Virus record (IMG/VR): IMGVR_UViG_3300006143_000285
Length of the DNA stretch: 48,178 nucleotides
Direction: 5' to 3' (one strand)
Source of the DNA: a virus
Lineage: Duplodnaviria > Heunggongvirae > Uroviricota > Caudoviricetes
In this document: positions 1-48,178 of the stretch, one piece after another
How the letters are laid out: every line of letters begins with the position of its first letter
Numbering within the stretch: the first letter of the stretch is position 1
Program-made: the position numbers and the translations under genes
The notes under the pieces: generated by a model
Told to the model about the DNA's origin: nothing
Database searches by the model: none
The model's input: the letters and a program-made list of their open reading frames with translations, nothing else

Positions 1-196
1 GTATGGCGTATGATTTGTTGGCTGCTTCTACTCTGCTGGAGAGGATTACGGTCGTTGTGGAGGCAGTATCGACACAGGACTGCTCCGTGAAATTTTCTTT
101 AAGGGAGAAAATCAGGAGGGCAGGCATAATCTTCTCCCTGCGGTGGGATTTTTCAGACTGGGAAGCAAGTGGGAAAAACAGTACGGATTTCGGCTG

Positions 197-430
197 ATAT
201 GCGCCACCTTTGCCGTCACCTTGACCGACACCTTATCCGCCACTTCTGCCGCCACCATTTCAGACACCCGTTCCGACACATTTACCGCCACTGATACAGA
301 CACACTTACATACACTCTTGGGGACACTCTTTCGGACACTTATGGGGACACCTTTGGGGACACTTTTACAGACACCTTTTCCGCCACTTTTTCGGTCAGT
401 GTGCGCCACCTTTTTCGCCACCTTTTTTGA
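197..430. repeat. Degenerate ~12-bp tandem array (GACAC/GCCAC cores)
   Basis: Consecutive units ggggacactctt/tcggacacttat/ggggacaccttt/ggggacactttt/acagacaccttt/tccgccactttt. Translations on both strands show 4-aa periodicity (DTxS; VSxK). Confidence 0.75.
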
Positions 431-621
431 GGCTCCCGGACACCCGTCCATACCACCAAACTTTTGCCTGAAAACAGGCGTTCAAGTATGAGAACCACAA
501 TTTTTAATAGTTAAATATTGTTTATTTGGTAAATATTCGGATAATAAGTGTTAATTTTGTGATGCTCTCACAGGTAGTGATAAATCAGGGCAATTTTGCC
601 CTCCAAAATAGAGCGGAAAAT

Positions 622-641
622 GTGGTACAAACCGTGGTACA
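622..641. repeat. Tandem direct repeat GTGGTACA x2, candidate integrase arm-type sites of the left-hand element
   Basis: gtggtaca at 622-629 and 634-641, ~65 nt from the tRNA-like core. The arm-site role is inferred. Confidence 0.4.
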
Positions 642-704
642 TTGCTTCTCAATTATATCAACCAACAAATTGAAAATCAACAAGATAACACCACTCTCAC
701 AAGG

Positions 705-718
705 CCCGCTCGGATCAC
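705..718 (+). other. tRNA 3'-end-like fragment, putative att core
   Basis: CCCGC-TCGGATC-A-C fits a T-stem 3' strand + acceptor 3' strand + discriminator. No TpsiC loop or remaining tRNA upstream. With the intron removed, it is followed ~8 nt later by a terminator and then the integrase. Confidence 0.45.
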
Positions 719-788
719 AGAATCGAGTAGGAGGTAAACACTAATCGCAGGTGTTTATCTCCTGCTTTCGTGTTTACCGACCTCTCAC

Positions 789-822
789 ACCACCGTACGT
801 GCCGTTCGGCATACGGCGGTTC
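789..822 (-). ncRNA. Group II intron catalytic domain V
   Basis: GAACCGCCGTATGCCGAACGGCACGTACGGTGGT, a 34-nt hairpin with the CGC triad typical of IIC, immediately after the IEP stop. Confidence 0.92.
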
Positions 823-2220
823 TTAACGCGGATGCAGTTTCTCGTAGTATTCCGTAAGTGTGGGATAGTGTGCGCGCTTCAATTTCTCGTTTGATATGGC
901 TCGTGTCAGTATCGGGCTGTGAACAGTGCGCCAGTACCCCTTTCGGGTGTTAGCCCATTGCCATGCCTGCCATTTCGCGATGCCACATCGTTGCAGGTTC
1001 TTGAAGCGTGTCCGCACTCGTTTCCAGCATTTCCATATACACATGCGTATGCGACTGCGCAACCATTCGTCGGTTTCTTTCAGAAAGTTGCGCATCTCGG
1101 CGAGCCGAAAGTAGTATACCCACCCTCGGATTGCATAGGTCAGTTTCTCCTTGCGCTTCTCGTAGCCCCAGCCATTGCTACGCTTTGTCAACTCCTTGAG
1201 TTTGGAGCGAAGTTTGGCTTTGCTTTTCGGATGAACGCACAAGCGAGCCTTTCCTCTTCACGTGTTGAACGAGTAGCCGAGGAACTTCTGTCCGTGGACA
1301 CTGCCTACGTGGGTCTTCTCTCTGTTCACTTTGAGGAAGAGTTTTCCCTCTATGAACTTCGTAATGCTTTCGCACACCCTTTCGGCGGCTCTCGGACTTT
1401 TACAGAAGATGACGCAGTCATCGGCATAGCGCACAAACGGAAGCCCGCGTCTTTCAAGTTCGCGGTCAAGTTCCGTCAGCATTATGTTGCTCAGTATGGG
1501 GCTGAGAGGACCGCCTTGCGGAACTCCCTCAGTCGTGTCCTCATACTTGTGGCTGACTATCACTCCTGCGTTGAGATACTTATGTATCAGAGATATGACC
1601 CTGCCGTCCTTGATTGTCTCGCCAAGTAGCTGTATCAGCTTGCTGTGGTTGACTGTATCAAAGAATTTTTCAAGGTCTAAGTCCACGCAGTATTTATAGC
1701 CGTCGTTGATGATTTCCTGCGTCTTTTGCAGGGCTTGGTGTGCGCTCCGTCTCGGTCGGAAGCCGTAGCTTGTCTCCGAGAATTTCGGTTCGTACACCAG
1801 GCTCAGCACCTGGGCTATGGATTGCTGGATTACGCGGTCAACTACTGTCGGTATGCCGAGTTGTCGCGTCTTTCCTCCCTCCTTGGGTATCTCTACCCTC
1901 CTTACGGGATTGGGGCGGTAGCGTCCGCCCAGCAGACTTTCTGTCAGCTCATCCTTGTGTTCTCGCAGATACGGAAGCAGTTGTTCCACCTCCATTCTGT
2001 CGATTCCTCCGCTCCCCTTGTTGCCCTTGACTTGTCGGTATGCTCTGTTAAGGTTGTCGGGAGTGAGGATGTATTCCAACATCCTGTCTGACGATAGTTG
2101 CACTTCTACGAGTTCATCTCCAACTATCCCAATCAAAGTAGGCGCTCCCTCATACCTTTCGCGTTCCGCGCTATTCTTCCGAGGGCAGCTTTCTTGTGTT
2201 TTCGGCTTTTCTCCTTTCAT
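823..2220 (-). pseudogene. ltrA: Group II intron reverse transcriptase/maturase interrupted by one in-frame TGA (1258-1260)
   Basis: RT motifs LGIPTVVDR, DLDLEKFFD, PQGGPLSP, YADD, FLGY. After TGA the same frame continues RGKARLCVHPKSK... into maturase domain X (823-1242). Confidence 0.9.
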
Positions 2221-2635
2221 CGGGTAAAATAAAGTTTTGCTCGTGTGGTTAAGTTTTGCCCTTCATCGCCGCCCACGAGCTTTAAGGCGACGACTACTAT
2301 GGCATCTGCTGACTTCTGTGGGTTCGTTGTTACTGCTTGCCTTACAGCTCGCCCCACAGACCTCCCCGATTAAGAACGTAATCTTTCAGTCTTATACTCC
2401 CTTGATTTACTCTCGTCAGTCCGGATAGCTTTCGGGCTTTGGTTTGTTCAGCAACCTTACCCCCTGACTTTGAGCCTCGTATCAAATTTCTGTGCGTGGA
2501 GCCAGACTTTTGTCCTTGGCTTCCTTCCGATTCTCCTCGCGGCAGACACCGTTGCCTCGGACTATGCGCTTCCCGCTATCGGGGCGCGCTCGGGACTTAC
2601 ACCCGTTAGATTATGCCCATGTCGGGCGAACTGTG

Positions 2636-2663
2636 AAAAAGCCACTCGTTTTGAGTGGCTTTT
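2636..2663. terminator. Bidirectional intrinsic terminator; target of the IIC intron
   Basis: aaaagccactc-gtttt-gagtggctttt, an 11-bp stem with U-tracts on both strands. Confidence 0.85.
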
Positions 2664-2777
2664 GTGCTTTACACAACATATCATCCAGTTTAATAGAAAT
2701 CCCAAGAGGAACCCTTTACTCGCCATAAATTAACTTTGTTTAACTATTATCCTCCCAAAATTACTCATTCTTTAACA

Positions 2778-2807
2778 TTTGATTTCAAACAATTATATGT
2801 AACTTTG
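2778..2807 (+). promoter_or_regulatory. Bacteroidota housekeeping-sigma promoter upstream of integrase
   Basis: TTTG (2778-2781), 18-nt spacer, TAACTTTG (2800-2807), matching the TTTG/TAnnTTTG consensus. Confidence 0.65.
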
Positions 2808-2964
2808 CCTATAAACTGAAGCGAACATTGAATTACAGTGTTGAGTTTTGTGCTTTCTGATGTGCATAAGCTCTTGATGAAATAGCACAAATTCATTCAT
2901 AACTGTCTGACAATCATAGGAGAGAGGACGATTCTCAAAATCTCCTCGTCCTCTCCGCCCTATG

Positions 2965-3000
2965 ATAAAAGTCGAGAATCAACCCTCGACTTTTATTTTT
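2965..3000 (+). terminator. Terminator/attenuator hairpin in the integrase leader
   Basis: ataaaagtcgag-aatcaacc-ctcgacttttat, a 12-bp stem followed by a T-run. Confidence 0.65.
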
Positions 3001-3154
3001 ATAATTGAATGAAGATTAGACGATTACAACGTTTTCGTACTATATGGATTACTTTGTATCGAACTGGTCTGTCCGGCAGTATGAATGAAGTTTTGTGCAC
3101 AGCACAAATAAATACTGTGATCTCAAAGTTGTTCGCCCGTAAATCTTCATTCAA

Positions 3155-4564
3155 ATGGCGAATATTTCGTTAAAATTTACTAACAGAAATGGACGGTTCT
3201 GCCTGTGCGCAACCGTCAAGGGAACTTCTATCCGGCACTATCGAGCCGTTGATGAACTCAGAAACCCCGACTTCAAGACATGGGATAAGTCGGCACAAAG
3301 ATTTGTATCTCGCCGCCCTATCGACAGTGCTAACAACAAAATCCTGAGTGATGTCCTCAGACACTACGAGGACTTGCTGGAAAAGTACGACTTTGAATCT
3401 GGCAGAGAACTGTTTGCATATCAAGAGGAAACAGAGCTTCTTGCCGCTCAAGAGTCAAAGCCTAAGCCTCAATTATCCAAACCTCCAAAGAAAACAGTCA
3501 CCCCACCCAGTGTGACAAGCAATGCTATGCCCGGTGACAATATGACTTTGGGCAAATGGCTGGAGCAGATCATTGAGGAGATAAAGAACCCAAAACGGCT
3601 GAAGCCCTCCGCAAGTTATCAAGGTTATTTAACACTTCTGCATAAGCTGGAAGCTGAAGGAAAGCTCATAAAACAGCCTCTGACAGCCCTTGGAGACAAT
3701 AGTTTTGTGCAACTTATCAAGTGGCTGAACAAACAGAAGGGTAAAAATGGCAAAGGCACTAACTTTATCGGCACGATGAAAATATTCGCTGCCGCTATCA
3801 GTAGGGCTCGAAAAGCGCGTCTGATAACCTACCGCCCTGACTTTCCATATATGGATTATGCTCCAATCCATAAAGTGACCGATAAAGCCAAGGATTTTCT
3901 TTCTAATGGAGGAGCTGTCCAAAGTCTGACACCTGAGCAATATGAGCAGTTTGTTCAAATGGACCTCAGCGAAATCAAAATGGCTCGTGGCCCACAAATG
4001 GAATACTACAAGGAACTCTATCGGGATTTCTGTATGCTCCTGTATGAAATGAAATCTCGCCCCATAGATATACTGAGGCTCCACTGGGACAATATCGCTT
4101 ATGATGCAAACACAAAGCGATTCACTTGCACCTATATTCCAGCCAAAAAGAAGAACTATGGAGCATCAAGCAAGCATACCTCTAAAGCCTTGGTTATACA
4201 ATATCTGTCTCCAAAAGCTGTTGAGATTGTGATGAAGTATCAAGGAAAGTCTAAAGGTGGTTATATATTCCCCTTTGCACTCAATCAAACTAAATGGAAT
4301 CTGAACGATCCTCAGCAATTCCACTATCACTACTACAAAGGGAATCATATCTGCGGCCAAATCAACAGATTCCTACATAAAGTTGGGAAATATCTGGGAG
4401 TTCCATTCCAGTTAACGCTTTACGCCTTTCGCAGAACTGCTATCACGCAAGCTGTGACTGAGAATAAAATGCCACTGGCGATGATAGCGAAGACTGCTGG
4501 AACATCCGTTGAAATGATTGAGGCTCATTACGCCAATTATCTTCATGCTCTTGCTGCATATTAA
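3155..4564 (+). CDS. int: Tyrosine recombinase / phage integrase
   Basis: C-terminal SRPxDILRL...K...LYAFRRTAIT...GTSVEMIEAHY catalytic pattern; N-terminal arm-binding-like and SAM-like regions. Confidence 0.9.
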   Translation: MANISLKFTNRNGRFCLCATVKGTSIRHYRAVDELRNPDFKTWDKSAQRFVSRRPIDSANNKILSDVLRHYEDLLEKYDFESGRELFAYQEETELLAAQESKPKPQLSKPPKKTVTPPSVTSNAMPGDNMTLGKWLEQIIEEIKNPKRLKPSASYQGYLTLLHKLEAEGKLIKQPLTALGDNSFVQLIKWLNKQKGKNGKGTNFIGTMKIFAAAISRARKARLITYRPDFPYMDYAPIHKVTDKAKDFLSNGGAVQSLTPEQYEQFVQMDLSEIKMARGPQMEYYKELYRDFCMLLYEMKSRPIDILRLHWDNIAYDANTKRFTCTYIPAKKKNYGASSKHTSKALVIQYLSPKAVEIVMKYQGKSKGGYIFPFALNQTKWNLNDPQQFHYHYYKGNHICGQINRFLHKVGKYLGVPFQLTLYAFRRTAITQAVTENKMPLAMIAKTAGTSVEMIEAHYANYLHALAAY

Positions 4565-4598
4565 AAACTCCCTTCCCGGAAATTATCTGGGAAGGGAG
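4563..4598 (-). terminator. Terminator between convergent integrase and phage operon
   Basis: ctcccttccc...gggaagggag, a 10-bp stem with a minus-strand U-tract. Confidence 0.75.
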
Positions 4599-4621
4599 CC
4601 AACATTATTATTGAGCATGAA

Positions 4622-4951
4622 TCACTTTTGCGGTTCGGTATTGTAGATTCGTTCAACAAGTCCCCAGAAATCATCTGGGCATGGATGCTCAGACAGTGCT
4701 TCACAGCCTTTCTTGATATACTCAAGTTCGTCCTTGGTGAAGTCAACTGTTAATGGCTGTGCCATATCTTTTTCGATATTCCAGCGAATCTCATTCTTTT
4801 CTTTGTCCTCTACGATACTGAAGGCTTCTTGATCTTCCTTGGTCAAGCCAACTTTCTTCAGAATCTGACGCTTCATAGCATACTCCATAAAGGTGTTCTG
4901 CTGTGGAAGCAGTTGAGGAAAATACATACGGTCTTTTATGTGTAGTTCCAT
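4622..4951 (-). CDS. Hypothetical phage protein
   Basis: 109-aa ORF in the operon direction, preceded by the conserved 15-nt motif. Confidence 0.7.
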   Translation of the reverse strand: MELHIKDRMYFPQLLPQQNTFMEYAMKRQILKKVGLTKEDQEAFSIVEDKEKNEIRWNIEKDMAQPLTVDFTKDELEYIKKGCEALSEHPCPDDFWGLVERIYNTEPQK

Positions 4952-4975
4952 ATCGTTTTTGTTTGTTGTTTATTA

Positions 4976-5014
4976 AAAATAGCGAAGCTCAAATAGAGTA
5001 GTTTGAGCTTCGCT
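4976..5014 (-). terminator. Terminator after the lysis genes
   Basis: agcgaagctcaaa/tttgagcttcgct, a 13-bp stem with a minus-strand ATTTTT tail. Confidence 0.75.
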
Positions 5015-5022
5015 TAAATTTT

Positions 5023-5532
5023 TTACCATGTCAGAATATTATAACTAACACCCACTCCTATATATGGACCGAATTTTCGATTATCGCCATAATATCCTGC
5101 GCCTAATTGAATACCTAATCCCCAACGTTTGGGCGGCTCTCTGATACGGTGCGTTACCGTAATCGTTTTTGGAAAGATATTTATACTGTCCAAATTAACA
5201 TTAAAACCACTTATCCATGCGTGATATGCACTGTCTTGATATTCTTTTTGCTGAATAGGAACCTCGACATACACACTATCTACTTTGATAATATCCTCAC
5301 CTTTTGTCAAGATAGTATCAACTTGTGGTAATTTGACAGTGACGTAGCGTAAAACGACACTATCCACAGGAATCGGTTGGCGATAGGTAATGGTGTCCAC
5401 TATTGTATCACAATACACTGAAATATCTTCTTCAATGGGCGAAGAACGTGAGCCAGTGCATTGCCCTACGCTAAAACCTAACCATAGGGCCAAAACAATT
5501 CCGATAATTAATGGTGCGTTTTTCATTGTCAT
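5023..5532 (-). CDS. Membrane-anchored lysis accessory protein (spanin-like)
   Basis: N-terminal TM/lipobox-like segment (IVLALWLGFSVGQC), DT/DS-rich stalk, C-terminal beta-hairpins KRWGLGIQLGAGY...GVSYNIL; directly after the endolysin. Confidence 0.55.
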   Translation of the reverse strand: MTMKNAPLIIGIVLALWLGFSVGQCTGSRSSPIEEDISVYCDTIVDTITYRQPIPVDSVVLRYVTVKLPQVDTILTKGEDIIKVDSVYVEVPIQQKEYQDSAYHAWISGFNVNLDSINIFPKTITVTHRIREPPKRWGLGIQLGAGYYGDNRKFGPYIGVGVSYNILTW

Positions 5533-6152
5533 AGATTTTTATATTCTTTTGTCGCATCAAACGAAGGACATGCTTTGTTAGCAAAATCTCTGTGACTGTG
5601 GATTGTTGCTTTTGGATATTTAGCCTTCAGTTCTTTCAAAATTTTAAGCAGAGCCGTTTTCTGAACTTCAGTGCGAGTGTCCTTCCCTTTATTCATCCAA
5701 TTGGGAGTAGAACGAGGCGGACAGCCACCTATATAGCATACACCAATTGAGATGGTGTTGTGTCCAGTGCAATGTGCTCCACTTTTAGCTTCATCTCGCC
5801 CTTTATGAATGGAACCATCGCGATAGATGACGTAGTGATAGCCAATATCTGAAAAGCCTCGCGCTAAGTGCATCTTCCTTATCTGTTCAACGGTAAAATC
5901 TTCTCCTTCTGGAGTTGCCGAACAGTGGACAATAATTTCTTTGATATTTCGAGGATTTGACGCAGAAACCACACCTAATGCAGCCCATGTCTTTGGACCG
6001 ACAATGCCGTCTGCGGTAAGCCCTTTAGATTTCTGAAATGCTCGTACAGCTTCTTCAGTAAGCGGTCCGAAAATTCCGTCATCTAATAGATTCAGCTTCT
6101 TTTGAAGTTGTTTGACTTCATAACCTCTACTGCCTTGCTTTAATGTTGTCAT
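5529..6152 (-). CDS. Endolysin: peptidoglycan-binding domain + N-acetylmuramoyl-L-alanine amidase (Amidase_2)
   Basis: LKQGSRG...DGIFGPLT...DGIVGPKTW PG-binding domain; IIVHCSAT, DIGYHY, HCTGHN, SHRDFANKACPSF. Confidence 0.92.
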   Translation of the reverse strand: MTTLKQGSRGYEVKQLQKKLNLLDDGIFGPLTEEAVRAFQKSKGLTADGIVGPKTWAALGVVSASNPRNIKEIIVHCSATPEGEDFTVEQIRKMHLARGFSDIGYHYVIYRDGSIHKGRDEAKSGAHCTGHNTISIGVCYIGGCPPRSTPNWMNKGKDTRTEVQKTALLKILKELKAKYPKATIHSHRDFANKACPSFDATKEYKNL

Positions 6153-6354
6153 CGTGCATTATTGAGTTATCTGGAATATACCATTCCTGTTCGTCAAGAT
6201 AGGGTTCTCCGATCAATTCTATCCAAGCACCCCTCGGTCTGCTACCAAATTGATGATAGCACAGTTCTTTCACAATTCCTTTGCGACCAACGAGTTCAGA
6301 AAGTTTTAATTCTGATAATTCTTCTGAAGCCACAATTGTAATGATTTGTTCCAT
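6127..6354 (-). CDS. Hypothetical protein in the lysis cassette
   Basis: 75-aa ORF packed between the holin-like gene and the endolysin. Confidence 0.6.
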   Translation of the reverse strand: MEQIITIVASEELSELKLSELVGRKGIVKELCYHQFGSRPRGAWIELIGEPYLDEQEWYIPDNSIMHDDNIKARQ

Positions 6355-6359
6355 AGTTA

Positions 6360-6725
6360 TTAATATCCTGTTGGTGGTTTTCGATTAGGACAGGCCGGAA
6401 CTTCGCACTTCAACATACACAGACGAGTATTTTCTACTTGAAGAGTTGCATTTGTTTTGGATAGCTCTGCCTTACAATCACGCTGATGGCTGATTTGGTC
6501 ATACAGTGTGTCAATTTTAGTTTCATACCGTGCTCGTTCCTCCTCCCAGACTTTTCGGTCCTCATCTCGTAAATGGCGTTCTTCTTCGTAAAGTTTCTTC
6601 CATTCCTCCGATTGCTTGGCTTCATTTTCCAAGATTTTTGCTTTTCGAGTCTGGGGATAGAAAAATAGCATACCACCAGCACCAGTTATCAAGCTGACAA
6701 TGCCGGTTACAATAATTTCTAACAT
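6360..6725 (-). CDS. Holin-like membrane protein
   Basis: N-terminal TM helix, coiled coil, C-terminal KCxxxxCxxRxPP; upstream of the endolysin. Confidence 0.55.
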   Translation of the reverse strand: MLEIIVTGIVSLITGAGGMLFFYPQTRKAKILENEAKQSEEWKKLYEEERHLRDEDRKVWEEERARYETKIDTLYDQISHQRDCKAELSKTNATLQVENTRLCMLKCEVPACPNRKPPTGY

Positions 6726-7207
6726 TATTCTGATTTGGGATTAATCTCAGATTTAGATTCGGGCACAATAACATTGAAAGTAATGCCACCACCTTCGGCA
6801 TTTCCACCTTCCAGATTAACTGTCTGTGCCTCCTTGACGGCATACATATCCATCAGTGCTTTTGCCGCACTGACAGCCACACTTCTCAGTGGAGCTGTGG
6901 ACAACAATGTGCCTCGCCTATCACGAAATTGAGCTGTCGAAGTTTCTTCAAGTATCTTCATCAGATTCTGAGTGAGATAGCGTTTCATATTGCCAGCTTC
7001 TTCAGCACTCATCTCGTCTAATTGGGTGAGATAAGCCTTTATGTCTTCTCGATTTAGGAGCAACTTGGCTTTATGACGTGTTCTTGGGCCATCTTCTTTA
7101 AATACTTCGGAATAACATTTGACAGCATTACCAGCATAAGGTGCTGCGCCGTTCATAAACAGCTCACAAAATAACACCTCTTGGTCAGTTAATTGCTTAT
7201 TTTCCAT
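6725..7207 (-). CDS. terS: Terminase small subunit-like protein
   Basis: LTDQEVLFCELF...NAVKCY...AKLLLNREDIKAYL resembles the TerS N-terminal HTH; ends GITFNVIVP. Confidence 0.7.
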   Translation of the reverse strand: MENKQLTDQEVLFCELFMNGAAPYAGNAVKCYSEVFKEDGPRTRHKAKLLLNREDIKAYLTQLDEMSAEEAGNMKRYLTQNLMKILEETSTAQFRDRRGTLLSTAPLRSVAVSAAKALMDMYAVKEAQTVNLEGGNAEGGGITFNVIVPESKSEINPKSE

Positions 7208-7211
7208 TGAA

Positions 7212-7264
7212 ATTCCTAATTGAAAGCCTCGATAACTGCTACCGAGGCTTTGTTTATTAGGAAT
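7212..7264 (-). promoter_or_regulatory. Extended hairpin over the terS initiation region, overlapping the conserved motif
   Basis: attcctaat (7212-7220)/attaggaat (7256-7264) and aaagcctcg (7223-7231)/cgaggcttt (7243-7251). Confidence 0.55.
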
Positions 7265-7270
7265 AGTCTG

Positions 7271-7558
7271 CTATTCTGACTGATGTTTGTGTGCAAGAAG
7301 TATATCCATAACTGTATTTCCCATTAGTGTTGCAAAACCTTCTTGCACAGCTGTAACATCTTCAAGAGAATTGATATACTCCATATTGAAAGCAATATTC
7401 AGATCATACCCTGAAATCTCAGCCAGAGTAATTTCAGGGTGTTTCTCATTCACTATTTTGAGAACCACACGGTCTGTAATGACCTTGAATGTTGTGGTAG
7501 CCTCCTTGACTGGAGGCAATACCACATCTTCTTGAGGATTAGGGGTATCTGTCGTCAT
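7271..7558 (-). CDS. Hypothetical protein
   Basis: 95-aa ORF with a 4-nt overlap to the upstream exonuclease gene. Confidence 0.65.
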   Translation of the reverse strand: MTTDTPNPQEDVVLPPVKEATTTFKVITDRVVLKIVNEKHPEITLAEISGYDLNIAFNMEYINSLEDVTAVQEGFATLMGNTVMDILLAHKHQSE

Positions 7559-8358
7559 ATCTTAAAATGTTTGCGTGATTTTTCAGCTTTGTTCATCTGA
7601 ATCTCGCCACCTTCGATAATGCCACCGACACTTCTCATTCGTTGAGCAAGAACAGCGGCTACGTTGGTGGTGGCGGCTACGTCGGCATCCGCATCGTGAG
7701 CATCATCAAGCTCTACACCAAGATGCTCGCACATGATTTCCAGTTTATAGAAGTTTACGTTTGGATTGCTACATAGAGCAAGTTGACCAAGATGAATTGT
7801 ATCAATCATCTGAGGGTGCCAGTTGCCATAGAAATCAACCCAGCCACGGACAACTTTAATCAATTCAGACAGCAATCCGGTGTACTCAAACATCTGGATT
7901 AAGAATGCTTCATCAAAGGTTATGTTCTGACCGATGACCAAAGGCATTATGTTCTTAGGCGTTTTTGGATAAGTGACGTCTCTGATAAACTTCAGCACAT
8001 CCTGAGCGACTTCATTGATGTCCACCCCCATTCCTAACAACATATCCATTGTAATTGCCGTATAATTCAAGGCTGCATCCTCATACACCATTTGCTCAGT
8101 TGCCGGTGATTCATATTTGCTTTTAAGGACTTTGCGCTTTGGTGCAAGAGCCTTGATTTCTTTTTGGTCATACGGATAGATGTATTTGACATATGAGCCA
8201 AGTTTCTCAAATGTGTCCAAGCGGACAGCGTGAATTGCTATCTGGGTGATACCGATATTAGCAGCTGTGAGCTTCTTTGTCTTGTTCGGTATTCCACCGG
8301 TTTCAAAGTCGAGCACCAGCCCGACAATGTACGGATTTGATTCTTTAGGTGTTGCCAT
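7555..8358 (-). CDS. DEDDh 3'-5' exonuclease (DNA Pol III epsilon-like)
   Basis: LDFETGG, GQNITFD, HDADAD motifs. Confidence 0.88.
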   Translation of the reverse strand: MATPKESNPYIVGLVLDFETGGIPNKTKKLTAANIGITQIAIHAVRLDTFEKLGSYVKYIYPYDQKEIKALAPKRKVLKSKYESPATEQMVYEDAALNYTAITMDMLLGMGVDINEVAQDVLKFIRDVTYPKTPKNIMPLVIGQNITFDEAFLIQMFEYTGLLSELIKVVRGWVDFYGNWHPQMIDTIHLGQLALCSNPNVNFYKLEIMCEHLGVELDDAHDADADVAATTNVAAVLAQRMRSVGGIIEGGEIQMNKAEKSRKHFKI

Positions 8359-8855
8359 TATGCTATGAATGTTGCTATGGTGGTTACTGCTGTTTTTAAG
8401 AAAGATTCGAGGTCAGAGTCGTTATCAAGGACTATATCATAATGCTCTATATTGACACGTTCATAGTCTCGTAGAATACGCTCAGGGGCAATGTTATCAC
8501 GAACAGGCCGATCAATGTGGACTGACAAGATTTCATACTTATCGCTCCAGCGTTCTTTCAATTCGATAAGCCCTTTTTCGTCTATGACATAAGTACATCT
8601 TTTAAGGCCATCAATTTGTGACGTTTCAGTCCAATAATGATTCCCTCCAAAGAATGTGTATGCCAACGGCTTTTCTGGAATTGGATGATCGTGTCCGACA
8701 AACCAATGGTCTCGACCGTTGAATTCGCCTTGTCGCATTGGTCGTGTTGTATAAGAGCATATTGCCGGTATTCCACAGTTTTCTTGAAGATAGAGAGACA
8801 GTGTAGTCTTTCCGCTCCCAGATGGGCCGACAAGTGCGATGATTATAGGTTTCAT
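8358..8855 (-). CDS. Guanylate kinase-like nucleotide kinase
   Basis: GPSGSGKTT P-loop; SYTTRPMRQGEFNGRDHWFV GMK signature. Confidence 0.85.
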   Translation of the reverse strand: MKPIIIALVGPSGSGKTTLSLYLQENCGIPAICSYTTRPMRQGEFNGRDHWFVGHDHPIPEKPLAYTFFGGNHYWTETSQIDGLKRCTYVIDEKGLIELKERWSDKYEILSVHIDRPVRDNIAPERILRDYERVNIEHYDIVLDNDSDLESFLKTAVTTIATFIA

Positions 8856-11029
8856 ATTATTTCCATTTTAGAACTGCGTGATAACCAGATATTATTCTTT
8901 CCAGTATAGTCGCTATATTTTACAACACCAGAAAAGATGATCAATTTGTTTTTGGCGTTCATCAACAGACCACGGAATTTGGCAAATTCTTCGGGCCAAA
9001 CAACACATTCGCAGAGGTCATTATTCTGTTGGAGAACGAGTTTGCAATAGGGCTCTGTCTGTCCAGTCTTCTTGCTCGTCAATTTCTTCTCCTCGTACTC
9101 AGCAACAGTGGCTGCTATTGCTACTTTGCGACCGTCATTCTCGTCATCAAACACTTCTTTGAGGCTGAGATATGAGCAACGGCCCTTGATTTCAGGCTTT
9201 ACAGTAGAATTGTCATAGATTCGACGGTAATCTATTGCACCAATTCCAGACACTTTAATTTGTTGCTGACTCCAAAAATAGTGCTTGCCGATGAACTCAG
9301 AAGGGAAGTCTTTTTCATCAATAGCAAAGCCCAACTGCTCTGCGGCTTTCTGAAGGATTGCGTAGCGTTCAATGACTGACTGAGCTCTTTCTACTTTATC
9401 AAAACAGCCTGCCAAGATAAGATTACGGACATGACGAGCATTGACAGGACAACGTTGAGCTTCTTCTTCATTATCCGGATCATCCCAATATTCGTACTTT
9501 TTGAGTTTATACTTAAAAATACGGTCAATGAAATTTGTGATGCTGGTGAATTCGCCATTCTTATCCCGTTCATTGATAATCCAATCAACCGCTTTCACTC
9601 CAAGCATCTTGATACTTGTGAGAGACCAGAATATTTCATCCGTCTGGAAGTCTGTGTAGAAAGAGGCCTGACTGTGATTGATGTCAGGAGCCACCACCTT
9701 GGCGTTACTGCAAGATTCCATTTCACTCATTAGGGGCACCAATTCATCATCATCAGCCCATTGGAGAGCCACAGTATAGAAAGCTGTGGGGTATTTTGCT
9801 TTCAGATACGCACCACAATATGAAGTTACGGCATAGGCTGTAGCGTGGCTCTTATTAAAGAGGTAACTGCCACACGCTTCAATCTGATGCCATATTGCTT
9901 CCGCATCTTCAATGGGGCATCCATTTTTCTTAGCTCCAGCCATGAATTTTTCTTTCATAGCCTGAATTTTATCCATCTTCTTTTTAGAGATAAATTTCAC
10001 CAGTTTCACACCATCGCCAAGGCTGAATCCACCAACTTCACGAGCGATGAATACAACCTGTTCTTGATATGTGATAAGACCATAGGTATCTTTCAGTGCG
10101 TTATAAGTGCCCCAAAGATACACTGGTGCTCTATCGCCACGCTTACAATCCACATAGTCGGTTGTAGAGCCATTTTCCAGTGTTGCTGGACGGAACAGAG
10201 CGTTGGCTGCAATGATGTCATTTATACAAGAGGGTTGCATTTCTTTGATAAATTTTGTCATACCACGCGAGGCAAGCTGGAATACATTTTGAGTATATCC
10301 AGCACTCAGCAACTCATAGGCACGAGGTTCATCACAGTTACTGGTCGCCAGCATTTCGAGAGACAGATTCGTGCCATACTCCTGATTGCAAAGATTCATT
10401 GTTTGCTGAAGTTTTGACAACTCCTTAGTCGCAAGACAGTCATTTTTCAGAAGGCCACATTCGTCAAGCTGATAGCCGTCGAACTCTGATACAAGCATAC
10501 CATCCACTTTCTTGATGGGCGTATAGTCAAAACACTCCATATCTTCGCCGTCCAGCTGATCGGGAGTCACCAGCAATGCTGATGCGTGAATTGAGCTGGA
10601 ACGAGGCTGAAACATAAGTGTGCGTATATCCTCAAACAGCTGAGGGTATTCATGTATGAACTTGGCAATTTTACGATTAACTGCTGCAAGTTTGAATATG
10701 CCCGTATAGTCGCACTTATCATCGTCGAAAATTGCGGTCAGATAATTCACAAGAGATGGGCTGATACGCATAGTACGAGCCACATCTTTGATAACTGCTT
10801 TAACTTTCAACGTAGTAAGTGTGCCAGCCGAGAAAACTCGTTGCTTGCCATTCAAATTGTATCTCTGCTCAATGTATTCCTTAACCTCCTGACGACGATC
10901 AGACTGGAAGTCGTTGTCCACATCAGGAAGTGAGCCACCGGGGCCCTGAAGATAACCGCTGTCAACAAAACAGTCGGCTACCATTTCAGGGGTGGTGAGC
11001 GTATGTTGTGTAACTTTCAGAACTTTCAT
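8852..11029 (-). CDS. dnaE: DNA polymerase III alpha, C-terminal half (palm aspartates, fingers, HhH, OB) with an N-terminal IntC-like peptide
   Basis: SLPDVDNDF, LKNDCLAT, YQEQV, FNKSHATAY, PDINHS motifs; first 32 aa are not DnaE-like. Confidence 0.92.
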   Translation of the reverse strand: MKVLKVTQHTLTTPEMVADCFVDSGYLQGPGGSLPDVDNDFQSDRRQEVKEYIEQRYNLNGKQRVFSAGTLTTLKVKAVIKDVARTMRISPSLVNYLTAIFDDDKCDYTGIFKLAAVNRKIAKFIHEYPQLFEDIRTLMFQPRSSSIHASALLVTPDQLDGEDMECFDYTPIKKVDGMLVSEFDGYQLDECGLLKNDCLATKELSKLQQTMNLCNQEYGTNLSLEMLATSNCDEPRAYELLSAGYTQNVFQLASRGMTKFIKEMQPSCINDIIAANALFRPATLENGSTTDYVDCKRGDRAPVYLWGTYNALKDTYGLITYQEQVVFIAREVGGFSLGDGVKLVKFISKKKMDKIQAMKEKFMAGAKKNGCPIEDAEAIWHQIEACGSYLFNKSHATAYAVTSYCGAYLKAKYPTAFYTVALQWADDDELVPLMSEMESCSNAKVVAPDINHSQASFYTDFQTDEIFWSLTSIKMLGVKAVDWIINERDKNGEFTSITNFIDRIFKYKLKKYEYWDDPDNEEEAQRCPVNARHVRNLILAGCFDKVERAQSVIERYAILQKAAEQLGFAIDEKDFPSEFIGKHYFWSQQQIKVSGIGAIDYRRIYDNSTVKPEIKGRCSYLSLKEVFDDENDGRKVAIAATVAEYEEKKLTSKKTGQTEPYCKLVLQQNNDLCECVVWPEEFAKFRGLLMNAKNKLIIFSGVVKYSDYTGKNNIWLSRSSKMEII

Positions 11030-12339
11030 TGCTTAATCAATTTCTGAGTTTCTTTACCAAAATAGTTGTTGGTCTGCTTGTATGCGTTCTCAAAGGCCAT
11101 CAAGTCTTCATCTGGCATTATATGACGCTGACTGATGAACGAGTCGGAAATAACGCCTTCCATTGACGTACAGCGACTCAGTGCCACATAGATTTGGCCG
11201 GGACAGAAAACACCCTTGGTATGAATTACTATCTGGTCAAAAGTCAATCCTTGACTCTTATGGATTGTGATGGCCCAAGCCAGTGTAAGCGGAAACTGAG
11301 TGCAGCTTCCTTTGACTTTTTTTACGATCTTGCCATTCTCAGTCACATAGTCGCAGGCTTCCCAAGTATATCGCTCAATTACAGCTGTGCAACCATTATC
11401 AAGGGCAACAAGGATTTTATCGTCTGCGATGTCTTGCACAACTCCCAGCGAACCATTGTAGAAACCTTGAGTTTTATTGTTGACCAAGGTCATTACTCTG
11501 GCTCCGATACGAAGCTCCAATTCTTTATCACAAGGTGCATGACCGATATTGAACTCTTTTTCAATCTGAGCTTCAAAGGTGTGTGTCGGCTCATTCAACA
11601 TAGACTTGTTGATGCGTTCTACATCTTTACGATGGGTACAGATATGGATAGCTGTTATATCATACTTTTCGCTCATATACTTGTCACGCAGCGCACCAAG
11701 ATCTTCTATGTCATCCTCAGTAATCTTGTATGACCGGATATTGTTCAAAATTTCAATGAAGCGGGGGTCTGACTGACGGAATATGTGGTTGAGTTCTACC
11801 ACATTGAAGCCCACTTCCTTGAACACTTGAGCGTTGAAGAAGTAGTAGCCATCATAAAAGGCTTCTAATATATTGGCTTCTTCATTCTTAACGACTGGGG
11901 GCAACTGGTATAGGTCTCCAAACATGATGATTTGAATACCTCCGAATGGCTCCTCTGAACCACGCACCTGACGTAAACGCTTGTCTACATAATCAAGCAC
12001 ATCGGGACGCACCATACTGATTTCGTCAATAATGAGTGCATCAATTGAGTTGAGAAGTATGAACTTATCCTTGGGAAGCATCCCTTTGATAGCGGCATTA
12101 GGCGGCAATACCCCTAAAGGTATTCTGAGCAGACTGTGTAGCGTTACGCCTCCCGCATTGATGGCTGCGATGCCGGTAGATGCTGAAATGACAAATCGTT
12201 TCTTGATGTTGCTAACGATGTAGCGAAGAAACGTTGTCTTACCAGTTCCAGCCTTACCAGTGATAAAGATGTGTTGATTGGTCTGCTCGATCAATTCAAC
12301 TGCCTTCTTCATGTCATCGGTGATTGTGATTTGGCTCAT
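11026..12339 (-). CDS. Pif1/RecD-family SF1B helicase
   Basis: GKAGTGKTT, IIDEISM, GDLYQLPPV, QFPLTLAWAITIHKSQG. Probable start MSQIT at 12339, 1 nt after the upstream stop. Confidence 0.92.
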   Translation of the reverse strand: MSQITITDDMKKAVELIEQTNQHIFITGKAGTGKTTFLRYIVSNIKKRFVISASTGIAAINAGGVTLHSLLRIPLGVLPPNAAIKGMLPKDKFILLNSIDALIIDEISMVRPDVLDYVDKRLRQVRGSEEPFGGIQIIMFGDLYQLPPVVKNEEANILEAFYDGYYFFNAQVFKEVGFNVVELNHIFRQSDPRFIEILNNIRSYKITEDDIEDLGALRDKYMSEKYDITAIHICTHRKDVERINKSMLNEPTHTFEAQIEKEFNIGHAPCDKELELRIGARVMTLVNNKTQGFYNGSLGVVQDIADDKILVALDNGCTAVIERYTWEACDYVTENGKIVKKVKGSCTQFPLTLAWAITIHKSQGLTFDQIVIHTKGVFCPGQIYVALSRCTSMEGVISDSFISQRHIMPDEDLMAFENAYKQTNNYFGKETQKLIKQ

Positions 12340-12340
12340 T

Positions 12341-14050
12341 TTATATTTCGTTGATGGTGAATAATTTGTCTTTGTTATCGAAAAGGATGTCGTCACCCTC
12401 TTGTAGCTCATCAGCATATACGATGATTGGCTCTTCTGCACCATCTCGTTTGATGATTAACTGAGCGTCAACATCTATTTTAAGTGAGCGGCCACATTCA
12501 AGGTCCACTTCCACATATTTGAGAGATTCAATATCCTCACCGATTATGGTTGTTTGAGCAGGGTAAAGTCCAGCTCGTTCAGGAAGCAAGAAACGCTCAA
12601 AAATGAGATCGTATTTAATTGGGTCAATAAGAGTGATTCCCAACAGATAAAGAAGTAGAGAACCAGCAGCCGAACCACGGCCACATCCTACGAGGATTCC
12701 GTTTCGTTTGCACCAGTTAACAGTATCATACTGGACAAGGAGGTAATCGACATTGTTGGTGGATTCGATGATGTATTTTTCGTACTCCATCTGTTTGCGA
12801 TACTGTTCTTGCTTATCAACCGGAACGAGTCGTTGTAGTCCTTCTTCCAACAACTCATTGAACATTTCGTGAGTCGTGCCATATTTCTTCTTCTCCTCTG
12901 GAGTCATATCATATTTTGGCATGAAATTTCGCGCAGTTTCAAATCGAGCCTTGGCACCACCAGCGATTACCAATGTTCGTCGGCAACATTCGCTGAACAA
13001 GAGGTCAATATCGTATTTTTCTTCATCAAACAACTGTTTGAATATAGCATAGTGATCATCGACATCTTTGAAATATTGATCGTCGCTCTGCTCATGTGCT
13101 GCACCCTCTGCTATCTTGTTGAGAATGATTTTGTTTTTGGCATCATCCTTATCAAGATAATAGCAATCTGAAATCAGGATAGGCTGAATGTATTTGTGAT
13201 ATTCAGCGACTGAATCAAAATAACGCTTAGTAGCCTCCAGCACACGAATGTCTATGCGCTCTGCCTTGTACTCAGAGAGGTCTAACTGATAGAAGACATA
13301 ATCGAATACCTTGTCGAATTTCTCAACATATTCAATATTGTTTTCCAGCCATTCCGGTGAATACTTGTCAAATACAAACACATTGCCTTCACCATATTGC
13401 AATAGGTCTTCGACATAGATTGTTTTGTCATCACTGTCAACCATAATGGCTTTCTGTATGCGAAGCAGATTGCGCAATCCTTTTTGAGATTGCACATACA
13501 CTTTGCCGCCTACCTGAGAAATACCATCGGTAAAAGCGAGAGTGTAACCAAATATCGGGGTGATTCCGGCTGCATCACATTCTTTCTGAAAAGCAAATAG
13601 TGATGCCATTGTGTTTTTGTCACAGACACCCAGAGCGTCATGTCCCAGATATTTTGCCTTTTTTACCCATTCTTTTGGCATAAAGCTACCATTGAGCAGT
13701 TCAAAAGGCGTATGGACACCAAGGTTCACGAATTCAACACTGCTCTCATTGGGTTTGCGCTCACCTACATATTTCAATATGTTAAGTGTGAAATCTTTTC
13801 TAAGGTCAGTATAGTACCAGTTGTCGCCAAACTTGAAGACTATGTAGTTGATACCTTCATCCATCAAGACATGCGAATCCTCGATACTGTTGAACACCAT
13901 TTCGCCATCAGCATTACCCCTAAAGATTGAATTGACTTTATCTGTATCTTCAAAAAGCAGCTTGCCCATACCGGGGATTTCGATGACTTCTTCATCTATT
14001 ATGTTGTGCTGAATCTTGTTTCTGTTCAGCCATTCGATAAGCTCATTCAT
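12341..14050 (-). CDS. dnaE: DNA polymerase III alpha, N-terminal half (PHP + start of palm) with a C-terminal IntN-like segment
   Basis: FVNLGVHTPFELLNG PHP start, GCGRGSAAGSLL, DPIKYDLIFERFLLPER, followed by a 77-aa non-DnaE tail (AG + 75 aa). Confidence 0.92.
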   Translation of the reverse strand: MNELIEWLNRNKIQHNIIDEEVIEIPGMGKLLFEDTDKVNSIFRGNADGEMVFNSIEDSHVLMDEGINYIVFKFGDNWYYTDLRKDFTLNILKYVGERKPNESSVEFVNLGVHTPFELLNGSFMPKEWVKKAKYLGHDALGVCDKNTMASLFAFQKECDAAGITPIFGYTLAFTDGISQVGGKVYVQSQKGLRNLLRIQKAIMVDSDDKTIYVEDLLQYGEGNVFVFDKYSPEWLENNIEYVEKFDKVFDYVFYQLDLSEYKAERIDIRVLEATKRYFDSVAEYHKYIQPILISDCYYLDKDDAKNKIILNKIAEGAAHEQSDDQYFKDVDDHYAIFKQLFDEEKYDIDLLFSECCRRTLVIAGGAKARFETARNFMPKYDMTPEEKKKYGTTHEMFNELLEEGLQRLVPVDKQEQYRKQMEYEKYIIESTNNVDYLLVQYDTVNWCKRNGILVGCGRGSAAGSLLLYLLGITLIDPIKYDLIFERFLLPERAGLYPAQTTIIGEDIESLKYVEVDLECGRSLKIDVDAQLIIKRDGAEEPIIVYADELQEGDDILFDNKDKLFTINEI

Positions 14051-15081
14051 AATTGTACGGTTTTTAGTTTATATTCTCGTGGAGTCATCAGACCTAATGA
14101 AAATGTGTCGAATATCTCCCAGAAATTCATTTCATCCCAGTCTTTACCATTACCCTGAAGATTGGCAACATAGACATCGAAATACTCATTCAGATTGTCG
14201 GCAGCTTTAAGAATTGACTCTCTTGCATCCGAATCATATCCTATCACAATTGTGCGAACACCTTTGCATTGGAGCTTATAAATCTGGGCCTGAGATATTT
14301 TTTTACCGAATGTCGCTACAGCAACTATTCGTGGATTATCATATAGGTCGAGTTTTCTGGTCAGGGCAATCACATCAAATATGCCTTCACAGAGAATGAC
14401 AGTATCAGTTTCATCTTCAATGACAGAATCGTAGTTGTAAAGCAACTTGACAAAATCATTATCTATGCTATTGTTGTATCGACGCTTCTCATACTTCCCA
14501 GCCCAACGTGCTTTCTCATTATATGAATCTATTTCATCTTTGCTCCAAGTATGTCTTGACACATACCCCACTGTATCGCCATTGTCGATAATTGGAAATA
14601 CAACATAATCGTCAAATTTGAAATTAAGTCCACGAGTAGTGCCAACTGGGAAATATTCGTAATCATCAGCTTCAAAACCTCGATCTTTCAGATACTTATT
14701 TCGATAGCACCTTTTCCACCCGTCTGGCATTTCTACTACTGTTAGTTCGTCATCTATTTCTGCTTCATTAATTTGATAGAATGTCGGTATTTCGAGAGGA
14801 GCAAAAGATGCCTTATCTTCGACTTTAAGGTCTGAACGATTGATCAAGTCTAAGAGCTGGTCGAGACTTCTGGTTGTGGCACCACACTTGAAACAGTGAG
14901 CCATAAATGGTTTCTTGTTTTCAGTTTCAGGCCCAATATATATACCAAACTTAGAGCCGCCTTTCCCACAGACAGGACAAACCGGCACCAAAAGATTTTT
15001 TCGGCTACCATCTAATTTGGCGTGAAGTTCCAATGAAATTTCACGAATGATATATTCTCGTTCTTCTCGGCTCAGATACAT
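14047..15081 (-). CDS. DNA primase (Zn finger + TOPRIM)
   Basis: CPVC...HCFKC zinc finger; LCEGIFD and GYDSD TOPRIM motifs. Confidence 0.85.
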   Translation of the reverse strand: MYLSREEREYIIREISLELHAKLDGSRKNLLVPVCPVCGKGGSKFGIYIGPETENKKPFMAHCFKCGATTRSLDQLLDLINRSDLKVEDKASFAPLEIPTFYQINEAEIDDELTVVEMPDGWKRCYRNKYLKDRGFEADDYEYFPVGTTRGLNFKFDDYVVFPIIDNGDTVGYVSRHTWSKDEIDSYNEKARWAGKYEKRRYNNSIDNDFVKLLYNYDSVIEDETDTVILCEGIFDVIALTRKLDLYDNPRIVAVATFGKKISQAQIYKLQCKGVRTIVIGYDSDARESILKAADNLNEYFDVYVANLQGNGKDWDEMNFWEIFDTFSLGLMTPREYKLKTVQL

Positions 15082-15083
15082 AA

Positions 15084-16445
15084 CTATGCGGCTTTATTGA
15101 TATTCATAGAGCGTTGACGGTCGTAGAATGTCTCATGCTCATAATCTGTCGCAATCTTGAACGGCTCTCCTTTCTTAAAGAAGCGGCTCTTGGCAACATG
15201 TATGCGCATTGTATTTTCTTTTTCTTCACGCGAAGACTGGTTGAGTGTGATCAGATGCGTGAGTGGACGACAAAGACCTTTGGCCTCAGATGTATTGTAT
15301 GCGGTTAGAACATTCTTTTCATCATTCAGCCATTCTTGATTTTCAATAGTGGATTGATATGTAACGACCATCCATACATTTTCATCAGAAGCCAAATCTT
15401 TTAGGTCATTGGCGACACGAATTCGCTTCAATCGTTCCCCTTTTTCCGTATAATGCTGACCGGAAGAGTCTGTAAGCAAATCCATTGAATCAATAATCAC
15501 GACATCTGGAGAGCAATTATAACGCTTCTTGTAATCTTGGATAGCATTGTTAATGTCGATAGTTGAAACATTGGAGTTGAATTTCGGATAAGATTTAACG
15601 TGCAGTTTGCCAGAAATACCTTGGAGCATTTCTTCCATTTTAGCCACTTCGCTATCTCGCAGTGTTCCAGTCTCATATTTGAATGAATTACAGGACACAA
15701 GAGAAGCTGCGTATGCGTCAACAACTTCGGACTCACTGCCTTCAAGCTGAATATGCAAGACATTTAGGCCATCAATCTGACAGGCATTTTTTCCTATCCA
15801 TCTGGCAATATGACTCTTGCCCACACCTGAAGGCGCGAGAAAACAACTTAGCTGTCCACGGAGATTGCGGCCATTGTTGCGCGTGTCCAATTCATCAATA
15901 TAAAATCTGGTGATTGGAGTGCGCTTACTGGCACTATTATGTTTTTGTCGGTTAGCCTTAAACCGTGTGCTGAAGGAGCCTATGACATCTACAAATTCTG
16001 TAGATACCAAACTGAATTCATTGGCCCATTCGGAATATGCAGCCAAACGTTTCGCGGCTTCTTCGTAACCGGCTTTGTTGTATAGTTCACCAACTTCCTT
16101 GTATGCTTGTTGAAACTTGACTTGCTTGATGTATGCTTCCAATTGTTCGAGGGCATCATCAGGGTCCATGAGGTTGGCTGTAGAATCAATGTCCTCCAGT
16201 AACTCTATGGCTGCTCTGTTTTTTGCTATGGACTGTTTCAAGATACTAAACGATGGTACTCGCTTAGTCTTTTTATAATAGTCCTTGATTGCTTTATGGA
16301 GAGTCTGGAACTCTCTGTCAGGCAATTGACGAGATTCCAAATGCTCTACTACCAATGCCAGAATGTAATCATTATTCAAGCATGTGTAGTAGAGATCCAT
16401 AAGGAACTCATCTGTCAATAAATTACTTTCCTGTTGCATTGCCAT
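15084..16445 (-). CDS. Replicative DnaB-like helicase
   Basis: APSGVGKS Walker A, IQLEGS, VVIIDSMDLL, VTYQS; adjacent to primase. Confidence 0.85.
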   Translation of the reverse strand: MAMQQESNLLTDEFLMDLYYTCLNNDYILALVVEHLESRQLPDREFQTLHKAIKDYYKKTKRVPSFSILKQSIAKNRAAIELLEDIDSTANLMDPDDALEQLEAYIKQVKFQQAYKEVGELYNKAGYEEAAKRLAAYSEWANEFSLVSTEFVDVIGSFSTRFKANRQKHNSASKRTPITRFYIDELDTRNNGRNLRGQLSCFLAPSGVGKSHIARWIGKNACQIDGLNVLHIQLEGSESEVVDAYAASLVSCNSFKYETGTLRDSEVAKMEEMLQGISGKLHVKSYPKFNSNVSTIDINNAIQDYKKRYNCSPDVVIIDSMDLLTDSSGQHYTEKGERLKRIRVANDLKDLASDENVWMVVTYQSTIENQEWLNDEKNVLTAYNTSEAKGLCRPLTHLITLNQSSREEKENTMRIHVAKSRFFKKGEPFKIATDYEHETFYDRQRSMNINKAA

Positions 16446-17019
16446 ATTCGATGCGTAATCTGAAAATTTCCGGATATTTACGCTCTGTTTCTTTTTGGCA
16501 GTCTGCTACAAAGGAACAGTTCTGACAAGCCTCTGACAATGGACTCCAGCCCAAAGTGGAAGTTTGACAAATAAAATATCCGACTTTTTGGTTTAGTTGT
16601 CTTCTTTTCGTGAACTCTTCAGACTGAACATATATGAACTTAGCCTGCGGATGTTCTTTGCGATCTTTAATCAAATCGACAAGAGCATTGCGACTCAAAC
16701 TGACTGCTTCCAGCCATTGATTCTGATAGAACAGATGTCCACGCTTTTGCTCTTTCATTCTTTGAATAGTCTTGGGACCGAATACTTGTTGAACCGGCAC
16801 CGGTGTTCTATCTCTGAATGTATAAGCTGCGCAGACACAAAAGTCAACCAACCGCTCAGATGTTACTGCACCGAATTCTTTTTCAAATCGGCCTAAGAAA
16901 GTTCTGAGAAGTTTAGTGGTGGCCCCACCATTAGAAAACTTGAAGGTGGGGTCCACTAATTTTGTTATGATTGCCGTGAATACGGTAGTTGTCTGCTTAA
17001 TCAGTTTTTCGTTTACCAT
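16423..17019 (-). CDS. Hypothetical protein (C-terminal Cys cluster)
   Basis: 198-aa ORF coupled to its neighbours; C...CQNCSFVADC. Confidence 0.7.
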   Translation of the reverse strand: MVNEKLIKQTTTVFTAIITKLVDPTFKFSNGGATTKLLRTFLGRFEKEFGAVTSERLVDFCVCAAYTFRDRTPVPVQQVFGPKTIQRMKEQKRGHLFYQNQWLEAVSLSRNALVDLIKDRKEHPQAKFIYVQSEEFTKRRQLNQKVGYFICQTSTLGWSPLSEACQNCSFVADCQKETERKYPEIFRLRIEYGNATGK

Positions 17020-17626
17020 CGCGAGTAATTTTATCCCTCATGTACTGACGTGCAAGAAACAATCTACTTTTTACGGTATCAATATTGCGAGAACTGAGAT
17101 TCCCTTTCTCGAATTCGATGTCTGCAATCTCTTGGAGTGAATAACCGGCCATTTGGAGTAACAGTGCGTCCTTATACATGGGCTTCATTGCATCCAGTGC
17201 GGCAAGTATATCATCGTTGTATAGTTCCCGATAGTTTTCGAGGCACATACAGTTTGCGCTAATTCTGTCATCATCCAGAATGTTATCGCATACTGCATGT
17301 ACGTCGTGGTCTCTATCCCGGTTGTCATCCTTGGCTCGTTTCCGATTGATTTCAAATACCTGACGTTTTGTCACTATATGAATCCAAGTTTTGATTTCCC
17401 GGCTGGGGTCGTATGTCTCGATGCCTCTAAAGAGAGTGGTGAGGACTATTGTGTAGTTTTCCTCGACATCTTCTGATTTGTCGCTGTACTTAATGCACAG
17501 CTTATAAATCATATTCTTGTATGGGCTAATATATTTATCAAATAACGCATTTCTGCGAGCTGAAACCTCCGGATTTATTTCGTGGTCAATTCGTTCTCCG
17601 GTTGCTTCTTGTATCGCTTCTCCCAT
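16997..17626 (-). CDS. ECF-type sigma-70 family factor
   Basis: Region 2-like DVEENY...TYDPSREIKTWIHIV; region 4-like GYSLQEIA...TVKSRLFLARQYM. Confidence 0.85.
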   Translation of the reverse strand: MGEAIQEATGERIDHEINPEVSARRNALFDKYISPYKNMIYKLCIKYSDKSEDVEENYTIVLTTLFRGIETYDPSREIKTWIHIVTKRQVFEINRKRAKDDNRDRDHDVHAVCDNILDDDRISANCMCLENYRELYNDDILAALDAMKPMYKDALLLQMAGYSLQEIADIEFEKGNLSSRNIDTVKSRLFLARQYMRDKITRDGKRKTD

Positions 17627-17862
17627 GAGATAGACACCTCTTTGTTGAACATTAGAGATGCTTCCTCAGTCAAATGGTGAGATTTACAATACTTTTTCCA
17701 GCGTTCTTCACGCTTAATAAACTCGCTTCTTACTTCTTCATCAGTCGGTTTTGGGGTTTTCTCAAGGAACTCATAGAATCCCATCAGAATATCGCCAAAG
17801 ATCTTGAAGTTCTTTTGAGCGTCTCGTAGTTGCGCTCTTTTGATACGTCTCGTTCTACTCAT
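17575..17862 (-). CDS. Hypothetical protein
   Basis: 95-aa ORF in the operon. Confidence 0.65.
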   Translation of the reverse strand: MSRTRRIKRAQLRDAQKNFKIFGDILMGFYEFLEKTPKPTDEEVRSEFIKREERWKKYCKSHHLTEEASLMFNKEVSISWEKRYKKQPENELTTK

Positions 17863-17871
17863 AGCCGTAAA

Positions 17872-18369
17872 TTAGTTTATATTGTTCTTTCTTACATAAT
17901 ACATGAAGATGTGAGTTGCGTCTGCTTCATTGTCATCGCAGGGTTCAATACCCCAGCGTCTAATACAAAAGTCAATCATCATCTTCTTATCAGCCCTGCC
18001 ATTACCGGTAGCCCATTTTTTTACTGTTGTTGGGTTAAGGAAGATTGGCTCCGGTAGGTTAAAAGTATCACAGACTTCCAAGAGTATGCCTCTGAATTCT
18101 GCTAACTTCACTGAAGATTTGAAACCTCCTTTTGAGGTTCCGGCTGAAACATCTTCAGCTACAATCTGGCAGATACCATGCTCGGTGATGTAGTTAATCA
18201 ACCAATCACGAAATGCTTTGTGTTGTTTGTCCCCATTTCGTCGCATGGATTCGGTAAAGTCCCAAGTGCCACTGCCGTGAACTGAATGATAACCGGTATG
18301 AGTGGCTATGTCAAGTCCAAGCACTTGGTCTCTTGTCAATTTGGTGGTTCTTTCATGCTTCGTTTCCAT
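17872..18369 (-). CDS. RuvC-like Holliday junction resolvase
   Basis: VLGLDIATHTG, IVAEDV, PTTVKKWATGNGRADK, DDNEADA. Start METKH chosen. Confidence 0.85.
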   Translation of the reverse strand: METKHERTTKLTRDQVLGLDIATHTGYHSVHGSGTWDFTESMRRNGDKQHKAFRDWLINYITEHGICQIVAEDVSAGTSKGGFKSSVKLAEFRGILLEVCDTFNLPEPIFLNPTTVKKWATGNGRADKKMMIDFCIRRWGIEPCDDNEADATHIFMYYVRKNNIN

Positions 18370-20662
18370 TAATTGTTGAAATACCATTTTGTTTTGTAAC
18401 TGTCAGTCGATATGGATAAGCCTCGGCTATCTGACCATGACTTACGACCATCGAAGTAATCTGCAATGAATTAAGGGCATCAAACATACTGGCAAGACCA
18501 GCTTCGTCTGTGGCATCCAGTATTTCATCGAGAATAAGGAGGTCAAGACCTTTTTCATCATTACAGTTTACATTCGTCAGTTTATGTAGCGCAAGAATGC
18601 TGGCAAGATTAACCCTGCACTGTTCCCCTGCGGAGAATTTTGCAAATGAACCGCAGTCAATTCCATCGCGTAAGAGCGAAATGGAGATTTTATCACGGAT
18701 CTTTCCACTTCTAAGAATAGTGTAACCTGAGAAAGAAATGCGAATATCGCTTCCAATTGCTTCCAAAAACTCGTTGGTAATTTGACCGAGAGCCTCAATC
18801 TTAGCATTAGCCAAGTGAGTCTTAAAGTCAATGAAACGAGCTTCTTGTTGCTCTAATGCCGCCACCTCCGTAGCTCTATCGTCTTTCTCCGAGATCGCGA
18901 TATTTAAATCTTTCTCATACTCAGTTTTGCGATTTTCTAAACTTTCAATCGTATTGACTGAAGCCGAGTCGTTCAACTGGGCGATAGACTCTTGATAAGT
19001 CGCAATATTGCCTTCACAGTTTGAGATTGTAAGATTTGCAGTCTCAATATCTCCTTCTGCCTGACGTGTTGCGACATCTAACTTGTCAAAAGCCTCATCA
19101 AACATGCTTTGACGTAGTTGTGCAATTTGATGTTGCAATCTTTCCACTGTCGCACGTTCAGAATTTAAGGCTTTCTGAATGGTGTCGAGTGTAGTTTGGA
19201 GATTGTTGATTTTGAGTCTGGCATTGCGAACATTGTCAGATATGTTATCAATTTCAGCGTCCAAATCTGTGATGCTACGACGATTGGTTTTAATCGTTGA
19301 ATTAGTCTCATTGATTTCTCTATCAGCCTTTTCTCTGGCTTTTTGTGCCTTATCAACACGTTTCTCCAAGGACAGTAGCTCCTTTTGCAACTCATCAATA
19401 GTTTTATCAGACTGCAACACAAACCGATGGTGACATTTGGGGCACTCAATAGAACCGGCAATCATTGTTTCAACAGCAGTCATTTGAAGGTTTAAGTCTG
19501 CAATTGACACACGCAGGCTTCGGCTATCATCAGACAATTGATTTAACAATTTGGTTGCTTCATCTATTTCAGTCTTTAACTTTTCTGTTTTGGCTGAATT
19601 TTTAAGGCTGATTTCCTCATACTTTTCAACAAGCAGTCCATACTCATCTGAAGCACGAGCAACTTCCTTACGGTATGACTCAACCTGACTCAGAGAATTA
19701 TTTACTTGCTTGTCAAATTCTTCGAGCTGGCGGTGCAATTTGTTGGAACTTTCTACATAGTTTTTAATTGCAGGCAAGCCCACGCTAAGAAAGAGTTTAA
19801 CTATTTCTGCGTAACATTCGGAGACCGTTAGGTTGCCATCCTCCAACTCTCGAAGTTTGGCATCAGCTTCATCCAGAGAATCTAAAAAGGTATTCTGTTT
19901 TGTTATAGTAGCTTTGCTTTCACGGATTTTACTACGCAAACGAGTTATGGCTTCTTGATGAGCTTGAATTAGTTCATCTTTTTTCCGGACGTTTTCGGTT
20001 TCTTCTGCACGAGCAGCATCAATCTGTTCAGTTACAGTTGAAACACGACCTTCGTGATGTGCAACACGTTTCTCAGCTTCAAACAGACGTTCTTTTGCAT
20101 CAGCAATGTCTGTTTTCAATACAGCAATTGATTCATCAACCATATTGCCATTACTGAAGCGATTAATAAGCTCTTTCTTAGCTCTATCTGAAGCATTTAA
20201 GAACGATGTGTACTTATGCTTAGAAAGAATGTAACTGGAAAATATATCGCTTTTTGAAAGTCCGAACAAACTGAGAATGTATCGGTTGTATTCCAAAATA
20301 GTCGGTTGGACTACAGCTTCATCGTTTAACGTTATCGTAATGCTTTGTGGACTATTACGACTGAAAACACGTTCAATCACCAGATTGTCATTTGTCGCAT
20401 AGTTACAAAACTCGGCGACAATACGAGCATCGTCACACGCATCATTGATTATCTCATCAGCGTTCACTATCCTTAATGATTCGCCAGTCAGAGTAATAGC
20501 GATTGTTTCTATTAGTGCAGACTTTCCTGAGCCATTTGAGCCCTGTCCGTCATTGTCAAGATTGTTGCCAAAAATCAATGTAGTGCAACCTTGGAGCGGC
20601 GAAAAATCCAGCTCTCGAAAAGCGCAGATATTTTCAGCATGAATATTCTTTAATTGCCACAT
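18353..20662 (-). CDS. sbcC: SbcC/Rad50-like SMC ATPase
   Basis: GSNGSGKS Walker A, long coiled coils with central CPKC hook, FSAGEQ signature, LLILDEILD Walker B. Confidence 0.9.
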   Translation of the reverse strand: MWQLKNIHAENICAFRELDFSPLQGCTTLIFGNNLDNDGQGSNGSGKSALIETIAITLTGESLRIVNADEIINDACDDARIVAEFCNYATNDNLVIERVFSRNSPQSITITLNDEAVVQPTILEYNRYILSLFGLSKSDIFSSYILSKHKYTSFLNASDRAKKELINRFSNGNMVDESIAVLKTDIADAKERLFEAEKRVAHHEGRVSTVTEQIDAARAEETENVRKKDELIQAHQEAITRLRSKIRESKATITKQNTFLDSLDEADAKLRELEDGNLTVSECYAEIVKLFLSVGLPAIKNYVESSNKLHRQLEEFDKQVNNSLSQVESYRKEVARASDEYGLLVEKYEEISLKNSAKTEKLKTEIDEATKLLNQLSDDSRSLRVSIADLNLQMTAVETMIAGSIECPKCHHRFVLQSDKTIDELQKELLSLEKRVDKAQKAREKADREINETNSTIKTNRRSITDLDAEIDNISDNVRNARLKINNLQTTLDTIQKALNSERATVERLQHQIAQLRQSMFDEAFDKLDVATRQAEGDIETANLTISNCEGNIATYQESIAQLNDSASVNTIESLENRKTEYEKDLNIAISEKDDRATEVAALEQQEARFIDFKTHLANAKIEALGQITNEFLEAIGSDIRISFSGYTILRSGKIRDKISISLLRDGIDCGSFAKFSAGEQCRVNLASILALHKLTNVNCNDEKGLDLLILDEILDATDEAGLASMFDALNSLQITSMVVSHGQIAEAYPYRLTVTKQNGISTINGNEA

Positions 20663-21705
20663 ACGGTATTGATTTTGTCGAGGTATTGCAACCCCATTTC
20701 TATATTTTCAATCTCTTTTTGGATGCAGTAACGAGTGTACTCTTGCTTTAAGCCGTCCTTATCGTATTTGGCCTCAAAATCTTGAACCTTAGCACAACTC
20801 ATGGCGTTCTCCGTTGTGACTTCTACTTTAGTTGCGCCTAATTCAATAAGAGTGTTTTTATCCAAAGTAGCCGCCTGTTCGGTTGTGCATGAAATCTTTA
20901 AGCGAACTTTTGTTTGTTCATCTTTGATTTCCGAAAGCTGTTGCTTGGCGTGTTCAAGATTGTTAGCGTCAATCTCAATTGTCAAGAACTGGATGTTGGC
21001 CTTATTCTTTACGAACTCGGTCGAACCATCTGAAAATAGAATTGTGTAGCCCTTATCCGAATCCTCTCCAAAGTTATGTTGGCGTGAAGACCCAATATAT
21101 TGTATCTTACCACCAACAAGTACAGATCGGTCGTGATAATGACCAACAAGCACTTTATCAAATGCCTCGAATACTTTAGGCGATAATTCTTTATCTGATG
21201 ATGTTGTCAACGCACCATTGATACCTTCGTGACAATATAGAATATTGGTTTTATCTTTAGGTAAGTTGGCTATGACCTCATTCAATTTATCAGCAAATGA
21301 GCCATTTTCAGGGAAATAACTGATGAGCCAAAGTATAACGTCGTTTGAGACATCATATCCGGCATAATCATCAACTACTTCAACATCAGGGTAAGGACTG
21401 AAAATGTGATTGTAACTTAGGATGGACTCTTGATCAACTTTATCGTGATTGCCATTCTCGATAATTACATACACTCCTTCGGATGTTGCTTTAAGAATTG
21501 CTTCTCTTGCAGCCATCAAGACATTCAGAGTTTGTCCCGCTCTGGATTGCCACAAGTCACCACCAACCACTAAGGTTTCAATGCCTCGTTCTTTGCAGAT
21601 ATGCAAAGCCTCATTCCAGTTTTTATGAAATTCTGGAATGTTATCTTTGCTTAAATGTATGTCATTGATTAACAACATGCAAGCGTGAATATCACGTTTT
21701 TTCAT
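20650..21705 (-). CDS. sbcD: SbcD/Mre11-like metallophosphoesterase nuclease
   Basis: NDIHL, GGDL, GNHD, GHYH, GSSRQHNFGE. Start MKKRD chosen. Confidence 0.9.
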   Translation of the reverse strand: MKKRDIHACMLLINDIHLSKDNIPEFHKNWNEALHICKERGIETLVVGGDLWQSRAGQTLNVLMAAREAILKATSEGVYVIIENGNHDKVDQESILSYNHIFSPYPDVEVVDDYAGYDVSNDVILWLISYFPENGSFADKLNEVIANLPKDKTNILYCHEGINGALTTSSDKELSPKVFEAFDKVLVGHYHDRSVLVGGKIQYIGSSRQHNFGEDSDKGYTILFSDGSTEFVKNKANIQFLTIEIDANNLEHAKQQLSEIKDEQTKVRLKISCTTEQAATLDKNTLIELGATKVEVTTENAMSCAKVQDFEAKYDKDGLKQEYTRYCIQKEIENIEMGLQYLDKINTVCGN

Positions 21706-21723
21706 AATGTAAAGAGGGTGAAA

Positions 21724-21757
21724 TGAGGCCACACCACTGGTACATGATGTGGCCTCA
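21724..21757. terminator. Intergenic hairpin between the SSB gene and sbcD
   Basis: tgaggccaca/tgtggcctca, a 10-bp stem with a 14-nt loop and no clear U-tract. Confidence 0.4.
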
Positions 21758-21790
21758 CTGCATTATTGTTAGATATGTTGAGTGGTAATT

Positions 21791-23155
21791 TTAACGACGA
21801 CGTGCGGGTCGTGATGTACGACGACCGGGACGAGCAGCTGGCTCACTGGTGTCATCGTTGCGTGTGCGACGTGGAGACATCGGCTCATCTTCGGAGTCCT
21901 CTTCGTCTTCCGGCTCAGTGTCGGGCGCATCTGTGTCGTCCTCTTCGTCTTCGGGAGCGTTGGATGGAGCATCAGGCTCATCGTCATCACTGTCATTTCC
22001 CATAATGTCCTGAATTTCTTCGAGAACTACGAGATTTGATTTTTTGCGATCAACACGGATGTCAAGGTCGTTAGCTTCAATGAACTCACGAAGTTGTGTG
22101 CGGAGATTCTGGCCCTCCTCAGAACGGTCATCCTTACCTGCTTCTTCAATTTCATCGTAGATAGCCCAGAGCTTTTCAAGAGTCATAGCTCCTTCGTTGT
22201 CATCATCGGCATTGTTGCCGCTGTTATCAAACGAGAAATGAGATTGATCATCGCTGGGCAGTGCCATCTTAATCTGGTCGATGCAGTCCTTGATTTCCTC
22301 TGAAGCCATCACTTTGATGCCGAACAGTTCATCAGTTTGCTTGAGGAATTCAATGGTTGCTTCAAGATGGAAACGACGATATACATAGAGAGCTTCAGGC
22401 AAACGAGGCGCATCATACACCATACGAAGTTCTTCAACTGTCAATTCATCAACGCCATTAAAGGTGTCGATATTGACTGAATAGCTCGTTTTCCTATTTT
22501 CTGTCTTGCGAGTGATTTCAACAGGGAATGCGTTGAGCGGTGAGGAAATAGGGCAAGGAGCTTTGGGATCTTTCTTTGTCAGTTTACCCCAAAGACGAAG
22601 TTTGGCATCTTCAAGATCTTTGTATTGAGAAAATGAAAGCTGAAGGATTTGCAATCCTTTGCTGCGTTCATCCATATTGAAGACGTACATACAACGCTGA
22701 GAGTTGTATTTCAAGCCGCCTTCAAAGCTGTTGCTCCTGATTTTTTTACAGAGTTGTGCATCTGCGCTATTCTGCTCACAAGCGATGCGGACGTAGAGGT
22801 CAATAAGGTCGTTTTCAAGATTGGGGAAAACTAACTTTGTATGACATACCGGGATCTTGCGGGTCGTTTCTTTGCCTTTCTTATCTTTCCCCTTAATGGT
22901 GAGAAAGAAACTGCGATATGGGATTTCATATCCTTTACGCGGTAGAGGTAATGGATTACCGTCAGGGCCGAGAACTGGCGCAATTGGTAAAATACGGACG
23001 GGATAGGTGCCGTCTTGGTTTAACTGGAGGAACTGAGTTTGTGAACCTGATTCGGCTGCACTTTTTTCCTTGGCATCATCCAGTGTTTCTTGGGATTGTT
23101 CAAACAGGCTAAATAAATCAACCTGCTGTAGCTCATCTTCGTGATTATTGCTCAT
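21791..23155 (-). CDS. Single-stranded DNA-binding protein (gp32-like)
   Basis: FLQLNQDGTYPVRILP resembles phage gp32-type SSB N-termini; very acidic C-terminal region; replication context. Confidence 0.65.
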   Translation of the reverse strand: MSNNHEDELQQVDLFSLFEQSQETLDDAKEKSAAESGSQTQFLQLNQDGTYPVRILPIAPVLGPDGNPLPLPRKGYEIPYRSFFLTIKGKDKKGKETTRKIPVCHTKLVFPNLENDLIDLYVRIACEQNSADAQLCKKIRSNSFEGGLKYNSQRCMYVFNMDERSKGLQILQLSFSQYKDLEDAKLRLWGKLTKKDPKAPCPISSPLNAFPVEITRKTENRKTSYSVNIDTFNGVDELTVEELRMVYDAPRLPEALYVYRRFHLEATIEFLKQTDELFGIKVMASEEIKDCIDQIKMALPSDDQSHFSFDNSGNNADDDNEGAMTLEKLWAIYDEIEEAGKDDRSEEGQNLRTQLREFIEANDLDIRVDRKKSNLVVLEEIQDIMGNDSDDDEPDAPSNAPEDEEDDTDAPDTEPEDEEDSEDEPMSPRRTRNDDTSEPAARPGRRTSRPARRR

Positions 23156-23630
23156 GTTGAGTTGATGATGAAGGTAGTATGCGCTTCCACACCTCGGCAT
23201 AGGCATCTGTATAAAGCTCTCTTGCTTCAGGAGCTTTCAATACATCCCTGTCTGGGATTTTGATGCCCCACTCTTGGTGGGCGTGATGAATAATACGTTG
23301 GATAACGTAATCCATCTCAACTGAATTTTCATTTTTTAGGTCAACATATTCAAATGTCTCCCCTTCGATTATACAGCTGTGGAGCGGTGCGTACACTTGC
23401 TCAAACCATCTGTAAAGGGCATCTACAGGAGGGTGATTTGGCAGTCCATCAGAAATGGTCTTCAAAACGACCCCGAAGAGATACTTCAACTGAGGCAAAG
23501 AGCGATTCTTAAATTTGTCATAGATGAGATATTCATAATCTCCATCAGGCAAACTGTCCACAGAATCTAAGAACTCTTCTAAATCGGCACCATCTTTATG
23601 GACTGAGAAAGCACCGCGTTTCTTTAACAT
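23145..23630 (-). CDS. NinB-like recombination accessory protein
   Basis: RSLPQLKYLFGVVLKTIS resembles the RSxxQNxYxWGVV motif. Confidence 0.45.
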   Translation of the reverse strand: MLKKRGAFSVHKDGADLEEFLDSVDSLPDGDYEYLIYDKFKNRSLPQLKYLFGVVLKTISDGLPNHPPVDALYRWFEQVYAPLHSCIIEGETFEYVDLKNENSVEMDYVIQRIIHHAHQEWGIKIPDRDVLKAPEARELYTDAYAEVWKRILPSSSTQHEQ

Positions 23631-23657
23631 CTACATAGCGAGTTTCATTTTCGATAG

Positions 23658-23690
23658 CAAAGTTAATCATTATTTTTTTAATTGTGCAAA
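23658..23690 (-). promoter_or_regulatory. Bacteroidota-type promoter for the replication operon
   Basis: Minus strand: TTTG (23690-23687), 21-nt spacer, TAACTTTG (23665-23658). Confidence 0.7.
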
Positions 23691-23749
23691 TATTTTGAAG
23701 AAAAATTTTTCAACCCACAATAATAAATTTACAACTATCTATGTATCAA

Positions 23750-24241
23750 TTATAACCGTATTTTCTCAATGTTAATTACACGATTTGAATTATCGTGTTG
23801 TATTTCCCATATTTGCTGATTTGATGAACCTCGCCACTTGAGTTCATCGTCTTTCAACTCCTCATAGAATGGGCCGTCAATCACTACATCAACATAAGCA
23901 AGCAACTCTCCATAGAAAATTTCCAAATATGGCAACTCGTAACCAGTCCAAAGCCAAATTGTCTTTTTGGTTTTCTTCTTAATGAGTTTGCATAACTCCA
24001 ATATGGCGGGGTACTGCATCAATGGCTCACCACCTAATATGGAAATGTTGAAATCATCTTGATTTAATTCGTTAAACACATCTTCAACTGTTCGTTCTGT
24101 ACCGGATTTTAATGGCCAAAACTGAGAGTTATGACAACCTTTACACCTAAGATGACAGCCTGAAACATACAAAGAGTTGCGTAGCCCGACCCCATCTACT
24201 GAGGTCGAGCTAACAACTTTCGCTACATACAATTTATTCAT
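23750..24241 (-). CDS. nrdG: Anaerobic ribonucleotide reductase activase (radical SAM)
   Basis: DGVGLRNSLYVSGCHLRCKGCHN (CxxxCxxC), GGEP, RGSSNQ. Confidence 0.95.
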   Translation of the reverse strand: MNKLYVAKVVSSTSVDGVGLRNSLYVSGCHLRCKGCHNSQFWPLKSGTERTVEDVFNELNQDDFNISILGGEPLMQYPAILELCKLIKKKTKKTIWLWTGYELPYLEIFYGELLAYVDVVIDGPFYEELKDDELKWRGSSNQQIWEIQHDNSNRVINIEKIRL

Positions 24242-26474
24242 GTGTCACCCTGTCTTTAAGTTCTGCGAGCTTGCCGGAGTTCCAACGGTCTGTGGTTCCG
24301 ACAAGATAGCCGGTGATACGCTGAAGTCTGTCAATATGTTGACTGCCACAGTGAGGACATTCTTTCAAATCCTTTTGAGCGTTTTCATAACCGCAATCAA
24401 GACAACGGTTACGATTGTGGTTGATCGAGCCATATCCGATGTCATACTTGTCCATCAAATCAACCACATCCATTACCGCTTGCACGTTGTGTGTGGCATC
24501 TCCGTCAAGTTCAACATAAAAGATGTGTCCACCACGAGTCTTTTCATGGTATGGGGCCTCAATCTTGGCCTTATGCGCTGCACTGCATTTATAATAAACC
24601 GGCACATGGTTTGAATTGGTGTAGTAGTCCCGATCTGTTACACCTGAAATTACACCGTATTTTGCACGATCCTTCTTTGTAAACTTGCCTGACAACCCTT
24701 CTGCTGGAGTTGCCAAAACAGAGAAGTTCATGTTGTAGTTGATAGAAAATACCTGAGCGCGAGAGAACATAGATTGAATGATGTCCAGCCCAAGTTTCTG
24801 AGCTTCTTCTGACTCCCCATGATGTTTGCCAATCAGAGCAACCAAACACTCTGCAAGCCCAATGAAGCCAATACCAAGAGTGCCCTGTTTAAGAACTTCT
24901 CGCACCTCATCTTCGCCTTGGAGGTTTTCAGAGCCAACCCATAGGCCTTGCATAAGGAGGGGGAATTGTTTGGCTTTAGCTGTGCATTGAAATTCAAAGC
25001 GATCCAGCAACTGTTGAGCCGTGATATTCATGGCATCGTAGAGGCGACTGTAGAAAGCCTCTATGCGCTGCTCTTTATCTTGGATATTGCGGACACTAAG
25101 CGCGAGTCCGGGCAAGTTGATTGTCGAAAAACTGAGGTTGCCACGACCCACGGAAGTTTTTTCTCCATGTCGATTTTCAAATACACGAGTACGGCATCCC
25201 ATTGTCGCAACCTCATACTTGTATCTTTCGGGATCTGAAGCCTCCCATTTTTCGTGCTGATTAAACGGTGCATCCAGATTAAGGAAGTTCGGGAAGAATC
25301 GTTTGGCAGTTACTCGACATGCCAGTTGATACAAGTCGTAGTTGGGATCACTTGGAAGATAGCTGACACCACGCTTCTTTTTCCAGATTTGAATGGGGAA
25401 TATGGCAGTTGAACCATTGCCAATACCACGCTCGGTGGTTAGAAGCAGCTCACGAATCACACAACGACCTTCAGCAGATGTGTCTGTGCCATAGTTGATA
25501 GAGCTGAACACGACCTGATTACCACCACGAGAATGAATGGTATTCATGTTATGTATGAAGGCTTCCATTGCTTGATGAACTCGGTCAACGGTATTGTTGA
25601 TAGCGTATTGCTTCAAATCGAGCATATCCATCATCGTAAAAGTAGGTGACACACCTTCTTCACCTTGGCCTATACTGGGTGTAATCTCAGCCTTGATGTA
25701 ATCATCAATTTGCGCATCCATCAATTCATCCAGATTGCCGAATAGTTTTGACAACTTTTTCACTTCTTCCTGATACGTCTTACGAACATAGGGCGCGAGG
25801 TAGAAGTCAAAAGCTGGAATAGCCTGACCTCCGTGCATCTCATTTTGAACGGTTTCCATTGATATAGCAGAAAGGATGCTGGCAGTTTCAATACGTTTTG
25901 CAGAACGAGATTCGCCATGCCCAGCTTTAAATCCGCCTGAAAGGATCTTGTCGATTGGGTGCTGTATGCACGTTAAAGAACGAGTGGGATAGTAATCCTT
26001 ATCATGGATATGGAGGACGTTTTCAGCAACCGCTTTCTTGGCTTCATCGGATATAAGGTAATCATCCACAAGCTCTTTGCTGCGCTCGCTTGCAATCTTC
26101 ATCACCATTCCGGCTGGGGTGTCAGCATTCATATTGGCGTTCTCGCGTGTGATGTCATTGTGCTCTGCGTTGATGATGCTTAGTATAGTTTGGTCGCTTT
26201 CTCTGTTACGAGCCTTCTTGCGGTTGTCACGATAACAGATATAAGCACGAGCAACATCTTTGTAAGGGGATGCCATCAGAGCTTCTTCTACCAAGTCCTG
26301 AATTTCTTCTACGGTGATTGAAGCAGGGCATTTGTCACCTATCTGTATTGCGATGTCAAGAGCAAAATCAGAATCTATTGTACCGACCTCTTTCATTGCT
26401 GCTAATATAGCGCGGTCGATTCGTGTATGGTCGAATGGCACAGAGCGGCCATCTCGCTTAATTACTGTTTTCAT
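24234..26474 (-). CDS. nrdD: Class III anaerobic ribonucleoside-triphosphate reductase with ATP-cone
   Basis: VIKRDGR ATP-cone, IHDKDYY, MGCRT, GRGNLSFSTINL, CLDC/CPHC, RITGYL glycyl-radical motif. Confidence 0.96.
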   Translation of the reverse strand: MKTVIKRDGRSVPFDHTRIDRAILAAMKEVGTIDSDFALDIAIQIGDKCPASITVEEIQDLVEEALMASPYKDVARAYICYRDNRKKARNRESDQTILSIINAEHNDITRENANMNADTPAGMVMKIASERSKELVDDYLISDEAKKAVAENVLHIHDKDYYPTRSLTCIQHPIDKILSGGFKAGHGESRSAKRIETASILSAISMETVQNEMHGGQAIPAFDFYLAPYVRKTYQEEVKKLSKLFGNLDELMDAQIDDYIKAEITPSIGQGEEGVSPTFTMMDMLDLKQYAINNTVDRVHQAMEAFIHNMNTIHSRGGNQVVFSSINYGTDTSAEGRCVIRELLLTTERGIGNGSTAIFPIQIWKKKRGVSYLPSDPNYDLYQLACRVTAKRFFPNFLNLDAPFNQHEKWEASDPERYKYEVATMGCRTRVFENRHGEKTSVGRGNLSFSTINLPGLALSVRNIQDKEQRIEAFYSRLYDAMNITAQQLLDRFEFQCTAKAKQFPLLMQGLWVGSENLQGEDEVREVLKQGTLGIGFIGLAECLVALIGKHHGESEEAQKLGLDIIQSMFSRAQVFSINYNMNFSVLATPAEGLSGKFTKKDRAKYGVISGVTDRDYYTNSNHVPVYYKCSAAHKAKIEAPYHEKTRGGHIFYVELDGDATHNVQAVMDVVDLMDKYDIGYGSINHNRNRCLDCGYENAQKDLKECPHCGSQHIDRLQRITGYLVGTTDRWNSGKLAELKDRVTHE

Positions 26475-27174
26475 GGAGCAATCCTTTTTGTTTAGACGAG
26501 AAATACTGGAGATAGTCAGTCAATTCAGCTTTAAAAGCTGGCGAGTGGTTAAATCCGCAGCAGCGGGGTTCTCCACAAAGTCCATTTCGATAGACACATT
26601 TCCGCACCATTAATGATGCAAGTTCTGGGTCAACCTCAGCAACTTTTGCCTTAATCGCTTGAAAGACGATGACAGTTTCACGATGTGCGCAACCTGTGCA
26701 GAGTCGTAACTTTGACATATCCAATAATGCCTGAGCATTAAGACATAGACCCAAATTTACTGGGGTGTAACGATCTGCGTTCTCTTTCAGCCAATCGCAT
26801 TCAGAAATTATAGACCTAATAAGGTCTTCCTGAGTGCCATAGCTGGCATTGTTAATCATAGACAACAACATTGCCAGCTTCTCATTTATCGCGTCAATTT
26901 TGGCAATAAGACCGGGGTTGCCACCCTCTCGGTCATCACGACAAGTTAGCTGGAATGGGATTGAACCTACATGGTGGCGTAATAGGTGTGTTGCAATAAA
27001 TAAGGGGATTCTGTCCAGCTTTATCCAGAACATTTGTGTTCGAGCTGGCGAGTGTTCCGATTTGTAGATAGAAAGGAGTGACTGGTGACTCTTCCCTAAG
27101 AACGTGCACTCACACGCTTCCCGCATGAGGTCTTCATCCGTCAGTTTCCTAACGGACACAGAAAATTCTTTCAT
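26458..27174 (-). CDS. thyX: Divergent FAD-dependent thymidylate synthase
   Basis: EHSP, HLLRHHVGSIPFQLTCRDDR (variant of RHRx7S), NAQALLDMSKLRLC...HRET; next to nrdD. Confidence 0.7.
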   Translation of the reverse strand: MKEFSVSVRKLTDEDLMREACECTFLGKSHQSLLSIYKSEHSPARTQMFWIKLDRIPLFIATHLLRHHVGSIPFQLTCRDDREGGNPGLIAKIDAINEKLAMLLSMINNASYGTQEDLIRSIISECDWLKENADRYTPVNLGLCLNAQALLDMSKLRLCTGCAHRETVIVFQAIKAKVAEVDPELASLMVRKCVYRNGLCGEPRCCGFNHSPAFKAELTDYLQYFSSKQKGLLHENSN

Positions 27175-27246
27175 GTGATAATGAAAATTGTATGTAAAGG
27201 GGAAGATATACGGACTCGGAACCAAGCCGAGTTTCAGTTATGATTG

Positions 27247-27254
27247 CAAAGTTA
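27247..27254 (-). promoter_or_regulatory. Bacteroidota -7 promoter element upstream of thyX-nrdD-nrdG
   Basis: Minus-strand TAACTTTG in a context nearly identical to the 23658 promoter (gcaaagttaat); no clear -33 element. Confidence 0.55.
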
Positions 27255-27291
27255 ATAATAATTTATGATTAGACACTAAGGGTGAGACCAT

Positions 27292-27660
27292 TTATTTTGT
27301 CTCACCCCCTAATTTTTGATTAGTCTTCCGACGTAACAAAATGTAGTACATTTCAGTTTTTGCATCAGAAGTAATTGGCTTTCCGCAATATAGCCCATAT
27401 TTCCGATATTCGATTAAAGCCCTTCTAAATTTTGGCTTTTTGAATAATGGATTAAGTGAAGAATAGCCAATTTGTTCAATCAGATCTGCGGTTGGCGTTC
27501 TGTTTCCGCAGATCTGATTGAAAATTAGGTCATATTCCAATGGAGCCTCATGTTTTAAGAAGAAGCCTATTCGAGTTTCATCAAACGTCCGCTTCTTTCT
27601 TTTTCTTCCGAGACTTTTTGGTTTCTTCTGGCTCTTCGACCGGCGTGTCTTCTCTTTCAT
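27292..27660 (-). CDS. Hypothetical basic protein
   Basis: 122-aa ORF; start uncertain (overlaps the upstream ORF). Confidence 0.6.
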   Translation of the reverse strand: MKEKTRRSKSQKKPKSLGRKRKKRTFDETRIGFFLKHEAPLEYDLIFNQICGNRTPTADLIEQIGYSSLNPLFKKPKFRRALIEYRKYGLYCGKPITSDAKTEMYYILLRRKTNQKLGGETK

Positions 27661-27760
27661 CTGATGTTGTTGCTTGTACGGCTATAACACTACGATTCAT
27701 GGCCTCCAATTCAGCGAGTTCCATGCGTTTTGCGTCTCGTACTCCAGTGTGAATCTTCAT
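27581..27760 (-). CDS. Small hypothetical protein
   Basis: 59 aa from MKIHT, starting 2 nt after the tail gene stop. Confidence 0.5.
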   Translation of the reverse strand: MKIHTGVRDAKRMELAELEAMNRSVIAVQATTSDEREDTPVEEPEETKKSRKKKKEADV

Positions 27761-27762
27761 TT

Positions 27763-29529
27763 TTATGTCATATAAGTTATACAAATAGGTACAGTCATTC
27801 CGTGATGGTTGCATCGTGTAACTGTGCAGGCTTTCTTTCCGCCATCAATACGGCAACTCCAATAGCAACCATCGGTCATTGGAGCATCATACCCCACAGT
27901 ATATCTGGGCGCAGTGATATTATTGGGCAATGTAAATACTGTGCCGCTATGAATAGTGCTTAAAGTCCCCTGAATGGAAACAACATTGCCTATTTGACGG
28001 GCATACAACGTGGTACTAATTTTGACCCAACCAGTATCTGTTAATTTAGCTTGATAATCTCCAACTCCAGCAGCTCCAATATTATCACGAATTTTCTTTT
28101 TAGCATCTTCATCTTTAGCCATATCACTCAAACAGTTAGCCAAAGTGGGATAGCCCGACAAGTCGCTTGAAGTCAATGCCCCAATCTCACTACATAAAGT
28201 GTCTTTGCTTTTATTGTCTGTTATAAATTGAGCCAGACCGCCATTTTTAATAGCGAATTTCTGATTGCATTCCGTCTGGGTGTAAACCAACGTTGCATCC
28301 ACCTTCTCTTTAATAGAAGAGTCAAAAGTGGTTTTCAATACATATTTCTCAGACAATGGCTGACCGTTTTCTTGGATAATGGGGGCGATGTTAACGTAAT
28401 CAACACCCTCAATTTGAATGGCTCCAAGCAAATTGTAAAGTTTGAAAATGGAGTTTGCCAAATCAGCGTAACCCAAATATGCCATTTCATTGTCAGTTGA
28501 ATCCTGCCAGCTGATTAGTTTGCGTAAGGACGCATCAGACTTAGGCTTGTTGCTCTTTAATACAATGCCAGTTTCAGCAGATGAATTAAGAGTAAGGCCA
28601 GTAAACATATCAACCCACGCATTTTTGCCATTGACACTAATCAACTTTGCACCTTTGCCATTGCCGATCACAGTATTGCGATAATATGTGTTTGCGCCTT
28701 TGTAACCAATAAGGTTAATATTCAGTTCACCGTTATCCGCAGCAGTTGAAGTGTTATATAGATTTGTGCTGGAAAAGCCAAGCGACCCCACTGTTGCTTT
28801 TGATACATTAATCGGTTGTGCAAATGTAATCAACGTATCTGTCAATGTTGCCAATAGTGCGGAATTCTTGTAAAACAGAAAACCACCACTACCATGAGAA
28901 GCAACCATTCGATATTTTGTGGCACCATTATCAACAACCGATTCAACAACCATATTGGAGCCGTCATAATACATCTGGGCATTACCACCCAGTGTCGCCA
29001 ATGCAATCTTATTTCTTGCCTTTACATCTCCTGTCGCTTCAAGATTCTCAACCAATAATGTACCCTTGGCAGACTGTGAAGTGGCCGATGCTTCTCTTAG
29101 GACAGCATATTTTCCAAACCAAGCGTCTTTCAACCGAAGCCCACCAGCAGAGGTAATGCGAATACTTTGTGGGATGCTATCGGTTAGCCCTGTAATGGTT
29201 GTAGGAACCACAGAACCAATTGCGCAACCCCATATATTTCGACCCACCTTCTCGCCTCCAGACTGATATGGGATATTTTCAGTCGAATTAACTTCATAGA
29301 TGAACTGAGGCCACGATTGAATATCGGTAGCCCCTGTGAATGAGCGGAGCTTGCCATTCAAATATACTATACCCGGTGTTATTGTTGACCCCGAAACTTC
29401 ACAGCCTGAAACTATGAAATTGTCGCAACCATCAAAAATAGAGCATATTGCTAATGCCAATTCTTGAAGGTTGAGCACATCATCGACATAAGTGAAGCGT
29501 CCACCGGTTTGCGAGCTAAACTCTTTCAT
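27763..29529 (-). CDS. Tail fibre / baseplate-attached tail protein
   Basis: Follows baseplate genes; beta-rich; C-terminal DTGW...YARQIGNVVSIQG...FTLP typical of tail-fibre tips. Confidence 0.65.
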   Translation of the reverse strand: MKEFSSQTGGRFTYVDDVLNLQELALAICSIFDGCDNFIVSGCEVSGSTITPGIVYLNGKLRSFTGATDIQSWPQFIYEVNSTENIPYQSGGEKVGRNIWGCAIGSVVPTTITGLTDSIPQSIRITSAGGLRLKDAWFGKYAVLREASATSQSAKGTLLVENLEATGDVKARNKIALATLGGNAQMYYDGSNMVVESVVDNGATKYRMVASHGSGGFLFYKNSALLATLTDTLITFAQPINVSKATVGSLGFSSTNLYNTSTAADNGELNINLIGYKGANTYYRNTVIGNGKGAKLISVNGKNAWVDMFTGLTLNSSAETGIVLKSNKPKSDASLRKLISWQDSTDNEMAYLGYADLANSIFKLYNLLGAIQIEGVDYVNIAPIIQENGQPLSEKYVLKTTFDSSIKEKVDATLVYTQTECNQKFAIKNGGLAQFITDNKSKDTLCSEIGALTSSDLSGYPTLANCLSDMAKDEDAKKKIRDNIGAAGVGDYQAKLTDTGWVKISTTLYARQIGNVVSIQGTLSTIHSGTVFTLPNNITAPRYTVGYDAPMTDGCYWSCRIDGGKKACTVTRCNHHGMTVPICITYMT

Positions 29530-30086
29530 TAATTGAATATGATTTTATATGTTTTTCCGGAGATTCGATATTTGTCCACATAATGAGTTAACATAGCAAG
29601 AAACTCTTTCTCAGTTATACCATCTCGCAACAATTGAGAAGTGTCGTCTTTCCATAATGCAGGGCAACAGACTAAAAAGCTATAGGCTGCGCCTTCAGTT
29701 AACTCATTGCTATGATAAAGTTGTGCAGTGTTTTCAGCCTCAGCTTCTGGTCCTTGATATAGAATGAATTGCTCTGAATCTGGAATGTCCGAAGCCGCTT
29801 GGTTGAATATAGGTGTGCCTATTTTCTCTCCATTTTTAATAGTAATCCGTTGAGTGGAATCTGCAAAATATTTTTGAAACTTTCGATTCAAAAACCACTC
29901 CAACTTGAAAATTTGAGAAGTCATTGCGGCTTCAATCTTTGTTTCTTTGGCCCAACTCACAAATCTGTCATTCACATGTTGCAAGGGCTTCATACAAGAT
30001 TGCAAAAACAATATCAATCGCCTGTCTCCAAGATAATATGGAACCAATTGATTAATTATTCTGTCGAAATTTATCGCATATCTCAT
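29529..30086 (-). CDS. Baseplate wedge-type protein
   Basis: LEWFLNRKF motif; between baseplate J-like and tail fibre genes. Confidence 0.5.
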   Translation of the reverse strand: MRYAINFDRIINQLVPYYLGDRRLILFLQSCMKPLQHVNDRFVSWAKETKIEAAMTSQIFKLEWFLNRKFQKYFADSTQRITIKNGEKIGTPIFNQAASDIPDSEQFILYQGPEAEAENTAQLYHSNELTEGAAYSFLVCCPALWKDDTSQLLRDGITEKEFLAMLTHYVDKYRISGKTYKIIFN

Positions 30087-31006
30087 TCGCCTTCAATTTT
30101 CAAAACGATTGCAGATTTCCAAGTAGGCAAAGTCTCTTCTAAATCTGTGCCGGTACTTTCCTTGACATACCCGCTATTCGGTACAAAGAAACGCTCTACA
30201 CGTTCCTCATAAGAGATTACAGAACCATCATTTGCTGTTATGCGAGGAATTAGATTGTTGTCATCATCATACTGAGCGACAAAGATGCCTTGCCGATCAG
30301 TAGCAGAATTGTCAATATAGACATCCACAACATGCTCCGCCTTCTGGATTGCATCAATAACTTTTTGGGCGTAAATAACACCGTTAAAGTCCAAGTTTGC
30401 AATAAAATCATTCAAAGCATTTTCGATATTGCTATATACCTCTTCCGCTGGAACCGCCCCATCATAGTACACTGTCACTCGTGGAATCAGCACATCACCT
30501 TTTCGACTTACCATTACAAAATGAGTGCCTGCGAATGCAATCTGACGTAGATATGCGCGAGCTGCGAGTAGTTCGTCATCCGACAATCTTTCATAATGAC
30601 CCGGTTCGCCCTTCGCAACTTTCAGCAACAATTCTTTGTCCTTAAACCCAACTTCCTCGTTTTCAGAATATGCCACTTTGGTGATTATACGTTTTGAAGT
30701 GTCAACAGTCGGGTAAGAAAACTGTGTACCTTCTTCATTCATCATCAGCTCATCTCCATGCTGATATTTCAACATAGCATTGGCGTAATAAGCTGGAGTT
30801 CCATTGATGCGGTTTTGGAGTTCTTTGGCTAAGTCAACTTTAAATACATCAAGAATGTTCTCAAAAGTCCAAATACAAGCCGACGTAACCCAAGTAAAAG
30901 CATCAAGAATAGACATCTTGGAGCTATTCTGAAATTCAGTCAATTGAAGATATTGGTCGCGACAGCCTTTGGCTACGCTATATATTTCAGTCAGTGTTCT
31001 TGCCAT
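30083..31006 (-). CDS. Baseplate J-like protein
   Basis: GTPAYYA...KYQHGD...LLKVAKG...FNGVIYAQKVIDAIQKAEHVVDV pattern and gene context. Confidence 0.55.
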   Translation of the reverse strand: MARTLTEIYSVAKGCRDQYLQLTEFQNSSKMSILDAFTWVTSACIWTFENILDVFKVDLAKELQNRINGTPAYYANAMLKYQHGDELMMNEEGTQFSYPTVDTSKRIITKVAYSENEEVGFKDKELLLKVAKGEPGHYERLSDDELLAARAYLRQIAFAGTHFVMVSRKGDVLIPRVTVYYDGAVPAEEVYSNIENALNDFIANLDFNGVIYAQKVIDAIQKAEHVVDVYIDNSATDRQGIFVAQYDDDNNLIPRITANDGSVISYEERVERFFVPNSGYVKESTGTDLEETLPTWKSAIVLKIEGE

Positions 31007-31881
31007 TATTCTGCTGTATAAATATTGTCATTGATATGGAAAACCCATTTGTTAGGCTCATTCCATTCAGGCTCACCGATGATAGTTTCTATCGCCTGCA
31101 TACCTCTCTCGGTAGGTTCGGTATCAAGCCAGACTTCACAAGCGCGACGATTCTGGTGATTGCTCACCAAATTCTCAAGATAATCATCGAGAACATCTAC
31201 TGTCTGAAATTTTACGCCCAGCAGATTTAGCTGCGACAGTTCCATATCGTAGATTGGTTTCAAATCAAGCACTAACATTCGTTGCAAGTCAACCAAATAA
31301 GTGCCTTTGAACAAGAATAGTCCCTCTAAATAGTTGTCGTTTGACTGAGAGATGTACTCATCTACCGTCAATGGTTGCGTCAAATACATCTCTCCTTCCA
31401 TATTGGTTGTATCGAGACGCATTATGTCAAATTCGCCATATATGCGGATTCTGCGAACATCTACTTGATTGTCGAAATAATGTTCTATGATCTGTTGTGT
31501 ATGAGTTAGAACAACAACCTCCAATAAAGAATTGTCTCCCCAGTCTATAATCATTTGGCCTTCGCCAGAAACTGAGAACATAAAACTATCCAGTTCTGCC
31601 GGTGTTTTGACAATCATTCTCAATGGCGCATCCGGATGCTTGAAATAGACTTGACGTTCACTATTGACAGGCACGATATTGTTGTCATTTAGCTGATTGA
31701 CTATACTTGGATTGATAATAAAGGTGTCGTGATACTCCAACTCCATGCCAGCAATCAGTTCTGTATTCATATTTAAGTTGGGGTTGGAAATCAGCAAGTC
31801 AAACAACCCTTCAACTGTACCATATAAATGTAGCGCAATATCATAGAGATTCTGCGATCCTTTTACTTTATACTTTGCCAT
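31006..31881 (-). CDS. Baseplate/tail protein with N-terminal LysM-like (tail X) domain
   Basis: YKVKGSQNLYDIALHLYGTVEGLFDLLISNP. Confidence 0.6.
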   Translation of the reverse strand: MAKYKVKGSQNLYDIALHLYGTVEGLFDLLISNPNLNMNTELIAGMELEYHDTFIINPSIVNQLNDNNIVPVNSERQVYFKHPDAPLRMIVKTPAELDSFMFSVSGEGQMIIDWGDNSLLEVVVLTHTQQIIEHYFDNQVDVRRIRIYGEFDIMRLDTTNMEGEMYLTQPLTVDEYISQSNDNYLEGLFLFKGTYLVDLQRMLVLDLKPIYDMELSQLNLLGVKFQTVDVLDDYLENLVSNHQNRRACEVWLDTEPTERGMQAIETIIGEPEWNEPNKWVFHINDNIYTAE

Positions 31882-32566
31882 TTGAATCTACTAACGATGT
31901 GTCAAGTTCAAGATACAATTTCCGTTGCTCGTGGTCATATTCCGCACTGATTACCGGTGTACCATCATTTGAAAATTCACTCTGAAGTACTTCCGCAAGG
32001 CCAGCTACATCAATCTTGCTGTTGGCCCAACGAATCAAGCCAACTCCAAGCAGCGGATAACGATAATTATTGCTTGGCACACAAGCCAACATCATATTCT
32101 TATTTTGTGTATTTGCATTGATGATATTGAAGTCTGATTCATTGCCTGAATACAACGTCACCAGTCCACAATCAAATGTGCAATAAAATCGGTCTTCTGA
32201 GATTATGATCAGCTCTGAGGCATAAATATTGGCAGTTTCTTGCCCATATATACCCGCCTGCACCAAGAACCATTCTGTACCATCTACAGGGTTGGTAATA
32301 TATGTATCATGCTCACTACCATACTCTCGTTTGAAACGTAGCTTAAACTCCTTGTAAATAGGAGTGTATGGAATAACGATATAAACCCCCTTTGTCTTGA
32401 TGGATTCCTCTGATTGTGTAGCTGGAATGGTCACTTCACCATACAAGTATCGCTGCTCCATATTTGCGGGCTGATCAACCCATTTGAAATCTCGAAGCAC
32501 TGTCCGGTTCTTAGCTGGTAAAGTGATGTCACCAGTATTTATATGTATTTCAATGTCTTTTCTCAT
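31868..32566 (-). CDS. Putative baseplate protein
   Basis: C-terminal NNYRYPLLGVGLIRW segment; structural-module context. Confidence 0.5.
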   Translation of the reverse strand: MRKDIEIHINTGDITLPAKNRTVLRDFKWVDQPANMEQRYLYGEVTIPATQSEESIKTKGVYIVIPYTPIYKEFKLRFKREYGSEHDTYITNPVDGTEWFLVQAGIYGQETANIYASELIIISEDRFYCTFDCGLVTLYSGNESDFNIINANTQNKNMMLACVPSNNYRYPLLGVGLIRWANSKIDVAGLAEVLQSEFSNDGTPVISAEYDHEQRKLYLELDTSLVDSNGKV

Positions 32567-32568
32567 TA

Positions 32569-35340
32569 TTAGGCTTTTTCAAGTGAACATTCATAATTTA
32601 CCAAAGTATATCTGAAGCCATCTTTTTTAGAAATCATTAAGGTGATACAACAGGGAGCGATTTGACGAACTCCTTGCGACCCTCCATATTGCATCTGATA
32701 AGTACAATCTTTATAAACATATCTGGATGTCGCTATTGGATAATCGCTTTTAGATCCTGTGCCGTTGTATATGTCTTTGAGAATCACAAATTGTGAACCG
32801 GGACGCAGCATTATGGTTACAATTGCCACAAAATCATCTGGAAGATTATTATAATAACCAAATTGTCTTGCTACGGATGCTTCTTGAGGCAATGTCATAT
32901 TCGTTGCAGTAGGCGCATACAACAATATTAGATTATTTTGAGAAAAATCCAAAGAATATGTACCAGAACTATCAAATGTTAAAAATGTGGCTCCTGTTGT
33001 AACAAACGCTGGTGCCAACAATGCAGCATTGGAAGAAATACCATAATTTTTAGTGCCTCCTGTAACATCAATAAAAAGTCCATAATTCGCTTGGTCAAAT
33101 CCATAACTTCCCATAGTATTAGGAGCATTATTAACAATACGTCCTACAGCTGTAAAGGCACCACCAGCAGATCCGGGAATAACATCATTGCCGAACATCA
33201 CATAGCCCTTATTCCCGCCGACTTTCAAGAAATCTTTAGAAATCGTTAAGTTTGCCCAAGATGCTTGTGGGTTTGATGATGAAGGCTCATCATTTAACGA
33301 AGAGTCAACACCAATATAACCATCAGAAATTACAAAGCCAGCGATACTGCCTGAGTCTGCTTCAATACGACCTTTAACGGTCAATTTCCCGTCTTGATCC
33401 CACTCAATGTTCTTTGCCGCCAAATAACCAGAACCATCCCGCTTCAAGGCCCATTTACCCTCCACAGAGAAAAGTTCATCTGCATCAATTCTGTCAGCCT
33501 TTAATTTACCGGTTGTAATCAAATTAGCATCAATCTTCCCGGTAAAAATTCCATTAGCATCAAAATATGTGCCTTTGGTCATAACGCCGTCCGTACCAGT
33601 TACATTGCCCCAAGCAATTTTGACTGTACTATCTAATGTGATGTCGCCATTAGTATTCCAACTGATGTGACCTCCAGCTATTGCGCCAGAACCATCTGCT
33701 TCAAGTCTGAACTTATAGCCTCTTAAACCATCTGGCGATAGTGTGATATTGCCAGCTTTCGCAAATTGACCAGACGGTGTGAATTGTGCTCCAGTAAACA
33801 AACACTCATTACTAAACCACCATCCACCAATATAACTTATGGAATTTGTTAATTGAAAGGTCATTTTCCCCTCATCATCTTGACCGCGCAATGTTGGTCC
33901 TGAAGGTAATATGGCTAAATAAATTCCACCGTGTTTACGGATATGAGAATCAAAATTTGTATATGCTTCTGGCAAATCTGTATTGGATAAAAACAAGCCG
34001 GTATATCCAGTGGCAGATACCAAAGCGGCTTTTGAAGTAGCAAAGTGGTTGCTATTTAGTTTCCAACCAGCAATAGTGCCGCCGTCTTTTGTGAAATGAA
34101 GCAAGCCTCCGACAAAGCTAATTTCTCCATCTGTATCTATATACCAATTCCTACCACGAATACCGGCTGTGCCAATTGTTATAAAGCCATCAGCTGAAGT
34201 GGTCTGTTTGGCAGTGTTGTTTTTGGCACCAAGATATAAGGCATTATTGTCAAAATTCCAGCCAGCAATTCTGTTTTGACTACCTAACGAGAATACTTTC
34301 TTGTCATCGTCAATATTCGCTGTGGTGCCACAAGGTAGCCAACCTTCCAGACCATAAGAATTGCCATTGGTATAAAACATTGCCACACCACCATATACCT
34401 TCACGAATTGATGGAATTGGTCAACGGTTGGCTCTATATAATACACCAAAGTTGACGCATTGTAGATACCTATATATCTACTGACAGAATCAATAAGTAT
34501 GGATGGTGCTCGCAGTGAGTGTTCTCCAATCTTCCAACCGCCTATTTCTCCTGATGTAGACTTAATAACGCCTTCAAAATCAGCATCACCATTACTATAG
34601 AAATTGACCTTTCCACTGGCAAAAGATGCGGAGCCATCTTTGTTCAACTGCCAAGCCATTGTATTGTCTGGGGCTGAAATAATGGTACCTTCTGAAAGAA
34701 TTTTCAAATATCCATCAGCAGTCTGTATGCCGCCATTATTAATCTGCCACCCCCCAATTACTCCACCAGTTTCTGTCAACTGAAAAATGATGTCATCATT
34801 TTTGTAGCCATATAGACCGGTACTGCCATTGTTGCCAAAAGATGGGCCCATATAGACACCAGTAATCTGACCGTCTGCATTTTTCGTACCCGCAAATATC
34901 TTAGGCGTAATGACCCATTTGCCTGTAATCTCAGTATATGTGCCGTTCCAATCAAGAATCCAATCTAACATAGATGTTTCTCGGACAACAGTATATGAGA
35001 ATGTGGCGGTAGTGACAAATTCATCGCCAACCTTGATTTGAAGCTGGAAGTTACCAGTCAAATCAGTGGTGGGAATTGTCAGAATTTTGATGCGCCATGT
35101 TGTTGTATCAACCTTGGTTATCTCGGCTGTTGCGGCATTTGACGTACTCAAAATAATGGGTTTGTCAAATGCCATCGCTGTTTCTCCGCGAATTACTCGA
35201 ATGTCAGAATAAGCATAATCCAGCTTGGGATTCTGTCCATTATAGTCGGCATTTATAACGCACGAACTCGGTGAGAGCGATACTGAAAAAGCATCGTTCA
35301 CCGAGTTCAATGTTATCATTCCTTGTGCGATTGTAGCCAT
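32569..35340 (-). CDS. Large tail protein with IGGW/IAGW repeats
   Basis: Six I[GA]G[WF] repeat units and WxLxxDGSxxxAxG motifs; tail context. Confidence 0.65.
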   Translation of the reverse strand: MATIAQGMITLNSVNDAFSVSLSPSSCVINADYNGQNPKLDYAYSDIRVIRGETAMAFDKPIILSTSNAATAEITKVDTTTWRIKILTIPTTDLTGNFQLQIKVGDEFVTTATFSYTVVRETSMLDWILDWNGTYTEITGKWVITPKIFAGTKNADGQITGVYMGPSFGNNGSTGLYGYKNDDIIFQLTETGGVIGGWQINNGGIQTADGYLKILSEGTIISAPDNTMAWQLNKDGSASFASGKVNFYSNGDADFEGVIKSTSGEIGGWKIGEHSLRAPSILIDSVSRYIGIYNASTLVYYIEPTVDQFHQFVKVYGGVAMFYTNGNSYGLEGWLPCGTTANIDDDKKVFSLGSQNRIAGWNFDNNALYLGAKNNTAKQTTSADGFITIGTAGIRGRNWYIDTDGEISFVGGLLHFTKDGGTIAGWKLNSNHFATSKAALVSATGYTGLFLSNTDLPEAYTNFDSHIRKHGGIYLAILPSGPTLRGQDDEGKMTFQLTNSISYIGGWWFSNECLFTGAQFTPSGQFAKAGNITLSPDGLRGYKFRLEADGSGAIAGGHISWNTNGDITLDSTVKIAWGNVTGTDGVMTKGTYFDANGIFTGKIDANLITTGKLKADRIDADELFSVEGKWALKRDGSGYLAAKNIEWDQDGKLTVKGRIEADSGSIAGFVISDGYIGVDSSLNDEPSSSNPQASWANLTISKDFLKVGGNKGYVMFGNDVIPGSAGGAFTAVGRIVNNAPNTMGSYGFDQANYGLFIDVTGGTKNYGISSNAALLAPAFVTTGATFLTFDSSGTYSLDFSQNNLILLYAPTATNMTLPQEASVARQFGYYNNLPDDFVAIVTIMLRPGSQFVILKDIYNGTGSKSDYPIATSRYVYKDCTYQMQYGGSQGVRQIAPCCITLMISKKDGFRYTLVNYECSLEKA

Positions 35341-35388
35341 TCTTCGTGTTTATGAAGAATAGTACAAGCTCCAAGTATGGGTTAAGTA

Positions 35389-35751
35389 TTACCGCTTACA
35401 TTCAAGATATTCCTTGGCCAATTCCTTAGCGTGATTTCTCCACGCCTGCAATTCAAGTGCTTCGTTACGATATTCCTTTGCTTTATCTTCCGGAACTGAA
35501 GTAGCATCAAGCATTAGCTGCATCATATTAGAATTAATAGCCTCAATCTGGTCTGAACTATATTTTGCGTAAATAATAGCAGTCACAATTGCGCCATAGT
35601 TCCATACTCCTAATCCAAGAGTTGCGCTGACCCATTCAAATGAGCCATCTTCTTTCTCTTGAACATCGAAATTAATTGTCCTCTGTTTAATTCCAACTAC
35701 CTTAACGAAGGTCACTGCTTCCGGTTTCGTAGTTCCAGTTTGGATATTCAT
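35389..35751 (-). CDS. Small tail-fibre-associated protein
   Basis: IIYAKYSSDQIEAI...LQAWRNHAKELAK; follows the fibre/DGR cassette. Confidence 0.55.
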   Translation of the reverse strand: MNIQTGTTKPEAVTFVKVVGIKQRTINFDVQEKEDGSFEWVSATLGLGVWNYGAIVTAIIYAKYSSDQIEAINSNMMQLMLDATSVPEDKAKEYRNEALELQAWRNHAKELAKEYLECKR

Positions 35752-37192
35752 ATCTAAGTTCCTCCTTGCGTATTAATTGTTGTTGATAGTCATATTTTCG
35801 CTTAATTCTTACAAATCCCATATCAGAGTTTAATACACAAACCTTGCGAATGTCTTCAAGATAGGGTTTATAGAGTTTTGAGCGCATCTGAAATGAACGA
35901 TGATGAACTGAGAAACCAATGTAAGAATTCATTGAAGATACCTCGTTCTGCAATCGCTTCAATTTACTCAAGGTAGCTCCACGATTGGCGATAGAACGAC
36001 AAAGAGCTGCCAATGTAAAGATTTGATCGTGCATTCCGCCATAAGTACGGCTTGCCAAATATGTTCTATGAGGCATAATTGTTGTTCCCACAAATTTGCA
36101 GCCGTGAGATACTTTCTGGAGATAGAATTTGTCTCTGTGCAAAGTCAGATGGAGATACAGGCTGAGCCATCTTTCAGCAATGGCTCGGATTTTCAAGATT
36201 GCTTCTTTACTACCTACGATAGTGAAATCATCGACAAATCGTTTATAACAACAGCCATATCTCATACACAATTTCAACATTATCGCATCAAAGAACGACA
36301 AGTAGAAGTTTGCACACAATTGACTGAGAATGTTCCCGATCGCCATACCAAAGTGTCTCGGTCTATTAAACATAGACTTGTGAAATGGTAGGAAATCCCA
36401 CATGCGGATGTCCGATTTCCTAATGCAATCATCCTGAGGGCAATGAAATACTTGCTGTTTCGTCAATCTAAGCAAGACATCAAGATCCTTCTCGTGATAA
36501 TTCTCCTTGATAAATGGCTCCAGTAAGGCCCAAAGAATATTGCGGTCAATGTGCATAAAGAAAGCCTTAATGTCAAATCTTCCGACATGGACATCATCTT
36601 TCGTCCACATATCACTCATATACTCCATATCAACTTTAAGGGCTTGTGCTGCTCTTAAAGTCCCGAAGCCTTTCCTGCAATTAAAAGATACGTTGTGCTG
36701 TAAGAAAAAGCGGGTTTCAAATAGAGGGTTCAGCCTTAGACAAATCCAATGCTGAACAACCCTATCACGAAACGCTGCTGCAAAGATTTCCCTGAATGAT
36801 GGGAACTTTACGATGAAGCATGTTGATGTAGTGGGTTTGTAGTCTCCGTAGTATATCTCATACATAAGATTCCACAATTCCCAGTTCTCAATCATGCGCC
36901 ATTCTTCACATTGAGAAGTAGAATATTTATTGGCACAACAATCATCTTTGGCAACCACCCAACCTTCCTTAATCTCCGCATCTAATGCGACAACTGCACG
37001 AACCCGGTTACTGTTGTACTTGTTGTTGTTGTTCGTGTTGCCATCCGAGAAGTTGACGTTCCATGCGTTGTTGCGACTGTTCTCAGATGCGCTACGCGCA
37101 GTCATGTGGCTAATTTTCGTCGTAACAAAGTCCTGATTTCTCAGTAACTCTGTGCCACACCCATTCAATGATAAGAGATTATTAATATCCAC
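35702..37192 (-). CDS. DGR reverse transcriptase (ORF includes the TR in frame)
   Basis: REIFAAAFRDRVVQH, DIKAFF, GMAIGNILSQLCANFYL (DGR-type SQ motif), RFVDD, FVG; adjacent to Avd and TR/VR. Confidence 0.93.
   Translation of the reverse strand: MDINNLLSLNGCGTELLRNQDFVTTKISHMTARSASENSRNNAWNVNFSDGNTNNNNKYNSNRVRAVVALDAEIKEGWVVAKDDCCANKYSTSQCEEWRMIENWELWNLMYEIYYGDYKPTTSTCFIVKFPSFREIFAAAFRDRVVQHWICLRLNPLFETRFFLQHNVSFNCRKGFGTLRAAQALKVDMEYMSDMWTKDDVHVGRFDIKAFFMHIDRNILWALLEPFIKENYHEKDLDVLLRLTKQQVFHCPQDDCIRKSDIRMWDFLPFHKSMFNRPRHFGMAIGNILSQLCANFYLSFFDAIMLKLCMRYGCCYKRFVDDFTIVGSKEAILKIRAIAERWLSLYLHLTLHRDKFYLQKVSHGCKFVGTTIMPHRTYLASRTYGGMHDQIFTLAALCRSIANRGATLSKLKRLQNEVSSMNSYIGFSVHHRSFQMRSKLYKPYLEDIRKVCVLNSDMGFVRIKRKYDYQQQLIRKEELRYEYPNWNYETGSSDLR
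36984..37093 (-). repeat. DGR template repeat (TR)
   Basis: 110-nt near-identical copy of 37725-37834; 12 AAC codons; all 16 differences are at TR adenines (sense strand). Confidence 0.96.
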
Positions 37193-37228
37193 AACCTTAG
37201 TTATGTAATATGAAGCACTGCGACAACT

Positions 37229-37624
37229 TTATCGCCCAAGCCATGCGTCTATTTGGACGCTGATTTGGTTCACTAAGTCAACAAACTCACCCTCATGTCG
37301 TGGCGAAACTACAGGAATCAAGTCTCCCTTATGATTAGTAAACCTCACCTTTTTAAAGACGCGCACCATTGTTTTCAATGATGTCAAGCGTAGGTGTAGG
37401 TTTCCATGACATTCTTTACGAGCGGTAATATATGTTGCTGAATTTCTGTCAAGTCCATAAGCAATTGAAATGATGTCCAAACAATCATTTACATTACTTA
37501 TAAACTTACCTCCCAAAACTTGATAGGGAGTCGATTTCGGGAGACGACTAATCATCGGAATTGAAAGAATCATAAGTCGTTCCGTCAATCTATATACAGG
37601 AGTTTGTGAAGATTGGTGTTTCAT
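37229..37624 (-). CDS. avd: DGR accessory variability determinant (Avd-like four-helix bundle)
   Basis: PVYRLTERL...RLPKSTPYQVLGGKF...L...QIDAW pattern; lies between the target and TR/RT. Confidence 0.8.
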   Translation of the reverse strand: MKHQSSQTPVYRLTERLMILSIPMISRLPKSTPYQVLGGKFISNVNDCLDIISIAYGLDRNSATYITARKECHGNLHLRLTSLKTMVRVFKKVRFTNHKGDLIPVVSPRHEGEFVDLVNQISVQIDAWLGR

Positions 37625-37687
37625 ACCAAAGATAATATGTTGTGTGCCAACGATTTGCAAAACAATATAGATATTCCGGTATTTATA

Positions 37688-37711
37688 GCCCGGCTCTGGA
37701 AGGAGCCGGGC
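37688..37711 (-). promoter_or_regulatory. DGR target-recognition hairpin downstream of VR/IMH
   Basis: gcccggctc/gagccgggc, a 9-bp GC-rich stem with a 6-nt loop, 9 nt after the target stop codon. Confidence 0.8.
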
Positions 37712-37720
37712 GTACCGATT

Positions 37721-40700
37721 TCAAAATGCGACAACTGCACGAACCCGGCTACTGCCGTACTTGCTGCCGCCGTACGTGCTGCCATCCGAGAAGTAGACGT
37801 ACCATGCGTAGTAGCGACTGAGCTCAGATGCGCTCCAGTACCAAGTGTTCGTGAATGCTGTAAAAACTCCATCCACTCGTCCCTGAGCGAAGATCGCGCC
37901 TTCATCGCCAACTTCGTAACCACAGCGATGGAACCAGCACAAACGAGCTAAGTCGCCTTCACAGGGTAATGACCACTTACCGGCTAAGAATAGTGGAGAA
38001 AGCTCCTCGTCGGTTTTAACCGCAGGCTGATAACTGTGACAAAGTGAAGCCGCTGGGTAATAAAATTGACGGTATTTTGCAGCACCCAAATCGTTAACAA
38101 TATTTAACATCAACTGATTAAGGTGCTCCATTTCAGTCATTTTGTCACCCACATAAGGCACTGGAAGGTTCACCGCAGAGTCATTCAATATGATGTTGCG
38201 GTGCTCAATAATTTGTAAAGTTTTCAATAAACTTTTTGAAATTATTTCACCCTCCTTATACCCAGCGATAGGAGATCGAAGCTCTTGAAAGCCCATATCG
38301 CCCATTGCTGTAGTAGGACTCATTATCTTAAATCCATCTTCATCACCGTATTCTTCATCGCGAAATGTTTCAGCTGTGATATACGCATTATCCTTACCAT
38401 CCAATGTCGTTAAGCCACGACTGGTGATATTTTGAATTGTAGGTATGTCATAAACATCATAATTCAATGTATCGTCCAGTTCTATATCTCGAATATTGTA
38501 ATTCAAGTCATTTGCGCTACCTTCTATCCAGTTCTGATCAGTGGTTGTATTGTTGAAATACAATCCCCACTGAATACCAGTTGACACATCTGATAATGCA
38601 ACGGCCAAACGGTTTTGCGGATTTTTCCTGTCAATATAGAAGCAAATACCTACTACTGTCTTAGAACGATCCAGCACATTAGAGTATGAACCGTCAGCAA
38701 ATACATAATCACCTAATTTACAAGACCTATGATAGAAACCTACGGTCACAGTATCAGAAACCTCTGTTCCATCTGTCAAAGTAACGGTCACTGTGATTTG
38801 AGCGATGGGCTCTTGCTCCTCAGTGCCAACTTTCGTAACTGTAACTATACCAGTCTTGGAGTCAATTGTAGCATAACCATTATTTGTCATCGCCCAACGA
38901 ATTGCTGAGAATTTGTTGGCATTATTGGAATTTGGCTGTACCTTCAATTGATAAGTGCCTGTCTTATCGAAGTATTTCTGACCGACAACGCTAACATTCT
39001 GTAAAGGACGCTGAGTGTATTTCAGCCGTAGCTTGTTGTTTTCTTTATCAACATCGCCCCATTTTGCCAAAATCTTTTGTTTCATCTCAAAAGTCAAGTT
39101 ATGGCTTGAGTTGATTTCAATATAGCCTTCCAAATCAGAATCTATATCCACCAGTTTCATCAAGTTGTTGATAGAGAAGTTGGTCCAGTTAATGTTGTCA
39201 ATCTTGCAACTGCTTAACTGAGAACCATCCTCAGTCAACAAACTGGTTATCAGTTGCTGGCTGTTCAGATTTGGACAATTATGGAACGTCAGAGTCTGAA
39301 TATGCGCAACTCCTTCAATCTCAAAATTTTCAGTATCGAGATTGGTGTAATTTTCCATTGATAAGGCAGTCAATGTTGCAGGCAAAGACAATTTGGTAAT
39401 CTTAGTCGGATCGCCAACCATAAACTGTGTGATAGAAGTCCCCCAAGCATCTAATGACTCTAAGCGTGTTTGTGCAGAGAAATCCAAAGCACCGGTTACA
39501 GAAACTCGATTCCGCAAATCAATCTTACGCAACATTGGTGCAGTGGCAGTAACTTTGGGAGGTCTAAATTCTGCTGGCATAGCAGAGGCGACAAATTCTG
39601 TCAATCGTTCACCGGCTATACCAAAGGCCTCACCCTGAAGCGGTTTATTACCAAATTCACCAATATTGGTGTAGTAGTCAATGCCATGTAGCTGAATGTT
39701 GGTATTGCCATCAGAAGGAATACCGGCAAGCCTAAAGACCTCGCCAGCCTTAACACGAACAGGACGCGAATTTCCTGTACCAAAGTATGTTGACGAACCT
39801 GAGCTTGCTGCCGGATAGAGCCACAATGCTGGAGTCAGATCGAAATCGTATGTTGGGTTTTCGCCACTCAACATCTTTACAGAACGGAATGTCAACGAGC
39901 CTTGTCCATTCATCGAGAATTGTCCGTAGGAAGCATACGATGAAATATAGATTAGACGTTGACGCATCCATTCCAGCTCATTCTCCAACTGAGAGCCGAG
40001 TGACTGGGCAAGCGGATGAACTGAAGCCACATATTTGCCCTGTTGCCATGCAATAGCTGCTGTCTCGTAACGAATTCGAGCTGTCTCATTGTATGCTACA
40101 GCTGGAATTGAACGAGCAATGCGGTAGTAATAGTTCTCCATGAATTGCATCAATGGGTCACTATTCGCCTCCATAATTGCGCCTTGCTGAGAGGCCAATG
40201 ATGCCATCGCTGTCAGTATCGAGCGCATCATTGAGCGCATTTCATCAGGGAAAGCCAACTCAAACAAGTCATACATAGCATTTTCTTCACCATTCCAGTA
40301 AGGCATATTGTCTGCGTTACGGTCGTGTGTTTCAATGTAGTACGGTTTGTTCAAACGCCCCTCATTATCTGTTTTCTTGATGGAGTCAAGGTCATCTTGG
40401 GCAAAGTGGATGACAATGCGGCCCTCGTAATAATCCAAATACAAGTATGTATTTTTAGCTCGGTTGTCAGTTGCCGCAATCAAGAGCACAAAGCATAGAT
40501 GATATAGAGCATCGTCACGCTTAAAATACAGATGAGCATTATTTCTGAATCGTTGCACACGAGCAGTCTTGAATTGCTCATTAACCGTTTCCCATACATT
40601 CGATACCGGAGTGACCCCCAAGTCAGTAACCATATTAAGTTTTGCATACTGACCATCGCCCAATTTGTTAACGCCAGCATCAACCCATTGCCCTGTCAAC

Positions 40701-43700
40701 ACATCATAACGGAATAGGTCATATTGCGCAGCTCCATCCCCAGACTGTGTTACCCAATAAAAATGCTGGTTATTAACTGACTGAGATTTTTGAAGTTCAG
40801 ACAGTTTGCCAACAAACGGATGGATATGAGGTGAATTCAGATATACAAAGTTGAAAGCACTGCGGAAATAGCTTACGTTATCGGCCGAACCGAGACAGAT
40901 TTCCCATTGTTTACCACCATTGAACATATAGATTTCACCATCTTCATCTGGCTGGATGTCATCATTCCAAGGGATGCGGTGATTGGTCAGAGGCTGACCG
41001 TTGTCGCAACCCTCAAGCATCAAATAATGGGGAAACTTATCCATATCACAGGCAAAAGTTGGCTTATCACCCTTACCCGGACCAAATGTGTAAAGCCCAA
41101 AAAACTCAGGCTCATTATCGCCAATTTTAACAAAGCCAAGGAATTCTTCCTGTTTGACCGATACTCGGCAATTTTCGTAACCCGGAGTGTTTGTCATAGT
41201 CGAGCCACCAGTGACTGCTTTCCACAAATCATTGAAAGCATTAACAGAGCCCATCTTGTGTGTTTGCTGAGAAGAGGCCCAGTTTGCCTTTGCCACAAGT
41301 TTAGCTGCTTCAGGATCGCCATCATTCAAAGCATAGACGCTTTTATGTTCGACTCCATGAATATCAACCCAAGTACCCTTGACTTTGCTTAATACTGCAT
41401 CGTCTTTATGGTTTTTGGTCTTGGGGTTCATTGCAATGTTCCAACCAAAATAGGTCATTGAAGACGTGCCCTGTCCAAGCAAGAACCAGTTATACAAAAA
41501 CTCATCCTTAAATCCATCAGCGGTTTTACGACCAATAATGGTTACAGGAGAAAGTATTTCGTATTTCTTAGTATCTCCATAAGCAGGGAGGTGAGCACCT
41601 TCGTCGATACACCAACAAATCGTTTGGTATTTCTCGTGAGCTTTTGCATAAGAAATCCGGCCATCATCACCCAGCAAATCATTTGCTTGACGGATAGCCA
41701 ATTTCTGCGACACACTCGCTTGCGATGCCATATAATTCTGAAGCACATCAGATGACGACAACGCAGTATGGTAGATACGAAGATTATAGATGTCTATGTC
41801 TGTACCTACAGACCCAAGGCGAATACCTTGCGATGTACGCACACCATCCACAAACTGCACAAATACATCGGATGTTTCCCATGTAAATTCACGAGAACAA
41901 GTACCATTTACAAATATTCGCACCATATTGACCGACGAGCCGTTGATGCCATACACAATATTGACCATCAGATGTGTACGCTTGTCTCGCAAGAAGCCTA
42001 CGTCCTGATCATCAACACTACGATTCGATTGAGTTAGGAAGCGTCCACTAATAGGAAGCAATTCAAAACCAAGAGGCTTTTCATCGGGCATATATGAACA
42101 CATTCTCAAAGCAGGCTTGTTCTCGTCCGTGACATTGCGACTTGCAAAATCTAACTCTATGGTTAGTGAGCGACGATTATCTGTACCAATGTAATCTTTG
42201 AAGGTTTCATAATCTATGTCGATAGATGTGCCAGAAGGGAGACGAAGACATTTGTTATTATCTTCATCGGTAATCCAGCCATCCGTAACAAGTCCGAAAT
42301 TCTTCCAAACCGATGGCACAATTTCACCAGTAACACTGTTGATAATAGACATCGGATTAACTTCGTCATTTGTACGAGAACGAGGGTTAATCGCCATCCC
42401 ATAGCCAGCTGTCGGAGCAAAGTTCTCAGTGTTATCCACTGAAAAGCCAATCATTTCGTGAATTTCGGTTTCGCCTGACAAGAAACGCATATAAGCATCA
42501 ATGCTCACTTCATCGGACTCAATTTCAATGACATTGATAAGTGCTCGGCGTTCATTAGGCGTAACTTCGCCAAGGTCAAGTGTCATATAATTTTCAGTTC
42601 CGGCATAATTCATCAAAGCAAGTTTCAATGGCAATGCCTGACCCGACGGATTATAAAGTGAGTATGTAAAAAGCTGTTCTGTAGTCCAGTTCGTGATGGA
42701 TTGCTTTAGATCATTGAGTAGCAACCTTGGTGTTGTATCAGCCGGATCTGTGACAATCATGTGCTGTGATGTTAGCGTCTCACTAACGACATCAGAATTA
42801 TTGACAGAAAGCCAAGCCTGAACAGTGTGTACCCCATGTGTGATGATTTTGTTAGGCTCATCATCTGTATCTGATATACTACACTGATAAGGTGTCTGGG
42901 TGTAAGTTGTCAAACCGAGAGGGAATTCTACTTTACGCTTTCCATCAATCAGTACATGAAGTGTTTTGGCAACCGCTCCATTGATATAGTACCCCAATCG
43001 CAATACTCCATCAGTCACTGGTTGCTCCCAAAGTGTTGAAAGCTGCAAGCCAAGAGTAGTCCTTGTAACCCAAAAGCTCAAATAGCGTGTGCTCAACTCA
43101 GTGGTTTCGCCTTTGACGATGATACGCACTTGTTGACGGCCACTTGCCATCATGGACGTAAGGTCTGCCTCAAACCACTTATCAGAATCACTGGGGATAT
43201 AAGGAATATTGATAGTTCCTTTGGTCGTCCATTGTGCCGATTCATTCAATCGAGTTTGCACAGTCATTACGCCACCTTCCTGAGTGTCGTTAGTCGATTG
43301 ATCAATTGGGTTGAATTCCTGTGATGTGAATTTGACATTCAGTTTCACCGTATTGTCAATCGTCACAATATCACCGCTTGTTTCACGCAATAGCGAAACA
43401 ATATAGCTGACAGCAGATGAGCCGCCACCGGTATCAGGCAGCGAAACATCTGACAATAGCAATTCTGCGTATGTGTCAGGGTCAGAATTCCAGTTGAGAT
43501 AGTCTTCTTCAGAGGCAAACCCATAAATGTGATAGCAGTTGTCCGCACCCTTTTCTTGAGAGCGTTTGAATACAGATGGCTTTTTCGAGAGTCCATCATT
43601 CAAATCAGAGGCTGCTTTCTCAAACTGGGCCTTGATGAAGTTTTCAATGTCTTCGATGTCATGGCACGTTCCCGCATCAGGGTCGCACCAAGGTTCATCC

Positions 43701-43744
43701 AAAGACTCAATTGTCTTCTTTACGACCTTTAGTTTCTTTGCCAT
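37721..43744 (-). CDS. DGR target: 2007-aa multidomain tail/adhesin protein (LamG-like, CotH-kinase-like, LRR, Ig-like, C-terminal CLec-type VR domain)
   Basis: C-terminus WSLPCEGDL...YWSASE...AWYVYF...RVRAVVAF carries the VR; internal motifs as described in the findings. Confidence 0.88.
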   Translation of the reverse strand: MAKKLKVVKKTIESLDEPWCDPDAGTCHDIEDIENFIKAQFEKAASDLNDGLSKKPSVFKRSQEKGADNCYHIYGFASEEDYLNWNSDPDTYAELLLSDVSLPDTGGGSSAVSYIVSLLRETSGDIVTIDNTVKLNVKFTSQEFNPIDQSTNDTQEGGVMTVQTRLNESAQWTTKGTINIPYIPSDSDKWFEADLTSMMASGRQQVRIIVKGETTELSTRYLSFWVTRTTLGLQLSTLWEQPVTDGVLRLGYYINGAVAKTLHVLIDGKRKVEFPLGLTTYTQTPYQCSISDTDDEPNKIITHGVHTVQAWLSVNNSDVVSETLTSQHMIVTDPADTTPRLLLNDLKQSITNWTTEQLFTYSLYNPSGQALPLKLALMNYAGTENYMTLDLGEVTPNERRALINVIEIESDEVSIDAYMRFLSGETEIHEMIGFSVDNTENFAPTAGYGMAINPRSRTNDEVNPMSIINSVTGEIVPSVWKNFGLVTDGWITDEDNNKCLRLPSGTSIDIDYETFKDYIGTDNRRSLTIELDFASRNVTDENKPALRMCSYMPDEKPLGFELLPISGRFLTQSNRSVDDQDVGFLRDKRTHLMVNIVYGINGSSVNMVRIFVNGTCSREFTWETSDVFVQFVDGVRTSQGIRLGSVGTDIDIYNLRIYHTALSSSDVLQNYMASQASVSQKLAIRQANDLLGDDGRISYAKAHEKYQTICWCIDEGAHLPAYGDTKKYEILSPVTIIGRKTADGFKDEFLYNWFLLGQGTSSMTYFGWNIAMNPKTKNHKDDAVLSKVKGTWVDIHGVEHKSVYALNDGDPEAAKLVAKANWASSQQTHKMGSVNAFNDLWKAVTGGSTMTNTPGYENCRVSVKQEEFLGFVKIGDNEPEFFGLYTFGPGKGDKPTFACDMDKFPHYLMLEGCDNGQPLTNHRIPWNDDIQPDEDGEIYMFNGGKQWEICLGSADNVSYFRSAFNFVYLNSPHIHPFVGKLSELQKSQSVNNQHFYWVTQSGDGAAQYDLFRYDVLTGQWVDAGVNKLGDGQYAKLNMVTDLGVTPVSNVWETVNEQFKTARVQRFRNNAHLYFKRDDALYHLCFVLLIAATDNRAKNTYLYLDYYEGRIVIHFAQDDLDSIKKTDNEGRLNKPYYIETHDRNADNMPYWNGEENAMYDLFELAFPDEMRSMMRSILTAMASLASQQGAIMEANSDPLMQFMENYYYRIARSIPAVAYNETARIRYETAAIAWQQGKYVASVHPLAQSLGSQLENELEWMRQRLIYISSYASYGQFSMNGQGSLTFRSVKMLSGENPTYDFDLTPALWLYPAASSGSSTYFGTGNSRPVRVKAGEVFRLAGIPSDGNTNIQLHGIDYYTNIGEFGNKPLQGEAFGIAGERLTEFVASAMPAEFRPPKVTATAPMLRKIDLRNRVSVTGALDFSAQTRLESLDAWGTSITQFMVGDPTKITKLSLPATLTALSMENYTNLDTENFEIEGVAHIQTLTFHNCPNLNSQQLITSLLTEDGSQLSSCKIDNINWTNFSINNLMKLVDIDSDLEGYIEINSSHNLTFEMKQKILAKWGDVDKENNKLRLKYTQRPLQNVSVVGQKYFDKTGTYQLKVQPNSNNANKFSAIRWAMTNNGYATIDSKTGIVTVTKVGTEEQEPIAQITVTVTLTDGTEVSDTVTVGFYHRSCKLGDYVFADGSYSNVLDRSKTVVGICFYIDRKNPQNRLAVALSDVSTGIQWGLYFNNTTTDQNWIEGSANDLNYNIRDIELDDTLNYDVYDIPTIQNITSRGLTTLDGKDNAYITAETFRDEEYGDEDGFKIMSPTTAMGDMGFQELRSPIAGYKEGEIISKSLLKTLQIIEHRNIILNDSAVNLPVPYVGDKMTEMEHLNQLMLNIVNDLGAAKYRQFYYPAASLCHSYQPAVKTDEELSPLFLAGKWSLPCEGDLARLCWFHRCGYEVGDEGAIFAQGRVDGVFTAFTNTWYWSASELSRYYAWYVYFSDGSTYGGSKYGSSRVRAVVAF
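37725..37834 (-). repeat. DGR variable repeat (VR) + IMH
   Basis: Aligns ungapped to the TR over 110 nt; the 3' GTTCGTGCAGTTGTCGCATT is invariant. Confidence 0.96.
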
Positions 43745-43758
43745 AAATGTGAATGTAG

Positions 43759-43962
43759 TTATTTATGTTTCTGAGACCAACCTATTCCATATTGCCAGCC
43801 ATGACCGTGTTGCCACCAACCACCGGCAATGCAGTTAGAAACAGCTTCCCACAAAAGAATGGCACCCTTCTTGATGCCATCTTTTGTTCCCATATAAATG
43901 GATGCAACGACAGTTGAGCCTATGTTTATTTGACTGGGATTTTTACTGCCAATTGGGAGCAT
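43759..43962 (-). CDS. Small structural-module protein
   Basis: 67 aa, coupled to the upstream ORF (shared base 43962); Trp/Gly-rich end. Confidence 0.6.
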   Translation of the reverse strand: MLPIGSKNPSQINIGSTVVASIYMGTKDGIKKGAILLWEAVSNCIAGGWWQHGHGWQYGIGWSQKHK

Positions 43963-44162
43963 TATTCTTCAGGGATATAGTAGATTTGGCCTTCAACTAT
44001 GCTCCCGTCAGCAATCATCTGTTCAAGAGCCTCTTCACTTGCCACAAGTTGTGGAGTATTTTTATTTACTTGTTCAAGCAGGGCATTAAACTCAGCGGCA
44101 CTTAATCTGCCATGTTTGGTAAGGCCCTGATTCTCTACTTTTGGTTCTATTGGTAATGCCAT
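43962..44162 (-). CDS. Small structural-module protein
   Basis: 66 aa; GRLSAAEFNALLEQVN...GQIYYIPEE. Confidence 0.6.
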   Translation of the reverse strand: MALPIEPKVENQGLTKHGRLSAAEFNALLEQVNKNTPQLVASEEALEQMIADGSIVEGQIYYIPEE

Positions 44163-44175
44163 TGCTCATACGCTT

Positions 44176-46728
44176 TTAAAAAATAATAGGGAAATCGTAA
44201 GGGAAACAGTTTCCGTTTTTCGTTAAAATTTCACAGATGTATGCTTCGGCACCAGAAATTTGTCCTGAAACTGTCAGTATCTTTGAGTTTCTATCAACAA
44301 TGACATTATTGGCATGACCGGTGTCAGACACCTCCTCAGTTATCCACCAGTTTTCCACTTCGTGCTCCAAATCTGGAAGCTGGTATTTATGCCATTGGTA
44401 AATGAAATGCTCATTAACAAACTCATCAGACAGAGGCTCCCCTTGGTAATAGACCTGAGCCGTCAATATCGTGTCAACATTGCCATTTCTGAATGAATTG
44501 CCTTTGGAAGAAGTAACTTCCACGGTATAACCATCCATCAAGTATTTGCGGATGGTTATAGTGTCTGTATATTCCTTATCCTGATATGTATCTACGACTT
44601 TAATGATCAGTTGGCTTTCCTTGTCGCCCCAATACGGATCATCTGGATATATGGTGAGAACTGTGTGGATGTCATTAAGACCTGAAGTAATTTCAATTTC
44701 CTGTCCATCAGAATAATAAAACCACTTACGGCCAGCAGCAACCTGATTCATACCAGTCTCCTCAATGGTTAGCTTTACGAAGTCTGGTGAATACAACACG
44801 CCCGCATCAGTGCTACCCATTACAGCAAAAGTGTCACCGCCTGTAATGCGCATGGTCTTATTTTCAAGATTATGCTTTGTGTCTTCGCCTAAGTTACCCC
44901 AATTCAAATGCACATTCGGGCCAAACAACACATTTCCAAATTCATCCCACTCAATACCATGATTGGCAAGATAACCGGAACCATCCTGATTGATTCTGAA
45001 TGAATGACTACGAGCTTCAATCGCACCTTCGCCATCTGCATTAAGTTTCAAAAGAGGGTTTTGGATAGTACCGCCAATACCACCGCGATTGAACCATGCA
45101 CCATAATCTTCGCACATGTGCGTAACAATTTCATCAGTTGGCTGATACTGGGTTGCATTGCGCCCCGACTCCAATTGTGGAGCCGTAAACAATAGGACAC
45201 GTTTCTCGGCAGAATCCGCACCGTCTCCAGTTAAAGGAGTAAATGCGACCGATACTGAAAGGATTACATCCTCATTGTCAGTATCTTGCAACTTAAATGT
45301 AACCTTTTGACGATGCCACCCAAGTATCTCTGAATGTGGTATTTGTACCGTACCGACGACCTTAGCATTTTGAAGTATGGTTAATTGCCCACCACATTTG
45401 CTGTAAGTCCAGAACGAGAATGTGTAGTCCGCACCAACCCTTACTACATCAGGCTGATACAACCAGTTGTAAAGTTGTGCTGTCAATGAAATTGACTGTG
45501 TGATAGCAAATACTTGACCAATGCCAGTAGGATTAACCGTTCCGTGCAACGTCAAAATATCGCCATCAGCTAAAGGCAATACATCAGCATCCGGCGCAAT
45601 AGAGTTGATAAATGCGTTCTTATGTATTTTGCCTGCATAGAAAGTCGCAGCAAACCCATTTTCATCACCAGCAGTCAATGTACCGGAAATATGAGCAGAC
45701 GTACTTGCAAAAAGTTTCTGAAAGTAACCGCCATAACTATCGAGCTTGCCAAAAACAGGATCTGAAATGCCATTGAGTTTTCCAACTCGAATCTGGCTCG
45801 CCTCTCCATAGTTAGCGACACTGGATAGCAAAATGGCGTTGAAGTCAGCCACATAAAATTCTTCATCTGACTGAATTTCGGTCAAATTAAAATTGATTGC
45901 TCTACGATGCCTACCAGAAAGGTCAACTGTGATTGGGAATAAATAGTAAGCCCAATTTTCAGTCAGCTTAACATCAACAGTACCATCAGTGCGTGATTCA
46001 TCTACATAAGCAAGATTTAGCTTAATAGTCCTTGCAGTCGATGCTTTAGCCCAAAAAGAGACCAATACCTGATTCGGGTTCTGCACATATTGACTGAAAA
46101 TCTGCTGAATGGAAGCACTACCACCAATTAATTTCTTGATGCGGCATATACGACTTCGATCATTTTCATTAGCAATATATTCTACCTCGCACTGATTAGC
46201 CTTGACAATATATTGACTCTGTGGATCATCAAACGCCCCATTGTTAATATTCTCCGGCCAAGTCAAGCTGCAATTTCGACCAATTCCGTCAATGACATCC
46301 ATATATGGACTCTCATCATCAGAAGCAGTAAGATACAACGCCCCTGAACGTGATTGGTCAAACAAGTTGGTGATTCTGACAAAATCCAATACTTCGCCGG
46401 GCATTGGAGCATCGCCCTCCAGCAGCATACCTATAAACCACGGTTGCTGCTTAGTAACCGTTTGAGTCTTATATTCAATAGGGTCATTGGAAATCAGCTC
46501 ATAGTTGCCATCAGCATCTACGACCGCTTCCTCAACATCAACATTATCGACCCCATATTCCAATACACACATCAGCGAGTAGATGACATTCTTGCCGTCA
46601 AAATATTGACGACGAACAATGTCACCAGTTTTCAACCCTTGTGTCTTTCCACCCTTACCATCAGGCTGTCCTTTTGCTGATTCAGGTTTTAACGATATTT
46701 TAAATTTTCGTGTCTTAGGTATAGACAT
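44176..46728 (-). CDS. Tail protein with carbohydrate-binding-like modules
   Basis: GDIVRRQYF motif, VSFWAKAS, APQLESGRNATQYQP, DGSGYLANHGIEW repeat shared with the 923-aa tail protein. Confidence 0.6.
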   Translation of the reverse strand: MSIPKTRKFKISLKPESAKGQPDGKGGKTQGLKTGDIVRRQYFDGKNVIYSLMCVLEYGVDNVDVEEAVVDADGNYELISNDPIEYKTQTVTKQQPWFIGMLLEGDAPMPGEVLDFVRITNLFDQSRSGALYLTASDDESPYMDVIDGIGRNCSLTWPENINNGAFDDPQSQYIVKANQCEVEYIANENDRSRICRIKKLIGGSASIQQIFSQYVQNPNQVLVSFWAKASTARTIKLNLAYVDESRTDGTVDVKLTENWAYYLFPITVDLSGRHRRAINFNLTEIQSDEEFYVADFNAILLSSVANYGEASQIRVGKLNGISDPVFGKLDSYGGYFQKLFASTSAHISGTLTAGDENGFAATFYAGKIHKNAFINSIAPDADVLPLADGDILTLHGTVNPTGIGQVFAITQSISLTAQLYNWLYQPDVVRVGADYTFSFWTYSKCGGQLTILQNAKVVGTVQIPHSEILGWHRQKVTFKLQDTDNEDVILSVSVAFTPLTGDGADSAEKRVLLFTAPQLESGRNATQYQPTDEIVTHMCEDYGAWFNRGGIGGTIQNPLLKLNADGEGAIEARSHSFRINQDGSGYLANHGIEWDEFGNVLFGPNVHLNWGNLGEDTKHNLENKTMRITGGDTFAVMGSTDAGVLYSPDFVKLTIEETGMNQVAAGRKWFYYSDGQEIEITSGLNDIHTVLTIYPDDPYWGDKESQLIIKVVDTYQDKEYTDTITIRKYLMDGYTVEVTSSKGNSFRNGNVDTILTAQVYYQGEPLSDEFVNEHFIYQWHKYQLPDLEHEVENWWITEEVSDTGHANNVIVDRNSKILTVSGQISGAEAYICEILTKNGNCFPYDFPIIF

Positions 46729-48178
46729 TAAATAGCATCACTGATTTCCTCAACCAGATCGCCGGAACATGAATCAGAAACCCACAACGAACCATTGGTC
46801 GCGCCTGATTTCTGAACTTCAAGTTCATAGATTCGCATTCTCTTACGAACCGTCAGCTCGTCGAAGGTGGCATGATAGCCTCCTACGAAATCACTTTTGA
46901 TAATACCCCAGCCATAACCGGCAAAACCACTGGCAAACCGCTGGGATTGAACATTATTATTGAAATAGGCATTCCCTGTGAAAGCCATGCCATCAGCAAC
47001 GCCTTCAATGAATATCCCTGTATTTAAGAATAGAGCGTTTTCTTGAAGCCTTGTTTGGTATTTTTCGCTTAATACCGAAAAACTTTTGCTTAAAATAGGC
47101 TTCTGAAAGACAAAAAATTCTGCATCCGTATTATAAAACAAGCTCACATCCGTTGATAACGACATGTTTCGCCAAGGATAATTACTTGCATCAAAATACA
47201 TTTTTACTGACAACCGATCAGTTGTTTGACCGGAACTATCAGAATGAGTGTGCGGAATAGAGAACTTTAATTGTTCATGCGTTCCATCAGTGTAGATATA
47301 AGGTCCATATTCATCGCCCAACGCAATATTTTTAGGAAATACCACGCCACAATTATCAGCAGATACATAATATGTCCTAATCACAATCGGGCCACCGTTA
47401 GCACAGCCTGCTTGAAATGAGTTTCTGAAATCGCCATCACCATTGCTGGACACCATCACATAAGTGTTTTTATCGTTTTTGATGTTGGCCTGCAATGATA
47501 TGAATTGGGTTGGCAATGGATTATCAATTGTACCGCCAACGTCACCCAAGTTCAAAATTTTACCCGGCGCAGAAAATGAAACAATATTGTCAGCCCCACC
47601 ACGAACTCGTACAATATACTCATCATCAAACTTGATGCCATAGCCATCAATGATATTCAAGTCAGTCTTCATTGTTATTTTTGAAGACTGAGTGGCGTCA
47701 TCATAGCTCGAATAAAAGATTGCATCCCCATTCTCGCCTAAATCAAAACCTTTCAAAGCCTTCAATCGTCCATCAAGACTAACGCCACCATCAACGGTCA
47801 AATCGCCATATACATGGCCGTCTTTCATCGACCAGTCCGTGTCCTTGTTGTTGCAATTTCCGGAATGATAGAACTCTTTAGTGCCCCAAAATATGCCTTG
47901 ATTATTGATGACAACATCGCCAAGTTTGAATGTTCCGTCAACCTCAATCGCTCCGGTAATTTTAATATCCTGAGAGTCCAGCTGCAACTTGTTGTCTTGA
48001 TAGAAAATGCACTGATGCTTGGAGAAAAATATTCCAGTATCAGACAAATTTAGCTGGCCATCAATAGTCGCATCATTATCGACAATCAGCCTGCCATAGA
48101 CATGTGCTACATTTTCCTTCGCTGCATTAACTATGACATCAAAAATTTTCTGAGAGTTATAACCGGCTTCAAAGCCTT
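46728..48178 (-). CDS. Tail protein, 5'-truncated by the window edge
   Basis: The frame stays open from the listed TTG at 48047 to the window end (GFEAGYNSQKIF...). C-terminal FASGFAGYGW...DELTVRKRMRIYELEVQK. Confidence 0.7.
   Translation of the reverse strand, partial: GFEAGYNSQKIFDVIVNAAKENVAHVYGRLIVDNDATIDGQLNLSDTGIFFSKHQCIFYQDNKLQLDSQDIKITGAIEVDGTFKLGDVVINNQGIFWGTKEFYHSGNCNNKDTDWSMKDGHVYGDLTVDGGVSLDGRLKALKGFDLGENGDAIFYSSYDDATQSSKITMKTDLNIIDGYGIKFDDEYIVRVRGGADNIVSFSAPGKILNLGDVGGTIDNPLPTQFISLQANIKNDKNTYVMVSSNGDGDFRNSFQAGCANGGPIVIRTYYVSADNCGVVFPKNIALGDEYGPYIYTDGTHEQLKFSIPHTHSDSSGQTTDRLSVKMYFDASNYPWRNMSLSTDVSLFYNTDAEFFVFQKPILSKSFSVLSEKYQTRLQENALFLNTGIFIEGVADGMAFTGNAYFNNNVQSQRFASGFAGYGWGIIKSDFVGGYHATFDELTVRKRMRIYELEVQKSGATNGSLWVSDSCSGDLVEEISDAI

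Follow-up and report, generated by a model that had tools for sequence, protein, structure and literature searches.

A divided DnaE polymerase in a Caudoviricetes phage and its relatives, with tails that are probably the inactive remains of a split intein

The window analysed here, the whole 48,178-nucleotide stretch of the virus record IMGVR_UViG_3300006143_000285, comes from a gut Bacteroides phage and carries a DnaE polymerase divided at a conserved catalytic site between neighbouring genes, all on the minus strand. The N-half gene (12341..14050, stop codon at 12343-12341 according to the open reading frame translation) encodes 569 aa that comprise a PHP domain and the beginning of the palm, with the GRGS motif and FERFLLPER, followed by a tail. 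This N tail (12344..12574, minus strand) is 77 aa long and reads AGLYPAQ...TINEI. The C-half gene (8852..11029, minus strand) encodes 725 aa and begins with a C head of 32 aa (10934..11029, minus strand; MKVLKV...GPGG), which is followed by the remainder of the palm, where all three catalytic Asp reside, the fingers and an HhH segment. The first residues behind the head, SLPDVDNDF (10907..10933, minus strand), contain the Ser at the +1 position and two of the catalytic palm Asp, and they align to SMPDIDTDF of Taq. Between the two halves lies a gene for a PIF1/Dda-like SF1 helicase (11026..12339, minus strand; 437 aa), the stop codon of which overlaps the ATG of the C-half (ATGA). A complete replisome module surrounds the split genes.

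An earlier, sequence-only reading of this DNA proposed that DnaE is split through its active site, with PER in the first half and the catalytic Asp in the second, and the open reading frames, Pfam and alignments to PDB sequences all agree. The N-half matches positions 2-99 of the Pfam model DNA_pol3_alpha (PF07733), the C-half matches positions 94-260, and the PDB alignments place PER at the end of the N-half polymerase sequence and the two catalytic Asp, together with the third (LLKND), in the C-half. The junctions were also described correctly: the first gene ends in FERFLLPER-AG plus 75 aa, exactly as translated, and 32 extra aa precede SLPDVDNDF from position 11029. The sequence-only reading mentioned neither the PIF1 helicase gene between the halves nor the mobile genes that relatives have there, the head copy of the HNH cassette or the earlier proposals for other endonuclease-split genes. 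The parts of a C-family polymerase (PHP, palm with three catalytic Asp, fingers and HhH) are complete only when both genes are combined, and because the cut falls between the PER helix and the catalytic-Asp strand, neither half should be active alone. Unsplit phage DnaEs (L046-L050) read PERVSMPDID with no insert, and both tails are missing from unsplit homologues. The split is genuine and of ancient origin. The N-half, the helicase and the C-half would be translated from one tightly packed operon, and the C-family replicative polymerase would be built from two polypeptides. Databases list such halves separately, as a "PHP domain-containing protein" and as "DNA polymerase III alpha", or leave them partly unannotated, as in Bacteroides phage BS-TP1, and the present reading corrects this annotation. 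A nucleotide search of GenBank phages with the region returned no match.

The same split layout occurs in many lineages, including one cultured phage, and the tails are conserved in many gut-phage lineages irrespective of what lies between the halves: nothing, or helicase, methylase, HNH or Bro-N genes. Because other lineages have nothing or other genes at this position, we consider the PIF1 helicase to be a passenger and not the cause of the split. A NUMOD4-HNH_3 gene lies between the halves in five lineages (L002, L003, L017, L019 and L033), and the HNH gene of relatives is located directly upstream of the C head. In the window, Pfam identified only the PIF1 helicase between the halves and no homing endonuclease gene. 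In the relatives, the split site serves HNH and other mobile genes as a place to home to or land in. A further homologue search yielded close relatives only and no new C-head types. One database protein (P0239), in which the last part of the N tail runs on in frame into the C head, resembled an unsplit relative; it was rejected, its contig being full of frameshifts.

Both tails are under purifying selection: the N tail has a dN/dS of 0.13 and the C head one of 0.27, compared with 0.02-0.03 for the flanking palm. The unusual gene structure, and nothing further, might be taken as a sign of a pseudogene in decay, with replication left to the host polymerase. However, both halves are intact, the palm is strongly constrained by the values just given, and the identical layout recurs across lineages within a complete replisome module; we therefore regard decay as extremely improbable.

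The origin of the N tail can be approached by homology. Intein_splicing (PF14890) is the Pfam family that matches most of the tails (18 of 43, best E 1.5e-4), and Pfam Hint matches four of the 43. When a profile of the N tail was compared with 1.84 billion representative proteins, only 41 matches were found at E<=1e-3, nearly all of them DnaE N-halves or fragments thereof; a match at E 3.5e-4 is a ribonucleotide reductase (RNR) fragment with a Pfam Intein_splicing domain. Alignment of the tails with the RNR intein by hhalign gave a probability of 97% (E 1.2e-10, 44 columns), with DVDA placed on TYNH and ADELQEGDDI on CDELEEGDDI. In the structural comparisons, the folded N tail (mean pLDDT 65) had inteins and hedgehog Hint domains as its top Foldseek matches, none of them significant (E 1-5), and a second-look structural aligner returned one intein only, at Z 2.2. 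By ESM Atlas features, an Intein_splicing cluster (0.77) was the first family to follow DnaE, no more than a lead. The N-tail profile had no significant match among PDB sequences, where a TFIIB mini-intein at E 0.85 ranked below chance-level rows. At the level of sequence, the N tail is homologous to intein N-domains. The IntN-like character claimed for it at the outset is thus upheld by Pfam, the library profile search and hhalign, and the replacement of TxxH by DxxA at block B, as well as the Hint-typical motif near the end of the tail (ADEL..GDDI), was recovered in the alignment to a real intein. One assignment has to be changed. Leu was originally taken as intein residue 1, and the Ala of "AG" is the more likely candidate, given the invariant Cys that the sister clade carries at this place (PER|CGL...).

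The C head is less clear. It contains a block-F-like motif, VADCFV, and terminates in Gly-Gly where inteins have His-Asn; the translation confirms the ending GPGG|S described earlier. Its likeness to IntC, also proposed from the sequence, holds for pattern and position, but a search of PDB sequences with the C-head profile returned one chance-level row and no intein. We speak of a presumed degenerate intein C-fragment opposite the degenerate N-fragment. The charges of the N tail and of the start of the C head are opposite: the first 14 residues of the C head average +2.6, and the N tail has a net charge of -12 in the window and -9.7 on average. Between lineages, the C head appears to be exchangeable. 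L033 and L031 have 96% of the N tail in common, as against only 43% of the C head, and the HNH cassette of the relatives includes its own copy of the head.

These observations bear on whether the tails have intein ancestry at all. According to proposals made for MobA (T4 gp39/gp60) and MobE (Aeh1 NrdA), tails of this kind originate in the cassette; here, they would be new sequences made or delivered by a homing-endonuclease cassette, and the Hint likeness would be chance among short acidic beta-rich peptides. The position of the HNH gene immediately before a head that it carries along, the structural matches of the N tail that fall short of significance and the lack of an intein match for the C head are all in keeping with this origin. 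However, Pfam, the library profile and hhalign point to inteins and to no other family, hhalign superposes the block B position and, in the same register, the GDDI motif, and relatives retain a Cys as residue 1 and a penultimate His in the C head, so that we judge a purely cassette-made origin to be unlikely. The two origins would be compatible if the cassette itself goes back to a split intein that was paired with a free-standing endonuclease, such as those of the fractured genes in which active split inteins are accompanied by such an enzyme, three DnaE loci included (Dassa, 2009; PMC2677866). The window and its relatives resemble those loci and the cyanobacterial split DnaE intein in having a DnaE in two pieces tipped by intein halves, and they resemble fractured intein loci in the adjacent genes, the mobile gene between them and the charge complementarity of the halves (PMC2677866). 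The inteins of the fractured loci and of cyanobacterial DnaE, however, keep Cys1, TxxH, Asn and the +1 nucleophile and splice in trans, whereas Ser+1 is the sole splicing residue left in the window.

The loss of the remaining residues extends well beyond the window. The window and its clade have Ala at position 1, and a few relatives have Gly; Cys is confined to the sister clade, where it is invariant. At block B, Asp-Ala is nearly invariant across the 43 tails, and the His is replaced by Ala in all of them. Among approximately 40 distinct C heads, none has Asn, Gln or Asp as its last residue; those of the relatives end in His-Gly, His-Ala, His-Ser, Ser-Gly or Asn-Gly, and many read His-Gly|Ser or His-Ala|Ser. 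The block-F Cys has become Met, Thr, Ala, Ser or Leu in relatives. The +1 residue, Ser33 of the C-half, is nearly invariant, with Ala in L031 and Thr in L034. Both the Cys of the sister clade and the His before the last residue of the C heads appear to be intein relics. Because the Cys of residue 1, the Thr and His of block B and the terminal Asn have been lost, the pair should be unable to splice, in agreement with the claim that it is catalytically dead: neither the window nor any of the relatives seen retains the set of splicing residues.

It could be argued that the pair still trans-splices by a non-canonical chemistry and yields a single-chain DnaE. Inteins that start with Ala are known, Ser+1 is kept in nearly all relatives, and the C heads often have Cys or Ser right after the block-F-like Asp. 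Nevertheless, the window itself has Ala at position 1, and the missing terminal residue, the Ala in place of the block B His, the variable block-F position and the exceptions at +1 in L031 and L034 all argue against it. We consider continued splicing to be highly improbable.

If the pair does not splice, it may still bind. The N tail and the C head would be the remains of a split mini-intein (Hint domain) that formerly resided at the PER|S site; the acidic N piece and the C piece, basic at its start, would still fold into one small beta-rich domain, and this joint domain would hold the two palm fragments noncovalently in the right alignment. Against this, the two pieces total approximately 109 aa, less than known mini-inteins have, and lack the first subdomain behind block A. 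Folding of the tail pair gave a score of 0.51 (0.49-0.53 between runs), compared with 0.00 for the best of three controls, with partner pLDDT of at least 68 and contacts that agree by at least 95% between runs; this weakly supports binding. Of 80 solved complexes, 58 reached the pass mark, as did two of 110 mismatches, and scores of 0.60 or lower comprise only seven of the 80 solved complexes plus both of the passing mismatches, a calibration that is only rough because our own alignments were used. The split, the intein homology of the N tail, the residue loss, the selection on both tails and the mobility of the C head are shown here; the domesticated clasp of the sequence-only reading is a hypothesis that the pair fold, as its one direct test, supports weakly. 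On balance, we believe that this DnaE probably works as two chains and that its tails are a dead split-intein remnant, most likely pairing the halves noncovalently. We infer both the binding of the tails and its requirement for polymerase activity. Purifying selection and the pair fold lend indirect support to a need for the tails in activity or assembly.

One of the closest precedents, and the one that has been studied, is NrdA of Aeromonas phage Aeh1, which is split by mobE into NrdA-a and NrdA-b (Friedrich, 2007; Crona, 2011; PMC3045599). In both systems, a cut through the active site divides an essential enzyme between two neighbouring genes, C- and N-terminal tails absent from unsplit homologues are present, and an HNH endonuclease is involved, here in the relatives. 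The Aeh1 halves are not spliced, which parallels the loss of splicing residues described here. The Aeh1 tails are required for activity and higher-order assembly and not for heterodimer formation (PMC3045599); therefore, "clasp" may be the wrong word here. The palm fragments might associate alone and the tail domain might do something else, such as higher-order assembly, regulation, or binding of an exonuclease, clamp or helicase. An invariant and very acidic patch of the N tail (D61, D66 and D69) that adjoins the active site would also suit such a role. However, C heads of one lineage are found alongside the N tails of another, which suggests a conserved tail-to-head interface, and we consider a function apart from pairing to be rather improbable. 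The systems also differ. The Aeh1 tails have no detectable intein similarity, whereas the N tail here is demonstrably intein-related; the endonuclease is present in Aeh1, and a helicase gene takes its place in the window; and the enzyme here is DnaE, in an arrangement that is old and widespread.

To our knowledge, no intein-like tails occur on the split PolB (gp43A/gp43B). That enzyme, as described for some T4-related phages (Petrov, 2010, as cited in PMC3045599), is also a two-chain replicative polymerase that arose after insertion of mobile DNA, and it differs from DnaE in polymerase family and split site. Another comparison is provided by the T4 gp39/gp60 topoisomerase, which is split by the MobA cassette and contains a 50-nt bypass (Manning and Atkins, 2022; bioRxiv 10.1101/2022.08.31.505936). 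As in the relatives of the window, an HNH gene lies between the halves, and as here, both halves carry conserved tails that remain after loss of the endonuclease. In the relatives, the HNH endonuclease cassette is located just upstream of the C head and brings its own head copy; in the window, the endonuclease is absent and the C-half continuous.

Some of the relatives with an HNH gene also have a hairpin, a stop codon and a gap of 7-8 nt after SLP. In these gap alleles, a 10-bp covarying hairpin lies 5′ of the putative take-off codon, CCG, which is followed by the stop; the landing codon would be CCG, UCG or GCG. A gap length that changes between 7 and 8 nt from lineage to lineage makes simple -1/+1 frameshifting unlikely, and no slippery site was seen in the gap alleles. 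An independent start of the C-half was considered and rejected, L017 having no start codon in that frame. The order of elements is that of T4 gene 60, in which a stop and a non-coding gap also follow the take-off codon and a hairpin lies 5′ of it, and the gap alleles resemble a short version of that bypass, the hop being predicted. They differ in the length of the gap (7-8 nt vs. 50), the take-off codon (CCG vs. GGA) and the target, DnaE. Unlike T4 gp39/gp60, the window has neither an endonuclease nor a gap; its C-half is continuous, and the features of a gene 60-type bypass are absent there.

The general idea of tails on endonuclease-split genes with a suggested degenerate-intein origin has already been proposed, the Aeh1 authors having suggested a degenerate split intein as the source of their tails (PMC3045599). 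What may be new, and we advance it tentatively, is a family of gut Bacteroidota phages with a two-chain polymerase held by a domesticated, dead split intein, the first route from split intein to assembly tail that can be read from sequence, together with an HNH cassette in the relatives whose C-head reading frame (hairpin, CCG, stop, 7-8 nt gap) would require a short programmed ribosome hop, a natural bypass independent of T4 gene 60. If true, the tails would provide direct sequence support for what was speculation in Aeh1 NrdA, and the hop, with its short gap, would be easy to study and would constitute a second natural system of translational bypass. The pair (77 aa + 32 aa) would also be a small natural heterodimerising pair for the scarless joining of protein fragments, a use to which the apparent interchangeability of C heads between lineages is relevant. 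Finally, if the tails bind without splicing, they would reveal the fate of a split intein after splicing has been lost.

The DnaE polymerase of this virus is encoded by two genes, both on the minus strand, that are separated by a helicase gene. The gene for the N-terminal half (14050-12341, 569 aa) contains the PHP domain and positions 2-99 of the DNA_pol3_alpha palm (Pfam), and its product ends in GCGRGSAAGS...FERFLLPER followed by 77 residues, AGLYPAQ...TINEI, that are absent from every canonical DnaE (the N tail). One base 3′ of its stop codon, a PIF1/Dda-type helicase gene begins (12339-11026, 437 aa, minus strand; Pfam PIF1, E 1e-31), and its stop overlaps the start of the gene for the C-terminal half (ATGA); the three genes are tightly packed. 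The C-half gene (11029-8852, 725 aa) opens with 32 residues, MKVLKV...GPGG (the C head), before SLPDVDNDF, and it supplies palm positions 94-260, the fingers and the HhH domains (Pfam). When the halves are aligned with solved structures of Pol III alpha, PER falls at the end of the N-half gene, and all three catalytic aspartates (the third in LLKND) belong to the C-half gene. Therefore, the split passes through the active site of the polymerase, as a sequence-only reading had proposed with the correct coordinates, and we regard the split as real with almost complete confidence. The split polymerase is part of a replisome module (flanks at 7555-8855 and 14047-16445), in which a DnaB-like helicase and a Toprim primase come before the three genes, and a guanylate-kinase-like P-loop kinase and then an RNase T/DnaQ-like exonuclease come after them. 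In HMMER alignments, the start of the N tail (12541-12574, ERAGLYPAQTT) and the end of the C head (10901-10942, PGGSLPDVDND) both fall on residues 457-467 of Taq Pol III, which places an x-G/S-L triplet after PER on both sides of the cut; this triplet may be the relic of a target-site duplication or may be due to chance.

Among cultured phages, the temperate Bacteroides phage BS-TP1 (PQ571274.1, locus 7708-9336) is the closest relative; it has an identical three-gene layout and is 74% identical in the junction region. In its GenBank record, linearisation falls within the DnaE C-half, which carries no annotation, and the N-half is labelled only "DNA polymerase"; gp1 of this record, a small opposite-strand "hypothetical protein" inside the C-half, is probably spurious. 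The split is mentioned neither in the BS-TP1 paper nor in the paper naming the DnaE-bearing "Gratiaviridae". Numerous N-halves that carry the N tail were recovered by protein and contig searches, both from gut metagenomes and from genomes of Bacteroidota. A profile of the tail alone matched 41 clusters at E<=1e-3 among 1.84 billion representative proteins, and because nearly all of these are DnaE N-halves or fragments, the tail is particular to the split polymerase and occurs almost nowhere else. The N tails form two main clades, namely that of the window, PER|AGLYP..., and a sister clade, PER|CGLxWK..., in which the Cys is invariant and whose hosts are of Muribaculaceae and Alistipes type.

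By its sequence, the N tail is intein-like. When 43 diverse tails were scanned singly against Pfam, Intein_splicing was the most frequent family (18/43, best E 1.5e-4) and Hint was matched by four; the window's own tail reached only E 0.11. Among the few non-DnaE matches of the tail profile is the database protein P0240 (E 3.5e-4), a fractured ribonucleotide reductase fragment with a Pfam Intein_splicing domain and a proper TYNH block B. Aligned to P0240 with hhalign (probability 97%, E 1.2e-10, 44 columns), the tails place YVEVDLE.G over YIEIEFEDG, DVDA over TYNH and ADELQEGDDI over CDELEEGDDI, which bears out the block B and GD-motif assignments of the sequence-only reading. The structural evidence is weaker: the AlphaFold model of the N tail alone has a mean pLDDT of 65, Foldseek ranks mini-inteins and hedgehog Hint domains highest for this model, but at E 1-5, and a second structural aligner gave a Z of only 2.2. 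Taken together, an intein ancestry of the N tail is likely.

The resemblance of the C head to an IntC, also claimed from the sequence, has no statistical match behind it in profile searches, and finds its support elsewhere. The head carries a block-F-like motif, V-x-D-C-F-V, and in many relatives it ends in His-Gly|Ser or His-Ala|Ser, in which Gly or Ala takes the place of the Asn of the intein His-Asn|Ser. Moreover, the start of the head is basic (average charge +2.6) and the N tail very acidic (-9.7), an opposite-charge pattern that has been described for split inteins (PMC2677866). Position, motif, ending and charge thus argue for a putative IntC origin.

Whatever its source, this pair very probably does not splice. 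In the window, Ala occupies position 1, the Thr and His of block B are replaced in the tails by Asp and by a nearly invariant Ala, and the last residue of the C head, Gly in the window, is never Asn, Gln or Asp among about 40 distinct heads. In relatives, the Cys adjoining the block-F Asp gives way to Met, Thr, Ala, Ser or Leu, and in some cases Ala or Thr stands in for the +1 Ser. In addition, the pair is short (~109 aa) and lacks the subdomain that follows block A of inteins. The replaced residues agree with the earlier description of the pair as catalytically dead.

What lies between the halves differs among relatives. The ORFs may overlap by 11 nt with nothing between them (L035, L036, L039, L040, L045) or be separated by ~100-150 nt (L044, L118); the PIF1 helicase is present in the window and most of its clade, and a helicase together with a NUMOD4-HNH_3 endonuclease is present in L003, L017, L019 and L033. 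An N6/N4 DNA methylase and a NUMOD4-HNH_3 endonuclease occupy the L002-type loci (L002, L092, L093, L097, L100; assigned from a Pfam run on L002), a Bro-N protein is found in L037 and L038, and ~1.37 kb separates the halves in most other sister-clade loci. Because this content varies while the tail pair stays constant, the helicase is a passenger. One database protein, P0239 (L083:4200-6700), looks unsplit, with the end of the N tail continuing directly into the C head and C-half; because frameshifts interrupt its contig every 100-200 nt, the fusion is probably an assembly error.

Between locus L033 and its sister L031, which lacks the HNH gene, identity is 96% in the N tail but falls to 43% in the C head, whereas the L033 head matches the heads of the HNH-bearing L017 and L019 at 74%; across lineages, the heads of HNH-bearing loci agree at 74-80%. 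The HNH cassette thus brings its own C head, a sign of co-conversion during homing. Heads of one lineage thus appear to serve the N tails of another, in keeping with a conserved tail-head interface.

The tails persist in every layout. Both are under purifying selection: dN/dS is 0.13 (N tail) and 0.27 (C head) compared with 0.02-0.03 for the adjacent palm, values that derive from few pairs, as near-saturation of synonymous sites made most unusable. When the N tail and C head were folded as a pair, the score was 0.51 vs 0.00 for the best control, which is weak evidence by the calibration of the tool; for this reason, binding of the tails, and assembly of the enzyme through that binding, are what we infer. 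On balance, we lean towards the tails being an assembly module.

Certain relatives carry a C head that is interrupted. The head ORF ends in S-L-P, with CCG followed immediately by a stop, in L002, L003, L017, L019 and L033, where this was first seen, and likewise in L037/L038, L092-type loci and L119-L124 (for example, L003:3772-3896, L017:8137-8261, L019:8154-8278, L033:8163-8287, L037:6824-6948, L093:8227-8275 and L119:6409-6458). In L037 (6245-6814) and L038, the Bro-N domain gene stands in place of the HNH gene between the N-half and this type of head, and in L119-L124 no gene lies between the halves. DVDxDF resumes in a different frame, 7 nt on in some lineages and 8 in others, and the C-halves downstream are full length; in L017, this frame has no upstream start codon. 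TAA, TAG and TGA are all represented among the stops, and the codon before GAT is CCG, UCG or GCG. Immediately 5′ lies a 10-bp hairpin that extends to the first base of CCG, with energies of -18 to -21 kcal/mol vs a mean of -6.8 in continuous alleles, compensatory changes at five pairs and 98.6% of cells paired. The gap allele is real DNA, recovered letter-for-letter in contigs of four bacterial isolate runs (X8, X10, X12 and X17; L093:8100-8400). In each of these four runs, HNH/gap and continuous alleles both occur at similar contig depth, and these could represent two related prophages or a mixed population. The window has no endonuclease, hairpin or gap. The simplest common reading of the gap is that peptidyl-tRNA-Pro would make a short hop from CCG onto the following NCG, in which case gap alleles would yield the same protein as continuous alleles.

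The arrangement parallels that of the T4 mobA/gene 60 cassette, which likewise combines an HNH gene with a short head ORF, a take-off stop, a gap and a 5′ stem-loop. The gap is probably crossed by a short programmed ribosome hop, resembling a miniature gene 60 bypass. In T4, the gap keeps the endonuclease from acting on its own carrier, and both halves retain conserved tails once the endonuclease has been lost (bioRxiv 10.1101/2022.08.31.505936). Aeh1 NrdA was split by a free-standing endonuclease, and its halves bear essential non-splicing tails (PMC3045599); according to Manning and Atkins, such tails are a possible general strategy (bioRxiv 10.1101/2022.08.31.505936). Fractured DnaE genes with active split inteins are already known (PMC2677866). 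What is new is the combination of a replicative DnaE, intein-homologous tails without catalytic residues, a wide occurrence in gut phages and relatives with a cassette whose gap is very short.

Follow-up and report, generated by a model that had tools for sequence, protein, structure and literature searches.

A predicted CotH-type kinase domain in the giant DGR-diversified tail protein of a Caudoviricetes phage

Giant CotH-containing DGR targets and the locus in the window

Proteins of about 2,000 residues that combine LamG, CotH, LRR and C-type-lectin variable-repeat (VR) regions are said to have been described by, among others, Benler in 2021 and Ye in 2014. This fusion architecture has been reported in several studies (PMC5758913; PMC8008677; 10.1101/2020.04.01.020958; 10.1101/2024.11.15.621889). 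In gut Bacteroidales phages, giant DGR variable proteins that contain a CotH domain form 'category f1' of Wu et al, 2018 (PMC5758913), and giant CotH DGR targets make up PC_00012 of Roux et al (10.1101/2020.04.01.020958) and 'domain group 3' of Macadangdang et al, 2024 (10.1101/2024.11.15.621889). A cultured example is gp27 of Bacteroides phage BS-TP1 (PQ571274.1; PMC12694917).

The window analyzed here, a 48,178-nucleotide stretch of a Caudoviricetes virus, a gut phage of Bacteroidales (IMG/VR record IMGVR_UViG_3300006143_000285), encodes a protein of the same kind on its minus strand. A single ORF (P0001; 37721-43744) specifies a 2007-residue protein of tail-fibre/adhesin type that matches phrog_24896 and phrog_14959, and the genes upstream of it match tail and tail-fibre PHROGs. 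P0001 shares with the f1, PC_00012 and domain-group-3 proteins a length of about 2,000 residues and the same order of LamG-like, CotH-like, LRR and C-type-lectin VR regions, lies likewise in a tail module with a DGR immediately downstream, and shows no architectural difference from them. BS-TP1 gp27 aligns with it over 98% of residues 700-1400 at 31% identity. The fusion of a CotH domain to a giant DGR fibre is already described, and the window contributes a further member, a confirmatory result. P0001 has 504 relatives, mostly of 1900-2300 residues, and its N-terminal block, kinase block and tip can each be aligned with family members. Many genomes of Bacteroides, Phocaeicola, Prevotella and Parabacteroides carry such proteins in prophages, and the nearest database relative of the kinase domain (88% identical) lies on a Bacteroidales MAG contig.

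In an abundant related lineage the kinase domain is divided between two genes, with the break inside the active-site hairpin. In this lineage the fibre tip, a different and swappable cassette, is switched by DNA inversion, without a DGR.

The DGR of P0001 is complete. The VR occupies the last codons of the gene (37725-37834, minus strand) and is 85% identical over 110 nt to a template repeat (TR; 36984-37093, minus strand), with every mismatch at a TR adenine. The TR falls within the 5' portion of the reverse transcriptase ORF (35702-37192, minus strand), which matches RVT_1 (PF00078) with 34 bits, above the gathering score, and also matches Lcl_C at its residues 4-67. Between target and TR/RT lies a 143-residue ORF (37229-37660, minus strand) with no Pfam match; its position makes it a candidate Avd-type accessory protein, and BS-TP1 encodes a 'four helix bundle protein' at the equivalent position. 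The earlier note on this DNA had called P0001 hypervariable, and its identity as a DGR target within a tail-fibre module agrees with this.

The same note had surrounded the kinase-like domain with LamG-like, leucine-rich-repeat, Ig-like and C-type-lectin/VR regions, of which the repeats and the lectin tip were recovered directly. The C-type-lectin/DUF1566 (Lcl_C) tip spans residues 1680-2007 (37724-38707, minus strand), matches PF07603 at residues 1905-2004 (E 4e-7) and is conserved in at least 70 homologues. BspA-type leucine-rich repeats occupy residues 1437-1522 (39179-39436, minus strand; PF13306 LRR_5, E 2e-4, below the gathering score). The Ig-like assignment at residues 1623-1668 (38741-38878, minus strand) is weak, with a PF18957 RibLong match at E 0.0045-0.0088, below the gathering score. 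LamG has no Pfam match in P0001 itself; the LamG/ConA-like jelly-roll at residues ~455-660 (41765-42382, minus strand) appears as an all-beta block in the model and through homologues, with Laminin_G_3 found in 3 of 36 homologous N-terminal segments (best E 2.7e-6). Further upstream, residues 1-450 (42395-43744, minus strand) are modelled as beta-sandwiches in tandem array, preceded by a short alpha/beta head (AF2, pLDDT 86), and a Foldseek search with the N-terminal 745-residue model returned only generic arrays of this type (complement MG domains, adhesins, mastigoneme).

Predicted fold and sequence relationships of the CotH-type domain

The AF2 model of residues 740-1400 of the 2007-residue protein has a pLDDT of 90.5 and a pTM of 0.92. 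Its best Foldseek matches are 5JD9/5JDA (E 5e-7, prob 1.00), the Bacillus cereus CotH kinase structures (Pfam family PF08757), and VIA-align superimposes it on 5JD9 with Z 22.3 and an rmsd of 3.8 A over 317 of 358 residues. The runners-up, CtkA, HipA, Fam20 (Z 8.2) and PI3K, belong to the kinase superfold and score Z 7-10.5. The predicted fold of this segment is of the CotH kinase type, in line with the earlier proposal of a CotH-kinase-like domain inside the giant DGR-diversified tail protein, against which the lack of a kinase fold in the prediction would have counted.

The kinase core, delimited by the alignment to 5JD9 (model residues 6-533) and supported by Foldseek and hhalign, comprises residues 745-1272 (39929-41512, minus strand). 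The range 40100-41550 given previously holds all four proposed motifs, but the core runs past 40100 to residue 1272 at nt 39929. It follows the beta-sandwich/LamG part and precedes the LRR, the Ig-like region and the hypervariable C-type-lectin tip. Directly after it, within the conserved family block, lies another beta-sandwich (residues ~1284-1385; 39590-39895, minus strand; model strands 545-646), and phmmer matches extend to about residues 1386-1399.

Bacillus CotH and the phage domain share the atypical kinase fold, with the catalytic-loop Asp/Asn and the metal-binding Asp equivalent in position and spacing, and both are tied to the building of a large proteinaceous assembly. The two differ in that Bacillus CotH is free-standing with ~330 residues, whereas the phage domain has ~530 residues with large insertions, is embedded in a virion-type protein and is only 10-14% identical to canonical CotH in structure alignments. 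Other phage proteins of CotH fold in BFVD (crAss-like cr272_1, cr52_1 and cr124_1, Bacillus phage G gp353 and a Siphoviridae sp. 'CotH kinase protein') likewise carry the domain in a large protein, often with LRR/internalin-like modules, but are more distant from the P0001 domain (11-16% identity).

At the sequence level, kinship with CotH emerges from the family rather than from P0001 alone. Pfam CotH has no match in P0001, either at full length or for residues 700-1400, even at E<=10. PF08757 matches 12 of 46 homologues (best E 9.7e-6), and P0157 (38% identical) is the sole homologue above the gathering cutoff, with 24.4 bits against 23.8; its match spans exactly the catalytic stretch, TDNRAKN...QDDLD. 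In hhalign, the family profile aligns with 27 canonical CotH domains at Prob 90.3% and E 1.5e-6, and the family HMM matches a canonical CotH protein (L087) at the catalytic loop in hmmsearch. The N-lobe aligned separately with canonical CotH gives a non-significant E of 0.17. A word-indexed profile search returned family fragments and the split form only, reaching no canonical CotH proteins; a single-sequence phmmer search of the PDB and megablast against phage records found no match. The only PDB-sequence match of the family profile, cofilin (E 0.36), was set aside as chance. The predicted fold and the profile comparisons show homology to CotH, and on balance we regard residues 745-1272 as a true though divergent representative of this family of atypical (protein-kinase-like) kinases, placed in the shaft of a tail fibre/adhesin.

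Active-site residues

The motifs proposed from the translation, GQGTSSMTY, KLVAKANWASS, IAATDNRAKNTYL and FAQDDLDS, lie in this order in one reading frame of the 2007-residue ORF (37721-43744, minus strand), all within 40100-41550. The first (residues 757-765; 41450-41476, minus strand) contains a glycine-rich-loop-like GQGTSS (residues 757-762; 41459-41476, minus strand) that a low-confidence hhalign places at the CotH 'RGxSS' position; Q758 is kept in 181/181 and G759 in 194/194 homologues. KLVAKANWASS (residues 815-825; 41270-41302, minus strand) forms a strand that leads into a long helix in the AF2 model, and K819, N821 and S824 are each present in 199/199 homologues. The proposed equivalences of these two motifs (to RGxSS and L.a...D.S) are reproduced by hhalign with structural superposition as their support, and the N-lobe pair is not significant by sequence alone. 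K819 could be the ATP-binding lysine.

The C-terminal pair of equivalences is recovered by hhalign. The third motif (residues 1089-1101; 40442-40480, minus strand) includes the catalytic loop TDNRAKN (residues 1092-1098; 40451-40471, minus strand), to which hhalign, hmmsearch and the P0157 Pfam match all point. D1093, K1097 and N1098 are each found in 203/203 homologues, and D1093 and N1098 pair with the canonical N-x-D...N-x-Y-x-Y loop in both hhalign and hmmsearch. FAQDDLDS (residues 1114-1121; 40382-40405, minus strand) contains QDDLD (residues 1116-1120; 40385-40399, minus strand), the aligned equivalent of CotH 'WD.D', in which D1118 pairs with the WD Asp by both methods and would be the DFG-like metal-binding residue; D1117, D1118 and D1120 each occur in 160/160 homologues. 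The D-to-D spacing is 25 in the phage protein and 23-26 in canonical CotH. In the part of PMC7821199 / 10.1101/469122 that cites Nguyen 2016, D228 and D251 of B. subtilis CotH, the counterparts of the catalytic-loop Asp and the WD Asp, are each needed for activity; the canonical catalytic-loop Asp is equated here with D228 by spacing and this literature, not by direct alignment to B. subtilis CotH. The retention of catalytic-type Asp and Asn claimed earlier is upheld, Asp/Asn/Asp being invariant among about 200 homologues. The phage domain has its own features: its loop is of D-x4-N form with an invariant Lys, whereas most canonical CotH domains have D-x7-N and only a minority D-x4-N; 'DD.D' replaces 'WD.D'; and the 'KK' that is invariant in canonical CotH has no counterpart where the two align.

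In most pseudokinases one or more of these catalytic-type residues are lost. In the phage family, by contrast, the D-x4-N loop, DDxD and several N-lobe Lys/Asn/Ser positions are absolutely invariant over ~200 relatives of 30-60% identity, as is the rule for active sites that work, and the split lineage retains every motif. Because these residues persist across otherwise diverged relatives, and even where the domain is divided between two genes, the conservation suggests that the domain is probably not a scaffold but an active phosphotransferase that depends on Mg/Mn and nucleotide. The opposite reading is that of a pseudokinase, in which the CotH fold gives the fibre a rigid spacer or a module for ligand binding without phosphate transfer, perhaps binding nucleotide or metal for stability. 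It would suit a domain that forms part of a structural protein, has diverged far from canonical CotH, exceeds the 358-residue CotH chain by ~200 residues of insertions and lacks the canonical KK and Trp; given the invariance, we consider it improbable. The loss of KK and the Trp-to-Asp change also weigh against an active CotH kinase, as do the lack of a Pfam CotH match in P0001 and the N-lobe homology, whose lack of significance by sequence leaves the ATP-binding Lys/Glu pair unmapped. Moreover, kinase folds may perform other chemistry or none, and work on the CotH proteins of Mucorales treats them as invasins/ligands and not as kinases.

Possible sites of action and significance

Phage-encoded kinase-fold proteins are known from T7 (gp0.7), 933W (Stk) and 'Gratiaviridae' (HipA-family kinases; PMC8008677), but these are soluble early/takeover proteins from different kinase families and form no part of a virion receptor-binding protein. 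For P0001, the mechanism that we tentatively prefer is action during fibre synthesis in the infected cell, before lysis. The fibre would be made in the ATP-rich cytoplasm, where the CotH domain could be active, with itself, other proteins of the virion or components of the host envelope as possible substrates. A parallel is the phosphorylation of structural coat proteins by Bacillus CotH at spore assembly. ATP is scarce outside the cell, where the finished virion works, which argues against an active kinase. Also unfavourable to activity is the lack of a nearby Ser-rich CotB/CotG-like substrate gene: Ser/Thr-rich repeats of this type were found in none of the 12 tail-region ORFs, with a maximum of 11 S+T in 30 residues.

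Fam20B and POMK are kinase-fold enzymes that phosphorylate glycans, and Fam20 is among the fold matches of the model. The domain is also flanked by carbohydrate-binding-type modules, and canonical CotH proteins of bacteria are in many cases long and multidomain (450-1680-residue ORFs), with several copies per genome; in one class, 165/301 genomes have them. These points would fit an enzyme of the host surface, in which the lectin tip and LamG/LRR modules first bind the Bacteroidales envelope and the CotH domain then phosphorylates a capsule/LPS sugar or outer-membrane protein from extracellular ATP or another donor, aiding adsorption or blocking superinfection. To our knowledge there is no extracellular phosphate donor; the window encodes no donor-supplying function, and this entirely inferential proposal appears rather doubtful. 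Its more specific form, an 'enzyme with a programmable targeting head' that is carried on the virion and phosphorylates whichever host-surface glycan or protein the lectin tip, diversified by the DGR, picks out, is unlikely.

Direct contact between kinase and tip, suggested by Roux et al from I-TASSER (10.1101/2020.04.01.020958), would have the VR domain fold back on the kinase so that ligand gates or targets catalysis. This published suggestion is the sole point in its favour; ~400 residues of beta-sandwich, LRR and Ig-like sequence separate the two domains, and the swappable tip of the split, invertible lineage indicates that a fixed interface is not conserved, so that such a unit seems highly unlikely. 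A complex prediction of kinase core and C-lectin tip scored 0.00, below the mark, and has no bearing either way.

Were the programmable targeting head real, no kinase acting from a phage tail fibre would have been known before it, and the hairpin split and tip exchange by inversion would then mark the kinase as the part of the fibre whose function stays constant, its core. Giant CotH fibres are among the commonest DGR targets of the human gut virome, and the strict conservation of a kinase-type active site within a receptor-binding protein implies an adsorption or assembly step outside current phage biology, which the cultured relative BS-TP1 makes open to experiment.

A CotH kinase fold in the giant fibre protein

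The whole CotH-like region lies within a single ORF on the minus strand (37721-43744), which encodes the 2007-aa fibre protein P0001. Nucleotides 40100-41550, to which an earlier note had assigned the domain, correspond to aa 731-1215 and contain, in frame and in the proposed order, all four motifs attributed to the CotH pattern: GQGTSSMTY (aa 757-765), KLVAKANWASS (aa 815-825), IAATDNRAKNTYL (aa 1089-1101) and FAQDDLDS (aa 1114-1121), each encoded on the minus strand. Searched on its own, the giant protein matched no Pfam profile at E<=10, nor any sequence in the PDB. Exhaustive searching by phmmer, with aa 700-1400 as the query, recovered 504 relatives, almost all 1900-2300 aa long, with a conserved block from ~aa 750 to ~aa 1390. 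Segments from 46 of these relatives were taken into an alignment (A2), and 12 of the 46 match the Pfam CotH profile (PF08757; best E 9.7e-6). Another relative, P0157, 38% identical, scores 24.4 bits (gathering score 23.8), and its match covers CotH profile positions 142-236, corresponding to the TDNRAKN...QDDLD stretch.

An AlphaFold2 model built on A2 (pLDDT 90.5, pTM 0.92) gave only two significant Foldseek matches in the PDB, 5JD9 and 5JDA, both of which are B. cereus CotH kinase, the latter with Mg/AMP (E 5e-7, prob 1.00, TM 0.6 by target). In the VIA-align comparison, the model superposes on CotH with a Z-score of 22.3 and an rmsd of 3.8 Å over 317 of the 358 CotH residues; the runners-up are other atypical kinases, namely CtkA, HipA, Fam20 and PI3K/PI4K (Z 7-10.5). 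Structure prediction thus bears out the kinase fold that had been claimed, and the domain is a homolog of CotH that shares its fold. As the superposition spans model residues 6-533, the CotH-like core extends from aa 745 to aa 1272 (nt 39929-41512); it continues for ~57 residues beyond the C-terminal side of the initial range.

An invariant catalytic-type centre

For active-site mapping, 27 canonical CotH domains from bacterial genomes, scoring 88-238 bits against PF08757, were aligned and compared with A2. The two profiles align by hhalign over 174 columns of the C-lobe (Prob 90.3%, E 1.5e-6). In canonical CotH, the counterpart of D1093 is the conserved Asp in N-x-D, that of N1098 is the Asn of the loop, that of the phage T-Y-L-Y is the N-x-Y-x-Y strand, and that of D1118 is the 'WD' Asp. 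The reverse comparison, of the A2 HMM with canonical CotH ORFs, aligned the same residues in the bacterial ORF L087. The Asp-to-Asp spacing is 25 in the giant protein, 23-26 in canonical CotH domains and 23 in B. subtilis CotH (D228, D251), whose activity is abolished by D228Q and likewise by D251A, according to a passage in 10.1101/469122 (PMC7821199) that cites Nguyen et al. 2016. The loop itself differs, being D-x7-N in most canonical CotH domains and D-x4-N in the phage family; a minority of canonical CotH domains (L087, L083) have the phage-like D-x4-N, and L083 also has the same Lys. For the N-lobe equivalences, hhalign returned the pairing suggested earlier, but this is not significant alone (E 0.17), and the assignment rests on structural superposition. 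The comparison gave no confident assignment of the ATP-binding Lys; the canonical invariant 'KK' has no match in the phage domain, in which K819 is invariant.

Conservation among homologs was counted over all family members gathered, which are 30-60% identical to the query overall. The catalytic-type Asp and Asn that the earlier note saw as retained do not vary among them; D1093, K1097 and N1098 are conserved in 203/203 sequences and D1117, D1118 and D1120 in 160/160. The same holds for K819, N821 and S824 (199/199), G888 and K891 (201/201), and Q758 (181/181). The family thus has an invariant catalytic-type centre and, judged from sequence, invariance at this level of identity is the hallmark of a functional active site.

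The fibre, its relatives and their diversification

The N-terminal part of the protein (AF2 model of aa 1-745, pLDDT 86) comprises a short alpha/beta head, a run of beta-sandwiches, a jelly-roll (~aa 455-660) and a helical linker, and in Foldseek matched only generic beta-sandwich arrays. The kinase is followed by a beta-sandwich (aa ~1284-1385), BspA-type LRRs (aa 1437-1522), a weak Ig-like match (aa 1623-1668) and an Lcl_C/C-type-lectin tip bearing the VR; Laminin_G_3 was found in 3/36 homologous N-terminal segments. Models and profile matches therefore agree in essence with the LamG-like, LRR, Ig-like and CLec/VR flanks mapped previously.

The window is a piece of phage DNA in which nearly all genes lie on the minus strand, and NrdD, a split DNA polymerase, a DnaB-like helicase and SbcC are encoded. 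The pair of ORFs that precede the giant gene match tail and tail-fibre PHROGs. One of them, the 850-aa protein directly upstream (44176-46728, minus strand), with a CBM_4_9 match (E 4e-5) and a tail-protein PHROG match, is probably a further fibre or baseplate component. A complete DGR lies immediately downstream of the giant gene. Its 110-nt TR (36984-37093) is 85% identical to the VR (37725-37834), which takes up the final 110 coding nt of that gene, and all mismatches fall at TR adenines. The RT ORF (35702-37192; RVT_1 above the gathering score) begins upstream of the TR and runs through it in frame (36984-37192), so that its first ~67 residues match Lcl_C. In the cultured Bacteroides phage BS-TP1 the genes are arranged in the same way, those for the tail fibre being followed by the genes for a protein of 2187 aa, a four-helix-bundle protein and the RT, and its giant protein, gp27 (PQ571274.1), was named as a DGR target by the authors who described the phage (PMC12694917).

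CotH was listed among DGR target domains by Ye 2014 (PMC4159848), and Wu et al. 2018 (PMC5758913) set up a 'category f1' for targets of ~2000 aa in which CotH and Laminin_G_3 motifs occur together. Roux et al. (10.1101/2020.04.01.020958) described PC_00012 with a CotH-like kinase and suggested a kinase-VR contact, Benler et al. 2021 (PMC8008677) called phage CotH kinase domains joined to hypervariable C-type lectins 'currently unstudied', and the Bacteroides 'domain group 3' of Macadangdang et al. 2024 (10.1101/2024.11.15.621889) combines CotH (5JDA), carbohydrate-binding motifs and LRRs in >2000 aa. Relatives of the fibre gene occur in ~80 genome assemblies, Bacteroidales and other gut, and in BFVD, domains of the CotH fold are also present in proteins of crAss-like phages and in Bacillus phage G gp353. 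Given these repeated reports and widespread relatives, the window adds one more example of a known architecture. Some relatives (loci L007, L012, L013, L020, L027) carry MAG labels of Saccharibacteria, Akkermansia, Oscillospiraceae, Eggerthellaceae or Staphylococcus; since the great majority of relatives are Bacteroidales, these contigs are probably mis-binned phage. Canonical CotH was found in 165/301 genomes of the bacterial class sampled (G006-G309), with up to 8 matches per genome and ORFs of 420-1680 aa, a tally that takes in the unpublished genomes G104 and G190, neither of which contributed sequence to any alignment.

An abundant related lineage consists of ~1100-aa proteins that end just past the catalytic loop; phrog_24896 is this half, and P0191 alone represents 4191 sequences. 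At three such loci (L115-L117), the first gene ends after '...TDNCAKNTYPY...' and the second begins 2-5 nt downstream in another frame with 'M..SKW.[FW]RQDD[LV]D...' (L115:9230-9420; L116:11270-11330). The domain is thus split within the hairpin that leads from the catalytic loop (TDNCAKNTY) to the metal-binding DD.D motif, and all catalytic-type residues are retained. This lineage has no DGR. Between two metagenome contigs, a 926-bp segment is inverted (L116:12854-13779 and the same coordinates of L117), being 100% identical as the reverse complement and flanked by ~74-bp inverted repeats. Within it lie the second fibre gene's 3' end and a cassette on the opposite strand, and a tyrosine recombinase gene directly adjoins it. 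From this arrangement, DNA inversion of the fibre tip appears to replace mutagenic retrohoming in the split lineage.

Predicted activity of the domain

Because the catalytic-type residues are invariant, and also because the split lineage retains all motifs, we consider the domain to be probably an active phosphotransferase; that it is a pseudo-enzyme seems unlikely. No Ser-rich CotB/CotG-like substrate was found encoded nearby, among 12 tail-region ORFs. Where a predicted kinase would act is a matter of more tentative preference. A more interesting rival reading, which lacks a known phosphate donor and which we regard as rather doubtful, is that the domain would act at the host surface, its ligand being bound by the lectin and LRR modules. 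We cautiously prefer action in the cytoplasm, the simplest scheme, which requires no extracellular ATP: the fibre is made there, and before lysis its CotH-like domain may transfer phosphate to itself, to its partners in the virion or to components of the host, a scheme that parallels the role of CotH in spore-coat assembly.
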